From positions 32,379-96,378 of the forward strand of contig JAFRBI010000006.1 of NCBI GenBank assembly GCA_017404935.1: 64,000 nucleotides of DNA, in the 5' to 3' direction. Under the pieces are notes generated by a model. That model was not told the origin of the DNA, made no database searches, and worked only from the letters and a program-made list of their open reading frames with translations. The stretch comes from Candidatus Saccharimonadota bacterium (GTDB taxonomy: Bacteria; Patescibacteriota; Saccharimonadia; Saccharimonadales; Saccharimonadaceae). The position numbers and the translations under genes were made by a program. Within the stretch, counting starts at the first letter, position 1. The number at the start of each line of letters is the position of its first letter. Positions 1-64,000 of the stretch are shown here, in pieces.

Positions 1-873
1 AAACTAAAATTGGCAGCACAAGACGAAACTGCAGCGCAAATTATCAAGGCTCTTTCTATTAAGATTACTGAGGCCGTTATGAAAAAAGAAATTTTAACCA
101 AAGTAGGCTCGCTCACATCTTATCTCACCAATACTTTTGCTTCCGCTTTTCATGTAGATGAATCGGCGATTGTGGGTGCGTTTAAATTGAACTTTACAGA
201 AGAAGAGCTTTCACGCGTAGTCCAAGCGATGTTTACTAAAAAACAATCGACACTTTCTACTAATTTGGCTTTGATGGGGTATCAGCCGCTAGACGATCCA
301 AGGCAAATTTCGTTTTATTTTAGTTCTTTTGATGGAAAAACTAACTTTATAAAGTTTCTAGATGATTATAATGAAAAAATGAAAACTTTAAAACAGGATG
401 ACAAAGTAATCGATTATACTGATACGACTGGGGTTTTAATGTCTTCGGTTAAGGCAATTGTAGATGCGGTTTCATATGTTTTGATTGCGTTTGTGTCGAT
501 TTCACTCATTGTCAGCTCAATCATGATTGGAATTATTACTTATATTTCGGTATATGAGAGAACTAAGGAAATTGGAATTCTACGTGCTATTGGTGCATCT
601 AAACGAAATATTTCTAATATCTTTAATGCGGAGACATTTATCGTGGGGCTTTTATCTGGTCTTTTTGGAATTGGTATTACTTATCTACTTATTCCGATTA
701 TTAACGCGATTTTACATTCATTCATCGGCGACATTCCTTTGTATGCCGAGCTTCAGCCGATTTCGGCAGTAATTTTGATTATACTTTCAGTGATTTTGAC
801 GTTGATTGGTGGGTTAATTCCAGCTAAAGCCGCATCTAAAAAAGACCCAGTAGAAGCTTTGAGAAGCGAGTAG
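1..873 (+). CDS. ABC transporter permease (FtsX/MacB-like), C-terminal part; truncated by window start
   Basis: Frame open from base 1; motif SVYERTKEIGILRAIGASKRNI plus 4 TM helices typical of FtsX-family permeases. Confidence 0.9.
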   Translation, partial: KLKLAAQDETAAQIIKALSIKITEAVMKKEILTKVGSLTSYLTNTFASAFHVDESAIVGAFKLNFTEEELSRVVQAMFTKKQSTLSTNLALMGYQPLDDPRQISFYFSSFDGKTNFIKFLDDYNEKMKTLKQDDKVIDYTDTTGVLMSSVKAIVDAVSYVLIAFVSISLIVSSIMIGIITYISVYERTKEIGILRAIGASKRNISNIFNAETFIVGLLSGLFGIGITYLLIPIINAILHSFIGDIPLYAELQPISAVILIILSVILTLIGGLIPAKAASKKDPVEALRSE

Positions 874-951
874 TCTGTGTTATAATTTTGATAGAGTTTT
901 GAGTTTTTGAGTTGGTGGATCTTAAACCTGCTGGCAATTTAAGAAAGGAGA

Positions 952-2436
952 GTGTTTTTTATGACGCTTCGTACCGAACTTGAAAATTGGGAAGTTGAGG
1001 AGATACGCGACATCAAAGGTTTGGAGTTTTCGGTAGCTTTGAAATTTGCAACCGAGAATTATCGGCACAGAAAAGATGTCTATATCTTTCCACTGGCTTC
1101 TGAAACTAAGGAAAATGAAATCTGGCAGGTCGGTAATAATGAGTTCGTAATTTTCAATAATCCCGAGCTTTGCCATATTTTGATTTCTGATAATGGCATT
1201 CAGACGCTTTTTAGAACACCCGCTATAAGGCCTGGAAGTATTTTTGGCAATAATGGCAAGAAGTTTTTTCTTTTTGAGGACAGTTCCTACACTACCCATA
1301 TTTATTCTGTATCTGATAGGGATGAACTCCTTAATCTTGTCCGTGAAATCATTGATCCGGCTGCAAATGTGTCAATTGAGGATGCTCCGCATTCTTTAAT
1401 AATTCTAGTCGAATTGCATGGGCTTAGCCATCGTTTCCCATTAGATTTATTACTGGAAAATGAAAGCAACTTGGAATGTGGTCTCGGTGCAGACTTCATC
1501 TATAAAGCACAGACGAGATGTAGAGAATTTAAAATCGCAGAATACTATGAGAAATGTGGCGGGTATTATATAGGTAATAGCTCTGTGGCAGTACAAGGAA
1601 TCTTTACGGAAAATGATGGCCAGTACGAATTCCATCCGGATGACTTTTTCAAAAATGTCGCTATTGGAAAGTTACTGGCAGCTAACAATTTAGTGCCGGG
1701 ACTGCCTGCTGATGCTTGCCCCTTCTTTAGAAAAGGAGTTGATGACGAAGATTATTTTATCGATCTATCAAACGAGGTTCTAATCATAGAGGATAAGAAA
1801 AATGCCAAGACTTGCGGGCTGGAGATGTACGGCGAACGCTGTGTTGGGGTTATGCGCACGGGAGAAAACGAATTTTTAGCCCTAACTGAGCCGCCCTCGA
1901 GTGGGCGTTTTGTGGACTCCCCGACTAGGCTTAGGCGATTCGTACGCAATACAGCCGGAAAGTTTCTTTGGGATGTGGATTCTTATGGTTTAAACTCTCG
2001 CGCTGTAGTTAGGCCCGATCGTTGTCAGCTAGATGACGACACCATTGTTTTTACTACGGAGCAAGACTACAATGTCTATTCTTCATTTGAAATGTGGTCA
2101 ATCTCTAAGAATCGCCTGGCTGGGCCAATCGACGGCTTTGACGCTATCAAAAAGGCTACTAAAGAACCCTACGTTTCTCACACAGAGCGGCAGATTATGG
2201 TGAAATATCGTAATCACCCACAATGGAAAGCTTTGCCGATGATTGTGGTGAGGATTTATGCGCCTAGGGAATACTGCGATATTTTCGCGCTAATTGATCC
2301 ACGCAAGAAATACCGAGTATATGGCAAAGTTTATAACATGTTGGCTGATAGCATGGTAGAAGGTCCAAAAACTGCACACGGTTTGGTTAAAATGTTTGAA
2401 AACAACCGTGGGCTAAAACTCAAATACTCTCTGTAG
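952..2436 (+). CDS. hypothetical protein (494 aa)
   Basis: Long ORF with AAGGAG RBS upstream; no family motif recognised. Confidence 0.75.
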   Translation: MFFMTLRTELENWEVEEIRDIKGLEFSVALKFATENYRHRKDVYIFPLASETKENEIWQVGNNEFVIFNNPELCHILISDNGIQTLFRTPAIRPGSIFGNNGKKFFLFEDSSYTTHIYSVSDRDELLNLVREIIDPAANVSIEDAPHSLIILVELHGLSHRFPLDLLLENESNLECGLGADFIYKAQTRCREFKIAEYYEKCGGYYIGNSSVAVQGIFTENDGQYEFHPDDFFKNVAIGKLLAANNLVPGLPADACPFFRKGVDDEDYFIDLSNEVLIIEDKKNAKTCGLEMYGERCVGVMRTGENEFLALTEPPSSGRFVDSPTRLRRFVRNTAGKFLWDVDSYGLNSRAVVRPDRCQLDDDTIVFTTEQDYNVYSSFEMWSISKNRLAGPIDGFDAIKKATKEPYVSHTERQIMVKYRNHPQWKALPMIVVRIYAPREYCDIFALIDPRKKYRVYGKVYNMLADSMVEGPKTAHGLVKMFENNRGLKLKYSL

Positions 2437-2442
2437 TACCTT

Positions 2443-2472
2443 AAAAACGGTCGCTTAACGCGGCCGTTTTTT
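2443..2472 (+). terminator. bidirectional intrinsic terminator between ORF and tRNA
   Basis: aaaaacggtcgc-ttaac-gcggccgtttttt hairpin with A-run and T-run. Confidence 0.8.
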
Positions 2473-2487
2473 ATTGCTAACTCGATG

Positions 2488-2562
2488 TGGCTGGGGATGA
2501 GGGATTCGAACCCCCGAATGCTGGGACCAGAACCCAGTGCCTTACCACTTGGCGAATCCCCA
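2488..2562 (-). tRNA. tRNA-Gln (anticodon CTG)
   Basis: Reverse complement TGGGGATTCGCCAAGTGGTAAGGCACTGGGTTCTGGTCCCAGCATTCGGGGGTTCGAATCCCTCATCCCCAGCCA: cloverleaf, TTCGAAT T-loop, encoded CCA. Confidence 0.97.
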
Positions 2563-2622
2563 ACATTACGTTAGCTCCCCTATATTTTACCATAAATTTT
2601 AAAAAAATGCTATAATGAAGCT

Positions 2623-3582
2623 ATGGCTAAAAAAACCTTTACCAAAAAAGAACTAGAGACGCTTTCGGCTGGCGAGATTAACCGCAAAATTATTTATGAG
2701 AATTATTCGCTTCTAAAAACTCTCGGGGCAGAAGATTTAAGAAAAGAAATGGTGCCGGTAGGCAAAGTTTGCAAAACCGCTGTTGGATATTTTATTAATT
2801 CTACCGGGCCTAAAAATAATTACGAAAAGCACTGCAAAAATGCTCGCAAAAAGCTCGTAAAGGTTTTGTCTAAAATTGCGCCTGGTGAATATGAAGGTTT
2901 TCCTAAAGATACCAAAAATGGCTTGGTAGTCGGCTTTAATCACCCTTCACTTGGCGAAATCGGTCGTATTATGATGATGAAAGTAGATGTAATGGGCGAA
3001 TCGACGATGCTTTTCCCGGTAAATTTGCCTTGGTATGAGGCCTTAGCGCCTTTTTATGACAAGATCAAGATGCTTGGAATTATCATCACCCCTACCATCA
3101 CGCCTTCTACTTGGAACAAAATGAAACTTAAAAAAGGCACATTCTTGTATGATGCAGGCGATCGCATTAAACATGAATTTAAAGATATGTACACTAATCT
3201 TTCCCACGAAACTATCAAAAATGGTGGCGTAATCTTTGTGGCGCCTTCTGCTACAAGGCAACAAACCGTATTTAAGTCTAAAGCGGTCTACGACAAGGAA
3301 GAACCAATTATTCCAACAATGTCGGTTTTAGCGCTTAGGCTTTACCAAGACCCAGAAATGAATTGTGATTTTCTGCCAATGGCAGTTTTGCCGCCAAATG
3401 GCTATAAAAAAGGTCTTAATATGCGCAAAAAATACAAATTAATTCCTGGTAAACCGATGACTGCTGATTATATCAAAGAAAAATATTTTAAAGATGGCAA
3501 GATGCCAGAAAAAATTCCGGAATTTGACTGGGAATTCCACCAAAGAATCGCTGATGAACTTCCTAAATCTTTCTGGTACTAA
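2623..3582 (+). CDS. putative lysophospholipid/glycerophosphate acyltransferase (PlsC-like)
   Basis: NHPSLGE resembles the NHxxxxD block I; GGVIFVAPSATR resembles the FPEGTR block III; both degenerate. Confidence 0.55.
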   Translation: MAKKTFTKKELETLSAGEINRKIIYENYSLLKTLGAEDLRKEMVPVGKVCKTAVGYFINSTGPKNNYEKHCKNARKKLVKVLSKIAPGEYEGFPKDTKNGLVVGFNHPSLGEIGRIMMMKVDVMGESTMLFPVNLPWYEALAPFYDKIKMLGIIITPTITPSTWNKMKLKKGTFLYDAGDRIKHEFKDMYTNLSHETIKNGGVIFVAPSATRQQTVFKSKAVYDKEEPIIPTMSVLALRLYQDPEMNCDFLPMAVLPPNGYKKGLNMRKKYKLIPGKPMTADYIKEKYFKDGKMPEKIPEFDWEFHQRIADELPKSFWY

Positions 3583-3605
3583 TAATCTGTGATATAATCA
3601 TAAGC

Positions 3606-5354
3606 ATGAATGATGAAAATGATGGGTTTTTTTATCATCCGTTAGACAACATCGAGGATGCTGAAGTTTTTGAGACCGCAATAGACCGGAAAGTTTTTAA
3701 TCGTAAACTATCAGAAGAGCGTCCTTATACTTATTGGACTTTGGAGCTTTATGATCAAGATAATGGTATTCGCGGTGGTGGTGGTTTGGGCGTTCTGGCT
3801 GCCGATACTCGCCGTGTAGCAGAGCAGGTGAAAGTGCCTTTTGTTTTAGTAACGCCGTTTTATCCATACGAGGCGCACCAAAAATGGCAAGATGGGAGGA
3901 TTATCGACGAACATATACCGGTAGATTATTATAATTATGGTTTCTCTAAAGTTGGTGATGCTTCGGTGAAGTGTTGTGGTAATGACTGTAAACTAGAAGT
4001 AATAGAAAAAAGTTTTGAGTACACCAAAATTGTAGCAGTAACCGAACCGAACTTTGGTGAACTTTACTCTGGACTTTCTGGCTCTGATCACCGCCTTTAT
4101 CAAGAAGTTTGTCTTGGGTTTGGTGGTTACCAAGCGTTAAAAATGTTGGGTTTAAAGCCTGCAATTATGCAGCTAAATGAAGTCGCGACATTTTTTGCAG
4201 CGTTGGTGCGCTTAGATGAGCTAGCTTCAAATGGCATGGACTTTTACGAAGCGGTGGTTTATACCAGAAAACATACTTTATATACCAATCATACTTTAGT
4301 GCAAGCAGCAGAAGCCGAATTTTCTCTAGAGCAATTTGAGAATTTCGTTTTTCCAAATCTTAAATCTCGTCCGGTCAAAAAATGGCTTCACGATAAATTT
4401 GTAGATGGAAAAATCAAACTATCTTCTGTAACGATTGAAATTGCCGAGCTTAGGTCTGGTGTTTCTAAACTTCACGCAAGAGTGGCTAATTACCGTGATA
4501 TCGCTGGCGAACGCGTTAAATTCAAAGCCATCACTAACGGTATCGATATGAAAAAATGGGTAATGCCAGACATTATGAAATTTTATCATAATGAAAATAT
4601 TTTGGATGAGTTTGATATGCCAACGCCAAATTTTGTAGATAATTTGCCGGCTCTTACATCTGATATGATTTTAAGTTTTAAAGAAATTGGACGAGGAATC
4701 TTAAATCAAGAACTTTCAAAAAGACCGGACCAAAATGGCACTATTTTGAAGTTTGAAGAGGGTGAGACAATTTTCGTATTTAAGCGCAGGTTTGTAGATT
4801 ATAAGCGACCGCAACTGCCATTTACAGACCCGGTGAGACTTCGGAATATTCTGGAGCCGAATGATGCGCATTATATTATCGCTGGGAGAGTTCACGCTGG
4901 TGATGAGAGGATGAGCAAGATACTTTCGGAAATTCTGGAAAAAGTAAACTCAGATGATTATCTAAAAACTCATGTGCATTATATCCCTGATTATGATGAA
5001 AAGCTAGCTTATGCGCTATCTGTAGGTTGCAATATTGCAATTAATGTGCCGATTGTGGGCTTGGAGGCTTGTGGCACTTCTTGGGAAAAAGATGTCGCAA
5101 ATTTAAATCTCTTAATTTCTACTCATGATGGTGGTGTGGCAGATGGCTCAACAGAAAGTTATCTTAATGTGCACGGAATGGGCGAAGATGAAGAAGTGCT
5201 AGAATTATATTCTAGAATGGAAGAAGCTGCCAACGCTTGGGAAAATAAATTCGATCTTGATATGATAATCAGAAAACAGCTCGCAGAATTTTTGCCGATA
5301 ATTTCTGGGACAAGAATGCTTTATGATTATTTAGATTATCTGCTTCCAGAATAA
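3606..5354 (+). CDS. glgP: alpha-glucan (glycogen/maltodextrin) phosphorylase, short form
   Basis: GGGGLGVLAAD, AITNG, FKRRFVDYKR and EACGTSWEK (PLP Lys) motifs. Confidence 0.9.
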   Translation: MNDENDGFFYHPLDNIEDAEVFETAIDRKVFNRKLSEERPYTYWTLELYDQDNGIRGGGGLGVLAADTRRVAEQVKVPFVLVTPFYPYEAHQKWQDGRIIDEHIPVDYYNYGFSKVGDASVKCCGNDCKLEVIEKSFEYTKIVAVTEPNFGELYSGLSGSDHRLYQEVCLGFGGYQALKMLGLKPAIMQLNEVATFFAALVRLDELASNGMDFYEAVVYTRKHTLYTNHTLVQAAEAEFSLEQFENFVFPNLKSRPVKKWLHDKFVDGKIKLSSVTIEIAELRSGVSKLHARVANYRDIAGERVKFKAITNGIDMKKWVMPDIMKFYHNENILDEFDMPTPNFVDNLPALTSDMILSFKEIGRGILNQELSKRPDQNGTILKFEEGETIFVFKRRFVDYKRPQLPFTDPVRLRNILEPNDAHYIIAGRVHAGDERMSKILSEILEKVNSDDYLKTHVHYIPDYDEKLAYALSVGCNIAINVPIVGLEACGTSWEKDVANLNLLISTHDGGVADGSTESYLNVHGMGEDEEVLELYSRMEEAANAWENKFDLDMIIRKQLAEFLPIISGTRMLYDYLDYLLPE

Positions 5355-5377
5355 TTTTGGTGTATAATATATAATAT

Positions 5378-6070
5378 ATGGACAAGAATTTTAAAGTTCG
5401 CGTGATTATTGGGCTTTCGATGTTTGTGGTAGCCTTAATTGGGCTTTATACTTTTGACTCAATTCCGTTCAAAGTTATCTTTACCTTCTTTTCGGTGATG
5501 TCTTTGATTGAGCTTTTGTCATTTTTCAAAAACAAGCATGCCCCGTTTAATGTGTTTCTGGCTTTATTTGAAATTTTACTTATCATTGGCGGCACGGCTT
5601 TTGTAATAAAAGTAGATTTAAATCATTTTTGGTATATTATTCTTGGGGTTCCGGGTTACGATATTTTTGCATATCTTTTTGGTAAGATGTGCGGTGGTAA
5701 AATTTTTAAAAAATCGCGTCCATTTCCATATATTTCTAAAAACAAAACTTGGGAGGGGACCTTCCTTGGGCTGCTCACGGCCACCACTTTCGTAATTATT
5801 AGAATATCTACTCAAAATGCTTTTGAAACCGACTGGATGTATCTTTTATGTGGTCCACTAGCTCTTACTGGTGATTTGATTGAAAGCTATCTCAAACGCA
5901 AGTTTGAAGTCAAAGATTCTAACGAAATCATTATTAAAAATAAATTCTTTAAATTTGTAGAGATGCTCGTAGGCGGCAGTGAAGGCCACGGCGGGTTTTT
6001 GGACCGCGTAGATTCTACTGTATTCACTGGTTCTGTGCTTTTGATTATTTTATTAATTTGCGGCCTTTAA
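5378..6070 (+). CDS. cdsA: phosphatidate cytidylyltransferase
   Basis: Hydrophobic; ISKNKTWEG, ESYLKR and GHGGFLDRVDS signatures. Confidence 0.93.
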   Translation: MDKNFKVRVIIGLSMFVVALIGLYTFDSIPFKVIFTFFSVMSLIELLSFFKNKHAPFNVFLALFEILLIIGGTAFVIKVDLNHFWYIILGVPGYDIFAYLFGKMCGGKIFKKSRPFPYISKNKTWEGTFLGLLTATTFVIIRISTQNAFETDWMYLLCGPLALTGDLIESYLKRKFEVKDSNEIIIKNKFFKFVEMLVGGSEGHGGFLDRVDSTVFTGSVLLIILLICGL

Positions 6071-6578
6071 ATAAGTAAACTACACCGGAGAGAACTGTCA
6101 AGATCACCACTATATATAATAGTATGGCGTTTATAATAGCTAGCGGTTCTAGATTTAAAATGCGGTTTAAAAGAATTAAAATTACCGTAATCATTTGAAC
6201 CGTGGTTTTTACTTTACCAAAAATGTTGGCTGGAATAATGGTATTTTTGCTGGCAGCCATCATGCGCATACCATCCACAGCAAAATCACGAATTAGAATT
6301 ACCCCAAACATCCAAACCGGCATTAAATTAAGTACCACTAGAGCAAGAAATGTGAGGTTTATAAGCATTTTGTCGGCTAATGGGTCTAAAAAACTCCCTA
6401 AGTCCGTGACTTGCTTATTTTTACGGGCAAGATGACCGTCTAATTTATCAGTGATCGACGCCAATGTAAAACATGTGATAACCGCAATTTGAGCCGGCAA
6501 ATTATCTATAAAAATCAAAATCATTACCGGGGCTACTAGGATAATTCTAATTATCGTTAAAATAGTGGGGAAATTCAT
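6045..6578 (-). CDS. pgsA: CDP-diacylglycerol--glycerol-3-phosphate 3-phosphatidyltransferase
   Basis: DKLDGHLARK...GSFLDPLADK CDP-alcohol phosphotransferase motif; start at MNFPTILT overlaps the upstream stop (ATGA). Confidence 0.93.
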   Translation of the reverse strand: MNFPTILTIIRIILVAPVMILIFIDNLPAQIAVITCFTLASITDKLDGHLARKNKQVTDLGSFLDPLADKMLINLTFLALVVLNLMPVWMFGVILIRDFAVDGMRMMAASKNTIIPANIFGKVKTTVQMITVILILLNRILNLEPLAIINAILLYIVVILTVLSGVVYLFKGRKLIK

Positions 6579-7006
6579 ACAATATCTCTTCTGTGTTCTA
6601 CTTTCCACGCACGGACTTTAGCGAATTTGGCAGCCAAGACATCGGTAGACCATTTGTCGCCAAGCATTACGGTTTCTGATGGTTTAATATTTAATTCTTC
6701 CATTTTGGCGGTAAGCTTAGTAGAAACAGGTTTTTTCGCCCACCATACACAATCAATACCTAGAGGTTCACAGAATTTTTGCATCATCTTTTTGCGACCA
6801 TTGTTTGAGATAATTACAATTTTGACGCCAGCGTCTTTTAGATCTGATACCCAGTCAGCGAGTTCGTCAGCTGGCTCTTTTTCGGAATGAAGCCTCAGGG
6901 TATTATCTAAGTCGCACAAAATGAGTTTAACATTTTCTTTTTTTAGAAGCTCCGGGGTAACGTCCTCAAAGCGTTCGAATTTTTTGTCTGCGTGAAAAAC
7001 GGTCAT
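6575..7006 (-). CDS. yqeG: YqeG-family HAD-IIIA phosphatase (candidate phosphatidylglycerophosphatase)
   Basis: DLDNTL, ISNN, AKKP and MLGDKWSTDVLAA HAD motifs. Confidence 0.85.
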   Translation of the reverse strand: MTVFHADKKFERFEDVTPELLKKENVKLILCDLDNTLRLHSEKEPADELADWVSDLKDAGVKIVIISNNGRKKMMQKFCEPLGIDCVWWAKKPVSTKLTAKMEELNIKPSETVMLGDKWSTDVLAAKFAKVRAWKVEHRRDIV

Positions 7007-7043
7007 GTATCTATTTTATCACATTATGATATAATTATCTTAT

Positions 7044-8033
7044 ATGTACGATAAATTTACAGAGTTTTTGAAAGATAAAAAATCTATTTGTATAATTCAG
7101 GCAGAGAATCCAGATGGCGACTCTCTAGGCTCGGCAATTGCACTGGATTATATTTTGAAGGACACTGAAAATTCTTTATATTGCCCGATTGACATACCTA
7201 AATACCTACATTATTTTCCAGATTGGTCGAGGGTATCGTCTGATTTTGATTTCAAGGCAGATGGATATATTATTGTGGATACTGCGGCAGAAGTATTACT
7301 TTCTAAATTGCTTGACGATACAGCAATCAAAAACCGTCTATACTCGGCCCCAGTGCTAGTAATAGATCATCACGAAACCGAAGACGATATCACCTTCCCA
7401 CACGAAAGCATTATAGAGGTCCGCCCAGCTGCAGCAGAAGTAGTATTTGAAATCGCCAAATCTTGTAATCTTGAGGTTGATAAGCCTGCCGCTGAAGCTT
7501 TGATGCAAGCCATTATGTCTGACACATTGGGCCTTACTAGCGTGGCAGTAAATGCGCGGACTTTTGAAATTATGGCAGAGCTGTCTAAGCTTGGCGCAAA
7601 TATTGGCGAACTAGAAGAAAACCGCCGCGAATATATGAAAAAATCGCAGAGAATTTTTGAATATAAGGCTGAGCTTATCAAACGTTCGGAATTCTATCTT
7701 GATGGGGTACTTGCTACGGTTTTGATTCCTTGGGAAGATATTGAAGAATATTCGGATGAATACAACCCGAATGTTTTAATTTTGGAAGAACTGAGAATGG
7801 TGGAAGGCGTAAAAGTCGCGGTGGCTGTCAAAACTTACCCAGATGGCAAAGTTACTGGCAAAATTCGCTGTTCTGGCGATGCCTCTATTGCGGATAAAAT
7901 TGCTGGTTATTTTGGCGGCGGCGGACATCCGTATGCGGCTGGATTTAGAACCTATGATACTAGCTACGAAGAAGTAATAAAAGATTTAATAAAAATAGTG
8001 CCACAACTTTTGGCAGAGGAGGAACATGCTTAA
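7044..8033 (+). CDS. DHH-family phosphoesterase (NrnA-like)
   Basis: PDGDSLGS, IVDT, IDHH, GGGGHPYAAG. Confidence 0.9.
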   Translation: MYDKFTEFLKDKKSICIIQAENPDGDSLGSAIALDYILKDTENSLYCPIDIPKYLHYFPDWSRVSSDFDFKADGYIIVDTAAEVLLSKLLDDTAIKNRLYSAPVLVIDHHETEDDITFPHESIIEVRPAAAEVVFEIAKSCNLEVDKPAAEALMQAIMSDTLGLTSVAVNARTFEIMAELSKLGANIGELEENRREYMKKSQRIFEYKAELIKRSEFYLDGVLATVLIPWEDIEEYSDEYNPNVLILEELRMVEGVKVAVAVKTYPDGKVTGKIRCSGDASIADKIAGYFGGGGHPYAAGFRTYDTSYEEVIKDLIKIVPQLLAEEEHA

Positions 8034-8751
8034 ACTTACCAAAACTTACGACCATTGCCAGTCAAAAAAACCAGAGCTGACCGTGGTATGCGTGCATGGG
8101 ATTGCAGATGATTCTTCACGGTTTGTTAAACCTCTTACATATCTTGAAGGGGCCACTTCACTCAAAAATGTCCGGTTTGTCTGTTTTGATCTGCTAGGAT
8201 CTGGCAAATCTACTTGTTCTGATAAGTTAAATTACGATTTCAAAGAACAGCTTGAGGCGCTAGAAAATTCTATCAACGCCTTAAAAACCAAAACTCCGTT
8301 GGTTTTAATGGGACATTCAATGGGTTGTTTGATTTCGGCACGGTTTGCCGATACTCACAAAAGAATGGTAAAAGAACTGATTTTGGTTTCGCCACCAGTA
8401 TTTAGGCCAGAGGAATTCGATAGTCCAAAAATGGCTGCCGGAAAAGAAGGTTTTAGGCAACTAATGATTCTGAAAGATTCTAAATACAAAAAAGATAAGG
8501 CTTTTAATAATGAGCTCGAAAAAATCGTCTTTAATAAACACAATTACAATGTCTATACTAGGCTAACTCGGCCAACCACTATAATATATGGTGCCACCGA
8601 TCAGATTATTGCAGGATACAACATCCCTGGCCTTGTTAAGTTAAATCCAAAAATTACCGCCATCAAAACTCCTGGCACACATGGGATTGGACATGATAAA
8701 TATCCAAAAATAGTGCCGATTTTAGAGAGGATTTTGAATGAAGTTGTATAA
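8026..8751 (+). CDS. alpha/beta hydrolase
   Basis: VHG, DLLGSG, GHSMG nucleophile elbow, C-terminal His. Confidence 0.88.
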   Translation: MLKLTKTYDHCQSKKPELTVVCVHGIADDSSRFVKPLTYLEGATSLKNVRFVCFDLLGSGKSTCSDKLNYDFKEQLEALENSINALKTKTPLVLMGHSMGCLISARFADTHKRMVKELILVSPPVFRPEEFDSPKMAAGKEGFRQLMILKDSKYKKDKAFNNELEKIVFNKHNYNVYTRLTRPTTIIYGATDQIIAGYNIPGLVKLNPKITAIKTPGTHGIGHDKYPKIVPILERILNEVV

Positions 8752-10078
8752 TACTCTCACCCGCAAAGTAGAAAATTTTAAACCAGCTGGTGATACAGTA
8801 AAAATTTATACTTGTGGCCCAACAGTTTATAATTTTCCGCATATTGGTAACTATGCAGCGTATGCTTACTGGGACCTTTTGGTGCGCTGCCTTAAATTAA
8901 ACGGCTACAACGTAAAACGTGTGCTTAATCTTACCGACGTGGGGCACCTTACTTCTGATGCAGATGATGGGGAAGATAAGCTAGAAAAAGGCGCGAGGTT
9001 AGAGGGTAAAACGCCGTTTGAAATTGCTGATTTTTATGCTAAGGTCTATCTCGATAATTACAAGAAGATGGAATTTTTGCCAGCAGATGTGATCGCTAGA
9101 GCTACCGACTATATCCCCGAAGATATGGAAGCGGTAGATTTGATGACTAAAAACGGCTACACTTATGAAACTCGTGACGGTGTGTATTTTGACACCGCTA
9201 AATTCCCAGAATATGCCGATTTTGCTAGGTTAGATTTGGAAGGACTTAAAGCCGGTGCTAGAGTTGGGTTTTCTTCCGAAAAACGTAATGTGTCAGACTT
9301 CGCCGTATGGAAGTTTATTCAGCCAGGTGAAAACCACGCGATGCGTTGGGACTATCTTGGCCGGCCAGGTTATCCAGGCTGGCATCTAGAATGTGCCACG
9401 ATTATTCATAAAGAGCTGGGTGAGTCGATTGATATTCATACTGGCGGGATTGATCATATTCCAATTCATCATACTAATGAAATCGCCGAAACTTACGCTG
9501 CTTACGGCACTAAGTTGTCTAGATTTTGGCTACACTGTGATTTTATTACGATAGATGGTCAAAAAATCTCTAAATCGCTAGGAAACACCTACACTTTGGA
9601 AGATTTAGAATCTCGTGGGTTTTCGCCGATGGATTATAAGATGTGGCTTTTATCTGGGCATTACCAGGGGACGCGAAATTTTACTTTTGAAAGTCTGGAG
9701 GCTGCTAAAAATCGGAGGGCTAACTGGCGCGAGAGAATTGCTCTTTGCTATCAAAAGCCGGTTGAAAGCGATGAAGGGAATTTTGCTAAAGTGTTAGAGG
9801 CCGTTAATAATAATCTTAATTCGGCTGAAGCGTGCGCGATTATTGATAACTGTGCCTTGTCACTTGATGATTGGCGGAAGATAGATGAGCTATTTGGACT
9901 GCGGTTAATTTCTGACACCCCTGATGTGTCTGACGAGGTTTATAATTTGATCCACGAAAGAGATGTGGCGAGAGCTAGCAAAGATTTTGCTATGTCTGAC
10001 AAAATTCGTGATGAACTCTTAAAGCAGGGAATCGCGCTATCAGACACGCCGGATGGGGCGATGTGGTATTATAATTAA
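8738..10078 (+). CDS. cysS: cysteine--tRNA ligase
   Basis: CGPTVY, HIGN, PGWHLEC, GGIDH, KISKSLGN. Confidence 0.97.
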   Translation: MKLYNTLTRKVENFKPAGDTVKIYTCGPTVYNFPHIGNYAAYAYWDLLVRCLKLNGYNVKRVLNLTDVGHLTSDADDGEDKLEKGARLEGKTPFEIADFYAKVYLDNYKKMEFLPADVIARATDYIPEDMEAVDLMTKNGYTYETRDGVYFDTAKFPEYADFARLDLEGLKAGARVGFSSEKRNVSDFAVWKFIQPGENHAMRWDYLGRPGYPGWHLECATIIHKELGESIDIHTGGIDHIPIHHTNEIAETYAAYGTKLSRFWLHCDFITIDGQKISKSLGNTYTLEDLESRGFSPMDYKMWLLSGHYQGTRNFTFESLEAAKNRRANWRERIALCYQKPVESDEGNFAKVLEAVNNNLNSAEACAIIDNCALSLDDWRKIDELFGLRLISDTPDVSDEVYNLIHERDVARASKDFAMSDKIRDELLKQGIALSDTPDGAMWYYN

Positions 10079-11412
10079 ACCTCAAGAAAACAACGGATAA
10101 CTGTCCCCTTTGAACGATACAAATAATTTGAAAAATTCGTAAAATTAATTCCTCTGGTATCCAGTATTGTTACTTCCTGCTGAGCATGAGAAGAGCGAGT
10201 GGAAGAAAATATATATGCGCCAGTCCCAGTTGGGCTATCGGCATAGGCATAGTTTCCAAGGGATAATTTTTGCTGAAAAGTAGGACCGCTATTGCTATAC
10301 GAGGCGTATAAATGATAATATTCTGTACTAGCATTATTTGCTAGAGTCGGTATTCTCCATCCAATTGGGCAAATATCATATGGCGAATCTAGATATGTGT
10401 CTGGGGTATCAACAGCGGCACCAGAAGGATAACAATATGAGCCCGCGGAGGCCGCGCAATAATTATAGAAAACCCCAATCAACCCACTGCCGGCACCGTA
10501 ATTGGCGCTACTTAGAACATTCTTATAACCCGTCCTGATTCTGGGTTCAGTATATTGCTCCGACCAAGTATTATTGACGGCAGAAGTAGCGTATGGACTC
10601 GAACACCCACCATTAATCAAGCATTCCAGTGCTTCGGCGGTAGAATTAGTGTTTGACGGAGAAAGGCTAGCCTGGACATCTGAATCCGTTAAATCCAATC
10701 TCATGTTGTCTAGCATCCAGCAATTTCCATCAGCCAATCTAGCAACCTTATAGACTTCATCATCCCGTATATCTGGCAACTCTACTATATCCTCTATATT
10801 CATAGCAGAGCAGTCGGAGGCAGTAAAAGTTTGCATGTATTTTATCAGTGGGTTAGCCGTAGTAGTAAACACCAGCGTAGTCTTATAAGTTCCAGAAGCT
10901 TGTAGATAGTCTATTTTGGAGGCAAAGGATAGTGTAGTAGTATCATCATTGGCATAGGTATCACTTTCTAGAATGGTAGTATTAGTAGCAAATGGTATAT
11001 AGCTTCCTGAATCCTTCTTGTAACCCCAATGGTTAGCTGGGAAGTCTGATGGTGAAGAATAGCTTCCAGAAGCTAGGGTTGGAATAGTTAGAGTATTGTC
11101 TGTAGTTTCTACTAAGTCTGTATCTCCACTCTGACTAGTTATAATAGTTTTATAGCCAGTAGCGTTATTAGTTCCTACTGTAATAGTAAGGTTATTACTT
11201 CCAGAGTCAGTGGATGATGGATCTAGATTAAGTACTAATGGAGTTGATGGGATAGTGACAGTAAGGCTTGGTTCTATACTGACGTCTGTGGTGATATTCT
11301 CAGATGCGGTTGCGGAATTACTAAAAAACATTAGAAAAATACCTAAAATTGCTACTATATATAATATATAGTGCGATTTTGTTCGGTTTTTTATGGCTTG
11401 TATGACGTTCAT
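10075..11412 (-). CDS. secreted/surface protein with one FISUMP (Fib_succ_major)-like domain
   Basis: N-terminal hydrophobic signal; D.RD..Y.V.RLADGNCWMLDN, YNYCAASAG, ICPIGWRIPT, C-terminal IRC; GAGGT RBS before ATG 11412. Confidence 0.75.
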   Translation of the reverse strand: MNVIQAIKNRTKSHYILYIVAILGIFLMFFSNSATASENITTDVSIEPSLTVTIPSTPLVLNLDPSSTDSGSNNLTITVGTNNATGYKTIITSQSGDTDLVETTDNTLTIPTLASGSYSSPSDFPANHWGYKKDSGSYIPFATNTTILESDTYANDDTTTLSFASKIDYLQASGTYKTTLVFTTTANPLIKYMQTFTASDCSAMNIEDIVELPDIRDDEVYKVARLADGNCWMLDNMRLDLTDSDVQASLSPSNTNSTAEALECLINGGCSSPYATSAVNNTWSEQYTEPRIRTGYKNVLSSANYGAGSGLIGVFYNYCAASAGSYCYPSGAAVDTPDTYLDSPYDICPIGWRIPTLANNASTEYYHLYASYSNSGPTFQQKLSLGNYAYADSPTGTGAYIFSSTRSSHAQQEVTILDTRGINFTNFSNYLYRSKGTVIRCFLEV

Positions 11413-11447
11413 TTGGTACCTCACTTTATTAACCTTCGGCACCAAGT

Positions 11448-11583
11448 AAAAATCGACACCGTAGGCTTCGACAACCAAACACACTTAGTAGCATAACGCT
11501 CAAAGGCATTCAGTACCTAACGGTGCCGATTTTTGCCTTCGAGAATTATATTCCTAAACAAAAATGTGCGTTTGATTGTCGAA
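11448..11583 (-). promoter_or_regulatory. structured 5' leader, copy 1 (stem AAAAATCGGCACCG/CGGTGTCGATTTTT plus upstream antisense box)
   Basis: Inverted repeats read directly; same architecture at 54718-54878. Confidence 0.7.
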
Positions 11584-11704
11584 TTTATATAGTTCTATTA
11601 TACCATACTTTTTATGTTTCAAGTATTTTTTTGATATTGTATTGTATTTTTCTATCATCTGTGATATAATAAAAGTATATCGGGATTTTCCCGCCCTACT
11701 CCGG

Positions 11705-12139
11705 CTAAACACCGGAGGAATTTTTTTCTCTCAAATCAAAATACTCGGCAAAAGCATTTTTGATTTTTGACACGTCCATATCATCGGCTTCGCCCTTCTT
11801 ACGTAGTAGCCTAAAAACACTTGTGGCTCTAATCTGCGACAAGACTGCATATATTTCTTTATCCTTAAAATTAAACTTCACATATCCATGACCTTCGTGC
11901 GCTTGTGTTGTAAGGGGAATTCCGGTAAAATTCAATCTTCCATCTTTCTTGAAAATATATACTGGCCTTAAAAACAATTCTCCTTTTCCGTTAATTTCCG
12001 TGCCCACGTTTTCGCCCCAAATACACCACCAAATTTGTCCTTCACTAAAAGTCCTATACCTCCCAGCGTTATGAGTGTCCGCTTTTATCGGCATCCATTC
12101 CTTGTAATCTCGTTTTTCTAAAAAATCATCTTTTCCCAC
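11705..12139 (-). CDS. PemK/MazF-family toxin-like protein
   Basis: GQIWWCIWGENVGTEINGK..RPVYIFKK...GIPLTT pattern; AAGGAG RBS before GTG 12139. Confidence 0.8.
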   Translation of the reverse strand: MGKDDFLEKRDYKEWMPIKADTHNAGRYRTFSEGQIWWCIWGENVGTEINGKGELFLRPVYIFKKDGRLNFTGIPLTTQAHEGHGYVKFNFKDKEIYAVLSQIRATSVFRLLRKKGEADDMDVSKIKNAFAEYFDLREKNSSGV

Positions 12140-12275
12140 AAAATTCTCCTTTTTATTAAGTGCTGCACTCCACCCTAGCATACTGGGGTAGAAAAATCAA
12201 CCCTCCACCTGGAATTTTGTTGACATAAGAGAAATGACCTCTGAAAAATTTAGATCAATGGTATTGCTTAATTTT

Positions 12276-14546
<2,271 letters not shown>

Positions 14547-14560
<14 letters not shown>

Positions 14561-15116
14561 TTTTTAAATCTTTCTCAATTTGTTTTTGGTAGCGTTCTTC
14601 TTCGGAAAATATACAGCCACAATATTTTTGCATATAAAGTCCCATCTCACGTGCCTTATTTTGGCCTTCGCGAAACCCAACACGAAAATCGCGATACAAA
14701 AATTCCACACCCGAAAGTTTTGATAGTTCTTCACATACTTCTTTGAGTTCTTCGTGTTTTTGATATGGTGAAACTAAAAGGGTAGTAGTAAAAGCATCAT
14801 AGCCGTGTTTGGCGGCATATTTTACAGTTTCGCCAAGGCGTTTTTTGTAACAATAATTCACGCAGCGATTAGAAATATCCGAAACTACATTTTTGCAAAA
14901 TTCGTCCAAACCATAATCTTCAATAAAGACCGACTCGGCGCCAACTTTTTTGCAATAATCTTTGAGGCAGTCACGGCGAGTCTTATATTCTATATATGGA
15001 TGGATGTTTGGGTTGTACCAAAAAATTGTTGGCTCAATGCCTTCAGAGCGTAATGAGTCAATACAATAAACGCTGCAGGGAGCGCAGCAGGTATGCATGA
15101 GAACTTTTTTTGCCAT
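14547..15116 (-). CDS. queH: epoxyqueuosine reductase QueH
   Basis: HTCCAPCS, YNPNIHP, RC..CY, FTTTLLVSPYQ, QKYCGC. Confidence 0.93.
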
Positions 15117-15171
15117 AAATTCTTAACATAATTATACCAAATATGGTAAAATAAGTCTATAAAGGAGGCGA

Positions 15172-16281
15172 ATGTCTAAGATTATTGAAACGGACACTAG
15201 GACTTTTGTAAAGTTTTGGTCTATTCCGGTGATAATTTTATTGGTATTATTTATTTTAGGGAAGGCCGTAACTGGGCTGGTAATAATTGGTATTTCGATT
15301 TTCCTAGCGCTCGCTTTAAAGCCACTGGTTAGGAAGGTAAATAACTTTTTCACTAAACATTTTGGCACCGAGAAAAAACACCAAACCGTGTCAGCAGTTT
15401 TGGCCTATGTTATTGTGGTAGTAGTAATTGGTGGCATTTTGGCGGTAGTAGGCCCAGTAGTAGTAAATGAGACTTCCAAATTTATTCAGCAAGTGCCAGA
15501 GATGTTTGAGAAAAATCTCGGTGGCTGGGAAGGAATTAATGATTTCGGTAAAACCTTTGGGATTGATAACCTGCACGGTGAAATTGTTAATGCCTTAGAT
15601 GGCTTGTCCAAAAATCTGCTTGGCGACATTGGCAATAATTTTGTCGCAAGTGTGAGTGGTATTGCCGATATTGGCATGAAAGTGGTGTTAGTATTGGTGC
15701 TCACATTACTATTCCTACTAGAAGGACCGTCGCTGGTTTCAACATTTTGGAAGAGTATGAGTAGCGCCGAAACCAATAAAAAACCAGTCTTGGTGGCGCA
15801 GAGAGTATTTTCAAAAATGGCAAACGTAATTTCTACTTACGTTTCAAGGCAAATGATTGTGGCAGTTTTAGATGGCTGTGCTTCGGCCTTGATTGTATTT
15901 ATTATTTCACTATTTACTAATGTTTCTTCGTCGCTTGCAATTCCAATGGGGATGATTACAATGGTGTTTTATATGATTCCAATGTTTGGGCAGTTTATCG
16001 GTGGTACGTTAGTTACATTAGTGCTTGCTACTACTAACCCTCTCGCTGGTGTGGTCTTTGCCATAGTATATATAATATATGCTCAGGTTGAGAACAATTT
16101 AATCGCACCAAAAATTCAGGGAAATGCTTTGAATCTTCCGGCTGTTTTTATCTTGTGCGCTATCGTAATCGGTATGTATATGTTTGGGCTACTTGGCGCA
16201 ATTATTGCTATTCCAATCGCTGGTTGTATTAGAGTTCTGATTGATGAATACCCAAATATAAGGGCGGCAAACAGGCAGTAA
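15172..16281 (+). CDS. AI-2E family transporter
   Basis: Multi-TM; VENNLIAPKIQG, GLLGAIIAIPIAG. Confidence 0.9.
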   Translation: MSKIIETDTRTFVKFWSIPVIILLVLFILGKAVTGLVIIGISIFLALALKPLVRKVNNFFTKHFGTEKKHQTVSAVLAYVIVVVVIGGILAVVGPVVVNETSKFIQQVPEMFEKNLGGWEGINDFGKTFGIDNLHGEIVNALDGLSKNLLGDIGNNFVASVSGIADIGMKVVLVLVLTLLFLLEGPSLVSTFWKSMSSAETNKKPVLVAQRVFSKMANVISTYVSRQMIVAVLDGCASALIVFIISLFTNVSSSLAIPMGMITMVFYMIPMFGQFIGGTLVTLVLATTNPLAGVVFAIVYIIYAQVENNLIAPKIQGNALNLPAVFILCAIVIGMYMFGLLGAIIAIPIAGCIRVLIDEYPNIRAANRQ

Positions 16282-16282
16282 A

Positions 16283-17350
16283 ATGGCAAAAAAGAAAAAT
16301 GTTAAAAAAATACTTTTGACAGTATTTTTTGTACTTTTTTCAGCAGGTGTAATTATTGCAACAGCTGTAAATGAGTTTGCAAATAGTGAAAACGCTGCAG
16401 AGCTCGCCGAGGTGCATTTAAACGGTTGGCTGGTAATTCCGGCAGCGCTATGTTTTATTGCAATGATAACTTTAGAATATGGTAAATATGTTTTGATGAT
16501 TACAAAATCTACTGAACCAGGGGCATTTTCTAGAAAAGAAGTTTGGGAATTAGCGTTTAAGACGGTGATGCTCGGAAGATATTATGACAAAATCACCCCA
16601 GCAGCCGTAGGCGGTCAGCCAGCCCAAATTTTCCAACTCAGAAAAACCGGCAAAATTCCTACCGGTATGACTACGGCAATTCCAATTTTTAGTATGATTT
16701 CTGGACAAATAGCTTTTCTCTTGGTAGCAATACCGTGTTTTTTGTTTTCGGGAATTGCTTTTAGGTCGCCTGTATTAATTGCTACGGCATGGATTGGGCT
16801 ACTCTTTTATGCTTTTTGGCCGGTGATGGTAGTTGGCACAATGTTTTTCCCAAAACCTACTGCTAAGTTAATTAATTTTATTGTGCGATTTCTTGCCAAG
16901 ATTAAAATCGTTAAAAATCGCGACAAGGCCGTAAAAAAGGTGGAGGAAGAAGTAAGCGAATACGCTAAAGACGTTAAACATCTCACTAAAAAACCGCTTG
17001 TGTCTGGTGGGGTAATTTTGATGTCACTTATTTCTAACACATTAATGTCATCAATTCCGTATTTTGTACTAAAAGCTTTTGGTGGCGATATAGATTTTGG
17101 CGAATGTTTTCTTCTTACTATCGGCGTAGAAGCCGCAGTTTATTTTGCGCCGACTCCTGGCAACTCTGGTGTGGCTGAAGGTACATTTTACGTAATCTTT
17201 TCTAGGCTTTCTACGGGTTACGTATTTTGGGCAATGATGTTGTGGCGGCTATTTGCATACTATATATATATTATAGTAGGGCCGCTCATTTATCTTTCGT
17301 CGTATTTATCTAGAAAAAGAAAGGAGGCTTTAAATGATCACCAAAAATAA
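16283..17350 (+). CDS. lysylphosphatidylglycerol synthase TM/flippase-like (UPF0104) membrane protein
   Basis: ITPAAVGGQP, PTPGNSGVAEG, LWRLFAYY. Confidence 0.85.
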   Translation: MAKKKNVKKILLTVFFVLFSAGVIIATAVNEFANSENAAELAEVHLNGWLVIPAALCFIAMITLEYGKYVLMITKSTEPGAFSRKEVWELAFKTVMLGRYYDKITPAAVGGQPAQIFQLRKTGKIPTGMTTAIPIFSMISGQIAFLLVAIPCFLFSGIAFRSPVLIATAWIGLLFYAFWPVMVVGTMFFPKPTAKLINFIVRFLAKIKIVKNRDKAVKKVEEEVSEYAKDVKHLTKKPLVSGGVILMSLISNTLMSSIPYFVLKAFGGDIDFGECFLLTIGVEAAVYFAPTPGNSGVAEGTFYVIFSRLSTGYVFWAMMLWRLFAYYIYIIVGPLIYLSSYLSRKRKEALNDHQK

Positions 17351-18332
17351 ACTTCCAGAAAAACCTAAAAAAATCACCAAAAAATTTACGCCGATTGATA
17401 TGACGGTTGATTATGATAATGACAAGGCGCGCAAGAAAAAGAAAACTAGCAAAGTTAAAAAAGTTTTTCTTTTGATACTTTTGATGATTTTGGTGGCTGG
17501 CTCTACTTTTGGAATTATTTGGCTGGTTTATAGTAATGGAAATAAAAATGCTAGTAACGATATTGCCCCAGATATCGACGAGCCGAGCGAGCCTACTGAA
17601 CCAACTGAACCAACCGGGCCAGAAGAGTCAAATGAGCCGATGAGCGATGATGAAGCCTCGATTCAACCAATTACTAACGCTCCGTCTTCTAACCCTACCA
17701 TTTCTCTTGGTCGTTTGATGCTAATCAACCCTAACTTTAAGGTAGATGGCGATTTTATTTCTGCTAGAAAGAAAGAATTGATTAGTTTGCAAGGGACTTA
17801 TGGTATAGAAGAAAACAAATCTTCGAATGGTGATAATTTGCTAGACCGGGAAGCTGCCGAGTGGCTGCACAAAATGGCAGCCGAATATACCATTGCCAAC
17901 CCTGGCCATACTTTGCAAACTAGGTCTTGCTTTAGAGAGGTAGGCACTAACTGTGGCAGAATGTGCGCAGCTACGGGCACTTCTGACCATCACACTGGTT
18001 TGACCTGTGATTTAATCGACCCGGCCTACGGAACCTCACTCGACACTGGTGAATACAATAAACACGTAGAGTGGCAATGGCTTAAACAAAACTCTTACAA
18101 ATATGGCTTTATCGACAGGTTTCCAGAAGCTTGGGCTGGTGGCCCAATGAGCGAGCCAGCAAACGTAGACGAAAACGGTACTACTGGGCTCTTTGAAACT
18201 TGGCATTATCGCTATGTGGGAGTGTATGCTGCTACCCAAATCGCTACTGGTGTATATAATAATGGGGAATATGATTCTCTAGAACATTACCTGAAGGCGC
18301 GTGGACTGGTGCCAAATTTATTAAATAATTAA
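17334..18332 (+). CDS. membrane-anchored D-Ala-D-Ala carboxypeptidase (VanY/M15B-like)
   Basis: TM anchor, PTE-repeat linker, SDHHTGLTCDL and ETWHYRYVG zinc motifs. Confidence 0.85.
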   Translation: MITKNKLPEKPKKITKKFTPIDMTVDYDNDKARKKKKTSKVKKVFLLILLMILVAGSTFGIIWLVYSNGNKNASNDIAPDIDEPSEPTEPTEPTGPEESNEPMSDDEASIQPITNAPSSNPTISLGRLMLINPNFKVDGDFISARKKELISLQGTYGIEENKSSNGDNLLDREAAEWLHKMAAEYTIANPGHTLQTRSCFREVGTNCGRMCAATGTSDHHTGLTCDLIDPAYGTSLDTGEYNKHVEWQWLKQNSYKYGFIDRFPEAWAGGPMSEPANVDENGTTGLFETWHYRYVGVYAATQIATGVYNNGEYDSLEHYLKARGLVPNLLNN

Positions 18333-18350
18333 TGTGCTATAATAATATAT

Positions 18351-20096
18351 ATGTTTAAACTAATGAGGTATCTTAAGCCATATTGGTGGCAGGTTTTGAT
18401 ACTGGTTTTTGCTATCGTCATACAAGTTTATGCTACTTTAAGACTTCCGGCTTTGATGGCCGATATCATTAATAATGGTATCGTGCCTGGCAATATGGAC
18501 AAAATCTGGCAAGATGGTGGGTGGATGCTTCTTCTTGTGATAGTTTCGGCAATTACTTCTTTTGTGTCTAGTTATTTTTCGGCGAGAATTGGTGCGTATT
18601 TTTCGAGAGACCTTCGGGCTGCAGTTTTTGCTAAGGTTTTAGCATTCAATATGTCGGATCTTAAAGATTACAGTACGGCAAGTTTAATTACCAGAACCAC
18701 CAACGATGTTTCGCAAATTCAAATGATTATTACGATGATTTTGTCGCTGATGCTAAGAGCGCCACTATTTTGTATTTTGGGCCTCGTGATGGCAATTCAA
18801 ACTGCGCCAGAAATGAGCTGGATTATCGTGGTTGGTATTACGGCAGTGGTGGTTTCGGCGGCGATAATTCTTGGTATTGTTGGGCCGAAATTTAGAATTT
18901 TCCAAACTTTAATCGATAAAATTACTTTGGTGACTCGCGAAAATCTTACCGGTATCAAAGTAGTGCGAGCATTTAATAATGAGAATGTTGAAACTAAAAA
19001 ATTTGCTAAAACTAATAAAGAGCTAACTAGATTATTGATTTTTATTGATAGAATTTTGGAACTGCAAAACCCGTTGATTAATATTATTTTCAATGGGCTT
19101 TCGCTTCTTTGTTCGTGGGTAGGGATTTCGCTTTTAAATCAAGATTTTTCTTATCTTGGTAATATGACTGCGTTTGCCGAATATGTGGCGTTTGTGATGA
19201 TGTCATTTCTTATGCTTTCGATTATGTTTGTGATGCTGCCTAGAGCTAATGTGTCGGCAAATAGAATTAATGAAGTCTTAAAAACTAAAGAAAAAATTCA
19301 TTGGCCTTCAAAAACCAAAGGCGTGCCAGACAAAAAATCTTCTGTGGAATTTAAAAATGTAGATTTTTCTTACCCAGATGCAGCCGAAAAAGTTTTGGAT
19401 GATATTTCGTTTGTGGCGGAAGCTGGTAAAACCACGGCGTTTATTGGTTCTACTGGCTCGGGTAAATCTACTTTAATCAATCTGGTGCCACGTTTTTATG
19501 AGGCGACGTCGGGTGAGATTTTGATTGATGGAATTAGCATCAAAGATTATGCTAAAGATGATTTGATGAAAAGAATTGGTTTGGTGCCACAGCACGGAGT
19601 TTTGTTTGCGGGCACAGTTAATTCTAATATTAAATTTGGTGCGCCTAATGCTACTTCAGACCAGGTAAGAAAAGCTGCCGACATTGCGCAGGCTACTAAA
19701 TTTATCGAGAAACTGCCGGGTGGATTTTCGGCACACATTTCGCAAGGTGGTACAAATGTTTCTGGTGGGCAAAAACAAAGGCTCTCCATTGCAAGGGCAA
19801 TTTGTAAGAACCCAGACATTTTTGTGTTTGATGATGCGTTTTCGGCACTCGATATGAAGACTGACAAAAAACTTCGCGAAGCATTAAGACCGATTACGGC
19901 TGATGCTGTGGTCTTGATTGTAGCGCAACGCGTTAGCACTATTAAGGATGCCGACCAAATTATTGTGCTCGATAAAGGCAAAATGGTGGGGAAGGGAACA
20001 CATAAAGAGCTTCTTAAAACCTGCAAAGTTTACCAGTCGATCGTAAAATCACAGCTTTCTGATGCAGAATGGCGAAAGGAGACAAATGGGGCCTAA
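18351..20096 (+). CDS. ABC exporter, fused TMD-NBD subunit A
   Basis: GSTGSGKS, NVSGGQKQR, VFDD. Confidence 0.95.
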   Translation: MFKLMRYLKPYWWQVLILVFAIVIQVYATLRLPALMADIINNGIVPGNMDKIWQDGGWMLLLVIVSAITSFVSSYFSARIGAYFSRDLRAAVFAKVLAFNMSDLKDYSTASLITRTTNDVSQIQMIITMILSLMLRAPLFCILGLVMAIQTAPEMSWIIVVGITAVVVSAAIILGIVGPKFRIFQTLIDKITLVTRENLTGIKVVRAFNNENVETKKFAKTNKELTRLLIFIDRILELQNPLINIIFNGLSLLCSWVGISLLNQDFSYLGNMTAFAEYVAFVMMSFLMLSIMFVMLPRANVSANRINEVLKTKEKIHWPSKTKGVPDKKSSVEFKNVDFSYPDAAEKVLDDISFVAEAGKTTAFIGSTGSGKSTLINLVPRFYEATSGEILIDGISIKDYAKDDLMKRIGLVPQHGVLFAGTVNSNIKFGAPNATSDQVRKAADIAQATKFIEKLPGGFSAHISQGGTNVSGGQKQRLSIARAICKNPDIFVFDDAFSALDMKTDKKLREALRPITADAVVLIVAQRVSTIKDADQIIVLDKGKMVGKGTHKELLKTCKVYQSIVKSQLSDAEWRKETNGA

Positions 20097-21861
20097 TACT
20101 AATACTGCCGGAAATGCCAAGAATAAAAAATTCGCGTGGAAAGAATTTAAGCATTCGATTAAGCCGTATGCTTTCCCGATTATAATTTCTATTTTGCTGG
20201 CAGTGGGCTCGGCAATGCTCGCGCTATTTATTCCAAAAATTTTGGGCGATATGACCAACATTGCAGTTAGCTCATATCCTGATATTGATTGGGGGCAAAT
20301 TTCTGGTAAAGCCATTTTGGTGATTGGTTTATTTGTGGGGGCGGCAATTTTAAATTACGCCCAAGCGTTTATCCTGGCGGTAGTTTCTGCAAATTACACT
20401 AAAGATCTTAGGAACGCAGTGATTGAAAAGATTCAAAGAATGCCAATTTCATATTTTGATAAACATAAATACGGTGATACTTTGTCCAGAATGACTAACG
20501 ATATTGACGTTCTTACTACTTCAATGTCACAGGAAATTGCGGATGTGTCTTTGAGCGTTACTACGTTAATTGGTGTGATGGTAATGATGATTTTAATTAG
20601 CGTGCCACTATCTCTAGTGTCGTTTGTGGTGGTGCCGATTTCGGTTTTAGTGGTGGGGAAGATTACTAATTTTGCCCAAAAATATTTTAGAGAACAACAA
20701 GCCACACTTGGTGTTTTGAATGGTAAAATCGAAGAAGATTACGCTGGGCATATTATTATCAAATCTAACTCTTACGAAAAAGAGGCTACTTTTAGCTTTG
20801 ATGAAACTAATAATAAACTCGCCAAGGCCGCCACAAAAGCGCAGGTGTTTTCGTCTTTGTCTTTCCCGGCTACGCACGTATTTACTAATTTAGGTTACAT
20901 CGCAGTTTGCGTGCTTGGTGGTATGTTTGTGATTGAAGGAAAAGTAACGATTGGTAGCATTCAGGCATTTATTCAATACGTGTCTAGGTTTAATCGCCCG
21001 ATTACCGAAATTGCTTCAACCACTGCTACTATTCAAGCTTTGCTTGCGGCATCGGAAAGAATTTTTGAGTTTTTGTCTGAAGCGGAAGAAGAACCAGACC
21101 CAGAACCGTCTATTACACTTGGTGGAGTAAAAGGCGAAGTAGAGTTTCACGACGTATGTTTTGAATATTTGCCAAATGTGCCAATCATTCGCGACTTTTC
21201 GGTGAAAGTTACGCCTGGTACCAAAGTTGCAATTGTGGGCCCTACCGGGGCAGGGAAGACGACAATTATTAATCTCTTAATGCGTTTTTATGAGCCAACT
21301 TCTGGTTATATTACGGTAGATGGTGAGCCAATTAAAGCCATGAAACGTAGTGACGTTCGCGCAATGTTTGGTATGGTGCTTCAGGACACCTGGCTATTTT
21401 CGGGTACGGTAGAAGAAAACTTAAAATACGGCAAAAAAGATGCTACACTTGATGAGATCAAAGCCGCAGCTAAAGCTTCTAATGTAGAGCATATCATTGA
21501 GGCGCTTCCTCACGGTTATAAAACTATGATTTCAGAAGATTCTGATAATATTTCGGCTGGCGAAAAACAGCTCCTAACTATTGCTCGTGCTATGACGGCA
21601 AACCCACCAATGATGATTTTGGATGAGGCCACCTCTAACGTAGATACTAGGACCGAGCAGCTAATTCAAGATTCTCTCGAAAAATTAACTAATGGCAGAA
21701 CCTCATTTGTAATCGCGCATAGATTATCTACTATACGTAATTCCGATTTGATTCTAGTGATGCGAGACGGCAAAATCGTAGAAAGTGGTACGCATAATGA
21801 GCTTTTGAAACTAAATGGGTTTTACGCAGAATTATATAATTCACAATTCGCGGAGAATTAA
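20086..21861 (+). CDS. ABC exporter, fused TMD-NBD subunit B
   Basis: GPTGAGKT, ISAGEKQ, ILDEATS, AHRLST; AAGGAG RBS. Confidence 0.95.
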   Translation: MGPNTNTAGNAKNKKFAWKEFKHSIKPYAFPIIISILLAVGSAMLALFIPKILGDMTNIAVSSYPDIDWGQISGKAILVIGLFVGAAILNYAQAFILAVVSANYTKDLRNAVIEKIQRMPISYFDKHKYGDTLSRMTNDIDVLTTSMSQEIADVSLSVTTLIGVMVMMILISVPLSLVSFVVVPISVLVVGKITNFAQKYFREQQATLGVLNGKIEEDYAGHIIIKSNSYEKEATFSFDETNNKLAKAATKAQVFSSLSFPATHVFTNLGYIAVCVLGGMFVIEGKVTIGSIQAFIQYVSRFNRPITEIASTTATIQALLAASERIFEFLSEAEEEPDPEPSITLGGVKGEVEFHDVCFEYLPNVPIIRDFSVKVTPGTKVAIVGPTGAGKTTIINLLMRFYEPTSGYITVDGEPIKAMKRSDVRAMFGMVLQDTWLFSGTVEENLKYGKKDATLDEIKAAAKASNVEHIIEALPHGYKTMISEDSDNISAGEKQLLTIARAMTANPPMMILDEATSNVDTRTEQLIQDSLEKLTNGRTSFVIAHRLSTIRNSDLILVMRDGKIVESGTHNELLKLNGFYAELYNSQFAEN

Positions 21862-22446
21862 TTCAAACACTTCTTCAATGGTGCCGGAGGCGTCAATAAT
21901 CTTGACGTCAAAATCTTTGGCGATTTTTGGGTAGGCGCTGTTTACTTTTTGTTGAAATTCGTCTGGTTTTGCTTCAAAAGTCTCGACAGCTTTGCCGCGA
22001 TCCTTCTGACGTTCTTCTCGAACTTTGTCTGAGACCGTTAAGATAAAGCCTTTGTCTGGTTTTACGTATCTTTCGGGAAGTGATTCGTGAGTGATTTTGA
22101 TAATTTTGCTTCTAGACACACCCTCACCATAACCTTGGTAAGCTAGAGTAGACCACCAGTTGCGTGCAGAAATCACTACACCACCTTCTTTTAAAGTTGG
22201 CTCAGCAATTTTTCGCCAAAGTTCGGAACGAGAAGCCGTAAAAAGTAGTACGTTAGTCATCGGCTCCATATTATAATCTTTGCCCTTGATTAAAATCAAA
22301 TCGTGAAGGTCGTGAGCTTGGGGAAGATCGCCGTCTGGCTCGTCCATCACTACCACCTTTTTGCCTTGCTTTTCAAAATATTCTTGGAGTAATCTAACCT
22401 GAGTAGACTTGCCGGTGCCGTCTTGGCCTTCAATCACGATATACAT
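21841..22446 (-). CDS. tmk: thymidylate kinase
   Basis: IEGQDGTGKSTQ, STLAYQG. Confidence 0.92.
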   Translation of the reverse strand: MYIVIEGQDGTGKSTQVRLLQEYFEKQGKKVVVMDEPDGDLPQAHDLHDLILIKGKDYNMEPMTNVLLFTASRSELWRKIAEPTLKEGGVVISARNWWSTLAYQGYGEGVSRSKIIKITHESLPERYVKPDKGFILTVSDKVREERQKDRGKAVETFEAKPDEFQQKVNSAYPKIAKDFDVKIIDASGTIEEVFELILREL

Positions 22447-23036
22447 TATTTTTCTCCTTTTAAATATTTTTCATAACAAGCAGGGCAGATAGCGCGATAT
22501 TCAATAGTGGTTTTGCCGTCGTCAATCAAAATATCTGGGCCGTCTGATACTAACTTGCCATCTATAAATCTAGCATTCAAAGTAGCCTTTTTGCCGCATT
22601 CGCAAATGGTTTTGATTTCTTCAATTTCGTGAGCGATTTGAAGAAGCCTAGTAGCGCCTTCAAAGCCACCGTCTTCACGGCGGAAGTTAAGCCGAAGTCC
22701 ATAGCACATCACTGGAATATTTAAATCTATTGCGACTTTCATTAGCTCATCAACTTGCTTTTTAGTTAAAAACTGTGCTTCATCTACTAACACGCACTGC
22801 ACGTTTTTATAATCTTTGGTGATTTTTTCGTATAAATCGGTAGTCTTATCAAAACAAAAATCGGTCTCTCGTTCTGGGCCAATGCGAGTATAAATTTTAG
22901 TGCCGTGCTTGGTATCGGTGGCAGGTTTAATCACGCAAACTTTGTGGCCGCGTTCTTCGTAGTTAAACGCAACCTGAAGAAGTTGCATAGTCTTACCACT
23001 CCCCATCGCACCGTAACGAAAATACAATTTTCCCAT
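22446..23036 (-). CDS. tdk: thymidine kinase
   Basis: GAMGSGKT, VDEAQF, CYGL, C-terminal Cys zinc motif. Confidence 0.95.
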   Translation of the reverse strand: MGKLYFRYGAMGSGKTMQLLQVAFNYEERGHKVCVIKPATDTKHGTKIYTRIGPERETDFCFDKTTDLYEKITKDYKNVQCVLVDEAQFLTKKQVDELMKVAIDLNIPVMCYGLRLNFRREDGGFEGATRLLQIAHEIEEIKTICECGKKATLNARFIDGKLVSDGPDILIDDGKTTIEYRAICPACYEKYLKGEK

Positions 23037-23057
23037 ATGCTATAATTATACCATATG
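23034..23057. promoter_or_regulatory. 24-bp near-palindromic divergent promoter containing both start codons (tdk/ung)
   Basis: catatgctataattataccatatg; TGnTATAAT on both strands. Confidence 0.75.
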
Positions 23058-23702
23058 CATGAGAGTTGGCAGGAGTTTCTAAAAGCTGAGTTTAATAAGC
23101 CTTATTTTAAGGAATTGTCTGAGTTTTTGCATCAAGAATACGAAAATAAAACAATTTTTCCACCAAAAAAGTTGGTATTTTCGGCTTTTACGACAGATTT
23201 AAATGACGTAAAAGTGGTGATTTTAGGCCAAGACCCATATCATACGCCGGGCGCGGCGGAAGGCTTGGCGTTTTCGGTGCCTTCATCGCAGCCTGTGCCA
23301 CCTAGCCTTATTAATATATATAAAGAAATTGATTCGGATATTGGCTCACATAAAAATCCCACTGGCAGCCTCAGAAATTGGCAAAGCCAAGGCGTGCTAC
23401 TTTTAAACACAGTTTTGACGGTAGAAGCGCACCGAGCCGGCTCGCACCGCGGCAAAGGTTGGGAAACTTTTACTACTGCAGTAATTTCATATTTAAATAT
23501 TCACAAAGATAATTTAGTTTTTATATTGTGGGGAAGAGATGCGAGAAATAAAAAATCTTTAATCGATTCGTCGCGTCATTTGATTTTGGAGGCAGCGCAC
23601 CCGTCGCCTCTTTCTGCTTATAATGGATTTTTCGGCTGCAAACATTTTTCAAAATGTAATAAATATTTAGAAGAGCACGGGGAAACACCGATTGAGTGGT
23701 AA
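23055..23702 (+). CDS. ung: uracil-DNA glycosylase family 1
   Basis: GQDPYH, GLAFSV, GVLLLN, HPSPLS. Confidence 0.97.
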   Translation: MHESWQEFLKAEFNKPYFKELSEFLHQEYENKTIFPPKKLVFSAFTTDLNDVKVVILGQDPYHTPGAAEGLAFSVPSSQPVPPSLINIYKEIDSDIGSHKNPTGSLRNWQSQGVLLLNTVLTVEAHRAGSHRGKGWETFTTAVISYLNIHKDNLVFILWGRDARNKKSLIDSSRHLILEAAHPSPLSAYNGFFGCKHFSKCNKYLEEHGETPIEW

Positions 23703-23703
23703 T

Positions 23704-24252
23704 TTAAACCCAACTTTTTAGTCTTTTGTATTCCTCGGAATCTTGGTCGTAAGAATCTAAAATGTCTTCTGTATAAGTTTTGCCATTTTCAATGTTTAGA
23801 GTTTCTACTTCTGGCATTGAAGCAAGGAGTCTAATAATGGCTTCGTCGGTCTCTAAATTGGTCATGGATTTTGATGGGTCGGTAGAAAAAGATTTTACCC
23901 GGAGGTTTTTATAAACAAACCTTTTAATGCCGGCTTGAAGACAATGCTTGAGGCAATTGTCGCAAGTAGCGGTCATATTATATATAGTGCAACCAGTAAG
24001 GTCTTTGTGTGCATATAAAAGCGCATTCATTTCGGAATGAATCACAAAATGATATTTCATTGGGCGCTCGCTTAAAGTCATTTTGGACTCGTCGGCGCCT
24101 TGTATCATGCCGTTATAACCAACTGACACTACTCGCTTATTCTTATCAACAATTACGCAGCCCATTTGTGATGATGGGTCTTTTGATTTTAGCGCAACCG
24201 TTTCGGCGATTTTTAGGAAATATTCGTCCCATTCTTTTTGTGATGTTGCCAT
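23704..24252 (-). CDS. dCMP deaminase family protein
   Basis: KSKDP, GYNG, HSEMNA, CDNC. Confidence 0.9.
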   Translation of the reverse strand: MATSQKEWDEYFLKIAETVALKSKDPSSQMGCVIVDKNKRVVSVGYNGMIQGADESKMTLSERPMKYHFVIHSEMNALLYAHKDLTGCTIYNMTATCDNCLKHCLQAGIKRFVYKNLRVKSFSTDPSKSMTNLETDEAIIRLLASMPEVETLNIENGKTYTEDILDSYDQDSEEYKRLKSWV

Positions 24253-24354
24253 TTGTCCTCCAATTTACCCCTATTATACCACGAAAAAGGGGTGGGGGGT
24301 TGAAATTTTTAATAAGTTGTGATTGAATATTCGCACTTAAAAGAAAGGAGAATT

Positions 24355-26019
24355 ATGGTCAAAAAATTATTACTCGCAGTATTAATTGTTGGCGCCTACT
24401 TTTTAGCACCAGCGGGATATATTTCTAACGCGGTTGCGGTAAGTTGCCCGGACTTAAAAATAATTTTTGCGCGGGGCTCGGGCGAGGAAAGGTGGGTTGA
24501 TAAAAATTATTTAACTTTTAAGTCTGAAATTGAGTCAAAATTAAAACTTACAAATTTAAAATACGAGTTTGAAGATTTAGATTACCCAGCAATTGGCGTA
24601 GGAGACCCGCTGACGCTACTTACAACTTTTGTAAGTGGCGGTGAGGCTTATGAATTTGGTGAGAGCGTAAGCGTGGGTGTCAAAAATTTAATTTCTGGAA
24701 CTAGTGGCGCTTGTTCTAACACTAAATATATTTTGGCTGGCTATTCGCAAGGCGCGATGGTAGTTTCAAAAGCGATTAATTATATTAACCCCAACAAAAT
24801 TATCTACGCAGCGACTTTTGGCGATCCAAAAATATATCTGCCGGAAGGTTTTGGTTTGGTGCCTTCTGCTTGCTCTGGCAAAAATCTTTCTAATTATAGA
24901 ATTTACGTGCCAGATTGTAGGGTTTATGAGGGTATGCTTGGTGGCTATAAACCTTACCAACCGGAAGGTTATGTTGATAAACTCGGCACTTGGTGTAATA
25001 AAAATGATATTTTTTGTTCGACACATTTTAGTGTTAATGCGCACACTTCTTATGTGTCGGACGGGCTTTATACTGATGCGTCTAAACTAATTTTTGATAA
25101 AATCTGCAAAAGTTTTGGAATTTTGAATACTTTTGTGTCGCTTCACGATACGGCGATTTTGATTGATTCGACAGGTTCGATGGAAAATTATTTGCATGAC
25201 TACAAAAGGGAAGCTTTGAATTTAGCTGAAAAAACTTTAAATTCTGGCGGGCGAGTGGCGCTTTATGATTATCGCGACCTTGGCGACCCGTACAATGTAA
25301 ATGAACATTGTAGTTTTGATACCTGCACTATGGATAGTTTTAAAGCTGGGCTTGACGCGATTACTTTGGGTGGTGGCGGCGAGAGTATTGAAGAATCTTT
25401 ACTTTCGGCAAGTTTTAATGTAATGAAAAAACTAAGTTGGAAGTTTGGCTCGACTAAATCGGTGGTGGTATTTACAGATGCTGGGTATCACAATCCAGAT
25501 ATTGATGGTGTAACTTTTGCCGACGTAGTGAATTTGAGTAAAAAAATCGACCCCGTGAATTTTTATGTGGTGACGACTAAACTTAATAAAAATTTTTATA
25601 AAACTTTGGCAGAGGCTACGGATGGTGCGGTAACAACTTTGGTTGATGGCGTGTCTGGCATGACTGATAATATTATGGCGAGATATGATAGTTTGCCAAG
25701 AGTGGAAGAAGATTTTGATAGGGCGGTTTTACCAGAAATTCCGGAATCTGAATTTGAGTGGATAGGTACTGACTCCGCTAGAATTAGCTGGAAGACTACT
25801 GGAAAAGGAGTAGTAGTGGCATTGAACGATTTAGTTTTGGGGATGTGTGAGTCTGATAGTATCACAATAGATAAATTAGATTTATCGGTTGATAATGTGG
25901 TAACCCTAACCCCCATCGGTGAAAATGTGCGAGGTAGGAGCATTCACATAAATTTGAACGCAGGAAGGGGTGAAATTACGGTCGAAATTCCAAAAGTCCC
26001 TAATGCCGGAAAGAAATAA
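24355..26019 (+). CDS. secreted cutinase-family hydrolase fused to a vWA domain
   Basis: Signal peptide; FARGS, GYSQG, FGDP, CNKNDIFC, AHTSY; vWA DSTGS and VFTDA. Confidence 0.8.
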   Translation: MVKKLLLAVLIVGAYFLAPAGYISNAVAVSCPDLKIIFARGSGEERWVDKNYLTFKSEIESKLKLTNLKYEFEDLDYPAIGVGDPLTLLTTFVSGGEAYEFGESVSVGVKNLISGTSGACSNTKYILAGYSQGAMVVSKAINYINPNKIIYAATFGDPKIYLPEGFGLVPSACSGKNLSNYRIYVPDCRVYEGMLGGYKPYQPEGYVDKLGTWCNKNDIFCSTHFSVNAHTSYVSDGLYTDASKLIFDKICKSFGILNTFVSLHDTAILIDSTGSMENYLHDYKREALNLAEKTLNSGGRVALYDYRDLGDPYNVNEHCSFDTCTMDSFKAGLDAITLGGGGESIEESLLSASFNVMKKLSWKFGSTKSVVVFTDAGYHNPDIDGVTFADVVNLSKKIDPVNFYVVTTKLNKNFYKTLAEATDGAVTTLVDGVSGMTDNIMARYDSLPRVEEDFDRAVLPEIPESEFEWIGTDSARISWKTTGKGVVVALNDLVLGMCESDSITIDKLDLSVDNVVTLTPIGENVRGRSIHINLNAGRGEITVEIPKVPNAGKK

Positions 26020-26023
26020 CTAT

Positions 26024-26656
26024 ATGAATATTGACAATATTTATTCAAAATTAATAAATCGAAAAGCAGTTGATAGACTTGCAAATGGCATGAAAAATGG
26101 CTCTAATAAGGATGTAAAATTCGCCAGAGTTTCCAAAGAATGGATTGATTTTATTAATCTAAATCGTGAAATAGTGGGGCAAAAACCGTTAACCGATAGA
26201 CAAATTAAGGCGTACATTGGAGCCCTTAATAAGCTAGGTAGCCACGTAGGAAAAAATAAATATTTCAAATCTTACCACGAGGCTGCTCAAGCAGCTTATG
26301 ATCTTGTAATGAATTTTGATATTGAAGTTTTTGCTGGGAATCTAAAAGAAAAGCGAAAGAATTCTAAAAATACTATTGTAGCCGGGAGAACATCGCAAGG
26401 AAATACTATAAAATCAATAGCGATTGCAGATGCCCCTGATGGGGGAACTTCATTAAAAGATATTACCCCTCGTCGCAATGCGGAAATAAAAAATCTCCGT
26501 AAATATACGGAAGATTTAGTTAATAACAGTTTGGTGGGTGGCCGAAAGAGTCCCACATCTGCTTCCAACGATAAATCGTTGCCTGGCATGCGGTCATTTG
26601 ATGCTCGTCAACCTGTTAATACTTCTATTGTACCACAAAAACCTAAAAAAGTCTAG
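26024..26656 (+). CDS. hypothetical basic protein
   Basis: ORF immediately after the cutinase gene; no confident motif. Confidence 0.65.
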   Translation: MNIDNIYSKLINRKAVDRLANGMKNGSNKDVKFARVSKEWIDFINLNREIVGQKPLTDRQIKAYIGALNKLGSHVGKNKYFKSYHEAAQAAYDLVMNFDIEVFAGNLKEKRKNSKNTIVAGRTSQGNTIKSIAIADAPDGGTSLKDITPRRNAEIKNLRKYTEDLVNNSLVGGRKSPTSASNDKSLPGMRSFDARQPVNTSIVPQKPKKV

Positions 26657-26859
26657 GGATGCTGGGAGGCGGTAAGATGCCAGTGATTGCCGTATTCGCA
26701 TTTATAGACGCCTAATTTGGTGTCTAAGTGGTGGTCATACTCAGCAACTCTGGCAGCAGCCTCAGTATCTTCTTTGGTGGGGTAACAAATTTTATGCTGA
26801 TCGCCAACCCAACAACGTTCCGGTTCGTAAATCTTGTTCATTTTTGTATTTTTTGCCAT
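26653..26859 (-). CDS. small hypothetical protein (YKC..G.HWHL motif)
   Basis: TGATATAAT 8 nt before ATG; fills the gap between genes. Confidence 0.65.
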   Translation of the reverse strand: MAKNTKMNKIYEPERCWVGDQHKICYPTKEDTEAAARVAEYDHHLDTKLGVYKCEYGNHWHLTASQHP

Positions 26860-26916
26860 ATATCTTTATTATATCACATATTGAATAAAAAGTCAATGTA
26901 TGGTATAATAACTCCT

Positions 26917-28734
26917 ATGGTTTTAGAGAAAGACAAAATTCGGAATGTGGCGATTATCGCACACGTAGACCACGGTAAAACTACCCTTGTAGATGGGCTT
27001 TTAAAGCAGTCTCATACTTTTCGCGATAACCAAGCCGAAATGTCTCAGACTCTAATTATGGACTCTGGCGACCAAGAACATGAGCGGGGAATTACTATCA
27101 CCGCCAAACAAACTTGCGTACATTATAATGGCTATAAAATTAATATAATTGATACTCCGGGACACGCTGATTTTTCTGGCGAAGTGGAAAGAACTCTTAA
27201 TATGGCAGACGGAGTTTTACTCATTGTAGATGCTCAAGAAGGTCCGATGCCACAGACTAAATTTGTTTTACAAAAAGCTCTCGATCTAAAATTGAAACCG
27301 GTGGTGGTAATTAACAAAATTGACAAACCGGCAGCTAGAATTGACGAAGTATTGTCAGAAGTAGAAAGCCTATTTTTGGAACTTGCTACTGATGAATCAC
27401 AGCTATTTTACCCGGTTTATTATGCAATTGCTAGGGAAGGCAAAGCTGGCAAAACCACTGATCTTGATGATGACCTCCATGTAATTTTTGAATCGATTAT
27501 TAATGATATTCCGGCGCCATCGGTAGACGAAAACGCCGAATCAGCGCAGCTTCTCGTGGCTGCACTCGCCGCCGATAATTATCTTGGCAAGTACTGTATT
27601 GGCAAAATTTTTAGAGGCAAACTCAAAAAAGGCCAGAGCGTAAAAGTGCTTCATAATGGCGAGTCCAAAAACGGCAAAATTGATAATTTGTTTATTTATA
27701 AAGGGCTTGGTAAAGAAGAAGTGCCAGAGGCGATTGCAGGTGATATTGTGGCGATTACTGGGGTATCTGAGGCCAATATTGGCGATACTATCGCTACCGG
27801 TGAAAATCCGGAGGCTTTGCCTACTATCGAGCTAGAAGCACCAACCCTTTCGATTTATATTGGTCCAAACACCTCACCTCTTAAGGGGCGTGAAGGCGAA
27901 TTTACGACTTCACGGCAAATTGCCGAAAGGCTTGAAAAAGAGCTAGAAACCAACATCGCGCTTAAAATTAAGCCAGATGGTTTGGGGTATAAAGTGTCTG
28001 GGCGTGGGGAATTGCATTTGTCAGTCTTGATTGAAACGATGCGTCGCGAGGGTTATGAGCTAGAAGCTGGCCGCCCGGAAGTGGTTTATCGCGAAATTGA
28101 CGGCGTAAAATCCGAGCCAATTGAATCTCTTACCATTGAAGTTGACCCAGAATTTGTAGGCGCTGTATCTCAAGAACTTGGTATCAGAAAAGCCGAACTC
28201 AAATCTCAAGAAATCACTACATCTGGCTCAACACGGTTTGTTTATGAAATCTCTACCGCGGCTTTGATTGGCCTTAGAAATAATCTACTTACCGCTACTA
28301 AAGGTACTGTGATTATGTCTTCGATTCCGTCTGGGTATCGTCCGGTGGATACTAAATACCGCCCAGAAAGAAATGGAGCTCTGATTGCCTCTGAAGATGG
28401 TGTTTCTACCGCTTATGCCCTGGATGCCGCCCAGGCTCGTGGTATCTTATATATCCCACCGCAGGTGCCGGTGTATCAAGGTATGATTGTGGGGCTTTCT
28501 AATAAAAAAGAAGATCTAGATTTTAATGTTTGTCGCGAAAAACAACTTACCAATATGCGCACCCACGCATCGGATGGGGCGATTCAGCTTACACCTTATA
28601 CTCAACTCTCTTTGGAACAATGTTTGGATTTTCTACTCGATGATGAACTTCTCGAAGTCACACCAAAATCTTTGAGACTCAGAAAACGCCAGCTCGACCC
28701 AATCAAGAGAAAGCGAGAAAATCGTGCTAATTGA
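26917..28734 (+). CDS. typA: translational GTPase TypA/BipA
   Basis: AHVDHGKT, DTPGHADF, NKID, GRGELHL, REKQLTNMR. Confidence 0.97.
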   Translation: MVLEKDKIRNVAIIAHVDHGKTTLVDGLLKQSHTFRDNQAEMSQTLIMDSGDQEHERGITITAKQTCVHYNGYKINIIDTPGHADFSGEVERTLNMADGVLLIVDAQEGPMPQTKFVLQKALDLKLKPVVVINKIDKPAARIDEVLSEVESLFLELATDESQLFYPVYYAIAREGKAGKTTDLDDDLHVIFESIINDIPAPSVDENAESAQLLVAALAADNYLGKYCIGKIFRGKLKKGQSVKVLHNGESKNGKIDNLFIYKGLGKEEVPEAIAGDIVAITGVSEANIGDTIATGENPEALPTIELEAPTLSIYIGPNTSPLKGREGEFTTSRQIAERLEKELETNIALKIKPDGLGYKVSGRGELHLSVLIETMRREGYELEAGRPEVVYREIDGVKSEPIESLTIEVDPEFVGAVSQELGIRKAELKSQEITTSGSTRFVYEISTAALIGLRNNLLTATKGTVIMSSIPSGYRPVDTKYRPERNGALIASEDGVSTAYALDAAQARGILYIPPQVPVYQGMIVGLSNKKEDLDFNVCREKQLTNMRTHASDGAIQLTPYTQLSLEQCLDFLLDDELLEVTPKSLRLRKRQLDPIKRKRENRAN

Positions 28735-29590
28735 CACTCACTGCCACTTACACGATAGAGAATTCTTCTCGGAAGAACAAGCTGAAGAAATGCTAAAACG
28801 CGCCCGTAAAAAGGGTATAGAAAAAATAATTTGTATCGGGACATCACCAGAAGATTCAGTTGCTGCCCGTGATTTTGCCAACAAACACGACAATGTTTAT
28901 TGGACCTATGGCATCCACCCCGAAGGAGCAACAGAAGGGATTGAATCGGTTCTTTCTTCAGCTGGACTTGAATTTTTAAGCACGTCATACACTGGGACGC
29001 CGAGAGAACCGTCTCCTAAAGGAGACGAACCTCTCGGGTCCGGCAGGAATATACGTGTTAAAAATTCAAATCAGACTTTTATGCTTCAGAAAGAACCCAT
29101 TCGATCCCCCATTGCCATTGGTGAAGTAGGGCTGGATTATCATTATGATGGTTATGATCGCGAGGCGCAGATTAAACTATTCGAAGAAATGTTGCAGCTA
29201 GCCAAGGATAATAACCTTCCAGTGTCTTTCCATGTGCGTGAAGCGTTTGATGATTTCTTTGCAGTGATTGCAAATTTCCCAGAAATTAGGGGCGTTGTCC
29301 ATTCTTTTTCGGACAACAAAAAGAACTTGAAGCGCATACTTGACAAAACTGATTTTTATGTTGGTGTAAACGGTATGGCAACTTATTCCACTTTGCCAAC
29401 TCCGCCGCTTGAGAGAATTTTGTTAGAGACAGATGCGCCATTTTTGACACCGGTGCCATTTCGTGGTAAAATAAATGAATCTGGCTATATTTATGAGATC
29501 GCCGAGTGGCTATCAAATAAATTAGCTATAGATTTCGACAGGGTGGAGAGAGAGACAACTAAAAATGCAAGAGAATTATTCAAATTTTGA
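28724..29590 (+). CDS. tatD: TatD-family deoxyribonuclease with ~35-40 aa palindromic insertion
   Basis: DTHCH, GIHP, IGEVGLDY, VHSF, LLETDAPF. Confidence 0.93.
   Translation: MLIDTHCHLHDREFFSEEQAEEMLKRARKKGIEKIICIGTSPEDSVAARDFANKHDNVYWTYGIHPEGATEGIESVLSSAGLEFLSTSYTGTPREPSPKGDEPLGSGRNIRVKNSNQTFMLQKEPIRSPIAIGEVGLDYHYDGYDREAQIKLFEEMLQLAKDNNLPVSFHVREAFDDFFAVIANFPEIRGVVHSFSDNKKNLKRILDKTDFYVGVNGMATYSTLPTPPLERILLETDAPFLTPVPFRGKINESGYIYEIAEWLSNKLAIDFDRVERETTKNARELFKF
28937..29108. repeat. nested inverted repeat (~170 bp) inside tatD
   Basis: gggattgaatcggttctttct/agaaagaacccattcgatccc; ttgaatttttaagcacgt/acgtgttaaaaattcaa; ccgagag/ctctcgg; cgtctcc/ggagacg. Confidence 0.85.
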
Positions 29591-29653
29591 TTTTGCTACA
29601 GAAGATGCTGTGATTTTTGATGAGCTCGACGCGATTTCAAAGGAGATTGACAG

Positions 29654-29995
29654 ATGCAGAGAAAGAAACCTTATCGATATTCTAACCGCCTAAATTACAA
29701 CGATTTGATTAGCTTGGAATCTAGCTATGCAAGAAGTCTTTTTGGGCCGGTGCCAAATGGACATAGACGTGAATTTTTTAAAGATAAAGATAACGTGTGG
29801 GTTTGGTATGAAGGTTGGACTAATTCGGTGGGGAATTTGGAAGAAATGACTGTGCGCTACGAAGTGCGTCCTTCTGGAGTGTTTAAGTTGGTTTCTGGTG
29901 GGAAATATAAAAAATTAAAGGGCCCAGAGCTCGATAATTTTAGAAATGTAGCCAAGGGCTATCTTAAATTGATGAAAACCAAGCTCTATTATTGA
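29654..29995 (+). CDS. hypothetical protein
   Basis: AAGGAG RBS; 113-aa ORF. Confidence 0.75.
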   Translation: MQRKKPYRYSNRLNYNDLISLESSYARSLFGPVPNGHRREFFKDKDNVWVWYEGWTNSVGNLEEMTVRYEVRPSGVFKLVSGGKYKKLKGPELDNFRNVAKGYLKLMKTKLYY

Positions 29996-30025
29996 GATTT
30001 TTGCTACTTATGCTAAAATAGAAGT

Positions 30026-30514
30026 ATGAGTGGAGATAAATCTGTAAGCGAAGAAGAACTAAAAAAGGCCTTTTCAAAGGTTGATAAAGAAGACGGTAAG
30101 GCTAAAAAACCGAAAAAATCCGGTAAAAAAGCACCAATTGTATTTTTTGTAATTGGTATGGTTGCGCTGGTTGCTGGGCTTTCGTTTTTGATTTATAGAT
30201 TAGTGGTGGGGCCGTCTGCTGCAGATGCAGAGTTTTTGATTAACTCTGGCGAATGGGTAGAAGAAGATGAGCCAAGCGTAATTTGGAAATTTACTGAGGT
30301 AGGAAAAGGCACACTTACTACTGATGGGCACCAAACAAATTACGATTTTATTTGGGCGCTAGAAAACGGTCAGCTCAAAATTGAAACAAACTGGCTTTAT
30401 ACGATTAGCGATGAATTCACTTACTCTTTGGACCAAGGTGGCAAAACTTTGACGCTTAAAAATGAAGATAAGGGCGTGGAAGTTAAATTTAAGGCTAGCG
30501 AAAAATCAGAATAG
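30026..30514 (+). CDS. hypothetical single-pass membrane protein
   Basis: Lys-rich N-terminus, one TM, beta-rich C-domain. Confidence 0.8.
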   Translation: MSGDKSVSEEELKKAFSKVDKEDGKAKKPKKSGKKAPIVFFVIGMVALVAGLSFLIYRLVVGPSAADAEFLINSGEWVEEDEPSVIWKFTEVGKGTLTTDGHQTNYDFIWALENGQLKIETNWLYTISDEFTYSLDQGGKTLTLKNEDKGVEVKFKASEKSE

Positions 30515-30561
30515 GCCTTGAGCATTTTTAATTTTGGCATTTTTATGTTATAATTATAGAT

Positions 30562-31686
30562 ATGATTTATCTAGATCATGCGGCGGCGACGCCGGTTTCT
30601 AAAAAAGTTTTTGAGGCGATGAAGCCGTATTTTTCTGATGATTTCTTTAACCCAAGTGCTGCGTATCTTCCAGCCAAAAAAGTTTCTTCAGATTATGAGG
30701 CTGCCAAAGGCGTAATCGCCCACGCGATTGGGGCTAAGGCTAATGATATTGTGATTACTGCTGGCGCGACCGAAGCAAACAACCTTGCATTTAGTATTCT
30801 TGATGGTAAAGTTTTATATCTTGCTACCGAGCACGATTCGGTTCGCAAAGTGGCCGAAAAACACGGTGGAACCCCAATTGATGTAGATAAAAATGGGCGA
30901 ATTGTTCTAGATGATTTGAGAGCCAAAATCAACGACGATGTGGTTTTGATTTCGGTGGCACTAGCCAACAATGAGCTCGGCACAATTCAGCCTTTATCTG
31001 AAGTCGCTGCGATTATTCGTGAGGTAAGGCTAGATAGATTGTCTCGTGGAGTAAAAACCCCTCTTTATCTTCATTCTGACGCCTCACAGGCTTTGAATCT
31101 TCTTAACGTCAATGTAGCAAGGCTTGGTGTAGATCTTTTAACTCTTAATTCTGCCAAGGTTTATGGACCAAAGGGTGTAGGTTGCTTATATGTTTCTCAC
31201 GATGTGAAATTAAAACCTATCAGTTTAGGTGGTGGGCAAGAAAATGGGCTTCGTTCTGGTACCGAAAACGTGCCTGGTGTGATTGGTTTTGCTAAGGCAG
31301 TAGAAGAAGCCTCTGCGCATATGAACGGTAATCGCAAAAAATATGCTGAATTTCGCAAAATTTTGCTAGCCGAATTACAGGGGTATGAACTGGTCAATAA
31401 AAAGCACTCTCTTGACAATTTTGTAGTTTTATGCTATAATGGAATTGATGCAGAAAGATTAGTCTTTCTTCTTGAAGAAAAGGGGGTGTATGTATCTACG
31501 GGAGCAGCTTGCGCTGCTAATAAAGGTACTAAATCACACGTTCTAGCTGCAATTGGGCTTTCTGACTCTGAAATAAACGGGTCGCTACGCCTAACCCTTG
31601 GAGAAACCAACGACGAAAAACAAATCCACGAAGCTGCCAGACTTATCAACGAGGCAGTAGAGGTGGAGAGGGGGAGAAATGGATAA
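30562..31686 (+). CDS. iscS: cysteine desulfurase (IscS/NifS group I)
   Basis: YLDHAAATP, HSDASQ, NSAKVYGPKG, GLRSGTEN, STGAACA; overlaps mnmA. Confidence 0.9.
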   Translation: MIYLDHAAATPVSKKVFEAMKPYFSDDFFNPSAAYLPAKKVSSDYEAAKGVIAHAIGAKANDIVITAGATEANNLAFSILDGKVLYLATEHDSVRKVAEKHGGTPIDVDKNGRIVLDDLRAKINDDVVLISVALANNELGTIQPLSEVAAIIREVRLDRLSRGVKTPLYLHSDASQALNLLNVNVARLGVDLLTLNSAKVYGPKGVGCLYVSHDVKLKPISLGGGQENGLRSGTENVPGVIGFAKAVEEASAHMNGNRKKYAEFRKILLAELQGYELVNKKHSLDNFVVLCYNGIDAERLVFLLEEKGVYVSTGAACAANKGTKSHVLAAIGLSDSEINGSLRLTLGETNDEKQIHEAARLINEAVEVERGRNG

Positions 31687-32806
31687 GACTGTCTTCGTTG
31701 GGATGTCTGGTGGGGTAGATTCTAGTGTTTCGGCGCTTTTATTGAAGCAGCAAGGCTATAAGGTGGTGGGAGTTTATATGAAGAACTGGTCCAAAGACCT
31801 CCCAGGAATGAAATGCCCTTGGGCAGAAGATCTAGCCGATGCTAAGCGTGTGGCCGTAAAGCTCGGCATTGATTTTGAGGTTTGGGATTTTGAAAAAGAG
31901 TATTTTGAGCGCGTGGTAGAGTATATGCTTTCTGAATTTAAGGCTGGCAATACCCCAAATCCAGATATTATGTGTAACCAAGAAATCAAATTTAAGTTGT
32001 TTTACGAAAAAGCGATGGAATGTGGCGCAGATTTTATCGCTACGGGACATTATGCCAGAATTATTGATGGTAAATTAGCTAGAGCGGTAGATGAGAAAAA
32101 GGACCAAACGTATTTTTTGTATCGCGTCTCTGAAGAGGCTTTGAAACATACGATTTTCCCGATTGGCGGGATGCTTAAAAAAGATGTTAAAAAATTGGCC
32201 GAAGAAAATGGACTTCATAACGCCTATAAAAAAGAATCGATGGGGGTATGTTTTGTGGGTGAAGTAGGGATGAAGGACTTTTTGAAAGAATATATCGATA
32301 TTAAACCTGGCGAGATTCGCGAAGTAGAAACCGAAAAAGTGGTGGGGCATCACGAAGGTGCGGTGTTTTATACGATTGGGCAACGGCATGGGCTGTATAT
32401 TTCGGGGAATGTGGGCGAGGTGAATACTGGCCTTCCGTATTATGTCGTTGAAAAAGATCTCAAAAAGAACATTGTATATGTATCTAGGAATATTAATAGT
32501 GATTTGGTTTGGACCGATAAGCTCGAGCTTAAAGATGTTTTAGTGCGAACCAAACAATTCATTTCTCGGGCCGCGTCCGGCCGGCCCGTCGCCACGGGCG
32601 GCCGGCGCTCGTCCTCGCGCTGCCGCGCTCCGGATCCCCTCGAAACGAACTGTTTGGTTCGCCTACGGCATCTTGGTGAGCTAATTCCGGCCAAGTTAGA
32701 AAACAATGTGTTGGTTTTTGAAAACAAAATTAAAAGACCGGCTGCTGGACAATCTGCAGTCTTTTACGACGGTGAAATTTGCCTTGGTGGCGGAATTATT
32801 ATATAA
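31679..32806 (+). CDS. mnmA: tRNA 2-thiouridylase with internal hairpin-element insertion
   Basis: GMSGGVDS, TPNPDIMCN, ATGHYA, KDQTYFL, ESMGVCF, YTIGQR, GQSAVFY. Confidence 0.97.
   Translation: MDKTVFVGMSGGVDSSVSALLLKQQGYKVVGVYMKNWSKDLPGMKCPWAEDLADAKRVAVKLGIDFEVWDFEKEYFERVVEYMLSEFKAGNTPNPDIMCNQEIKFKLFYEKAMECGADFIATGHYARIIDGKLARAVDEKKDQTYFLYRVSEEALKHTIFPIGGMLKKDVKKLAEENGLHNAYKKESMGVCFVGEVGMKDFLKEYIDIKPGEIREVETEKVVGHHEGAVFYTIGQRHGLYISGNVGEVNTGLPYYVVEKDLKKNIVYVSRNINSDLVWTDKLELKDVLVRTKQFISRAASGRPVATGGRRSSSRCRAPDPLETNCLVRLRHLGELIPAKLENNVLVFENKIKRPAAGQSAVFYDGEICLGGGIII
32545..32662 (+). repeat. GC-rich hairpin element (core 32566-32641) with 21-bp inverted arms, in frame in mnmA
   Basis: Arms gcgaaccaaacaattcatttc / gaaacgaactgtttggttcgc (19/21). 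Confidence 0.92.
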
Positions 32807-32998
32807 CTAATGAACAATCATCATTGCTGCATCTGCACAGAGCAAAATCCCAGCAGTGATACTTAATACTGCGACAAAACAAACGTGCGCACGTTCGCGA
32901 GAGCTGATAGTTTTGCAAGCGCATTTTTTGCTAGTGCACTTCTTTGCAGTAGTCTTTTTCGCAGTTTTGGTTGCTTTTTTCTTTTTTGCTGTAGCCAT
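32807..32998 (-). CDS. small protein with Lys/Ala/Thr-rich N-terminus and C-terminal TM helix
   Basis: AAGGAG RBS; MATAKKKKATKTAKK... Confidence 0.7.
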   Translation of the reverse strand: MATAKKKKATKTAKKTTAKKCTSKKCACKTISSRERAHVCFVAVLSITAGILLCADAAMMIVH

Positions 32999-33066
32999 AA
33001 AGCTCCTTATTACTTATGTTTAACCTATTATACCATATACTGTCAAATTATGGTATAATATAATCT

Positions 33067-35046
33067 ATGGACGCTAATGAGATTAGACAAAAATTTTTGG
33101 AATTTCAGGTAAAAAAGGGCCACAAAATCATTCAGCCGGCACCACTAGTGCTTGAAGGCGACCCGACCACGCTTTTTACTGGTTCGGGGATGCAGCCACT
33201 TCTGCCTTATCTTCTTGGCAAGGAACATCCAGAGGGCAAAAGACTTACTGATGCACAACCATCGATGAGACTTCAAGACATTGAAGACGTGGGGGATCCT
33301 CGCCATACTACTGTTTTTGAAATGCTTGGCAACTGGTCGCTTGGCGATTATTTCAAACGTGAACAAATTGAAAACTTTTTTGAATTTTTGACTAAAGTTG
33401 TAGGGCTTGACCCATCTAAGATTTATGTAACCTGTTTTATTGGTGATGAAAAATACGGTATTCCAAAAGATACCGAAGCGGCTGAAATTTGGCAAGAAGT
33501 ATTTAAAAAAGCTGGCATAGACGCTAAGATTGCCGAAATTGGATCTAGCGAAAACGGTGACAAACGGGGAATTAAAGAAGGCGAAAGAATCTTCTTCTAT
33601 GATGATAAAGAGAACTGGTGGAGTAGAGGTGGCGGGATTGATTCTACGCCTTTAGGAGATCCATGTGGACCAGATTCGGAGGTGTTTTATGATTTTGGTG
33701 AAGATAAGCAAGACGTAGAAAAATATGGGCTAGCACACCCAGCCTCTGACGGTGCTAGATTTATGGAAATCGGTAACCAAGTATTTATGCAATATCGCCG
33801 TAAAGAAGATGGCAGTTTTGAAGAGCTCGCTCACAAAAACGTAGATTTTGGTGGTGGTTTGGAACGTATCGCTGCTGCTGCTATTGGTTCGTTTGATGTA
33901 TTTAAGATTTCTTTGATGAAACCGATAATTGATAAACTCGAGGAAATTTCGGGTAAATCTTACGACAATAACACCGATGAAATGCGGGTGATTGCTGATC
34001 ATATTCGTGGTGCGTATCTTTTGGCGGCGCAAGGTTTGGCGCCTTCTAATAAAACTCAGGGTTATGCAATGAGAAGATTGGTACGTCGCGCGATTCTTCG
34101 CGCTCTAGACCTTGGTATTTCTTCTAACTTTTTGTCCGAAATTGTGCCAATTGTAGCCGAAAATTATAAAGATTTGCCAGATTCCATTTTGACACATAGA
34201 GAAATGGCTTTAAATGTACTATTAAAAGAAGAAAACGCTTTCCGTTCTACTCTAAATCGTGGGCTTAAAGAGCTTAAGAAAGCTGTTAAACAACAAACCA
34301 AGTCCACCTCGGGACTCGGGTCGCTCGCTCCCGTCGTCACGGGGCTCGCGCCCTCTTCCTCGGCCGTAGCCTCCGGACGGTCCCGAGAAGGACTTGTTTT
34401 GTTGTCTGGATATGACTTGTTTAAGCTTCAAGATACCTACGGTTTTCCTTTGGAGCTATCGGTAGAAGAATGTTACCGCCAAAATATTGAACTAACCAAA
34501 GAATACAAAAAGGAATTTGATGAAGCTTTGAAAGAGCAAAGGGAACGTTCGCAAACTGCATCAAAGGGTATGTTTAAGGGTGGTCTAGAAGACCATGGTG
34601 AGCAAACTGTTAAATATCATACTGCTACGCATTTACTACTTGCGGCACTCCAAAAAATCATTAACCCAGATATTATCCAAAAAGGTTCTAATACCACTTC
34701 GGAAAGAACTCGGTTTGATTTTAATTGCGATCACAAACTCACACCAGAAGAAATTAAAGCAGTGGAAGACCAAGTAAATGAGTGGATTGTAGCAGATCTT
34801 CCGGTAGTGTTTGACGAATATGATAAAGCCTATGCGAAAGACGTTTTAAAAGCACATGGGCAATTTTGGGATAAATACCCAGAAAAACTCAAAGTCTATA
34901 CGATTGGCGATTTTGAAAATCCAATCTCCCGCGAAGTCTGCGGTGGCCCTCACGTAGAGCATACTGGCGTAATTGGCCATTTTAAAATCAAAAAAGAAGA
35001 ATCTTCGGCAGCTGGGATTCGTAGAATCAAGGCTATTTTAGAATAA
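33067..35046 (+). CDS. alaS: alanine--tRNA ligase (short, no C-Ala domain) with internal hairpin-element insertion
   Basis: DPTTLFTGSGMQP, HTTVFEMLGNWS, GGGLERI, DTYGFP, HTATH, CGGPHV, GIRRI. Confidence 0.96.
   Translation: MDANEIRQKFLEFQVKKGHKIIQPAPLVLEGDPTTLFTGSGMQPLLPYLLGKEHPEGKRLTDAQPSMRLQDIEDVGDPRHTTVFEMLGNWSLGDYFKREQIENFFEFLTKVVGLDPSKIYVTCFIGDEKYGIPKDTEAAEIWQEVFKKAGIDAKIAEIGSSENGDKRGIKEGERIFFYDDKENWWSRGGGIDSTPLGDPCGPDSEVFYDFGEDKQDVEKYGLAHPASDGARFMEIGNQVFMQYRRKEDGSFEELAHKNVDFGGGLERIAAAAIGSFDVFKISLMKPIIDKLEEISGKSYDNNTDEMRVIADHIRGAYLLAAQGLAPSNKTQGYAMRRLVRRAILRALDLGISSNFLSEIVPIVAENYKDLPDSILTHREMALNVLLKEENAFRSTLNRGLKELKKAVKQQTKSTSGLGSLAPVVTGLAPSSSAVASGRSREGLVLLSGYDLFKLQDTYGFPLELSVEECYRQNIELTKEYKKEFDEALKEQRERSQTASKGMFKGGLEDHGEQTVKYHTATHLLLAALQKIINPDIIQKGSNTTSERTRFDFNCDHKLTPEEIKAVEDQVNEWIVADLPVVFDEYDKAYAKDVLKAHGQFWDKYPEKLKVYTIGDFENPISREVCGGPHVEHTGVIGHFKIKKEESSAAGIRRIKAILE
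34290..34405 (+). repeat. GC-rich hairpin element (core 34309-34386) with inverted arms, in frame in alaS
   Basis: cccgtcgtcacggg core; arms acaacaaaccaagtccacc / gaaggacttgttttgttgt (16/19). Confidence 0.88.
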
Positions 35047-35130
35047 TTTTGACTGGGTTTAATTTCTGTGTTATAATAACGGGAGTTGCAATCTGTTTTA
35101 TTAGTGTTTTTCGTAAGAAAGGGGTGGATT

Positions 35131-35730
35131 ATGAAAAAGAAGAAAATAACACTAGATCGCGAGATTGTGAAGTATATTTTTCCAGCTACTGAGCCAGCGA
35201 TTTTGCAGGGAGAAGACGGGTATATCGTCTATAATTTTATTAGGCTTTATCCCAATAAGTTGGCGGTGTTTGTGCCGATGGAAGTAACCCAGAGTAATTA
35301 CAGTTCGGCGTTCCCGAAGTCGTTTGAGAGCTATTTTGCGGATATTTACGAGGAAACGGAATATCTCTCGCGACTGCTTGAGGTTAAGTTGGTGCCAAAT
35401 ATTCGGAATATCGGTGTGGAATGTGTATCTGGTAAGGTGCTTCGGCGCGATGAGAATAATTACACAGTCTTTCGGTTTGACGAGCTGTTAGACCCCAGAG
35501 ATAAGACCGATTTGCTCTGCCGGGTAAAGATCGGGAGCCTCACCACGGACGACCGGATCGACATTCTTTCCACCAACCCTGAGTTTAGGGAAGATGCGAT
35601 GGCCGCTGACGGAATCCAGTATATGTATTGGACGATGCCGCTGAGCCGTTTGTTTAGAGTCGACGACGAAGTCCTTGCGGCAATCTTTGCCTTTGCCAAC
35701 TCAGTACGTTTTAGAAATGGTCCTTTTTAG
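35131..35730 (+). CDS. hypothetical protein
   Basis: ORF with upstream TGTTATAAT; GC-richer 3' half. Confidence 0.7.
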   Translation: MKKKKITLDREIVKYIFPATEPAILQGEDGYIVYNFIRLYPNKLAVFVPMEVTQSNYSSAFPKSFESYFADIYEETEYLSRLLEVKLVPNIRNIGVECVSGKVLRRDENNYTVFRFDELLDPRDKTDLLCRVKIGSLTTDDRIDILSTNPEFREDAMAADGIQYMYWTMPLSRLFRVDDEVLAAIFAFANSVRFRNGPF

Positions 35731-35740
35731 GGCCATTTTT

Positions 35741-37667
35741 CTATTTGGCGATGCAACGGATTTGACAGCCGTCATAACTTTGGGCGCTGCCGTATCTCAA
35801 ACTAGTGCCACTTGGATTATACAGAACTCCTCTATAACTAGTGCTCAAAGTTGAGGCCCACCAATATGCCCCATCGTTAATTAGCGCTCCTCCGCGATAG
35901 TATCCATTGCCACCGTTCTGGATGAAGTTACTGCCATAGGAGGTTACTTGGTTTATCTCTGTCTGGCTCGCAAGGCGCCAACCAGATGGACAGATATCGC
36001 TTACTGATACAGTCGTGTTGTCGCCGATAGTGCCTGCAGAAGTTGCTCGGAAATTATACCACGCACCATAAGTAGATGAACATTCTATCCTCGGATCATC
36101 TGTACTATTTCCAAGCGTAAGATTATTAGTTGGAGTAGACCAGCTGGCGGTAGAGATGTTGGAATCGGAACTGGTGAGAGTTTTGCTGGTAATAGTAGAG
36201 CCGTAGGCGGAGCCGGTACCGTTACAACCAATGGCGAGGTTTCTGGTCATCCAGACGTTGCCGTTAATTTTGGCAATGGTGTAGTCTTGGCCGTCGCGAG
36301 AATCTTTCAATGTGGCGGTGTCACCATCGTTCATTTTGGCGGCAATCTGCGGACTTATTTCCTGCATGGTGGTGATGTCGGAAATGGTGCGAGGGTCATT
36401 AAGGATGCAGCGAATAGAGGTGCCGGATCCCCTACCAATATAATTATCAGGATAGACAGTCCCATTGGGAGATAAATATAACCCGCCCCAAACGGTGGTA
36501 GCAGCCGTGTTTTCAGAGCTCCAATAAAAACCGTATGTCCCTGAATTAGTTATTGATGTCCCGCTTGGAGAATAGCCTGGTCTAGCAAAGGCTGCGCCAC
36601 CATTCGCAATAGGCTTTGTCATATTAGTGTATGAATTATATTGATTATAAAGTCTAGTATACTCACTGGAAGTGCCTACACTCGTAGGTAATCTCCACCC
36701 AGCTGGGCAAATATCATCTGTAGCTTTTGCGGTAGTAGAACCACATCTTGTGCTACCTGATGCCGCACAAAAATTATAGAGAACACCGTTCGGCGTCTGT
36801 GAAACTGAATCTATGCCAGAAACTACCACATATCTTTCTTCGCCTGATCCACTACCGTTTTTCCAGCTATTAAAACTGGAGGCGGAGATAGGGGTGGAAA
36901 GATTGGTATTATTAGATGTAAGATCTGTGGCAAGTTCTACTGCGCCGAGATTGAGATTCGTCATCATCCAACAGTTACCATCGGCAAGGCGTTGGATGAT
37001 ATATTCTTGGTTGTCCCTTTTATCTATTACTGTCATTGGTGTAGTGGTGCAAAGAGCTGGGTCTAGGTCTTGCATGTAGTTTACTAGCGGATTCGCCACA
37101 ATATTAAACTGAAGAGTAGTATTATAGGCTCCAGCTGGTTGGAGATAGTCTATTTTGGAAGCAAAGCTAAGTTCTGCTTGGTCTTGGTTTACGGCAGTAT
37201 CTCTTTCCATCAAAGTGTTACCAGAATCAAATGGAACAAAGCCAGTTGTAACGGTTGATGGTATTGCTGTATTTGAATTAATACTATACCCCCATTTATT
37301 AGCAGTAAAGGTAGATTCTGTATAAGTGCCAGTATCAAGAGTTGGAATGGTAGCAGAAATAGCAGTAGTATCACTAGTAGTATCTCTTTCTAGGTCTGTA
37401 TTATCATTTGGAGTAGACAGAGTTAGTTTGTAGCCAGTCTTATTATTAGTACCTACACTTACATTTAGGTTTTTAGAATCAAAAATTTTAGATGATGGGT
37501 CTAGATTTAAAACTAGGGAGCTAGTAGGAATAGTGAGAGTAAGGCTTGGTTCTATGGTGACAGAATAATCTACATCAACTGCGGTTGCACCCCCCCCCCA
37601 TTAATAGGGCGAAGGGTACGTAAAAGAATAAGTTTTTCCAAGAATTATTACGCACAACCTTAAACAT
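35741..37667 (-). pseudogene. two-domain FISUMP-like surface protein, frameshifted at a G10 tract in the signal-peptide region
   Basis: ATG 37667 (MFKVVRNNSWKNLFFYVPFALLMGGG) reads out of frame at C10 37590-37599; the downstream frame GATAVDVDYSVTIEPSL... is open to 35741 and homologous to the other two paralogs. Confidence 0.8.
37590..37599 (-). repeat. G10 homopolymer (candidate slipped-strand switch)
   Basis: C x10 on the + strand; 9 or 12 G restores the frame. Confidence 0.8.
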
Positions 37668-37717
37668 AACCTTATTATAACACAAAAAATAAAAATGCAA
37701 GACTTTTTTAAAAAGTC

Positions 37718-37746
37718 TTGTAATTTTTAAAAATCTGCGCTATAAT
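37718..37746 (+). promoter_or_regulatory. sigma70-type promoter of secE-nusG
   Basis: TTGTAA-17 bp-TATAAT. Confidence 0.75.
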
Positions 37747-37801
37747 ATTGACAAGTCTGGTATCAGACTTTTTTTAAGCAATATTATTAGTAAAGGAGTT
37801 T

Positions 37802-38137
37802 ATGGCGAACATCACCAGAATCAAAGCCTCTGATGAGGCCAAGAAGGTTGAAAAACCTGCAAAGGTTGAAAAACCGAAGAAACAGCCAAAAGCTGAAAAA
37901 CCTGCCAAAAAACCAGAAAAAGAAGGCAAAAAAGTTTTTATACTTTTTCGTCCATTCGTGGCTCTTGGTAGATATTTAAGAGATTCTTGGCGAGAGATTC
38001 GCCAAGTCCGGTGGCCTAATCGCAAAGCTACCTGGAAAATGGTTTTAGCAGTTTTAATCTATACAGCGCTTTTTGTATTGATTATTTCACTACTTGATAT
38101 ATTCTTTACTTGGTTATTTAGTTTAATTATAATATAA
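37802..38137 (+). CDS. secE: preprotein translocase subunit SecE
   Basis: EIRQVRWPNRK motif plus TM; upstream of nusG. Confidence 0.95.
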   Translation: MANITRIKASDEAKKVEKPAKVEKPKKQPKAEKPAKKPEKEGKKVFILFRPFVALGRYLRDSWREIRQVRWPNRKATWKMVLAVLIYTALFVLIISLLDIFFTWLFSLIII

Positions 38138-38146
38138 GGAGAAAAA

Positions 38147-38698
38147 ATGGCAGTAAACAGATATGATGACACCCGCGCTTGGTACGCAATTTCTACCTAC
38201 AGCGGTTACGAAGACAAGGTGGCTGACTCTATCAACCAACGTGTAGATAGCGTAGAAATGAAAGGCAAAATCTTCGAAGCAATTGTGCCAAAAGAGAAGC
38301 AAATCGAGATTAAAAATGGTCAAAGAAAAGTAGTTGATCGTAAAATTTTGCAAGGTTATGTACTTGTAAATATGAAACTTTCTGATGGTACTTGGTATAT
38401 TATTAGAAATACCCCTGGTGTTACCGGTTTTATTGGTACTGGTACTCAGCCAACTCCAGTTTCTGAAAAGGAAATCACCAAGATTAAAAAGCGCATGGGC
38501 GTAGAAGATCCAAAGTTCTCCGTAAAATACGAAATTGGGGAGGTAGTATCTATCACCGATGGGCCATTCAAAGGTTTCGATGGCACAGTTTCAGAAATTG
38601 ATGCCGTAAAAGGCAAGCTCAAAGTAATGGTTTCTATGTTTGGGCGCGAAACACCAGTAGAACTTGATGCGCTTCAAGTTAAACAGCTAAATAACTAA
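38147..38698 (+). CDS. nusG: transcription termination/antitermination factor NusG
   Basis: WYAISTYSGYE, GYVLVNM, TPGVTGF, GPFKGF, FGRETPVEL. Confidence 0.97.
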   Translation: MAVNRYDDTRAWYAISTYSGYEDKVADSINQRVDSVEMKGKIFEAIVPKEKQIEIKNGQRKVVDRKILQGYVLVNMKLSDGTWYIIRNTPGVTGFIGTGTQPTPVSEKEITKIKKRMGVEDPKFSVKYEIGEVVSITDGPFKGFDGTVSEIDAVKGKLKVMVSMFGRETPVELDALQVKQLNN

Positions 38699-38702
38699 GC
38701 AC

Positions 38703-38730
38703 AAAAAATCACCCGAAAGGGTGATTTTTT
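38703..38730. terminator. bidirectional terminator between convergent nusG and rplK
   Basis: aaaaaatcaccc-gaaa-gggtgatttttt. Confidence 0.88.
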
Positions 38731-38738
38731 GATATTGA

Positions 38739-39170
38739 TTAACCTTCAACTTCTACGCCCATTGAGCGAGCAGTACCAGCGACGATTTTAACAGCGCCGT
38801 CTAGGTCGTTTGCGTTCAATTGGCCCATCTTCTTGTTGGCGATTTCTTCGAGCTGTGCGCGAGTGATTTTACCAACTTTGTCTACGTTTGGCTTACCAGA
38901 ACCCTTTTGAATTTTGATAGCTTCACGAATAAGATCATCTACTGGTTGACCAAGGCAAACCCAGTCAAACGAGCGATCATCATAAACTTTAATATGAACG
39001 ATTACGTTTTTGCCCATAAAATCTTTGGTGGCTTCGTTAAATGGATTGATAAAATCCATCATATTGAGACCCCATTGACCAAGGGTAGAACCTACCGGAG
39101 GGCCAGCAGTGGCCTTACCACCAGGGATACGTAATTTTAGATTTCCAATAACTTTTTTGGCTTCTGCCAT
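38739..39170 (-). CDS. rplK: 50S ribosomal protein L11
   Basis: GKATAGPPVGSTLGQ, IVAGTARSMG. Confidence 0.97.
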   Translation of the reverse strand: MAEAKKVIGNLKLRIPGGKATAGPPVGSTLGQWGLNMMDFINPFNEATKDFMGKNVIVHIKVYDDRSFDWVCLGQPVDDLIREAIKIQKGSGKPNVDKVGKITRAQLEEIANKKMGQLNANDLDGAVKIVAGTARSMGVEVEG

Positions 39171-39225
39171 AACAAAATATCCTTGTTTAATAAATTATTT
39201 TAGAAGCATTTTGCGTAACACTTTT

Positions 39226-39286
39226 ATTATACTCTAAGATTTCTAATCTGTCAACTATTGATTTTTTATCTTAAGTGTGATATAAT
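39226..39286. promoter_or_regulatory. back-to-back sigma70 promoters for rplK (-) and rplA (+)
   Basis: Minus: TTGACA-17-TATAAT (39254-39226); plus: TTGATT-17-TATAAT (39258-39286). Confidence 0.8.
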
Positions 39287-39307
39287 TGAAGTAATATATA
39301 TTTAATA

Positions 39308-39336
39308 TGTGGGAGGATTTATCCGTTTGCACCACA
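39308..39336 (+). promoter_or_regulatory. putative L1-binding autoregulatory leader of rplA
   Basis: tgtgg-gaGGAtttaTCC-gtttgca-ccaca fits the GUGGGAGG...ACCAC L1-target layout. Confidence 0.6.
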
Positions 39337-39348
39337 GAAAGGATAATT

Positions 39349-40278
39349 ATGGCTGAAAAAGAGGCCGAAAAACTTGAAAATGCCACAGCAGAAGCTGCTG
39401 AGGTAAAAGAAGAGGTTGTAGAAACTCCAGAAGAGGAGACTTTTGCAAAATCTGGTAAAAAATCTAAAAAACACCAAGAAGAAGTAAAGGCAGAAGAAGA
39501 ACGCCAGGAGCGCAAAAAAGAGCGCGCCAAAGAAGACGCTGCAGAGGCTGCTAAGCCAAAAGGTGCAAAGCCTGTTACTCGTCCAAAAATTGAACGTCGT
39601 GGCAAAAAATACCAAGAAGCTCACAAACTAATTGAAAAAGGCAAAGTTTATAGTCTTAAAGATGGTGTAGCCCTTGCTATTAAAACTAGCCCAGTTAAAT
39701 TTGACGCTAGCTTAGAAGCTCACGTCAGACTCGGTGTAGATCCTAGACAGGCCGACCAAAATATTCGCACCACTTTGGTGCTCCCAAATGGCAACGGTAA
39801 AACTGTGCGCGTGGCTGTGTTTGCTCCACTAGATGTAGCAAAAGCTGCTAAAGCTGCTGGTGCTGACATTGCTGAAGATGAAGAATTTCTAAAGAGACTA
39901 GATAAGGGTGAAATTGAATTTGACGTTCTTATTTCTACCCCACAGTATATGCCAAAACTTGGTAAATACGCTAGACTACTTGGCCCTAAAGGTTTGATGC
40001 CAAATCCAAAGGCTGGTACCGTAACTACTGATGTAGAAAAAGCTGTTAAAGAAGCCAAAGCGGGTAAGGTAGAATATCGTGTAGATAAGCAAGCTATTGT
40101 TCATATTGGTCTTGGTAAAGTTTCCTTTGGCGCAGATAAGCTTCTTGCTAACGCCGAAGCATTCTTCGATTCTTTGAAGGCACAAAAACCAGCATCTCTT
40201 AAAGGTAGTTATGTAAAATCTGTTTACATCACCACCACGATGGGCCCTTCAATTGAGATCGAGAACCTCTATAACTAG
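39349..40278 (+). CDS. rplA: 50S ribosomal protein L1 with ~80-aa charged N-terminal extension
   Basis: VKFDASLE, LGVDPR, LGPKGLMPNPKAGT, TTTMGPS. Confidence 0.97.
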   Translation: MAEKEAEKLENATAEAAEVKEEVVETPEEETFAKSGKKSKKHQEEVKAEEERQERKKERAKEDAAEAAKPKGAKPVTRPKIERRGKKYQEAHKLIEKGKVYSLKDGVALAIKTSPVKFDASLEAHVRLGVDPRQADQNIRTTLVLPNGNGKTVRVAVFAPLDVAKAAKAAGADIAEDEEFLKRLDKGEIEFDVLISTPQYMPKLGKYARLLGPKGLMPNPKAGTVTTDVEKAVKEAKAGKVEYRVDKQAIVHIGLGKVSFGADKLLANAEAFFDSLKAQKPASLKGSYVKSVYITTTMGPSIEIENLYN

Positions 40279-40280
40279 GT

Positions 40281-40399
40281 GAAAAGAAAAAAAATACTCC
40301 TTCGGGCCGCGTCCGGCCGGCCCATCGCCATGGGCGGCCGGCGCTTATCCTCGCGCTGCCGCGCTCCGGAATCCCTCAGGAGTACTTTTTTCTTTTTTC
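40281..40399 (+). repeat. GC-rich hairpin element (core 40302-40377) with inverted arms, intergenic after rplA
   Basis: Core near-identical to the tgt/mnmA copies; A-rich/T-rich arms. Confidence 0.92.
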
Positions 40400-40415
40400 G
40401 TGCTATAATAAGCTT

Positions 40416-41027
40416 ATGGAAAATCTGACTCAGGTAAATAAAACTATTGAAGAATTTAAGCATATGGACCTAGATCTTACCCACTACGAAACATGGCAGA
40501 TGTGGGCTGTAGGTGGTGCTGGACTCGCCTTGATGTTGATAGGCTATAAAATTAAAAAAATCGCGTTTTTCATCATCTGGTTTTTGCTTGGCTATATCGC
40601 TAGCGGCTATTTACTGCCGATTATTAACAGCGCCCTATCAGAGGTAGCCGAAAGTAATTTTTGGCAAGGTTTGATTCCGATTTTAGGTGGGCTGCTTCTG
40701 GGCCTAATGGGCTTTATGATTGAAAAAATCTGTCTCGGTGGGGCAGTATTTGGTTTGACACTTCTAATGACCGCACAATATTTTGGGACTGAGATTCAAA
40801 CTATGGTAATAGGGGGAATTATCGGTGCAGTTTTAGGTGGTGTGGCTGTAATGATGATGAAGCCGGCTACGATTATTGCCACTTCTATCGCTGGTGGCTA
40901 CGCTTTAACTCTTGCGATTTTAGCTTTGGCACCAGAACTAGATGCCGAAACTTGGTTTTGGCCGATGATTGTAGGCTTTGGCGCGCTTGGCTCACTAATT
41001 CAATTTATCTCTTGCAAACACGACTAA
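40416..41027 (+). CDS. multi-pass membrane protein (DUF4203-like)
   Basis: About 7 Gly-rich TM segments. Confidence 0.75.
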   Translation: MENLTQVNKTIEEFKHMDLDLTHYETWQMWAVGGAGLALMLIGYKIKKIAFFIIWFLLGYIASGYLLPIINSALSEVAESNFWQGLIPILGGLLLGLMGFMIEKICLGGAVFGLTLLMTAQYFGTEIQTMVIGGIIGAVLGGVAVMMMKPATIIATSIAGGYALTLAILALAPELDAETWFWPMIVGFGALGSLIQFISCKHD

Positions 41028-41049
41028 ACTGTGCTATAATTAGGGAAGT

Positions 41050-41100
41050 TACCAAAGACAGTGGCGGCGAAAGCTTAATCATGCCACCGAGGAATTATTC
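41050..41100 (+). promoter_or_regulatory. L10 leader (rplJ autoregulatory RNA)
   Basis: AAGACAGTGGC...GCTTAAT...GCCACCGAGG matches the L10-leader pattern; directly upstream of rplJ. Confidence 0.8.
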
Positions 41101-41178
41101 TTATAATAGAGTTTTGGTGACGATGTTTAACAACTAGCTAACTTTATTATTACAAATTATTAACCAAAGGAACTTTTT

Positions 41179-41700
41179 ATGGCAATTTCGAAAGATAAAA
41201 AGAACGAATTGGTTGCTGATTTAACTGAGCTTCTTACAAACGCTAAAACTACCGTTTATGCCAAATATCAGGGTTTGACCGTAGCTGAAATTCAAGAGCT
41301 ACGCAAAGCCGCTAGAGAAGCTGGCGTAAAAATCAAGGTAGTTAAAAACCGTTTAGTAAAAGTTGCAATGGGGCAAATTGCTGTCTATAAAGATACCGAT
41401 ACTACTGGTCTTACCGGCCAGCTTTTGTACGCTATCTCTGATTCAGACGAAGTAGCTCCTGCCAAAGTTTTGGCTGAATTTGCCAAAAAACATGATGCTT
41501 TAACTCTTGCTGGTGGTTTTTCTGACGCTGGTAACAGCCTTTCGGAAGACGAAATCAAAGCTCTAGCTAGCTTGCCATCCAAAAACGAGCTTATCGCTCA
41601 GGTGGTGGCACAACTTCTTTCACCAGTTACAGATTCTGTGTCTGGCCTTTCTGGCGGACTTTCCGGAATTGTTTCTGGACTTGAAGCACACGCAAAATAA
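41179..41700 (+). CDS. rplJ: 50S ribosomal protein L10
   Basis: YQGLTV, VVKNRL, LASLPSKNEL. Confidence 0.96.
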   Translation: MAISKDKKNELVADLTELLTNAKTTVYAKYQGLTVAEIQELRKAAREAGVKIKVVKNRLVKVAMGQIAVYKDTDTTGLTGQLLYAISDSDEVAPAKVLAEFAKKHDALTLAGGFSDAGNSLSEDEIKALASLPSKNELIAQVVAQLLSPVTDSVSGLSGGLSGIVSGLEAHAK

Positions 41701-41738
41701 GCAACCATATATTATATATATTATAGAAAGGAAATACT

Positions 41739-42125
41739 ATGGCTACTGATATTAAAAAATTAGCTGAAGAATTGGTAAATCTTACCGTTCTCGAAGTAAA
41801 TGAACTTAAGAATACTCTTAAAGACGAATATGGCATCGAGCCAGCTGCTGCCGCTGTTGCAGTTGCTGCTGGTCCTGCTGCCGGCGCTGATGGTGCCGCT
41901 GCTGACGAAGGCAAGTCTGAATTTGACGTTGTGTTGAAAGACGCAGGCGCACAAAAGATTGCAGTTATCAAAGCTGTAAAAGAAGCTACTGGTCTTGGTC
42001 TTGGTGAAGCAAAAGCTATCGTAGATGGCGCACCTGCAACCGTTAAAGAAAAAGTTGCAAAAGACGAAGCAGAAGCTATGAAGAAAGCTCTCGAAGAAGC
42101 TGGTGCTACTGTAGAATTAGCATAA
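41739..42125 (+). CDS. rplL: 50S ribosomal protein L7/L12
   Basis: AAAAVAVAA hinge, [17 protein letters not shown]. Confidence 0.97.
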
Positions 42126-42148
42126 TCAAATCAAAGTTAGCTAGATTG

Positions 42149-42273
42149 TTATAACACAAGAAATACCCTTCCGAGGACATTTCGGAGCGCGGCAGCGCGA
42201 GAATTAGTGCCGGCCGCCCGTGGCGACGGGCCGGCCGGACACGTGTCCGAGGATGGGTATTTTTGTGTTATAA
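42149..42273 (-). repeat. GC-rich hairpin element in reverse orientation (core 42173-42250) with inverted arms, intergenic after rplL
   Basis: Reverse complement contains cccgtcgccacggg; arms ttataacacaagaaatacccttcc / ggatgggtatttttgtgttataa. Confidence 0.9.
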
Positions 42274-42280
42274 TTATTCT

Positions 42281-43441
42281 ATGAATGACTTTGATTATCT
42301 TAAATCGGGAGATGTGTATTTAGATTGTGCTTGCCAGAGTTTGAGACCTTCGCCTGTGGTAGAAGCCTTAGAAAGATATTACTGTAAACATAATTCTTGT
42401 GGCGAACGCGTGAAATACGAATGGGGCAAAATTACCGATAATTTAGTAGAAGAAACTCGCGAAAAAGTTTTGAAATTTTTAAAACTCCCGCAAAGAAAAT
42501 ATACCACGTCTTTTACGCTTAACACCACTTATGGAATTAATTTAATTTTGTCACAAATCGATCACAGCAAATTTAAAAAAATTATGACTTCTGAAATTGA
42601 GCATAATTCACCATTTTTGGCGTCGATGGCATTTTCTAAAAGAACTGGACTCCCTCGCGAAGTAATGAAAAGAAATGACGATGGTTCGATTCCGATTTTT
42701 GATTATGATTTTGAAAAAGCTATCGTCGTAGTAAACTGCGCTTCAAACTTTGATGGCAGAAAACTTTTAAATCTCAAAGAACTGACTAAGGCCGTGCACA
42801 AAGCTGGCGGAATTATCATCATTGATGCAGCGCAAGCTATGGCACATTCGTCTGACATTTTAAAAGGCGTGGAAGTAGATGCAATTTGTTTTTCAGCACA
42901 CAAAATGTATGCACCTTCGCTTGGTGTAATTGTTTGGCGAGATGATTTAGATAAAGTTTTGCTTCCTTTGTGGCTTGGTGGGGGAATGGTAGATGATGTA
43001 GAAAAAGAAAAATTTAAATTATCTGCCGAAAATAAAGAGCATCGCTACACTAGATTTGAATCGGGGCTTCAAGCTTGGGGTGAAATTATCGCACTTGGAA
43101 AAGCCATTGAATGGCAAGAAAAATTACCAAAATCGGCTTGGCAAAATCTAGAAAAAAATACTCAGGAATTATTTGATTTTCTTAATGGGTCTTCTAAAGT
43201 TCATTTAATTAACAAAGAACCAAACCCTACTATGTCATTTTATGTGGAAGGCGTAGATTCGCATCTCCTTGGTGAAGCGCTCTCGCGCGAGGGAATTATG
43301 GCAAGAACTGGTTATTTCTGCGTGCATTATTATTTGGACCACGTGCTTCATTTGCCACCTTTGGTTCGCTTTTCTTTAGGGCTTCACACTCGTCCAGAAG
43401 ATATTGAAAAAGTTAAAAAGCTTATGGAAAAAGTGATATAA
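42281..43441 (+). CDS. class V PLP aminotransferase / SufS-like cysteine desulfurase
   Basis: YLDCACQS, IDAAQ, FSAHKM, RFESG, ARTGYFCVH. Confidence 0.85.
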   Translation: MNDFDYLKSGDVYLDCACQSLRPSPVVEALERYYCKHNSCGERVKYEWGKITDNLVEETREKVLKFLKLPQRKYTTSFTLNTTYGINLILSQIDHSKFKKIMTSEIEHNSPFLASMAFSKRTGLPREVMKRNDDGSIPIFDYDFEKAIVVVNCASNFDGRKLLNLKELTKAVHKAGGIIIIDAAQAMAHSSDILKGVEVDAICFSAHKMYAPSLGVIVWRDDLDKVLLPLWLGGGMVDDVEKEKFKLSAENKEHRYTRFESGLQAWGEIIALGKAIEWQEKLPKSAWQNLEKNTQELFDFLNGSSKVHLINKEPNPTMSFYVEGVDSHLLGEALSREGIMARTGYFCVHYYLDHVLHLPPLVRFSLGLHTRPEDIEKVKKLMEKVI

Positions 43442-43451
43442 TATATATATT

Positions 43452-44501
43452 ATGGTGTGTATAGCTGCATTTATTATCTTGGCCTTAATTGGGCTTTTTG
43501 TGGGGATTGTTTCTATTTTTAAACCAAAAGTAGGAAAAAGTTATCTTAAAATGTTTAAAAAAGCGTGGGGGTGTTTATGGAAAAAAGTGCGCCTTCAAAA
43601 ATGCGAAACCGGTTTTAAGGAAGACGTCAAAAACACTTTGCTTTCTCGCGTAATTATTAAACATCCAAAATGGACCAAGCCTTTGTCTATTTTGATTGAA
43701 GTTTTGTCGGTGATTATTGTGATTGTTGCAGTATGGGCGCTTCTTACTGCTATAAAATCTTTGCTTGCACTTTGGGCGCTGGACTCTTGTAATGTCACTA
43801 CGCCTTCGGCTTGTTCGCTGGGCTCAGAAGTTTGCTCAATTGACGAATCTGAGCCAAAAACTCCAATTGAAGCGTTTGGTCGCTGGTTTACTGAATGGGG
43901 CGAAATCTTTGAAGCAATTCCTGAAAAATTCAAAACTTATAATGCTGCAGATTACGGATTTAATTACATTAATGCCAACCCAGGGATTGGTGCAGACAAA
44001 CCTGCTGCAGTAGATATTTTGGACCCAGGTTGCTCAGTATGTATGATTTCTTATCGCGAGCAAAAAGAATCTGGTTTCTTTGACAATTATGACGTCCATA
44101 TTGTTCCTTATGCCATTCCAAATGCAGACGGTGGTTTTAAATTTAAAAACTCCGAAATAGTTGTTAAATATATGTTTGCAGCTGAGCAAATTCGTTCTGG
44201 GCTTGCAGTGTCGATTCTAGATCATATTTTCACAAAAAAGAGTGAAGATGGCAGATACTATCAAGATTTATTTAATGATGATTATTCTAAAGAAGATGCC
44301 ATTAAACAAATTGAAAAGTGCTTGTCCGAGGAAAATATTAATGAGAGTGGAATTTCTGAGATTCGCAAAATTGTAGATTACCCAGAGACTACTAAAAAGA
44401 TAGCTGAGAACCAAGAAATTGTCGAAAACCAGCTCAAAGTTAAAGGTATTCCGACAATGATTTACGACGGCAAAAAACATACCGGCCTTTATAAAAAGTA
44501 A
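43452..44501 (+). CDS. membrane-anchored thioredoxin/DsbA-fold protein
   Basis: Two TM segments; DPGCSVC (CxxC); GIPT cis-Pro loop. Confidence 0.6.
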   Translation: MVCIAAFIILALIGLFVGIVSIFKPKVGKSYLKMFKKAWGCLWKKVRLQKCETGFKEDVKNTLLSRVIIKHPKWTKPLSILIEVLSVIIVIVAVWALLTAIKSLLALWALDSCNVTTPSACSLGSEVCSIDESEPKTPIEAFGRWFTEWGEIFEAIPEKFKTYNAADYGFNYINANPGIGADKPAAVDILDPGCSVCMISYREQKESGFFDNYDVHIVPYAIPNADGGFKFKNSEIVVKYMFAAEQIRSGLAVSILDHIFTKKSEDGRYYQDLFNDDYSKEDAIKQIEKCLSEENINESGISEIRKIVDYPETTKKIAENQEIVENQLKVKGIPTMIYDGKKHTGLYKK

Positions 44502-44627
44502 TTTTTACAACGTTTTTTAAGATACTCCTGTTAAATTGGTGGAAAACTTTTGTCTAAAATTTACTTGACTTTGGGGCGAAATAGATATAAGATTATATTA
44601 AATAGTATATAGACAGGATGCGAGGTG

Positions 44628-45146
44628 ATGTCTGAAATACCAGAAAAACAAATAAAAAGATTGCGAAGCTTAATTTCTGAAGCCGAGACAAATTTGGCGG
44701 CCGCAAAAGAATTGTTGGTGTCTGTACTTGGCGATGGCGAGACTATCACTGCGCCAAGAGATTCTATCGTGTCTGGTCCTGATGGCAAAATTATTGAAGG
44801 TATCTTTGATGGTCAAATCATGATTGGGCCTGATGGTAAGAATTACCCAGTTCCAGCTAACTACGCTTCTAAATCCAAGCTTGTTGAAGGCGACATTTTG
44901 AAACTTACTATTACTGATGATGGCAAATTCCTTTACAAGCAAATTGGTCCAGTAGAAAGAAAGACCGTAATTGGCACTTTGATTTCTCACGATGATAAAT
45001 ATTATGTAGAAGTTGCTGGCAAAGAATATCAAATTCTTTATGCATCAGTTACATATTTCCACCTAAAGAATGGTTCGCAGGTTTCTGTGGTAATTCCAGC
45101 CAAAAATGAAGATGCAGCGTGGGCAGCAGTAGAGGCTGCATTGTAA
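44628..45146 (+). CDS. conserved hypothetical protein
   Basis: YPVPANYASKSKLVEGD motif; GAGG RBS; consensus promoter upstream. Confidence 0.75.
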   Translation: MSEIPEKQIKRLRSLISEAETNLAAAKELLVSVLGDGETITAPRDSIVSGPDGKIIEGIFDGQIMIGPDGKNYPVPANYASKSKLVEGDILKLTITDDGKFLYKQIGPVERKTVIGTLISHDDKYYVEVAGKEYQILYASVTYFHLKNGSQVSVVIPAKNEDAAWAAVEAAL

Positions 45147-46226
45147 GTGAAGTCACTATATAGAAAATATCGTCCACTCGGGCTAGATGCTGTGGTGGGG
45201 CAAAATCAAGTAACTGAGCCTCTTTCTAATGCGTTAAAACTTAAAAAAATCTCGCACGCGTATTTATTTACCGGCCCGCGGGGGACGGGGAAGACGTCAG
45301 TTGCTCGGATTTTCGCGCACGAAGTGAATGGTTTTTCATATGAGCTTGAAGACGATTACACTGACATTGTAGAAATTGATGGCGCGTCTAATCGTGGTAT
45401 CGACGACATTCGCGAAATTCGCGAAAAGGCAATGATTAAACCAACGCTTGGCAAATATAAAATCTACATTATTGACGAAGTTCATATGTTGACGCGCGAG
45501 GCTTTTAACGCGCTTCTTAAAACTTTGGAAGAACCACCAGAACACGTAATTTTTATAATGGCGACAACCGACCTTCACAAAGTTCCAGCCACGATTTTGT
45601 CTAGGGCGCAGGTTTATCATTTTAAATTGGTGTCTTCTGATGTGATTTTTGAACATCTTAAAAATATTTGCGAAAAGGAAAAAATTAGAATTGAAGACGA
45701 GGCACTTAAAATTATCGTCCGGCGTGGTGGAGGTTCGTTTAGAGATTCTTTGTCACTGCTTGATCAGATTTCTACTTTATCTTCTGATTTAATTACTGCC
45801 AAAATGGTAGAAGATGCGATTGGGCTTCCAGAAGATGCCAAAATCGACGATTTGTTAGCAGCGTATGCTTCAGTAGATGTTGTAAAAATTACAACAATAT
45901 TAAAAGAAATGTTTGAGTATGGCGTGAGGGTAGAACTCGTGGCTTCGGAAATAATTGAAAGAATCATCGAAAACCCTGAGCCATCATATTTGCCACTTCT
46001 TACAAAACTGCCAGACGTTAAAGAACCGTTTGCTGACGCAAAACTACTTAGCGCAATGATTAGCGTAAATGCAGCTGTGGAAAAAGTTGTTGAAAAACCT
46101 GTTAAAAAGCCTGTGGAAACTCCGATTTTGAAGCCAGAGCCGCCAAAAAAGGCGGTGGCGGCACCTAGCATTTCTGATATAATGGGAGGTGAGGTAAAGA
46201 ATTATGACGGAGGTAACCCATTCTAA
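45147..46226 (+). CDS. dnaX: DNA polymerase III subunit gamma/tau (short)
   Basis: LYRKYRP, GPRGTGKT, EIDGASN, IDEVHML, FNALLKTLEEPP, TILSR. Confidence 0.95.
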   Translation: MKSLYRKYRPLGLDAVVGQNQVTEPLSNALKLKKISHAYLFTGPRGTGKTSVARIFAHEVNGFSYELEDDYTDIVEIDGASNRGIDDIREIREKAMIKPTLGKYKIYIIDEVHMLTREAFNALLKTLEEPPEHVIFIMATTDLHKVPATILSRAQVYHFKLVSSDVIFEHLKNICEKEKIRIEDEALKIIVRRGGGSFRDSLSLLDQISTLSSDLITAKMVEDAIGLPEDAKIDDLLAAYASVDVVKITTILKEMFEYGVRVELVASEIIERIIENPEPSYLPLLTKLPDVKEPFADAKLLSAMISVNAAVEKVVEKPVKKPVETPILKPEPPKKAVAAPSISDIMGGEVKNYDGGNPF

Positions 46227-47568
46227 AACTGACGGTCGTGTGCCGCCACAAGACATCGTAGCAGAGAAGTCGCTGCTTGGCGCGATTATGCTTGATGAAA
46301 ATGTGCTTCCGGAAGTTATTACAGCAGTCCGCCCAAATGATTTTTATGAAGAAAACCACCAGGTGATTTTTGAGGCAATGCAGAATCTTTATGATGAGCA
46401 TAAACCGATTGATCTTTTGACATTAACTAATGAACTAAAAAGCCTTAAAAAATTAAAGCAAATTGGTGGCGCAGCCTATCTTACTGAACTTTCTAATTTT
46501 GTGCCGGCAGCTTCACACGCTAAGGCTTATGCTGATATTGTAAATAAAGCTTCGACACAAAGAAGGCTGATTAAGGCTGGGACCGAAATTATCAACAAAG
46601 CTTATGAAGATGGTGCCGAAATTAACGAGCTCGTGGGTAAAGCCGAGCAAGAACTTTTTGAAGTTTCTGATAATGTAGTAAGAAGCGATTACCAACCGAT
46701 TAACGAACTGCTTGCCGATACATTTGAAAGAATTGAAACTTTGCAAAAAAATAAAGGTGCACTTAGAGGGCTTAAGACTGGCTTTCGTGATATTGATAAA
46801 AAGACTGCTGGGCTTCAGAAGGGTGATCTTATTATCGTAGGCGCAAGACCTGCAATGGGTAAAACTACTTTTGCGCAAAACTTAACTTATAATATTGCTA
46901 GCATCAACAAAAAAGGCGTGTTGTTCTTCTCAATGGAAATGGCGGCGAATGAAATTATTGAGAGAATGATTTCGGACGTTTCGGGTGTAAACAACTGGAA
47001 CATCCGGACAGGGAATGTGTCGGAAGATGAATTTGCTAAAATTGGCGATGCGATGGCCGAATTAAACGAACTACCGATTTATATTGACGATACTAGCTCG
47101 ATGACAATTATGGAGCTCAGAAATAAGGCTCGTCGCGCAATGCACGATCACGACATTGGCATTGTGATTGTAGATTATTTGCAGCTGATTTCTGGTTCGG
47201 ACCGTTATGCTGGCAACCGTGTGCAAGAAGTCACCGAGATTTCGCGTGGGCTTAAAATTCTCGCGCGTGAACTAAATATTCCAGTAGTAGCGCTTGCACA
47301 GCTTTCTCGTAATGTGACTGGTCGCGATAACCCACGTCCAGTTTTGTCTGACCTTAGGGAATCTGGTTCTATCGAGCAGGACGCCGACCTTGTATTGTTT
47401 CTCCATCGTCCAGATTATTATAAACAAAATGATGACAATTACGAGCCAACCCACATTACCGAAATGATAATTGCCAAGCATCGTCACGGCGAAGTAGGGA
47501 AGATTGAACTTTACTTCCACCCAGAGCTACTACGTTTTATGTCGCTTGATAAAACTCGTCAGGAATAG
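46204..47568 (+). CDS. dnaB: replicative DNA helicase
   Basis: ARPAMGKT, FSMEM, VDYLQL, QLSR, RPVLSDLRESGSIEQDAD. Confidence 0.97.
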   Translation: MTEVTHSKTDGRVPPQDIVAEKSLLGAIMLDENVLPEVITAVRPNDFYEENHQVIFEAMQNLYDEHKPIDLLTLTNELKSLKKLKQIGGAAYLTELSNFVPAASHAKAYADIVNKASTQRRLIKAGTEIINKAYEDGAEINELVGKAEQELFEVSDNVVRSDYQPINELLADTFERIETLQKNKGALRGLKTGFRDIDKKTAGLQKGDLIIVGARPAMGKTTFAQNLTYNIASINKKGVLFFSMEMAANEIIERMISDVSGVNNWNIRTGNVSEDEFAKIGDAMAELNELPIYIDDTSSMTIMELRNKARRAMHDHDIGIVIVDYLQLISGSDRYAGNRVQEVTEISRGLKILARELNIPVVALAQLSRNVTGRDNPRPVLSDLRESGSIEQDADLVLFLHRPDYYKQNDDNYEPTHITEMIIAKHRHGEVGKIELYFHPELLRFMSLDKTRQE

Positions 47569-47580
47569 TATAATAAAATA

Positions 47581-49035
47581 GTGAAGAAAATAACTATTTC
47601 TAAGCTTTTTCTATACCGACACAGATTTGTAATTGGGTATATAGTTTTGATGGCAGCGTTTGTAGCGTTACTCTTTACTTTGCCTCTAATTGCACAAGAT
47701 GGGCTTTCTGATGCCGAGATGGAATCGGCCACTTCTTCTTACCATTTGTCGATTTCCGAGGCTTTTGATGGAAGCTTAGTAGATCTTCCGTATCATTTTT
47801 TGCAAAAAGTTTCGATTAAATTTCTGGGGCTAACGCCATATTCTATTAAACTTCCTAGTATAATCATCGGGCTTTTGCTTGGTATTCTTTTGATTTTGCT
47901 TTTGAACCGCTGGTTTAAAAATAATGTGTCGCTACTTTCTTCGTGTCTGGTGGTTCTTTCGACGCCGTTTTTGTTTTTGGCGGGGTCTGGCACACCTCTT
48001 ATTATGTTAGTATTTTGGCCAACACTACTTCTTTGGCTCGGCTCGAAAATTCAGGGCGAAAAAAGACCAAAACCGATGTACTCATTTTTGTTTTCAATTG
48101 CGATGGTGATGGCGCTATTTACACCGTATATGATATATTTTGCGGTGTTTTGCATGTTCTTTGTATTAATTCAGCCACATCTTCGGTTTGTACTCCGAAG
48201 TTTACCGAAACTTCCATTGATGTTGACTGGAATAATTATTTTGGCCGGCTTTGCAGCGCTCGCTATTAATATCATCAACCAGCCTTCGGTAATTATGGAA
48301 CTTATTGCCGTAAAAGATTTTGATATTCATAACTTTATTCCTAATATTGTAAGTGGCTTTACGCCGGTATTTCAATGGTTTGGTGAGTCCAACACAATAT
48401 TCTTGGCACCTCTTATTGGACTTCCGGTTTTGGCATTGGCTCTTACTGGGCTATTTTCTACCACCAAAGGTTTCTTTGCATCCAGAAATTCCATTGCTTC
48501 GCTTTTGATTGTATTTTGTATTGCTATTACCGGCTTAAATCCAAATGCTGTAGTATTTCTAATTTTGCCACTTTCTATTTTGGTGGCACATGGACTCAAA
48601 TATCTGCTAGAAAAATGGTATGGGCTATTTCCAGAAAACCCGTATGCTCGATTGTCAGCATTGGTGCCACTTACGATTTTGTTTGGCATTGTAATTTTGC
48701 CAGGACTACTTCAATATATTTATGGGTATCATTATAATTCTAAGGTAGCTTCAAAATTTGATTATGGGCTTAACATTATTCATCAAAATCTAGCTGATGA
48801 AACTATCGTGGCAGAAAAGAATTACGATTTTTATAAAATTTTGGAAGATTCTACCAAATTAAAAGTAGTGCCCACAGTGGAAGAAACTGATGCAGATGGT
48901 GTGGCAGTGCTTCACGGGCGCACAAATAAAGAAAATTATCATTTATCACGCATAATTACCTCGCCGATGAGCGAAAACTCTGATATAATATATCTATATA
49001 CGAAAAAAGGAGAGCAGAATGGGACAGACATTTGA
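47581..49035 (+). CDS. multi-pass membrane protein, ArnT/PMT (GT-C) glycosyltransferase-like
   Basis: About 11 TM segments; DLPY..., SIKLPSIIIG pattern; periplasmic C-domain. Confidence 0.55.
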   Translation: MKKITISKLFLYRHRFVIGYIVLMAAFVALLFTLPLIAQDGLSDAEMESATSSYHLSISEAFDGSLVDLPYHFLQKVSIKFLGLTPYSIKLPSIIIGLLLGILLILLLNRWFKNNVSLLSSCLVVLSTPFLFLAGSGTPLIMLVFWPTLLLWLGSKIQGEKRPKPMYSFLFSIAMVMALFTPYMIYFAVFCMFFVLIQPHLRFVLRSLPKLPLMLTGIIILAGFAALAINIINQPSVIMELIAVKDFDIHNFIPNIVSGFTPVFQWFGESNTIFLAPLIGLPVLALALTGLFSTTKGFFASRNSIASLLIVFCIAITGLNPNAVVFLILPLSILVAHGLKYLLEKWYGLFPENPYARLSALVPLTILFGIVILPGLLQYIYGYHYNSKVASKFDYGLNIIHQNLADETIVAEKNYDFYKILEDSTKLKVVPTVEETDADGVAVLHGRTNKENYHLSRIITSPMSENSDIIYLYTKKGEQNGTDI

Positions 49036-49315
49036 TCAAATGAAAATGATTAACCAACTAAGAAAAGCTCAAAAAGAGCTTAAAAACGAAATTGTAGAAG
49101 TAGAAGCTGGCGATGGCGCTGTGGTAGTACAAATCACTGGTGAGCTTAAAGTCAAAAAAGTGACAATTGATCCAGAAAAAGTAGATCTTGATGATATCCA
49201 CGAACTTGAACGTTGGATTGAAAACTGTATGAGAGATGGCTTTGCCAAAGCTCAAGAAATTGCTACTGATAAAATGAAGCCTTTAATGGGCGGTCTTTCT
49301 GGTTTAGGACTCTAA
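49019..49315 (+). CDS. ybaB: YbaB/EbfC nucleoid-associated protein
   Basis: EAGDGAVVVQITG...IDPE; between dnaX/dnaB and recR. Confidence 0.9.
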   Translation: MGQTFDQMKMINQLRKAQKELKNEIVEVEAGDGAVVVQITGELKVKKVTIDPEKVDLDDIHELERWIENCMRDGFAKAQEIATDKMKPLMGGLSGLGL

Positions 49316-49322
49316 GGTTTTT

Positions 49323-49928
49323 ATGCTTCCAAAGGCACTTTCTGACGCGATTGAGGCTTTAGGTATGCTTCCTGGTGTTGGCCCAAAAACGGCTGAACGC
49401 TACGCATACTATCTTTTTAAATCTAGCGATAAAGTGTCTTCTGCTATTTCGGAAGCTCTTTCTAATTTACACAAGGGCGTAAAATCTTGCCCGGTGACTT
49501 TTGCTTTGATTGATGCTAATGACAAAGTTTCGCCACTTTACAGCGACCCTACGCGTGATAAAACTACTGTAATGGTGGTAGAAGAACCGTTGGATATCTT
49601 TGCGATTGAGCAAACCAAGTCTTATAAAGGCACTTATCATGTGCTAGGTGGGGCGATTTCGCCGATTGATGGTATTACGCCAGAACAACTACATATTGGC
49701 GAGCTAATCAAACGTGTAAATGACGACAATGTAAAAGAGGTAATTATCGCCACCAACCCTTCGGTAGAGGGCGAATCTACAGCGCTTCTGCTGGAAAAAA
49801 TGCTGCACGAACAAAATCCAAACCTCAAGTTGACTCGCCTTGCGCGCGGGTTGCCACTAGGTGTAGATTTGTCTTATGCGGACCAAATTACACTTAGCGC
49901 AGCATTAGAGAACCGACAGGCACTCTGA
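49323..49928 (+). CDS. recR: recombination mediator RecR
   Basis: LPGVGPKTAER, VVEEP, YHVLGG, ATNPSVEGE, LARGLPLG. Confidence 0.96.
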   Translation: MLPKALSDAIEALGMLPGVGPKTAERYAYYLFKSSDKVSSAISEALSNLHKGVKSCPVTFALIDANDKVSPLYSDPTRDKTTVMVVEEPLDIFAIEQTKSYKGTYHVLGGAISPIDGITPEQLHIGELIKRVNDDNVKEVIIATNPSVEGESTALLLEKMLHEQNPNLKLTRLARGLPLGVDLSYADQITLSAALENRQAL

Positions 49929-50023
49929 GGGGCCGCGTCCGGCCGGCCCGTCGCCACGGGCGGCCGGCGCTTCGCCTCGCGCTGCCGCGCTCCGGAATCC
50001 CCTCAGAGCGCCTGTCGGTTCTC
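49908..50023 (+). repeat. GC-rich hairpin element between convergent recR and ligase; arms are the last 21 nt of both genes
   Basis: gagaaccgacaggcactctga / tcagagcgcctgtcggttctc (20/21). Confidence 0.93.
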
Positions 50024-51745
50024 TTTTAACGCCATAAAGTCTACTTTGCCAAGTTTGGTTTTTGGAAGCTCTTTTACGAATTCTAGTTCGCGTGGCATCT
50101 CGTATTTGGCGAGATATTTTTTATAAAGTTTATTTAGATCTTTTTTAGCGGCGTGGGCGCTTTCTTCTGGTTTTAAGACAATAAATACTTTGACAATTTC
50201 GCCACGAAGTTTGTCTGGAATGCCTACACAAATACAGGTATCAACATACTTAGATTTTAATGTAGCTTCTTCTACGTTTGAAGGGTAAATATTATAACCA
50301 TTTGAAATAATCATTCTTTTTAGTCTAGCCTTAAAGTAAACTACGCCGTTTTCATCTACATAGCCAATATCGCCGGTTCTTAGATATTTTTTGCCGCCAA
50401 CTTTAACAAAAGTTTTTTCGGTTTCTTTAGGGTTGTTTAAGTATTCTTTCATAATGGTGAGGCCACGCACTAAGATTTCACCACTTTCACCGGTTTTTAC
50501 AGGCTTTTTGGTTTTTGGGTCTACAATTAAAGCTTCGCTGTCTGGAAGAGGGAAGCCAATCGCGTTATCTAGGCCCGCTACTTTTTTGGCCGAGAAAATC
50601 ATACCACCAGCAGCTTCGGTGAGGCCGTAGCCGTTTTGAATGACTGCCTTTGAGCCGTGATCTTTCAAGAATTTATTAATATCGTCTTTTAGGGACTGGC
50701 TGACAATATCGCCACCTGATACTACACCTTTAATGCGTCTGAGCTCTCTCGGGCCAAACTTAACTTTCATCATATATTCAAATACTGTAGGCACCCCCAC
50801 AAGTACGTTGATACGATAATTCTTAATATATTTTTTGAGTTTTTTGGCGTTGAACTGTGGAATTAGGACCATACGCATGCCGCAGTAAAGTGGAATATGC
50901 ATACAAACCCCCATACCAAAAGCGTGGAAATTTGGGAGAAAACAAAGCATAGAATAACGAGGCTTCAAAAGCTCAGAAACTAGATACTTAGCACCGAGAG
51001 CCTGGGCGTTAAAATTCATACTAGTCAATACTACGCCTTTTGGTTTGCCGGTAGTACCACCAGAATAGAGAATGATGGCTGGATCATCTGGTTTCATATG
51101 AACGTGCGGATCTTCGGTGTATTTGAGAGATTTTAGCATAAATCTATCCCAAGTCATCACGTTTTGAGAACGTTTAATGTGATTTTTTCTGCCTTTGGTA
51201 AGTTTAAATAAAAGCCTTACCAAAAAGTCCATCGAACGAGTAGGGGAGACTACAATTAAGTGCTCTACATCGGTATTTTTGATGATGTTTTCTACTCTAG
51301 GATAGGTAACATCAATACAAAGCATCATTTTGGACTTTGACTGAATTAAATAATCTTCGATTTCTTTTTCGGAAGAAAGTGGGTGCACCATATTAGCCAC
51401 GGCACCAATCTCGTTTACGGCATAAAACATATAAACTGCTTCTGGGGTGTTTGGCATACAGATGGTAACGAAATCACCCTTTTTAATACCGAGAGCCTTC
51501 ATCGCGGCGGCAGCCTTATTAATCTTTTTGATCATTTCTTTGTAGGAAATTTCCATTTTGAAGTATTCAAGAGCAGTGCGATTTGGATAACGCTCAGCAG
51601 AGCGTAAAATTGCCTCGTACATACTGCCTTCAAAATATTTTAATTCTTTAGGGAGTTTTTCAATATAACCATATTTGTTGCGTTCGATATAAACGTCTAG
51701 CTTACGCATGCCGCTTCGGACTTTGTTGTACAGGAATTCTAACAT
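50003..51745 (-). CDS. AMP-forming acyl-CoA ligase (FadD-like)
   Basis: YSGGTTGKPKG, NGYGLTEA, RTGDIG, GYNIYP, KLGKVD. Confidence 0.9.
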   Translation of the reverse strand: MLEFLYNKVRSGMRKLDVYIERNKYGYIEKLPKELKYFEGSMYEAILRSAERYPNRTALEYFKMEISYKEMIKKINKAAAAMKALGIKKGDFVTICMPNTPEAVYMFYAVNEIGAVANMVHPLSSEKEIEDYLIQSKSKMMLCIDVTYPRVENIIKNTDVEHLIVVSPTRSMDFLVRLLFKLTKGRKNHIKRSQNVMTWDRFMLKSLKYTEDPHVHMKPDDPAIILYSGGTTGKPKGVVLTSMNFNAQALGAKYLVSELLKPRYSMLCFLPNFHAFGMGVCMHIPLYCGMRMVLIPQFNAKKLKKYIKNYRINVLVGVPTVFEYMMKVKFGPRELRRIKGVVSGGDIVSQSLKDDINKFLKDHGSKAVIQNGYGLTEAAGGMIFSAKKVAGLDNAIGFPLPDSEALIVDPKTKKPVKTGESGEILVRGLTIMKEYLNNPKETEKTFVKVGGKKYLRTGDIGYVDENGVVYFKARLKRMIISNGYNIYPSNVEEATLKSKYVDTCICVGIPDKLRGEIVKVFIVLKPEESAHAAKKDLNKLYKKYLAKYEMPRELEFVKELPKTKLGKVDFMALKENRQAL

Positions 51746-51771
51746 ATATATATTATATCATATACGGATAT

Positions 51772-52596
51772 TTATTCAGGTAGGGCCAACTGTATTTTTG
51801 AGAGTGCCGAAAGTTGCTTACTCACCATTTCACGAAGTAATAATAAACGTTCGGGCTGAGATTTATTCTGACTAATTAAAATTGCGTTGTAGCTTTCTAG
51901 ATTTGCCAAAACCAATAATTGATCTATGGTAGCTTCGTCACGGATATTACCTTTTTTCCTTTTATTTTCGGTGCGCCACTCGCTAGCAGTTTTGCCAAAT
52001 AGAGCTACATTTAGTAAATCTGCTTCTTCTGCATATGTAAAATGAATTTGTCTTGGGGTTAGCTCTGGTGGAATTAAATTATTTTTAATCGCATCGGTAT
52101 GAATTCTATAATTGATTTTGCTAAGTTCGCGATTAAGGTTCCAGTTTAGAGATAATTTTGAGTTTTCGTCTGATTTGATACGTTGGTAGTCTTTTATGAT
52201 ATATAATTTAAACTCTGCCGAAATCCAAGATGCAAATTCAAAGGCGATATCGGAATGGGCGTAGGTGCCACCATAGCGACCAGATTTGGCTACAATACCA
52301 ACAGCATTAACCGTATTTATCCATTTTTGCGGAGACATCGAAAATGCATTGTATCCAGCTTCATTTCTAAACCCTTCAAATTCGACGGGTTTAAAATTTG
52401 GGTTATGCAATTCTTCCCATAAGCCAAGAAAAGTGATGGTTTCTTTTGACTTCATCCAAGTGCGAATAGCGTCATTCGGGTCGTCGCTTTTATATTTCGC
52501 AATATCCGTGAGCGAAATAAATTCGTTCTCAAAATCGTTGGTATAGATGCCAATTTTTAGTCCTTTGGCGTGAATAGTTTCTTGAACCTTTATCAT
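51772..52596 (-). CDS. KilA-N domain DNA-binding protein
   Basis: ISLTDIAK, GRYGGTYAHSDIAFEFASWIS. Confidence 0.88.
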   Translation of the reverse strand: MIKVQETIHAKGLKIGIYTNDFENEFISLTDIAKYKSDDPNDAIRTWMKSKETITFLGLWEELHNPNFKPVEFEGFRNEAGYNAFSMSPQKWINTVNAVGIVAKSGRYGGTYAHSDIAFEFASWISAEFKLYIIKDYQRIKSDENSKLSLNWNLNRELSKINYRIHTDAIKNNLIPPELTPRQIHFTYAEEADLLNVALFGKTASEWRTENKRKKGNIRDEATIDQLLVLANLESYNAILISQNKSQPERLLLLREMVSKQLSALSKIQLALPE

Positions 52597-52742
52597 AGTA
52601 ACTCCTTTATTTTAGATGGAGTTCTTCTATCATATCTGGTACAAAAATTCAACCCCCTACTCATCTACCTCTGTTAGAGTTTTAGCCTAGGCGGAATGAT
52701 ATGGTGAAAAAGTTGTGAAATTTGAGATTGCGGTTATGGTAA

Positions 52743-54680
52743 TTATCTGGCGATACAGCGAACCACAAAACCATTTCTCCTAGCAAAATCACCGCGCTTG
52801 GGGTCTATAGTATTTCCGTCAGAACCTTGTATAATCAACCCGCGCATATTTGCACCAGTCGAATAAGTAGACCCCCAGTATGTTCCATCGACATTCTGAT
52901 AGACAAAACCGTTATTCCGAATAGACCCAGAGAATATACCAGAAAATGCGGTCTTAAAATCTACTTTAGTAGCATACGCTTCATAAAGAGTTTCGTATTC
53001 GCCCGATGAACCACTAGTAGGCATTCTCCAACCAGATGGACAAACATCATATAATGCATTACCGACGCCGGACCCTTCCGGCATGCAATACGTGCCAGCA
53101 GAAGCAGCACAATAATTAAAATAAGTTCCCATTTTATTACTGCCGATGCCCCAAGTAGTGTCAACAACAGTATTAGCATAAGTAGTATTAATTAATGGTG
53201 TAGTGAATGTCGTGAAACCAGTATTTGTCGAGGCTGGGAGTACAAAAGTGGTTGATGGTGACATATTAGTATTCGTGGTAGATAAACTTTGGGTTAAAGC
53301 TATAGCGCCAAGACGAAGATTGTCTAGCATCCATATTTTGCCATCTGCAAGTTTTGCCACCTTGTAGGTTTGCCCATCGCGAACATCCACTAGATCAGCA
53401 GTGGCACCAATTGCGGTATTTCTGGTCATAGCTGGCGTGACATCTTGTAAATTGGTGGCGTCGGCAATAGTCTGAGTATCTAGAATACAGCGAATATAAA
53501 AACCATGACCTGGAACATCTTCTTGGACTCTTAATGTATTTGAATCAATATTATATATTAAACGATACCTCCAGCCTATGTGTTCTGTGCTTGAGGTTAA
53601 TGTAGAAGACCAGAAATAACCATTGCTAGAATATGATAATGCGCCACCAAAATATCCTCCACCTGCATTTGGCGAATATTGATCCACATAGCTGAGTACG
53701 CCCATTTGTTCTGAATAAGTTGGTAGTCGCCAACCTGAAGGGCAAATACTATATTTAGCTTCACTTGTGACCCCACTAGTAATGGTACCGGCAGAAGCTG
53801 CAACATAGTTATACCACGCCGTAGGGTTATTATTGTTGTCTACGCCAATATGCATTTGTCCTTTTACGTATGACGCAGTATTTCCATCTAATTCTTCCCA
53901 TTCTCCAGTACCATTGATTAAGTACGGATTAGCATCAGTATATTGCGCAGCTACGTTGGAAGTAGCGGAAGATAGTTCTGTGCCTGTAAATCTAAGGTTT
54001 TCTATCATCCAGCAATTGCCATCAGCGAGCCTTCTTACTTTGTATGGTATTCCATCTCTTTGGTCTGCAATTACCATCGGGGTTTCGGTACATTCTGATG
54101 GGTTCATAGTTTGCATATAATTGGTAGAAACTACCGGCACAATAGAAAAGTTTAATGCTATCTCATATGTCCCAGCAGATTGTAAATAATCTATTTTGGC
54201 AGCTAATGTCATATTAGTGGTCTTTTCAGTTGGGCCAGTAGAAGAAGATACTACATTGCCAGAAGCAAATGGTAAGTAATTACCACTATCTAGTTTATAG
54301 CCCCAATAGTTTGCCGGGAAATTAGCATCTGTGTAGCCAGAGCTAGTAAGAGTAGGAATGGTATAGGTAGAATCATCTGTATTAACAAGTTCTGTCCCGG
54401 TAGCATTTACAAACACTTGATAACCAGACTCATTATTGGTGCCCACGGTAATAGGAATAGTTTTAGTGTCAAAAGGTTTAGAAGCCGGGTTTAGGCTCAT
54501 AGAAATACTGGAAATTGGAATTGTAAAAGTGAGTGATGGACGGACACGAACATTAGTTTGCATATTATCTGCAAAAGCAGAGTCGCCAGAAAATGACAGA
54601 AAAATACCTAGAACTAATACTATATATAATATATAGTGACTTTTCGTTCGGTTTTTTAGAGCTTGTATGGTCCTGTGCAT
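52743..54680 (-). CDS. secreted/surface protein with two FISUMP-like domains
   Basis: Signal region; two D.RDG..Y.V..LADG..WM..NL ... CPSGWR.PT ... RC repeats. Confidence 0.78.
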   Translation of the reverse strand: MHRTIQALKNRTKSHYILYIVLVLGIFLSFSGDSAFADNMQTNVRVRPSLTFTIPISSISMSLNPASKPFDTKTIPITVGTNNESGYQVFVNATGTELVNTDDSTYTIPTLTSSGYTDANFPANYWGYKLDSGNYLPFASGNVVSSSTGPTEKTTNMTLAAKIDYLQSAGTYEIALNFSIVPVVSTNYMQTMNPSECTETPMVIADQRDGIPYKVRRLADGNCWMIENLRFTGTELSSATSNVAAQYTDANPYLINGTGEWEELDGNTASYVKGQMHIGVDNNNNPTAWYNYVAASAGTITSGVTSEAKYSICPSGWRLPTYSEQMGVLSYVDQYSPNAGGGYFGGALSYSSNGYFWSSTLTSSTEHIGWRYRLIYNIDSNTLRVQEDVPGHGFYIRCILDTQTIADATNLQDVTPAMTRNTAIGATADLVDVRDGQTYKVAKLADGKIWMLDNLRLGAIALTQSLSTTNTNMSPSTTFVLPASTNTGFTTFTTPLINTTYANTVVDTTWGIGSNKMGTYFNYCAASAGTYCMPEGSGVGNALYDVCPSGWRMPTSGSSGEYETLYEAYATKVDFKTAFSGIFSGSIRNNGFVYQNVDGTYWGSTYSTGANMRGLIIQGSDGNTIDPKRGDFARRNGFVVRCIAR

Positions 54681-54717
54681 TTTTACCTCGCTTCTATTAA
54701 CCCTATGGGGCTGAAAT

Positions 54718-54878
54718 AAAAATCAGCACCGTAGGCTGCTACCGTCCTATCTGAACGCACTCCAGAGAGTTTAAACGCCAAATCAGACTACCTGCGGTGC
54801 TGATTTTTACGTTCAAACTCAATTGGTTTATTTAAGGCACAATATGTTTTTTGACATATTACAAATAGAACGGTAGCA
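54718..54878 (-). promoter_or_regulatory. structured 5' leader, copy 2 (stem AAAAATCAGCACCG/CGGTGCTGATTTTT plus upstream antisense box)
   Basis: Same architecture as 11448-11583. Confidence 0.7.
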
Positions 54879-54923
54879 TTTGTTCTGATACCATTATAAC
54901 ATAAACAAAATTAAAAATACAAG

Positions 54924-56150
54924 CTAATTTTGCAAAAGTTTCGCGAATTTGGCGCGAAGGCCTTTTTCTTCTGGATTTCCTTCCAAAGTATCGGTACCAA
55001 CACGAAGAAGCCCTAGCGCTGTAGCAAAGGAATGATCTAAGTCTTTAGCAAAGTCGCCCAAAATCAAATTTGGCAAACCATTTACGTCCAAAAGATTAAT
55101 CACCGGGCGGCGAGAAAATGGCAAATTTGCGTACCAGTCGGACATAGCGAGTTCTTCTTGAAGGAGAGAAAGACCAGCGCCACCACCGCAAAGCATGATA
55201 TTTCGAGGAAGTGTGCCGATAGAATCAAAATCTTCGAGCGCCACTTCTACACCAGTAAACCATACAGAAAGGTTGCGAGAAAGAGCAGTTTCCACTTTGG
55301 CTTTTACTTTGTCGTCTAGTTTGCCAGTATCATAGTCTAATTTATATTTTTCGGCAGTTTCGTAATCTACACCAAGACCTTCTTCGATTTGGCGAGTAAA
55401 GCTTTTGCCGCCAATAGAAAACATTTTGGTGCCTTCTACGCCGCCGTCATCAATAATGGCGATATCGGTAGTGCCGCCACCAATATCCATCACTACGCCT
55501 GAAAAACTAGAATCTAAATCATCGCCAAGACAAGCGCGACAAACTGCGAATGGCTCTACTGCCACAGTAAGTAAATCTAGATTAAGTTCGGCGCAAACTT
55601 TTTCGATAGCCGAAACGTGAATCATTGGCGCAAAGGCTGTATAAAATTGAATCACTACGTCTGAGCCATTAAAACCAATTGGATTAGAAATCTTGTAGCC
55701 GTCAATCATTAAAGACACAATTGCAGAATTAATGAGGCGAACTTCTACGTTTTTGTTGCCAGTCTCTAGTGCTACGGTTTTTTTGGCGACTTCACCAGAT
55801 TTTTGCTGAACGCGTTCAATAATATTTTGCATTTCGGTATCGGTGATAGGTTTTTTTGGATCTTTTCTAGCGTAATGCACCGTGGTAGTGTTGCCTTTAA
55901 TCAGCTCGCCGGCGATACCCACTACCGTAAGTTCGGCGCGTTCGCCAGATTGGTCTTCTACTTTAACAAGTGCCTCTTCACAAGTGGCCACTACGGCTGG
56001 AATATCGGCAATAGCGCCATTATACATATTGCCTTCTTTTTGGCGAACTTTTGCTACACCCAAAATTTCGATGTCGCCCTTTTTGGCTGGTTTTGCCAGG
56101 ACGGCTTTAACAAATTCGGTGCCAATATCTAGCCCTAATATAGTGCTCAT
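54924..56150 (-). CDS. FtsA-family actin-like ATPase
   Basis: LGLDIGTEFVK, VEPFA, MDIGGGTTD, IMLCGGGA. Confidence 0.8.
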   Translation of the reverse strand: MSTILGLDIGTEFVKAVLAKPAKKGDIEILGVAKVRQKEGNMYNGAIADIPAVVATCEEALVKVEDQSGERAELTVVGIAGELIKGNTTTVHYARKDPKKPITDTEMQNIIERVQQKSGEVAKKTVALETGNKNVEVRLINSAIVSLMIDGYKISNPIGFNGSDVVIQFYTAFAPMIHVSAIEKVCAELNLDLLTVAVEPFAVCRACLGDDLDSSFSGVVMDIGGGTTDIAIIDDGGVEGTKMFSIGGKSFTRQIEEGLGVDYETAEKYKLDYDTGKLDDKVKAKVETALSRNLSVWFTGVEVALEDFDSIGTLPRNIMLCGGGAGLSLLQEELAMSDWYANLPFSRRPVINLLDVNGLPNLILGDFAKDLDHSFATALGLLRVGTDTLEGNPEEKGLRAKFAKLLQN

Positions 56151-56896
56151 GGTTCTAGTATAACATATTTACCGGGTTTTAGTCCAGAAAGTTGATAGAT
56201 ACCAAAATTAGTCCGGTGCAACTTTTTTACTTTGTAGCCAAGCGCAGCAAAAGTCCTTCTGATTTGGCGATTTCTGCCTTCGGAAAGTTTAACTATATAT
56301 ACATTATTGTCATGAATAACAGTAAATTTGGATGGGCCATCGTCTAGCATCACGCCGTAGTCGGAAATCATTTGCTGATGCAGTGGCTCCAGTGGTTTAT
56401 CTAATTCTACTTCGTAGATTTTTTCTTTTTTGAATTTTGGGTGAGTGTGCTGAAAGGCAAAATCGCCGTCGTTAGTTAAGAGAATTAATCCGGAACTATC
56501 TTTGTCGAGCCGGCCGACGGTTTTTAATTTTTGATATTCTTTGGGCAAAAGTTCATAAATAGTAGGGGCGTCACCTTGGGCGCGGCGCGAACAAACGTAG
56601 CCCACCGGCTTGTTCATCGCAATATACAAGTAGTCCGTTTCAAACGGAACTATATTTCCATTATACCATACTTTGTCTGATTTGTCAAGTCTAGCGCCGA
56701 GCTCGGCTGGTTTATCATTGATTTTAACTTTACCAGCCTTGATTAAATCGTCGGCTTCGCGACGGGAAACGCCAATGCGCTCGGCAAGAAACTTGTTCAA
56801 GCGTAAGCATGCCTTCGGACACGCGTCGGCTCGGCCCGTCGTCACGGGCGAGCCGCGCTCTTCCTCGGTCGTGACCTCCGGACGGTCCTCAGGCAT
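56147..56896 (-). CDS. RsuA/RluB-family pseudouridine synthase with element-derived N-terminal extension
   Basis: RLNKFLA S4 start, NKPVG, VGRLDKDSSGL.LLTNDG, EGRNRQIRR. Confidence 0.93.
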   Translation of the reverse strand: MPEDRPEVTTEEERGSPVTTGRADACPKACLRLNKFLAERIGVSRREADDLIKAGKVKINDKPAELGARLDKSDKVWYNGNIVPFETDYLYIAMNKPVGYVCSRRAQGDAPTIYELLPKEYQKLKTVGRLDKDSSGLILLTNDGDFAFQHTHPKFKKEKIYEVELDKPLEPLHQQMISDYGVMLDDGPSKFTVIHDNNVYIVKLSEGRNRQIRRTFAALGYKVKKLHRTNFGIYQLSGLKPGKYVILEP

Positions 56897-56921
56897 TACT
56901 TACGCTTTCAACAGGTTGCTT
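56786..56921 (+). repeat. GC-rich hairpin element (core 56815-56890) with ~30-bp inverted arms at the response regulator/pseudouridine synthase junction
   Basis: cccgtcgtcacggg core; arms aagaaacttgttcaagcgtaagcatgcct / aggcattacttacgctttcaacaggttgctt. Confidence 0.9.
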
Positions 56922-57287
56922 GTCGCCCAACACTTCGTGAATGGCATTGACCACATCTTCGATGCCAACTTGCGATTTGACTAAATATCTATCACAGCCA
57001 AGTCTTTCGCCACGGGCACGCTGATCGTCGGCTGATAGTGCAGTCATCATAATTACGTGAATGTTGGCAGTTTCTGGCGTATTTCTCAAAATGTCTAGCA
57101 TATCAAAACCAGAAATTTTTGGCATCATCACGTCTGATAAAATCAAATCTGGTTTTTCGCGAACTGCCACGGCAAGCGCCTCCTCGCCATCGCCAGCTGA
57201 TACGACCTCGTAGCCTTCTGCTGTGATGCGAATGCTGTAAATCTCGCGAAGTGCAGCATCGTCTTCTACTACCATTACTTTACTCAT
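56889..57287 (-). CDS. single-domain response regulator receiver
   Basis: VVEDD, LILSDVMMP..SG, MTA, YLVK. Confidence 0.93.
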   Translation of the reverse strand: MSKVMVVEDDAALREIYSIRITAEGYEVVSAGDGEEALAVAVREKPDLILSDVMMPKISGFDMLDILRNTPETANIHVIMMTALSADDQRARGERLGCDRYLVKSQVGIEDVVNAIHEVLGDKQPVESVSNA

Positions 57288-58537
57288 TATTGTCCTCCTT
57301 GGTTATTTACCATTTTAGCATTTTCTACAGCAATCATACGTTTATTATATTCCTCAGCGGAAATTCTAGGAAGCGAAACATAAAATGTGGTGCCTTCATT
57401 AAACACCGACTCTGCCCAAACGCGGCCACCCATAGCTTCAACACGTTGTTTAACAAGATAAAGCCCGAGACCGTTGCCACCAATTTCGCGCGTGTCGGAA
57501 TTGTCGGCGCGATAGAACTTTTGAAAAATATGGGCGAGATCTTCACCAGAAATACCGATGCCAGTATCAGTGACGTTAATTAATACACGGTCGCCATCAC
57601 CCATAACATTAATATATACAGAGCCACCTTCTTTGGTGTATTTAATAGCGTTATCGATGAGATTGTCCATTATTTCGCGCATAAAATCGACGTCAATAGA
57701 GCCATAAATCATTTGTTCTAAACGATGGTCGTCGGCAGCTGCTGGGTTGGTAGCGCCAAATGAAAGAGTGATGTTTTTTGCTTTGGCTTTTTCTAAATGG
57801 TCGGCAGCGACCTGTTTAACGAAACTAACCATTTCGGCTGGGACAAATTGTGGGCGAATGCGGCCATCATCTAGCTTGGTGACGTCTAGTAAATCTTGGA
57901 AAAGTTTGCCCAAATGCTCGGAAGCTTTTTTGGCAGATTCGAGGTAGCCACGGGCGTGCTCATCAACAGTGGCAGTTTGTGGGTTAAGACATAAAGCGAG
58001 ATAACCGTCAATAGTGGCAACAGGGGTGCGCATCTCGTGAGAAGCAGTAGAAATAAACTCGGTTTGCTCGCCTTCTTCGGCGAGTTCTTTTTCGATATTT
58101 CTAAAAGTAATAATGTGCCCACCACTAACTGGTAAAACTGTGATGGAAATTGGAATGCGTTTCATTGAAGCGCCAGAAATCAAGGCGCAGTCATAACCTT
58201 CTAGTGGCTGATTGGACTGAATTGCTCTAATTAAAGGGTTTTCTTCTGGGGTTAGCTCGCGACCTTCTTTGGTTTCAATTTTAAGAAGTAATGCGTAGTC
58301 TAAGCCCACGGCGTTTGATGGAGTTTTGCAATCGGTCATTGTGACGGCAGCTGGGTTAATAAACTGAATTACACCGTTTTGATCGGTCATCACTACGCCA
58401 TCATTGATATTGTTTAGGGCGACTTCGGCAAGCTGATTTTGATTTTGGCTTTGGTTTTGAGCTGGCACAGGAGTAGCAGCCGGAGCTGGTACTTCGGTAG
58501 TTTCTGAAGTTTTTTTCTTATTAAAAATATTTAACAT
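57287..58537 (-). CDS. PAS-domain sensor histidine kinase (cytoplasmic)
   Basis: ASHEMRTP, NLIDNAIKY, DTGIG, F.KFYR, GLGL. Confidence 0.95.
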   Translation of the reverse strand: MLNIFNKKKTSETTEVPAPAATPVPAQNQSQNQNQLAEVALNNINDGVVMTDQNGVIQFINPAAVTMTDCKTPSNAVGLDYALLLKIETKEGRELTPEENPLIRAIQSNQPLEGYDCALISGASMKRIPISITVLPVSGGHIITFRNIEKELAEEGEQTEFISTASHEMRTPVATIDGYLALCLNPQTATVDEHARGYLESAKKASEHLGKLFQDLLDVTKLDDGRIRPQFVPAEMVSFVKQVAADHLEKAKAKNITLSFGATNPAAADDHRLEQMIYGSIDVDFMREIMDNLIDNAIKYTKEGGSVYINVMGDGDRVLINVTDTGIGISGEDLAHIFQKFYRADNSDTREIGGNGLGLYLVKQRVEAMGGRVWAESVFNEGTTFYVSLPRISAEEYNKRMIAVENAKMVNNQGGQ

Positions 58538-58607
58538 CTCTTTTTATTTTAGCATAAGCCTCAAAAAAATGGTAGCGGTTAGAATGAAAGTGTGATATAT
58601 TAGAAAT

Positions 58608-60407
58608 ATGAATAAAGACGTCGTTTATATCGAGCCTGAAGAGGACATTACTGATATTATCGGTAAGATTGAAGGTTCTAAATCTAAAATTGTGGCTCTG
58701 GTACCGCCAAAGAAAGCTGGGGTATTTAGGAGTATTGTAAATATCAAATTAATTTCTAAAACAGCTGCGAATGCTGACAAAACTGTAGTTTTGGTTACTA
58801 CCGACCCATCTATTATCAAACTTGCAGCAGCCACTAAAATGCCAGTAACTAAAGATCTTAAATCTGCACCAAAAGTTCCAGAACCAGATGAGGAAATTGC
58901 CGAAGAAGACGAAAACGCCGAAGTGGTAGATGTAGATGAAGAAGCCGAGGAAGAGGAAGAAGAGAAAAAAGAGGAAGAAAAAAAGGAAGAACCTGAAGAA
59001 GATAAAGAAGAGTCCGAGGACGAACCTAAAGATAAAGAAGAAGATAAAGAAAAAGAGGAAGAGAAAGACGACGATTCTGATAAAAAGGAAGATAAAAAGG
59101 AAGATGAAAAAGCCGACAGGCCAAAAAAGAAGAATAAACTTGCAGAAAGCAAAAATCCGGTACTAAAATGGATTGGCACACATCAGAAACTGTCAATTGG
59201 TATTGGCGTAGGCTTTGTGCTATTTGTCTTGGTTTTGATTTGGATGTTTGCAATTGCACCTGCTGTAACGATCACTTTGAAACTTGAAACTCTCACTGGT
59301 AATTTTTCCGAAAATATCTCCTTCACTGATAAGCTCGCCGAAGAAAATGTAACCGAAGGCAAATTCTACATTGAAGAAAAGAAAATTGAAGAAAAAACTG
59401 AAGTAGAATTTGAAGCCACCGGCAAGAAAAATATCGGGGAAAAAGCTACGGGTAATTTGGTAATTTATGCTTATCTCAAAGAAGCTGGTACTGTCGCCGT
59501 AAAAGCTGGCACTGTATTTACTTATAATAGCAAACTCAAATTTACTTCTTCTGAAGATGTCAACCTTAGCTGGGACGGCAAAGACGCCAGTAAATGTGAC
59601 AACAAAAATAACGCTACTAGCCTGATTAAATCTGGTTGCCAAGTTTCTGGTAGAGTGAAGGTTGCGGCAACTGAACCTGGTGCTGGTTATAATGTAGCTG
59701 CTGCTAGTAGTGGCTGGAGTACTTCGGCGCAAGTAGGCGTTTATTCTGATACTGCAATGGCTGGTGGTACCGACAAGGAAGTAACTGTAGTGCAACAGTC
59801 TGATGTTGAAAAAGCTGTTAAAGAACTTAACAATGCTTCTACTGCCACTTCTGATACTGACAGCAAAGATAGTTCCAAAGCAAAAACTTACAAAGAAAAG
59901 CTTTACGAAACTGTGCCAGATGGGCAATTTGCAATTGATTCTAGCTACAAACAAACTACCGGCGATCCTACCTCTTCTCCTGCAGTAGGTGAGCAAGTAG
60001 AAGATGGCAAAAAAGCTAAACTCACCGTTACTATTACAGCTACCGTATTTACTATTGACGAAACCAAGCTCAAAGAGTTTATCACCGAAAAAGCTAAGCT
60101 CGAGAAGGGCTATAAGATCTACGAAATGAATGACCCATTTGTAGAAAACTTCTCTCAAACTGAAGCGGGCTATGTAGGCAAGCTCAAGACTTCTTACGTT
60201 GCTGGTTCTACCGTCACCGAAAACGATGTAGTAGAAACTGTTAAAGGTAAGGGTATTGGCACGGCTAAGCGCGATATTTCTGATAACTTTGACGGAATTA
60301 AGTCTATTGATATTACTACTTCTGTGCCTTGGGTGACTTCCGTTCCTGGCAACCCAGATAAAATCACTGTGATTATTAAGACTGAAGCCGATAAGAAAGA
60401 GGAATAA
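58608..60407 (+). CDS. hypothetical membrane-anchored protein with E/K/D-rich linker (possibly baseplate-J-like extracellular part)
   Basis: N-domain YIEPEEDIT, low-complexity linker, one TM, beta-rich C-region; family call is inference. Confidence 0.7.
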   Translation: MNKDVVYIEPEEDITDIIGKIEGSKSKIVALVPPKKAGVFRSIVNIKLISKTAANADKTVVLVTTDPSIIKLAAATKMPVTKDLKSAPKVPEPDEEIAEEDENAEVVDVDEEAEEEEEEKKEEEKKEEPEEDKEESEDEPKDKEEDKEKEEEKDDDSDKKEDKKEDEKADRPKKKNKLAESKNPVLKWIGTHQKLSIGIGVGFVLFVLVLIWMFAIAPAVTITLKLETLTGNFSENISFTDKLAEENVTEGKFYIEEKKIEEKTEVEFEATGKKNIGEKATGNLVIYAYLKEAGTVAVKAGTVFTYNSKLKFTSSEDVNLSWDGKDASKCDNKNNATSLIKSGCQVSGRVKVAATEPGAGYNVAAASSGWSTSAQVGVYSDTAMAGGTDKEVTVVQQSDVEKAVKELNNASTATSDTDSKDSSKAKTYKEKLYETVPDGQFAIDSSYKQTTGDPTSSPAVGEQVEDGKKAKLTVTITATVFTIDETKLKEFITEKAKLEKGYKIYEMNDPFVENFSQTEAGYVGKLKTSYVAGSTVTENDVVETVKGKGIGTAKRDISDNFDGIKSIDITTSVPWVTSVPGNPDKITVIIKTEADKKEE

Positions 60408-60408
60408 A

Positions 60409-61875
60409 TTGAAGATCATTGGTCTAGACATAGGCACCAAACGTATTGGTGTAGCACGTGCTGATTCTACCACTAGAATCGCAGTTCCATCAGGTTTTAT
60501 TAATGTTGATGGCACCGAATGGACAGAAATCGAAAAACTAGCCAAATTATATAGCACTAATTGGTTCGTGCTGGGGCTGCCGCGTAGTAACGAAGGCAAT
60601 GAAACTCAACAATCACAATATGTGCGAAGTTTTGCCAAAGAGTTACTAAAAAGAATTCCTGATGCAAAAATTAGATTTCAAGATGAATCTTTAACTTCGG
60701 TAGAAGCCGAAGAAAGATTAAAAGCTCGCAAAAGCAATTATGAAAAAGGCGAAATTGATTCGGAAGCCGCCACCATCATTCTGCAAGATTTTCTAGAATC
60801 TTTTAGAGGGGGTTCTGGGACACCGTCTTCTTCAGAGGCACTGTCCTCGCGCCCGTCGTTACGGGGCTCGGACGCTCTTCTTGCTCCCGTTGTCGCAAGA
60901 CGCTCCTCAGAAGAGGTGTCTCAGAACCCATTGCAAGAAATTCAAGAGAATGTTAAAGTAGTAGCAAAGAAAGAAGGTGACAAAATTAAGATGAGTGCGA
61001 GGAAGACAAAGCATAAAATGAAGAAGTGGCCGATTTTTCTGGTGCTTCTTTTGATTGTCGCAGGGTGCGTGGGGGGATTTTTCCTGGTTCAAAAAATTCG
61101 CGAGCATAATGCCGAAGAACGTCGCAAAGAATACGCTAGAATTGAAGCCGAGATGAAAGCCGAAGTTTTTACCTTTACAATCAAGCCGGGTGAAACGATT
61201 TTTGATATTAAAAAACATCTAGTTGAGGTTGGGTACACAGCAGAAGAAGTAGATAAAGCTTTTGCAGCAGAATATAATTTTCCGTTTCTCTCTGGTCGCC
61301 CAGCAGGAGCAACCCTTGAAGGCTACCTTTATGGAGAAACTTACGAATTTTATAAAGGCGTGCCAGTAGAAGATATTATTACTAAATATCTCGAGAAAAT
61401 GGGGGAAGTAATTACTGAAAATAATTTAGAAGCAAGATATGCGGCGCACGGTTTGTCGCTTTATGAAGGAATTACGCTGGCTTCGGTGGTACAAAAAGAG
61501 TCCCCAGCTGGTGAACATTCAAGGGTGGCTCAAGTATTTTTGACAAGACTCGCATACGGAATACCGATGGGAAGCGACGTAACTGTAACTTACGCTCTTG
61601 ATGTAGAAGACCCAGATCGCACCATTTACAGAGATAACCAAGCAGCACTTAAAATTAATTCTTGCTATAATACTCGCCTTCACGCTGGGCTTCCTTGTGG
61701 ACCAATTTCAAACCCTTCGCTAGCCTCGCTTCTGGCTGTAGCTGATCCAGCCGACACTTCTTATCTGTATTTCTTGACAGGGGACGATGGTTTGATGTAT
61801 TATAGTTATACAGAAGCTGAGCATAACCAGAACGCTTACTTACATTGCCAGAACCTCTGTAACATTTCATTATGA
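60409..61875 (+). CDS. ruvX-mltG: fusion of RuvX/YqgF nuclease and endolytic transglycosylase MltG
   Basis: GLDIGTKRIGVA, VLGLP, DESLTS, IDSEAATIILQ; then TM, LEGYLYGETY, ASVVQKE, PCGPISNPS, YLYFL. Confidence 0.9.
   Translation: MKIIGLDIGTKRIGVARADSTTRIAVPSGFINVDGTEWTEIEKLAKLYSTNWFVLGLPRSNEGNETQQSQYVRSFAKELLKRIPDAKIRFQDESLTSVEAEERLKARKSNYEKGEIDSEAATIILQDFLESFRGGSGTPSSSEALSSRPSLRGSDALLAPVVARRSSEEVSQNPLQEIQENVKVVAKKEGDKIKMSARKTKHKMKKWPIFLVLLLIVAGCVGGFFLVQKIREHNAEERRKEYARIEAEMKAEVFTFTIKPGETIFDIKKHLVEVGYTAEEVDKAFAAEYNFPFLSGRPAGATLEGYLYGETYEFYKGVPVEDIITKYLEKMGEVITENNLEARYAAHGLSLYEGITLASVVQKESPAGEHSRVAQVFLTRLAYGIPMGSDVTVTYALDVEDPDRTIYRDNQAALKINSCYNTRLHAGLPCGPISNPSLASLLAVADPADTSYLYFLTGDDGLMYYSYTEAEHNQNAYLHCQNLCNISL
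60810..60929 (+). repeat. GC-rich hairpin element (core 60832-60908) with inverted arms in the RuvX-MltG linker
   Basis: cccgtcgttacggg core; 3' half shared with the queA copy; arms gggttctgggacaccgtcttct / agaagaggtgtctcagaaccc. Confidence 0.88.
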
Positions 61876-62960
61876 TAGATAAAAAACCTACAAAATGGGA
61901 ACGTTTTAAGCAGATTCTGCCATATATTTTGACGGCTGGTTTTACGATTGGGCTTGTGGCGGTAGGTTCGATGAATAAGGGCGCCTCTGGGACAACTCTA
62001 TCGCTAGACTCATTCGCAAAGAGTGATTATGATATTTCGGTGGATCAGCTAACAGAGATGTATGTAGTGGCAGATCTTTCTGACGCTTTGAATTTGGCTT
62101 CGGCATCTGACGTGGCCTCAAACTACGTGGTAACTACCTCTATGTATGACGCTGGTCAAACTGCCACTGGCAAACTAGAAAAACCTTCAATTACTAATAT
62201 TGAGGTATCTCGTGGCGTAATTGAACATGTAGTCCAAGGTGGCGAAAACGCCGAAACTATCGCAGCAAAATATGGTATTTCGGCCGACCAACTGCGTTGG
62301 TCTAATAATCTCAAGAATAATGAGATTCCAGTGGGGACCGTTTTACATCTTCCTAGCGTCCCAGGTATTGTTTATACAGTAAAAGCTGGTGATACTGTAG
62401 AATCTATCGCTGCCAAATATGGCTCTTCGGCAGTAGAAATTACTGCTTTAAATGACCTTGAGGAATCTGGCGTAGCTGAAGGTGCGATGATTATCATTAA
62501 AAATGGTTCGCTCCCAGAGAATGAGCGTCCAGAGTATGTAGCACCAAGGCGTTCTTCAACTACTTATAGCACCACTACTTATCGTTATTCTTACCTTGGT
62601 AGCGCTTCGGACCGTCAAAATATTCAGGTGATTTACCCACGCTTTACCGGTGCTGGTGGTGGCCAATGTGTAAACTGGGCTTCTTATATGCGCCCTGATC
62701 TTGGCGCACTTAGACTTGGCAACGCTCGCGACTGGGCTAGAGGAGCAGCGGCTCACGGCTACTCAGTGAACCGCACCCCATCAGCTGGTGCAATCTTCCA
62801 GACCTCTTCTGGTTGGTATGGTCACGTAGGTTATGTAGAAGCAGTAAATGCTGATGGTTCTATCACCGTTACAGAGATGAACTATGGTTATGTGCCTTAT
62901 CGTGTAATTCGCGCGACAATTCCTGCTGGGTCTGTGGGAAACTTTAACTATATTCACTAA
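61872..62960 (+). CDS. LysM-repeat, CHAP-domain peptidoglycan hydrolase
   Basis: TM; two LysM (HVVQGGE, YTVKAGDT); GQCVNWA, GHVGYVE, TEMNY. Confidence 0.92.
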   Translation: MIDKKPTKWERFKQILPYILTAGFTIGLVAVGSMNKGASGTTLSLDSFAKSDYDISVDQLTEMYVVADLSDALNLASASDVASNYVVTTSMYDAGQTATGKLEKPSITNIEVSRGVIEHVVQGGENAETIAAKYGISADQLRWSNNLKNNEIPVGTVLHLPSVPGIVYTVKAGDTVESIAAKYGSSAVEITALNDLEESGVAEGAMIIIKNGSLPENERPEYVAPRRSSTTYSTTTYRYSYLGSASDRQNIQVIYPRFTGAGGGQCVNWASYMRPDLGALRLGNARDWARGAAAHGYSVNRTPSAGAIFQTSSGWYGHVGYVEAVNADGSITVTEMNYGYVPYRVIRATIPAGSVGNFNYIH

Positions 62961-62978
62961 ATTTTGTCAAAAAAATGC

Positions 62979-63007
62979 TTGACAGCATACTGCTTATGCT
63001 TTATTAT
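62979..63007 (+). promoter_or_regulatory. consensus sigma70 promoter driving the sRNA candidate
   Basis: TTGACA-17 bp-TATTAT. Confidence 0.8.
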
Positions 63008-63015
63008 TAAATTAA

Positions 63016-63162
63016 GCTGGTACGCTTCACAAGGGGTTCCACTGATAATTAGTGGAGTGTGGAGACTTACATTAATAAAACAAACAGCGGATTAAAACAA
63101 ACCAATGTGCCCCACGGGTGGGCGCGCATCAGCGCGGGAAGGCGACCTTCGGGTCGCTTTTT
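63016..63162 (+). ncRNA. candidate ~150-nt structured small RNA (unassigned)
   Basis: Own promoter; 5'/3' pairing gctggt/atcagc; internal hairpins; ends in gcgacc-ttcg-ggtcgc-ttttt terminator; no credible ORF. Confidence 0.6.
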
Positions 63163-63192
63163 CATTCATAAGTTTTATGGTATAATATAACT

Positions 63193-64000
63193 ATGTTTGT
63201 AGATAAGGCGAAAGTGAGTTTGAAGGCAGGAAAAGGTGGCAATGGCGCCGTATCTTTTCGCCACGAGATTTATATCCCAAAAGGTGGCCCAGATGGTGGC
63301 GATGGTGGCAAAGGCGGCGACATTGTTTTTGTAGCCGATAAAGACACCGATACCTTGGTAGATTTTCGCTTTGCACCAATTTTGACCGCAGAAGATGGTA
63401 AAAATGGCTCGGGTCAACGTGTTGCTGGGCGCTCAGGCGATGATTTGATTGTAGAAGTGCCAATCGGCACCGTAGTTTATAAAGATGGTGAGAAAATAGC
63501 TGACCTCACGCGTGACAAGCAGACTGCAATCATCGCAAAAGGTGGTGATGGTGGGTTTGGCAATGCGCATTTTAAGAGCTCTACTCGCCAAGCACCTTTG
63601 GTAGCTGAGGTTGGCGAGCCGGGTGAAGAATTTGAGGCTGAGCTCGAGCTTAAATCTATCGCTGATGTAGGCTTGGTGGGTCTTCCGAATGCTGGCAAAT
63701 CTACTTTCCTATCTGTTATTTCTAATGCCAAACCAGAAATTGCCGATTACCCATTCACTACGATTACGCCACAACTTGGTGTAGCCACAATTGACAATCA
63801 CGATCTTTTGGTTGCTGATATTCCAGGTTTAATTGAGGGCGCCGCCGAAGGCAAGGGCCTCGGGCACGATTTTCTTCGTCACGTAGAAAGAACTGCCGTC
63901 CTTTTACATCTTGTAGATGTTTATAATGATGATGCTGGCGAAGCTTACCAAACAATCAGAAATGAGCTTTCAAAATACGAAGATCTCGCTTCTCGCCCAG
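63193..64000 (+). CDS. obgE: GTPase ObgE (truncated by window end)
   Basis: MFVDKAKV..KAGKGGNGAVSFR, GGPDGGDGGKGG, GLPNAGKST, DYPFTT, DIPGLIEGA, GLGHDFLRH. Confidence 0.97.
   Translation, partial: MFVDKAKVSLKAGKGGNGAVSFRHEIYIPKGGPDGGDGGKGGDIVFVADKDTDTLVDFRFAPILTAEDGKNGSGQRVAGRSGDDLIVEVPIGTVVYKDGEKIADLTRDKQTAIIAKGGDGGFGNAHFKSSTRQAPLVAEVGEPGEEFEAELELKSIADVGLVGLPNAGKSTFLSVISNAKPEIADYPFTTITPQLGVATIDNHDLLVADIPGLIEGAAEGKGLGHDFLRHVERTAVLLHLVDVYNDDAGEAYQTIRNELSKYEDLASRP

Follow-up and report, generated by a model that had tools for sequence, protein, structure and literature searches.

A candidate stand-alone small RNA gene of a new family, found in most genomes of one Saccharibacteria order

Organization of the locus

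What is encoded in the short interval immediately upstream of obg in the Saccharibacteria genome analyzed here? A preliminary description of this 64,000-nucleotide stretch of DNA (the window) had read the interval as an unassigned stand-alone small RNA (sRNA) with its own promoter and terminator, and this reading has been borne out by the promoter, the terminator, the conservation of the sequence, and the lack of any Rfam match. Positions 62979 to 63162 of the forward strand consist of a promoter, a conserved structured core (63016-63133), and a terminator with a UUCG loop, with the following features in and next to them.

62979..63007, + strand: sigma-70-type promoter (TTGACA 62979-62984, 17-nt spacer, TATTAT 63002-63007)
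63016..63025, + strand: 5' strand of P1, GCUGGUACGC, pairing with 63124-63133, with one A x C mismatch (63022/63127)
63026..63032, + strand: 5' strand of the internal loop, UUCACAA, variable in sequence and length (2-8 nt) in alignments across the family
63033..63037, + strand: 5' strand of P2, GGGGU, partner of GCCCC 63109-63113
63037..63064, + strand: genus-specific insertion, a hairpin UUCCACU-loop-AGUGGAG at 63037-63057 and then a second GUGGAG at 63059-63064
63065..63108, + strand: A/C-rich, G-poor, single-stranded apical region, carrying the twin boxes
63076-63085 and 63093-63102, + strand: twin boxes UAAAACAAAC (TAAAACAAAC), from exact reading of the sequence
63109..63113, + strand: 3' strand of P2, GCCCC, partner of GGGGU 63033-63037
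63116..63123, + strand: 3' strand of the internal loop, GGGUGGGC, the best-conserved element of the family
63124..63133, + strand: 3' strand of P1, GCGCAUCAGC, partner of 63016-63025, with covariation
63141..63162, + strand: intrinsic terminator, GGCGACC-UUCG-GGUCGC followed by U5, formed in the full MFE fold
63178-63186, + strand: separate extended -10 of obg, TGgTATAAT, outside the sRNA and 7 nt before the obg ATG
63193 (entry 63178..63195), + strand: obg start codon ATG, outside the sRNA; the Obg domains were confirmed by Pfam

The promoter matches 11 of 12 consensus positions in a promoter scan, which agrees with the consensus promoter of the preliminary description, and transcription of the sRNA is predicted to start near A63014. 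The C(UUCG)G intrinsic terminator and the separate promoter element of obg behind it, both part of the same description, are likewise present. The terminator is absent from the listing of a simple terminator scan; it was read directly from the sequence. The 153-nt transcript has an MFE of -53.6 kcal/mol (z = -3.96), a stability reached by 0 of 200 shuffles, and the folding z-scores of nine family members range from -0.7 to -4.1, with eight of the nine below -1.8.

The same layout recurs among homologues. A TTGACA-like -35 element (at most one mismatch) and a TAnnnT element are found upstream of 74 of 91 distinct homologues, compared with 3/91 shuffled flanks and 2/91 in antisense orientation, and terminator-like sites are found 3' of 75 of the 91 (controls: 3/91 shuffled flanks, 7/91 antisense). 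At the terminator position, relatives have a U run preceded by hairpins that are unrelated in sequence. On the sRNA strand, G.U exceeds A.C (29 versus 13). Two small ORFs of 43 aa (62964-63095 and 63059-63190) were rejected; they are not conserved, since they cross indel-rich alignment columns. We expect that the strong housekeeping-type promoter would drive the sRNA and that its own intrinsic terminator would end the transcript, its abundance, ends, and processing being predicted from sequence.

Distribution and copy number

A covariance model of the RNA matched 104 of 151 genomes of the order at E <= 0.01, including 92 of the 131 high-quality ones. Exactly one match was found in 99 of the 104 positive genomes, and the second matches in the other five scored 20-24 bits. 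Within the organism's own family, the RNA was present in 19 of 19 sampled genomes. Across 29 relatives in the genus, the core is 83-95% identical at the nucleotide level with both flanks diverging, and the Obg protein of these relatives is 62-84% identical. The search for homologues and covariation proposed in the preliminary description has yielded a family found order-wide, with compensatory changes in 12 of 14 pairs.

Among the 80 pattern matches listed in species-representative genomes, 62 score 51-72 bits, and 56 of these 62 have Saccharibacteria-type record titles. GC-rich pattern matches in Streptomyces, Nocardia, myxobacteria, and others were rejected as chance, 16 of the 80 listed matches scoring at most 23 bits and 2 giving no match to the model. 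Outside the order, the covariance model gave no convincing copy, neither in 85 genomes from other orders of its class nor in 144 from other classes. A lone match from a different order of the class scored 33.5 bits but falls within an ORF of 666 aa, and six weak matches in other classes (20.6-25.9 bits) have flanks without an evident promoter or terminator, one of them being a terminator-like hairpin; all seven were judged spurious.

The 47 of 151 order genomes without a model match include whole families, which suggests that the RNA is either dispensable there or diverged beyond the reach of the model. When about 2 kb 3' of ligA was scanned with filters off in five RNA-negative genomes, one weak candidate was found (genome G104, 15.4 bits), in which GGGUGGG is kept and the loop is U-rich. 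Taken together, positions 63014-63162 very probably represent a stand-alone, vertically inherited sRNA gene of an uncatalogued family, present once per genome in most of one Saccharibacteria order.

Structure of the RNA

In the family consensus, a hairpin of ~85 nt, a G/C-rich closing helix (P1) is followed by an asymmetric internal loop with an almost invariant 3' strand, GGGUGGGC, and then by helix P2 and an apical loop that is rich in A/C, poor in G, and marked by twin AAAYAAA-type boxes; the conserved core of the source genome is longer, at 118 nt. Among 94 distinct sequences, the compensatory changes affect 7 of the 9 modelled pairs in P1 and all 5 in P2, where 99.1% of cells are paired. 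Over all modelled pairs 93.7% of cells are paired, a value reached by 0 of 500 shuffles and compared with 16-61% in slid controls, although the alignments were fitted to the model and the procedure thus favors the structure.

The individual pairings of the preliminary description fared differently. The closing stem gctggt/atcagc is supported by G-C to U-A and U-A to A-U swaps in P1 inside the genus. The pairing tccact/agtgga, that of the insertion hairpin, is missing in homologues of other genera and is supported within the genus, where it is kept through an A-U to G-C change in one relative. The pairing cttcaca/tgtggag is invariant, is confined to this genus, and competes with uucac/guggg of the MFE fold, so that the UUCAC of the genus has two possible partners, GUGGG (MFE) or GUGGAG (alifold). 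The fourth pairing, gtgccc/gggcgc, is contradicted by the consensus: CCCC (63110-63113) pairs with GGGG (63033-63036), replaced by AGGG/CCCU in the genus and by GGCUC/GAGCC or GCGGC/GCCGC elsewhere, GCGC forms part of the closing stem, and GGGUGGGC lies in an internal loop.

Conservation is strongest in GGGUGGGC and in the sequence of P1, beyond what mere pairing would demand. GGGTGGG is identical in all 29 genus sequences, and GGUGGGC is retained throughout the diverse alignment, with L058, which reads GGGUGAGC, as the sole exception. The strand opposite GGGUGGGC is variable, so Watson-Crick pairing is not what holds this element. In the A-rich loop, composition and the twin boxes are conserved, exact sequence and length (20-45 nt across the family) are not, and the loop accommodates an entire inserted hairpin in this genus. 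The largest MFE hairpin loops across the family are 70% A, 16% C, 11% U, and 3.5% G, and 59 of 91 distinct homologues have two or more boxes that match A3-5[CU]A3-6. In the source genome the twin motif TAAAACAAAC lies exactly where the preliminary description had placed it.

By inspection, the G-rich loop is also able to pair with the 3' strand of P2 into other hairpins, e.g., CCACCC/GGGUGG in the main clade, and an alternative 3' hairpin in this genus would be GUGCCC/GGGCGC. A conformational switch between the P2 fold and such hairpins is conceivable.

Genomic neighborhood

The RNA gene is tied to no single neighbor. In 30 loci of the genus, obg lies downstream on the same strand in 3, upstream on the same strand in 7, divergently in 6, and convergently in 4, and the remaining 10 have no obg within 1.5 kb of the RNA. 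In other families the RNA gene is found behind ligA and, in many cases, ahead of tRNA-Ala(GGC). Of 39 loci from other genomes, 27 have ligA on the same strand no more than 1.5 kb upstream of the RNA, and in 17 the two are directly adjacent; the sRNA promoter overlaps the end of the ligA coding region in most families. Since no separate ligA terminator is evident in the 17 adjacent loci, ligA transcripts probably end there at the sRNA terminator. A tRNA is present in 10 of 20 scanned loci, and tRNA-Ala(GGC) is next to the RNA gene in 12 of 14 loci, a count biased by the choice of loci in which a tRNA had already been seen. The genus studied here shows a relocation away from ligA without loss of RNA conservation.

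Two neighbors were considered as partners and rejected: tblastn found no match in the source genome to a ~236-aa membrane ORF that separates ligA from the RNA, and RRM_1 neighbors are found in only 2 of 39 loci, the source genome having no RRM.

Known RNA families and partner proteins

No Rfam 15 family was found in the window at gathering score, and at E <= 10 there was only noise (E = 2-9); in 20 diverse homologous loci, no Rfam family matched the RNA at E <= 0.1. ARAGORN found no tRNA or tmRNA at the locus, and the RNase P RNA (235 bits) and tmRNA (86.6 bits) of this genome sit on another contig. Identity as a tRNA, tmRNA, or RNase P RNA was accordingly rejected on the ARAGORN and Rfam results, consistent with the absence of tmRNA, RNase P, SRP, and tRNA hallmarks noted in the preliminary description, which had also proposed the comparison with Rfam. 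The sRNA is a new RNA family, absent from Rfam 15.

Hfq, CsrA, Ro/TROVE, RRM_1, and the Ffh M domain were not found in the source genome (98.8% complete), where the M domain model PF02978 was without a match and the best PF00448 match scored 16.4 bits. Ffh/FtsY was found in 0 of 121 class genomes, with one weak partial match in 101 order genomes, and canonical SRP RNA reached the cut-off in 0 of 61 genomes of the lineage. Neither SRP model (RF00169, RF01854) matched at the locus, and the models of 6S RNA (RF00013 and relatives) gave no match at E <= 10 in the source genome. With no Ffh/FtsY, Hfq, CsrA, Ro, or RRM encoded, the readings as an SRP RNA or as a CrcZ-like, CsrB-like, or Y RNA fail. 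A sponge of the CsrB/RsmZ type was rejected with CsrA not found and no GGA loops in the family consensus, a CrcZ-type Hfq sponge with Hfq not found and A-rich boxes that by inspection fit AAnAAnAA partly, and a Y RNA with the TROVE (Ro) protein not found in the source genome.

Two possible pairing targets of GGGUGGG were also rejected. The C-rich repeat CCCCCCACCCC has 12 copies in the source genome, 2 in a genus relative, and 0-2 elsewhere, and its matches in 15 of 151 genomes are near the reversed-pattern control. SD mimicry was dropped because GGGUGGG can pair with the 16S 3' end, GGAUUACCUCCUUUCU, only through several G.U pairs.

Proposed function and alternative explanations

Our tentative reading is that the sRNA is an abundant protein-binding RNA that serves either as a sponge or as the RNA component of a small RNP. 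P1 and the GGGUGGGC loop would form a sequence-specific docking site, and the unstructured twin A-rich boxes would offer a platform for a single-strand-binding factor, probably dimeric or multimeric. The binding partner would be none of the classical sRNA-binding proteins. The pattern of conservation, with GGGUGGGC and the P1 sequence kept closely and the A-rich loop loosely, appears typical of a macromolecular docking site and not of an antisense seed. A protein-sequestering sRNA, one of the options raised in the preliminary description, would agree with this pattern, but of its known partners (Hfq, CsrA, Ro, RRM) the source genome encodes none. A more specific version, which we consider somewhat doubtful, is that the sRNA forms the core of a novel housekeeping ribonucleoprotein specific to one Saccharibacteria order, in which GGGUGGGC docks a conserved protein or RNA ligand, possibly tRNA 3' ends. 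If true, a class of bacteria that has lost SRP altogether would possess, in this order, a lineage-restricted equivalent of 6S RNA, SRP RNA, or Y RNA.

Regulation by chaperone-independent antisense pairing, in which the A/C-rich boxes would pair with U/G-rich mRNA stretches and alter translation or stability, is unlikely. The twin boxes are accessible, unstructured, and recurrent across the family, and the sequence of promoter, seed region, and terminator is that of a classical trans-acting sRNA. However, in a crude duplex test over the start regions (-40..+25) of 664 ORFs of at least 100 aa, the native loop (63065-63108) formed weaker duplexes than 30 shuffled loops (top-10 mean -16.4 versus -19.8 +/- 1.0 kcal/mol), and the start-region duplexes were also weaker than those with internal coding windows (-19.15 kcal/mol), with no enrichment. 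A blastn search of the organism's own genome with the RNA found no antisense match above 14 nt. Conservation is higher in the G-rich loop and P1 than in the A-rich boxes, and the RNA is conserved across the whole order, which is unusual among antisense sRNAs. It is highly improbable that the RNA acts as a stand-alone sensor or binder of tRNA 3' ends, with the UGGG within GGGUGGGC pairing with NCCA-3' like the UGGN of a T-box. [quoted passage not shown] The Rfam T-box model (RF00230) has no match in the window (E <= 10) or in 20 diverse loci (E <= 0.1), neither a Stem I nor anything like a specifier was observed, and the G-rich strand leads from the apical helix down to the basal one, the reverse of the polarity in the T-box antiterminator bulge. 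There is also no conserved downstream gene to regulate; the genes that follow differ between loci and are set apart from the RNA by a terminator and a further promoter, and N = G would suit only tRNAs with C73 or U73, while tRNA-Ala normally has A73.

The chance is very small that this is a divergent 6S-like RNA binding the housekeeping RNA polymerase holoenzyme, as the preliminary description had suggested. The source genome has no detected 6S RNA, which leaves this slot vacant; the sRNA itself is conserved, present in one copy, and strongly promoted; and its apical UAAAAU- and UAAAAC-like stretches loosely resemble, by inspection, a single-stranded -10 element. Yet neither RF00013 and related models nor any other Rfam model matches, and what is found is a single hairpin of ~85 nt with a helix of ~18-20 bp and an apical loop closed on one side only, rather than the ~180-nt rod of 6S RNA, in which two long helices flank a central bubble. 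A comparably slight chance attaches to a cis-acting element, either an attenuator or leader of obg, also put forward in the preliminary description, or a module that serves the gene upstream, ligA in most families, as 3'-UTR or terminator. The RNA does lie immediately upstream of obg in the source genome, and ligA probably shares the sRNA terminator in the 17 adjacent loci, but obg has its own extended -10 after the terminator, its position and orientation vary (downstream on the same strand in those 3 of 30 genus loci), and elsewhere the RNA neighbors ligA and tRNA-Ala; on this variable context the obg attenuator was rejected. Its own promoter is kept wherever it sits, and it has moved from ligA in this genus with its conservation intact. 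That the RNA is a relic or exapted SRP (4.5S) RNA has a minimal chance. It is a single-copy hairpin of 4.5S-like size in a lineage without detectable canonical SRP RNA, but Ffh/FtsY was found in none of the 121 class genomes, the M domain is absent from the source genome, the SRP models fail at the locus, and there is no GNRA-capped domain IV; moreover, SRP loss is class-wide and the RNA is found in one order only.

Significance

Saccharibacteria are tiny epibiotic bacteria with genomes of ~0.7-1 Mb and very little non-coding DNA. The single copy across dozens of families, the invariant loop, and the covarying helices suggest that the RNA likely has a central role, and in organisms without Hfq, CsrA, or even SRP, its partner would be new biology. 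In the excerpts of the literature that our search covered, no conserved regulatory or structural RNA was described for Saccharibacteria beyond the universal RNAs. Several Saccharibacteria are now reported to be cultivable and transformable (PMC10633639), which should make the function of the RNA directly testable.

Comparison with known systems

Like the CrcZ, CsrB, and RsmZ sponges, the sRNA is stand-alone, strongly promoted, and ended by a terminator, and short single-stranded boxes recur in it. The AAnAAnAA (A-A-N triplet) pattern by which CrcZ (Hfq/Crc) binds the Hfq distal face is matched by stretches such as AACAAAAA. Unlike these sponges, it has two boxes only, its GGA motifs are confined to the genus-specific insertion, its conservation is dominated by the invariant G-rich internal loop, and neither Hfq nor CsrA is encoded. 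With 6S RNA it shares the character of a conserved, single-copy, structured, housekeeping-type RNA, but it has half the length, and its loop is apical, whereas 6S RNA has a central bubble between two long helices.

In the T-box, AGGGUGGNACCGCG has been described as the most conserved part, involved in recognizing the tRNA NCCA end (PMC11297988). The invariant loop of the sRNA coincides with its first 8 nt; in contrast to a T-box, the sRNA leads no amino-acid gene, the polarity of the bulge relative to the helices differs, and the rest of the motif is different. The bacterial small SRP (4.5S) RNA is also a single hairpin (~85-120 nt) present in one copy per genome amid stable-RNA genes, but the sRNA has neither domain-IV motifs nor a model match, and the class sampled has no Ffh/FtsY. 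In its position, mostly directly after ligA with a promoter overlapping the coding end and a shared terminator, the sRNA resembles the 3'-UTR-embedded sRNAs DapZ and MicL. sRNAs of that type have an internal promoter and are narrow-range, Hfq-dependent antisense regulators, whereas the sRNA described here is found order-wide and has kept its identity after relocation.

An RNA gene of its own beside obg

Every coordinate that the preliminary description had given for a small RNA (sRNA) gene at 63014-63162 of the window agrees with a re-reading of positions 62400-64000. The conserved core of this gene spans 63016-63133, and the locus contains the following features.

61872-62960: LysM/CHAP protein gene, 5' of the sRNA (Pfam)
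62979-62984 and 63002-63007 (+): sRNA promoter, TTGACA and TATTAT with a 17-nt spacer (11/12 promoter positions matched)
63037-63064 (+): insertion found in the genus only, an extra hairpin with a second GUGGAG, at the 5' end of the apical loop
63076-63085 and 63093-63102 (+): twin copies of TAAAACAAAC, from sequence reading
63141-63162 (+): terminator-like G/C-rich hairpin with a UUCG loop and U5 tail, from sequence reading
63178-63186 (+): extended -10 of obg, TGgTATAAT
63193 (+): ATG of obg, the gene 3' of the sRNA (Pfam)

The extended -10 agrees with the earlier claim that obg has its own promoter past the terminator. obg is seemingly leaderless, as TGgTATAAT ends 7 nt before the ATG and a Shine-Dalgarno sequence is absent (63178-63195); several relatives in the genus likewise have a TGnTATAAT-N6-ATG layout 3' of their sRNA terminator. 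The folding energy of the 153-nt stretch is -53.6 kcal/mol (z = -3.96), which was equalled by 0/200 shuffles.

Homologues were scored for a promoter immediately upstream, defined as a TTGACA-like -35 (no more than 1 mismatch) and TAnnnT separated by 15-19 nt, and for a terminator immediately downstream, defined as a stable hairpin with a U run after it. Both elements had been proposed for the window, where they are present, and similar sites accompany 74/91 and 75/91, respectively, of the distinct homologues with full flanks. Shuffled flanks gave 3/91 for either element, and the antisense orientation gave 2/91 promoters and 7/91 terminators. The commonest -10 outside the genus is TATGCT.

When 63008-63165 was used as a blastn query against 61 relatives, 33/36 same-genus genomes matched at E <= 2e-21, and no match outside the genus was better than E = 0.005. 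Conservation is confined to positions 6-127 of the query, closing stem to closing stem. Across a 30-locus genus alignment, core identity is 83-95% and the promoter spacer is variable, while Obg protein identity at the same loci is 62-84%. Terminators in genus relatives are hairpins of unrelated sequence in which the stem and U run are retained. At 3 of the 30 loci obg follows the RNA in the same orientation, at 7 it precedes the RNA on the same strand, at 6 the two are divergent and at 4 convergent, and the remaining 10 have no obg within 1.5 kb. Because the position and orientation of obg vary in this way, the sRNA is a gene of its own and not an obg leader. The attenuator once considered for it thus loses its basis, and the homologue search in Saccharibacteria finds the RNA conserved and not linked to obg.

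Distribution

A covariance model (R1) for which only genus sequences were used gave one match per genome in 65/151 genomes of one order of Saccharibacteria at E <= 1. The top 30 R1 matches were aligned (alignment A2) and used to build a wider model, R2, which at E <= 0.01 has a match in 104/151 order genomes, including 92/131 of those at least 90% complete, and in 87/120 genera; negative genomes are ones where the RNA was not found by the search, rather than cases of proven absence. Exactly one match is present in 99/104 genomes, and the second matches of the other five score 20-24 bits. A scan of the 2 kb after ligA in five RNA-negative genomes gave one weak candidate only.

In a sample of the class around this order, R2 was positive in 19/19 other genomes of the window's own family and 12/16 from other families of the order. 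The sole match among 85 genomes of other orders sits inside a 666-aa ORF and was rejected as a homologue. In a phylum sample all 7/7 same-order genomes were positive, the window's genome (G000) included, and 6/144 other genomes matched weakly (20.6-25.9 bits). We attribute these six to chance, since neither a promoter nor a terminator is evident in their flanks and one of them is a terminator-like hairpin in its own right.

One genome per species was searched for an exact pattern consisting of the two strands of the closing helix (P1) and the invariant loop; this pattern occurs in at least 120 stretches. Among the 80 matches listed, 62 score 51-72 bits with R2 and 2 have no R2 match; the other 16, with 67-90% G+C and at most 23 bits, were rejected as GC-rich pattern matches. 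The titles of 56/62 strong listed matches read Candidatus Saccharibacteria, Saccharimonadales, Saccharimonadia, Saccharimonas or Saccharimonadota, and 5/62 are "bacterium" MAGs. The last (1/62; L124), a Saccharibacteria sRNA scoring 60.9 bits, comes from a MAG with the label Bifidobacteriaceae, where it sits on a 9-kb contig; this contig is probably misbinned, with epibiont sequence placed in its host's bin. One unpublished genome (G069, locus L045) supplies one row of the family alignments A2-A5 and of R2 and is also among the 39 neighbour loci, the Rfam-scanned loci, the tRNA-neighbour loci and the folded members; no claim depends on it alone.

Consensus structure

In the family consensus, P1 pairs UCGUGCG(C/U) with (G/A)CGCACGA; in the window's genus, GCUGRUACGC pairs with GCGCAUCAGC, with one A x C mismatch. 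The internal loop that follows has a variable 5' strand of 2-8 nt and a G-rich 3' strand, (A/C)GGGUGGGC, which is invariant within the genus and retained outside it apart from small differences at the first Gs and a single G-to-A change (L058). The inner helix, P2, is GCGGC/GCCGC, with GGCUC/GAGCC, GGCCC/GGGCC and GGGG/CCCC as alternatives, and is mostly prolonged by GUG/CAC, GUA/UAC or GUUUG/CAAAC over a C x C mismatch. The apical loop measures 20-30 nt, and the largest MFE hairpin loops consist of 70% A, 16% C, 11% U and 3.5% G. Two boxes lie in the apical loop 2-17 nt apart, most often AAAYAAAMA and AAAACAAA. As at least two strict boxes (A3-5[CU]A3-6) recur in 59/91 distinct homologues, the twin single-stranded motif originally noticed in the window is a family feature.

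Covariation analysis of 94 distinct sequences found compensatory changes in 12/14 modelled pairs and 93.7% of cells paired in the modelled helices, in alignments that were fitted to the model and are hence biased towards it. The observed values were reached by 0/500 shuffles, and sliding the partner strand by 1-3 columns lowers pairing to 16-61%. A 45-sequence set behaves similarly, and the same helices emerge in single-sequence folds without constraint. Folding z-scores of 9 members range from -0.7 to -4.1, with 8/9 below -1.8. Paired columns contain 29 G.U versus 13 A.C, as expected if the RNA is read from the sRNA strand.

For the 28 distinct sequences of the genus, two models fit with similar success, pairing 95.6% and 95.8% of cells. 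Both include two helices of the preliminary description, and these hold up: the closing stem covaries at two pairs (G-C to U-A and, at another, U-A to A-U), and the UCCACU/AGUGGA hairpin is kept through an A-U to G-C change. The MFE-type model adds GGGG/CCCC, which becomes AGGG/CCCU in two distinct sequences and has a G.U in one. The GUGCCC/GGGCGC hairpin drawn earlier needs the same Cs and displays no covariation, and we do not retain it.

Relation to known RNAs and proteins

The sRNA family matches no Rfam family. Consistent with the hallmarks of known families having been reported missing, Rfam 15 at gathering score over the whole window has no match at the sRNA; its matches elsewhere are an L10 ribosomal-protein leader (41034-41157, +, 54.3 bits) and a tRNA (2491-2562, -, 59.6 bits). 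At E <= 10 the sRNA locus gives four noise matches only (E = 2-9), and ARAGORN finds no tRNA or tmRNA there. Twenty diverse homologous loci searched at E <= 0.1 yield tRNAs, one unrelated sub-threshold match and nothing else. RNase P RNA and tmRNA, with which the sRNA was rightly not equated, are located elsewhere in the genome (235 bits and 86.6 bits). SRP RNA, small or large, is not detected in G000 at E <= 10, in line with its earlier dismissal; neither is 6S RNA, and the suggestion of a divergent 6S-like RNA gains no backing. The accessible text of the Saccharibacteria, CPR and Patescibacteria RNA literature, including PMC10768705, PMC10633639, PMC8040213, PMC11665869 and a TM7x preprint, yielded no description of the sRNA, which supplements could list.

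SRP RNA is missing because SRP is missing. At cut-off, SRP RNA is found in 0/61 relatives; the Ffh M domain is absent from G000, whose best SRP54-GTPase match (16 bits) is below cut-off; and SRP54-type GTPases amount to one weak partial match in 101 genomes of the order and 0/121 in the class, with 14/14 control genomes positive in each SRP protein search. This loss is already known, since PMC8080830 reports that many CPR bacteria lack the two SRP subunits. Coupling between SRP loss and the sRNA is not tight, because the former is class-wide and the latter was found in one order. Searches of G000, which is 98.8% complete, gave no Hfq, CsrA, Ro/TROVE or RRM_1.

Candidate targets and mode of action

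G000 has 12 copies of an intergenic repeat, TAYCACA...AATTTCAA-CCCCCCACCCC-..GCTTATGCT, in which the complement of the invariant loop is found. They lie on contigs C1, C3, C7, C8, C9 and C10 (at window 24289-24299, for instance, corresponding to C1:56667-56677, minus strand). Some members sit upstream of genes or a tRNA. A genus relative has 2 copies and other order genomes have 0-2, and any match to the pattern occurs in 15/151 genomes, similar to a reversed-pattern control. The repeat is species-specific and therefore excluded as a conserved target of the loop; it may be a promoter/operator module or a small mobile repeat. GCTTATGCT is also present in the sRNA promoter spacer. The 16S rRNA 3' end, which reads GGAUUACCUCCUUUCU on the minus strand of contig C5 of G000 near the contig end, was rejected as a target as it pairs poorly with the loop. 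At the GAUCACC position of 16S rRNA, most bacteria have C versus U in G000.

The strongest constraint lies on GGGUGGGC and the P1 sequence, and the strand facing the G-rich loop varies freely. The composition, G scarcity and two boxes of the A-rich loop are retained, its precise sequence, spacing and length are not, and in the window's genus the loop tolerates an inserted hairpin. This pattern is as expected of a protein-binding RNA and is less typical for an antisense seed. Together with weak start-region duplexes and short antisense matches, it leads us to a tentative preference for an RNP or sponge mechanism, in which the GGGUGGGC loop and P1 would form a specific docking site and the A-rich loop would serve as a low-specificity single-strand platform. 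We consider chaperone-free antisense action unlikely: in a crude test on 664 ORFs, the native loop was predicted to pair less stably with their start regions than shuffled loops were, and less stably than with internal coding windows, and no antisense match in the genome is longer than 14 nt. Rivals other than antisense have small odds. Among them, the sRNA loop could bind tRNA 3' ends as a T-box does, UGGG of the G-rich loop pairing with the NCCA-3' end. The first 8 positions of the T-box sequence agree with this loop, and PMC11297988 describes that sequence as the best-conserved part of T-boxes, with a role in recognition of the tRNA NCCA end. Such binding by the sRNA is highly improbable given that the sRNA has no match to the Rfam T-box model, the remainder of the T-box motif differs, the polarity of the loop relative to the helices is opposite and a regulated gene is absent.

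Gene neighbourhood

Flanks were annotated with Pfam in 39 genomes. NAD-dependent DNA ligase (ligA) lies upstream on the same strand in 27/39, and in 17/39 it is directly adjacent, its stop codon preceding the RNA by 15-60 nt (once about 320 nt) and its end overlapping the sRNA promoter. A further 10/39 have one ORF in between, mostly a multipass membrane protein of ~236 aa with no Pfam family and no tblastn match in the window's genome. This conserved ORF, with the motifs CFSPPVM, GNYVIFQL and PSIMCGFA, is directly upstream of the sRNA at nine loci (L066, L071, L076, L056, L068, L084, L067, L046 and L085). The gene before the ORF is of the Ham1 family in L046 and L085 and is ligA in the other seven. 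Genes for small RRM_1 RNA-binding proteins sit beside the sRNA in divergent orientation in 2/39 genomes (L054:1049-1312 and L086:978-1274, both minus strand), and in one genome a BrnT/CopG-type toxin-antitoxin pair replaces ligA directly 5' of the sRNA (L079:1642-2188).

A tRNA is near the sRNA in 10/20 loci scanned with Rfam, and it is tRNA-Ala(GGC) in 12/14 loci chosen because a tRNA had already been seen there. With ligA upstream in most genomes surveyed, the ancestral gene order is thus ligA, sRNA, tRNA-Ala, and in the window's genus the sRNA has relocated beside obg. The ligA-sRNA arrangement resembles that of 3'-UTR-embedded sRNAs with an internal promoter, a layout that would account for the stable linkage to ligA without a functional tie to the ligase.
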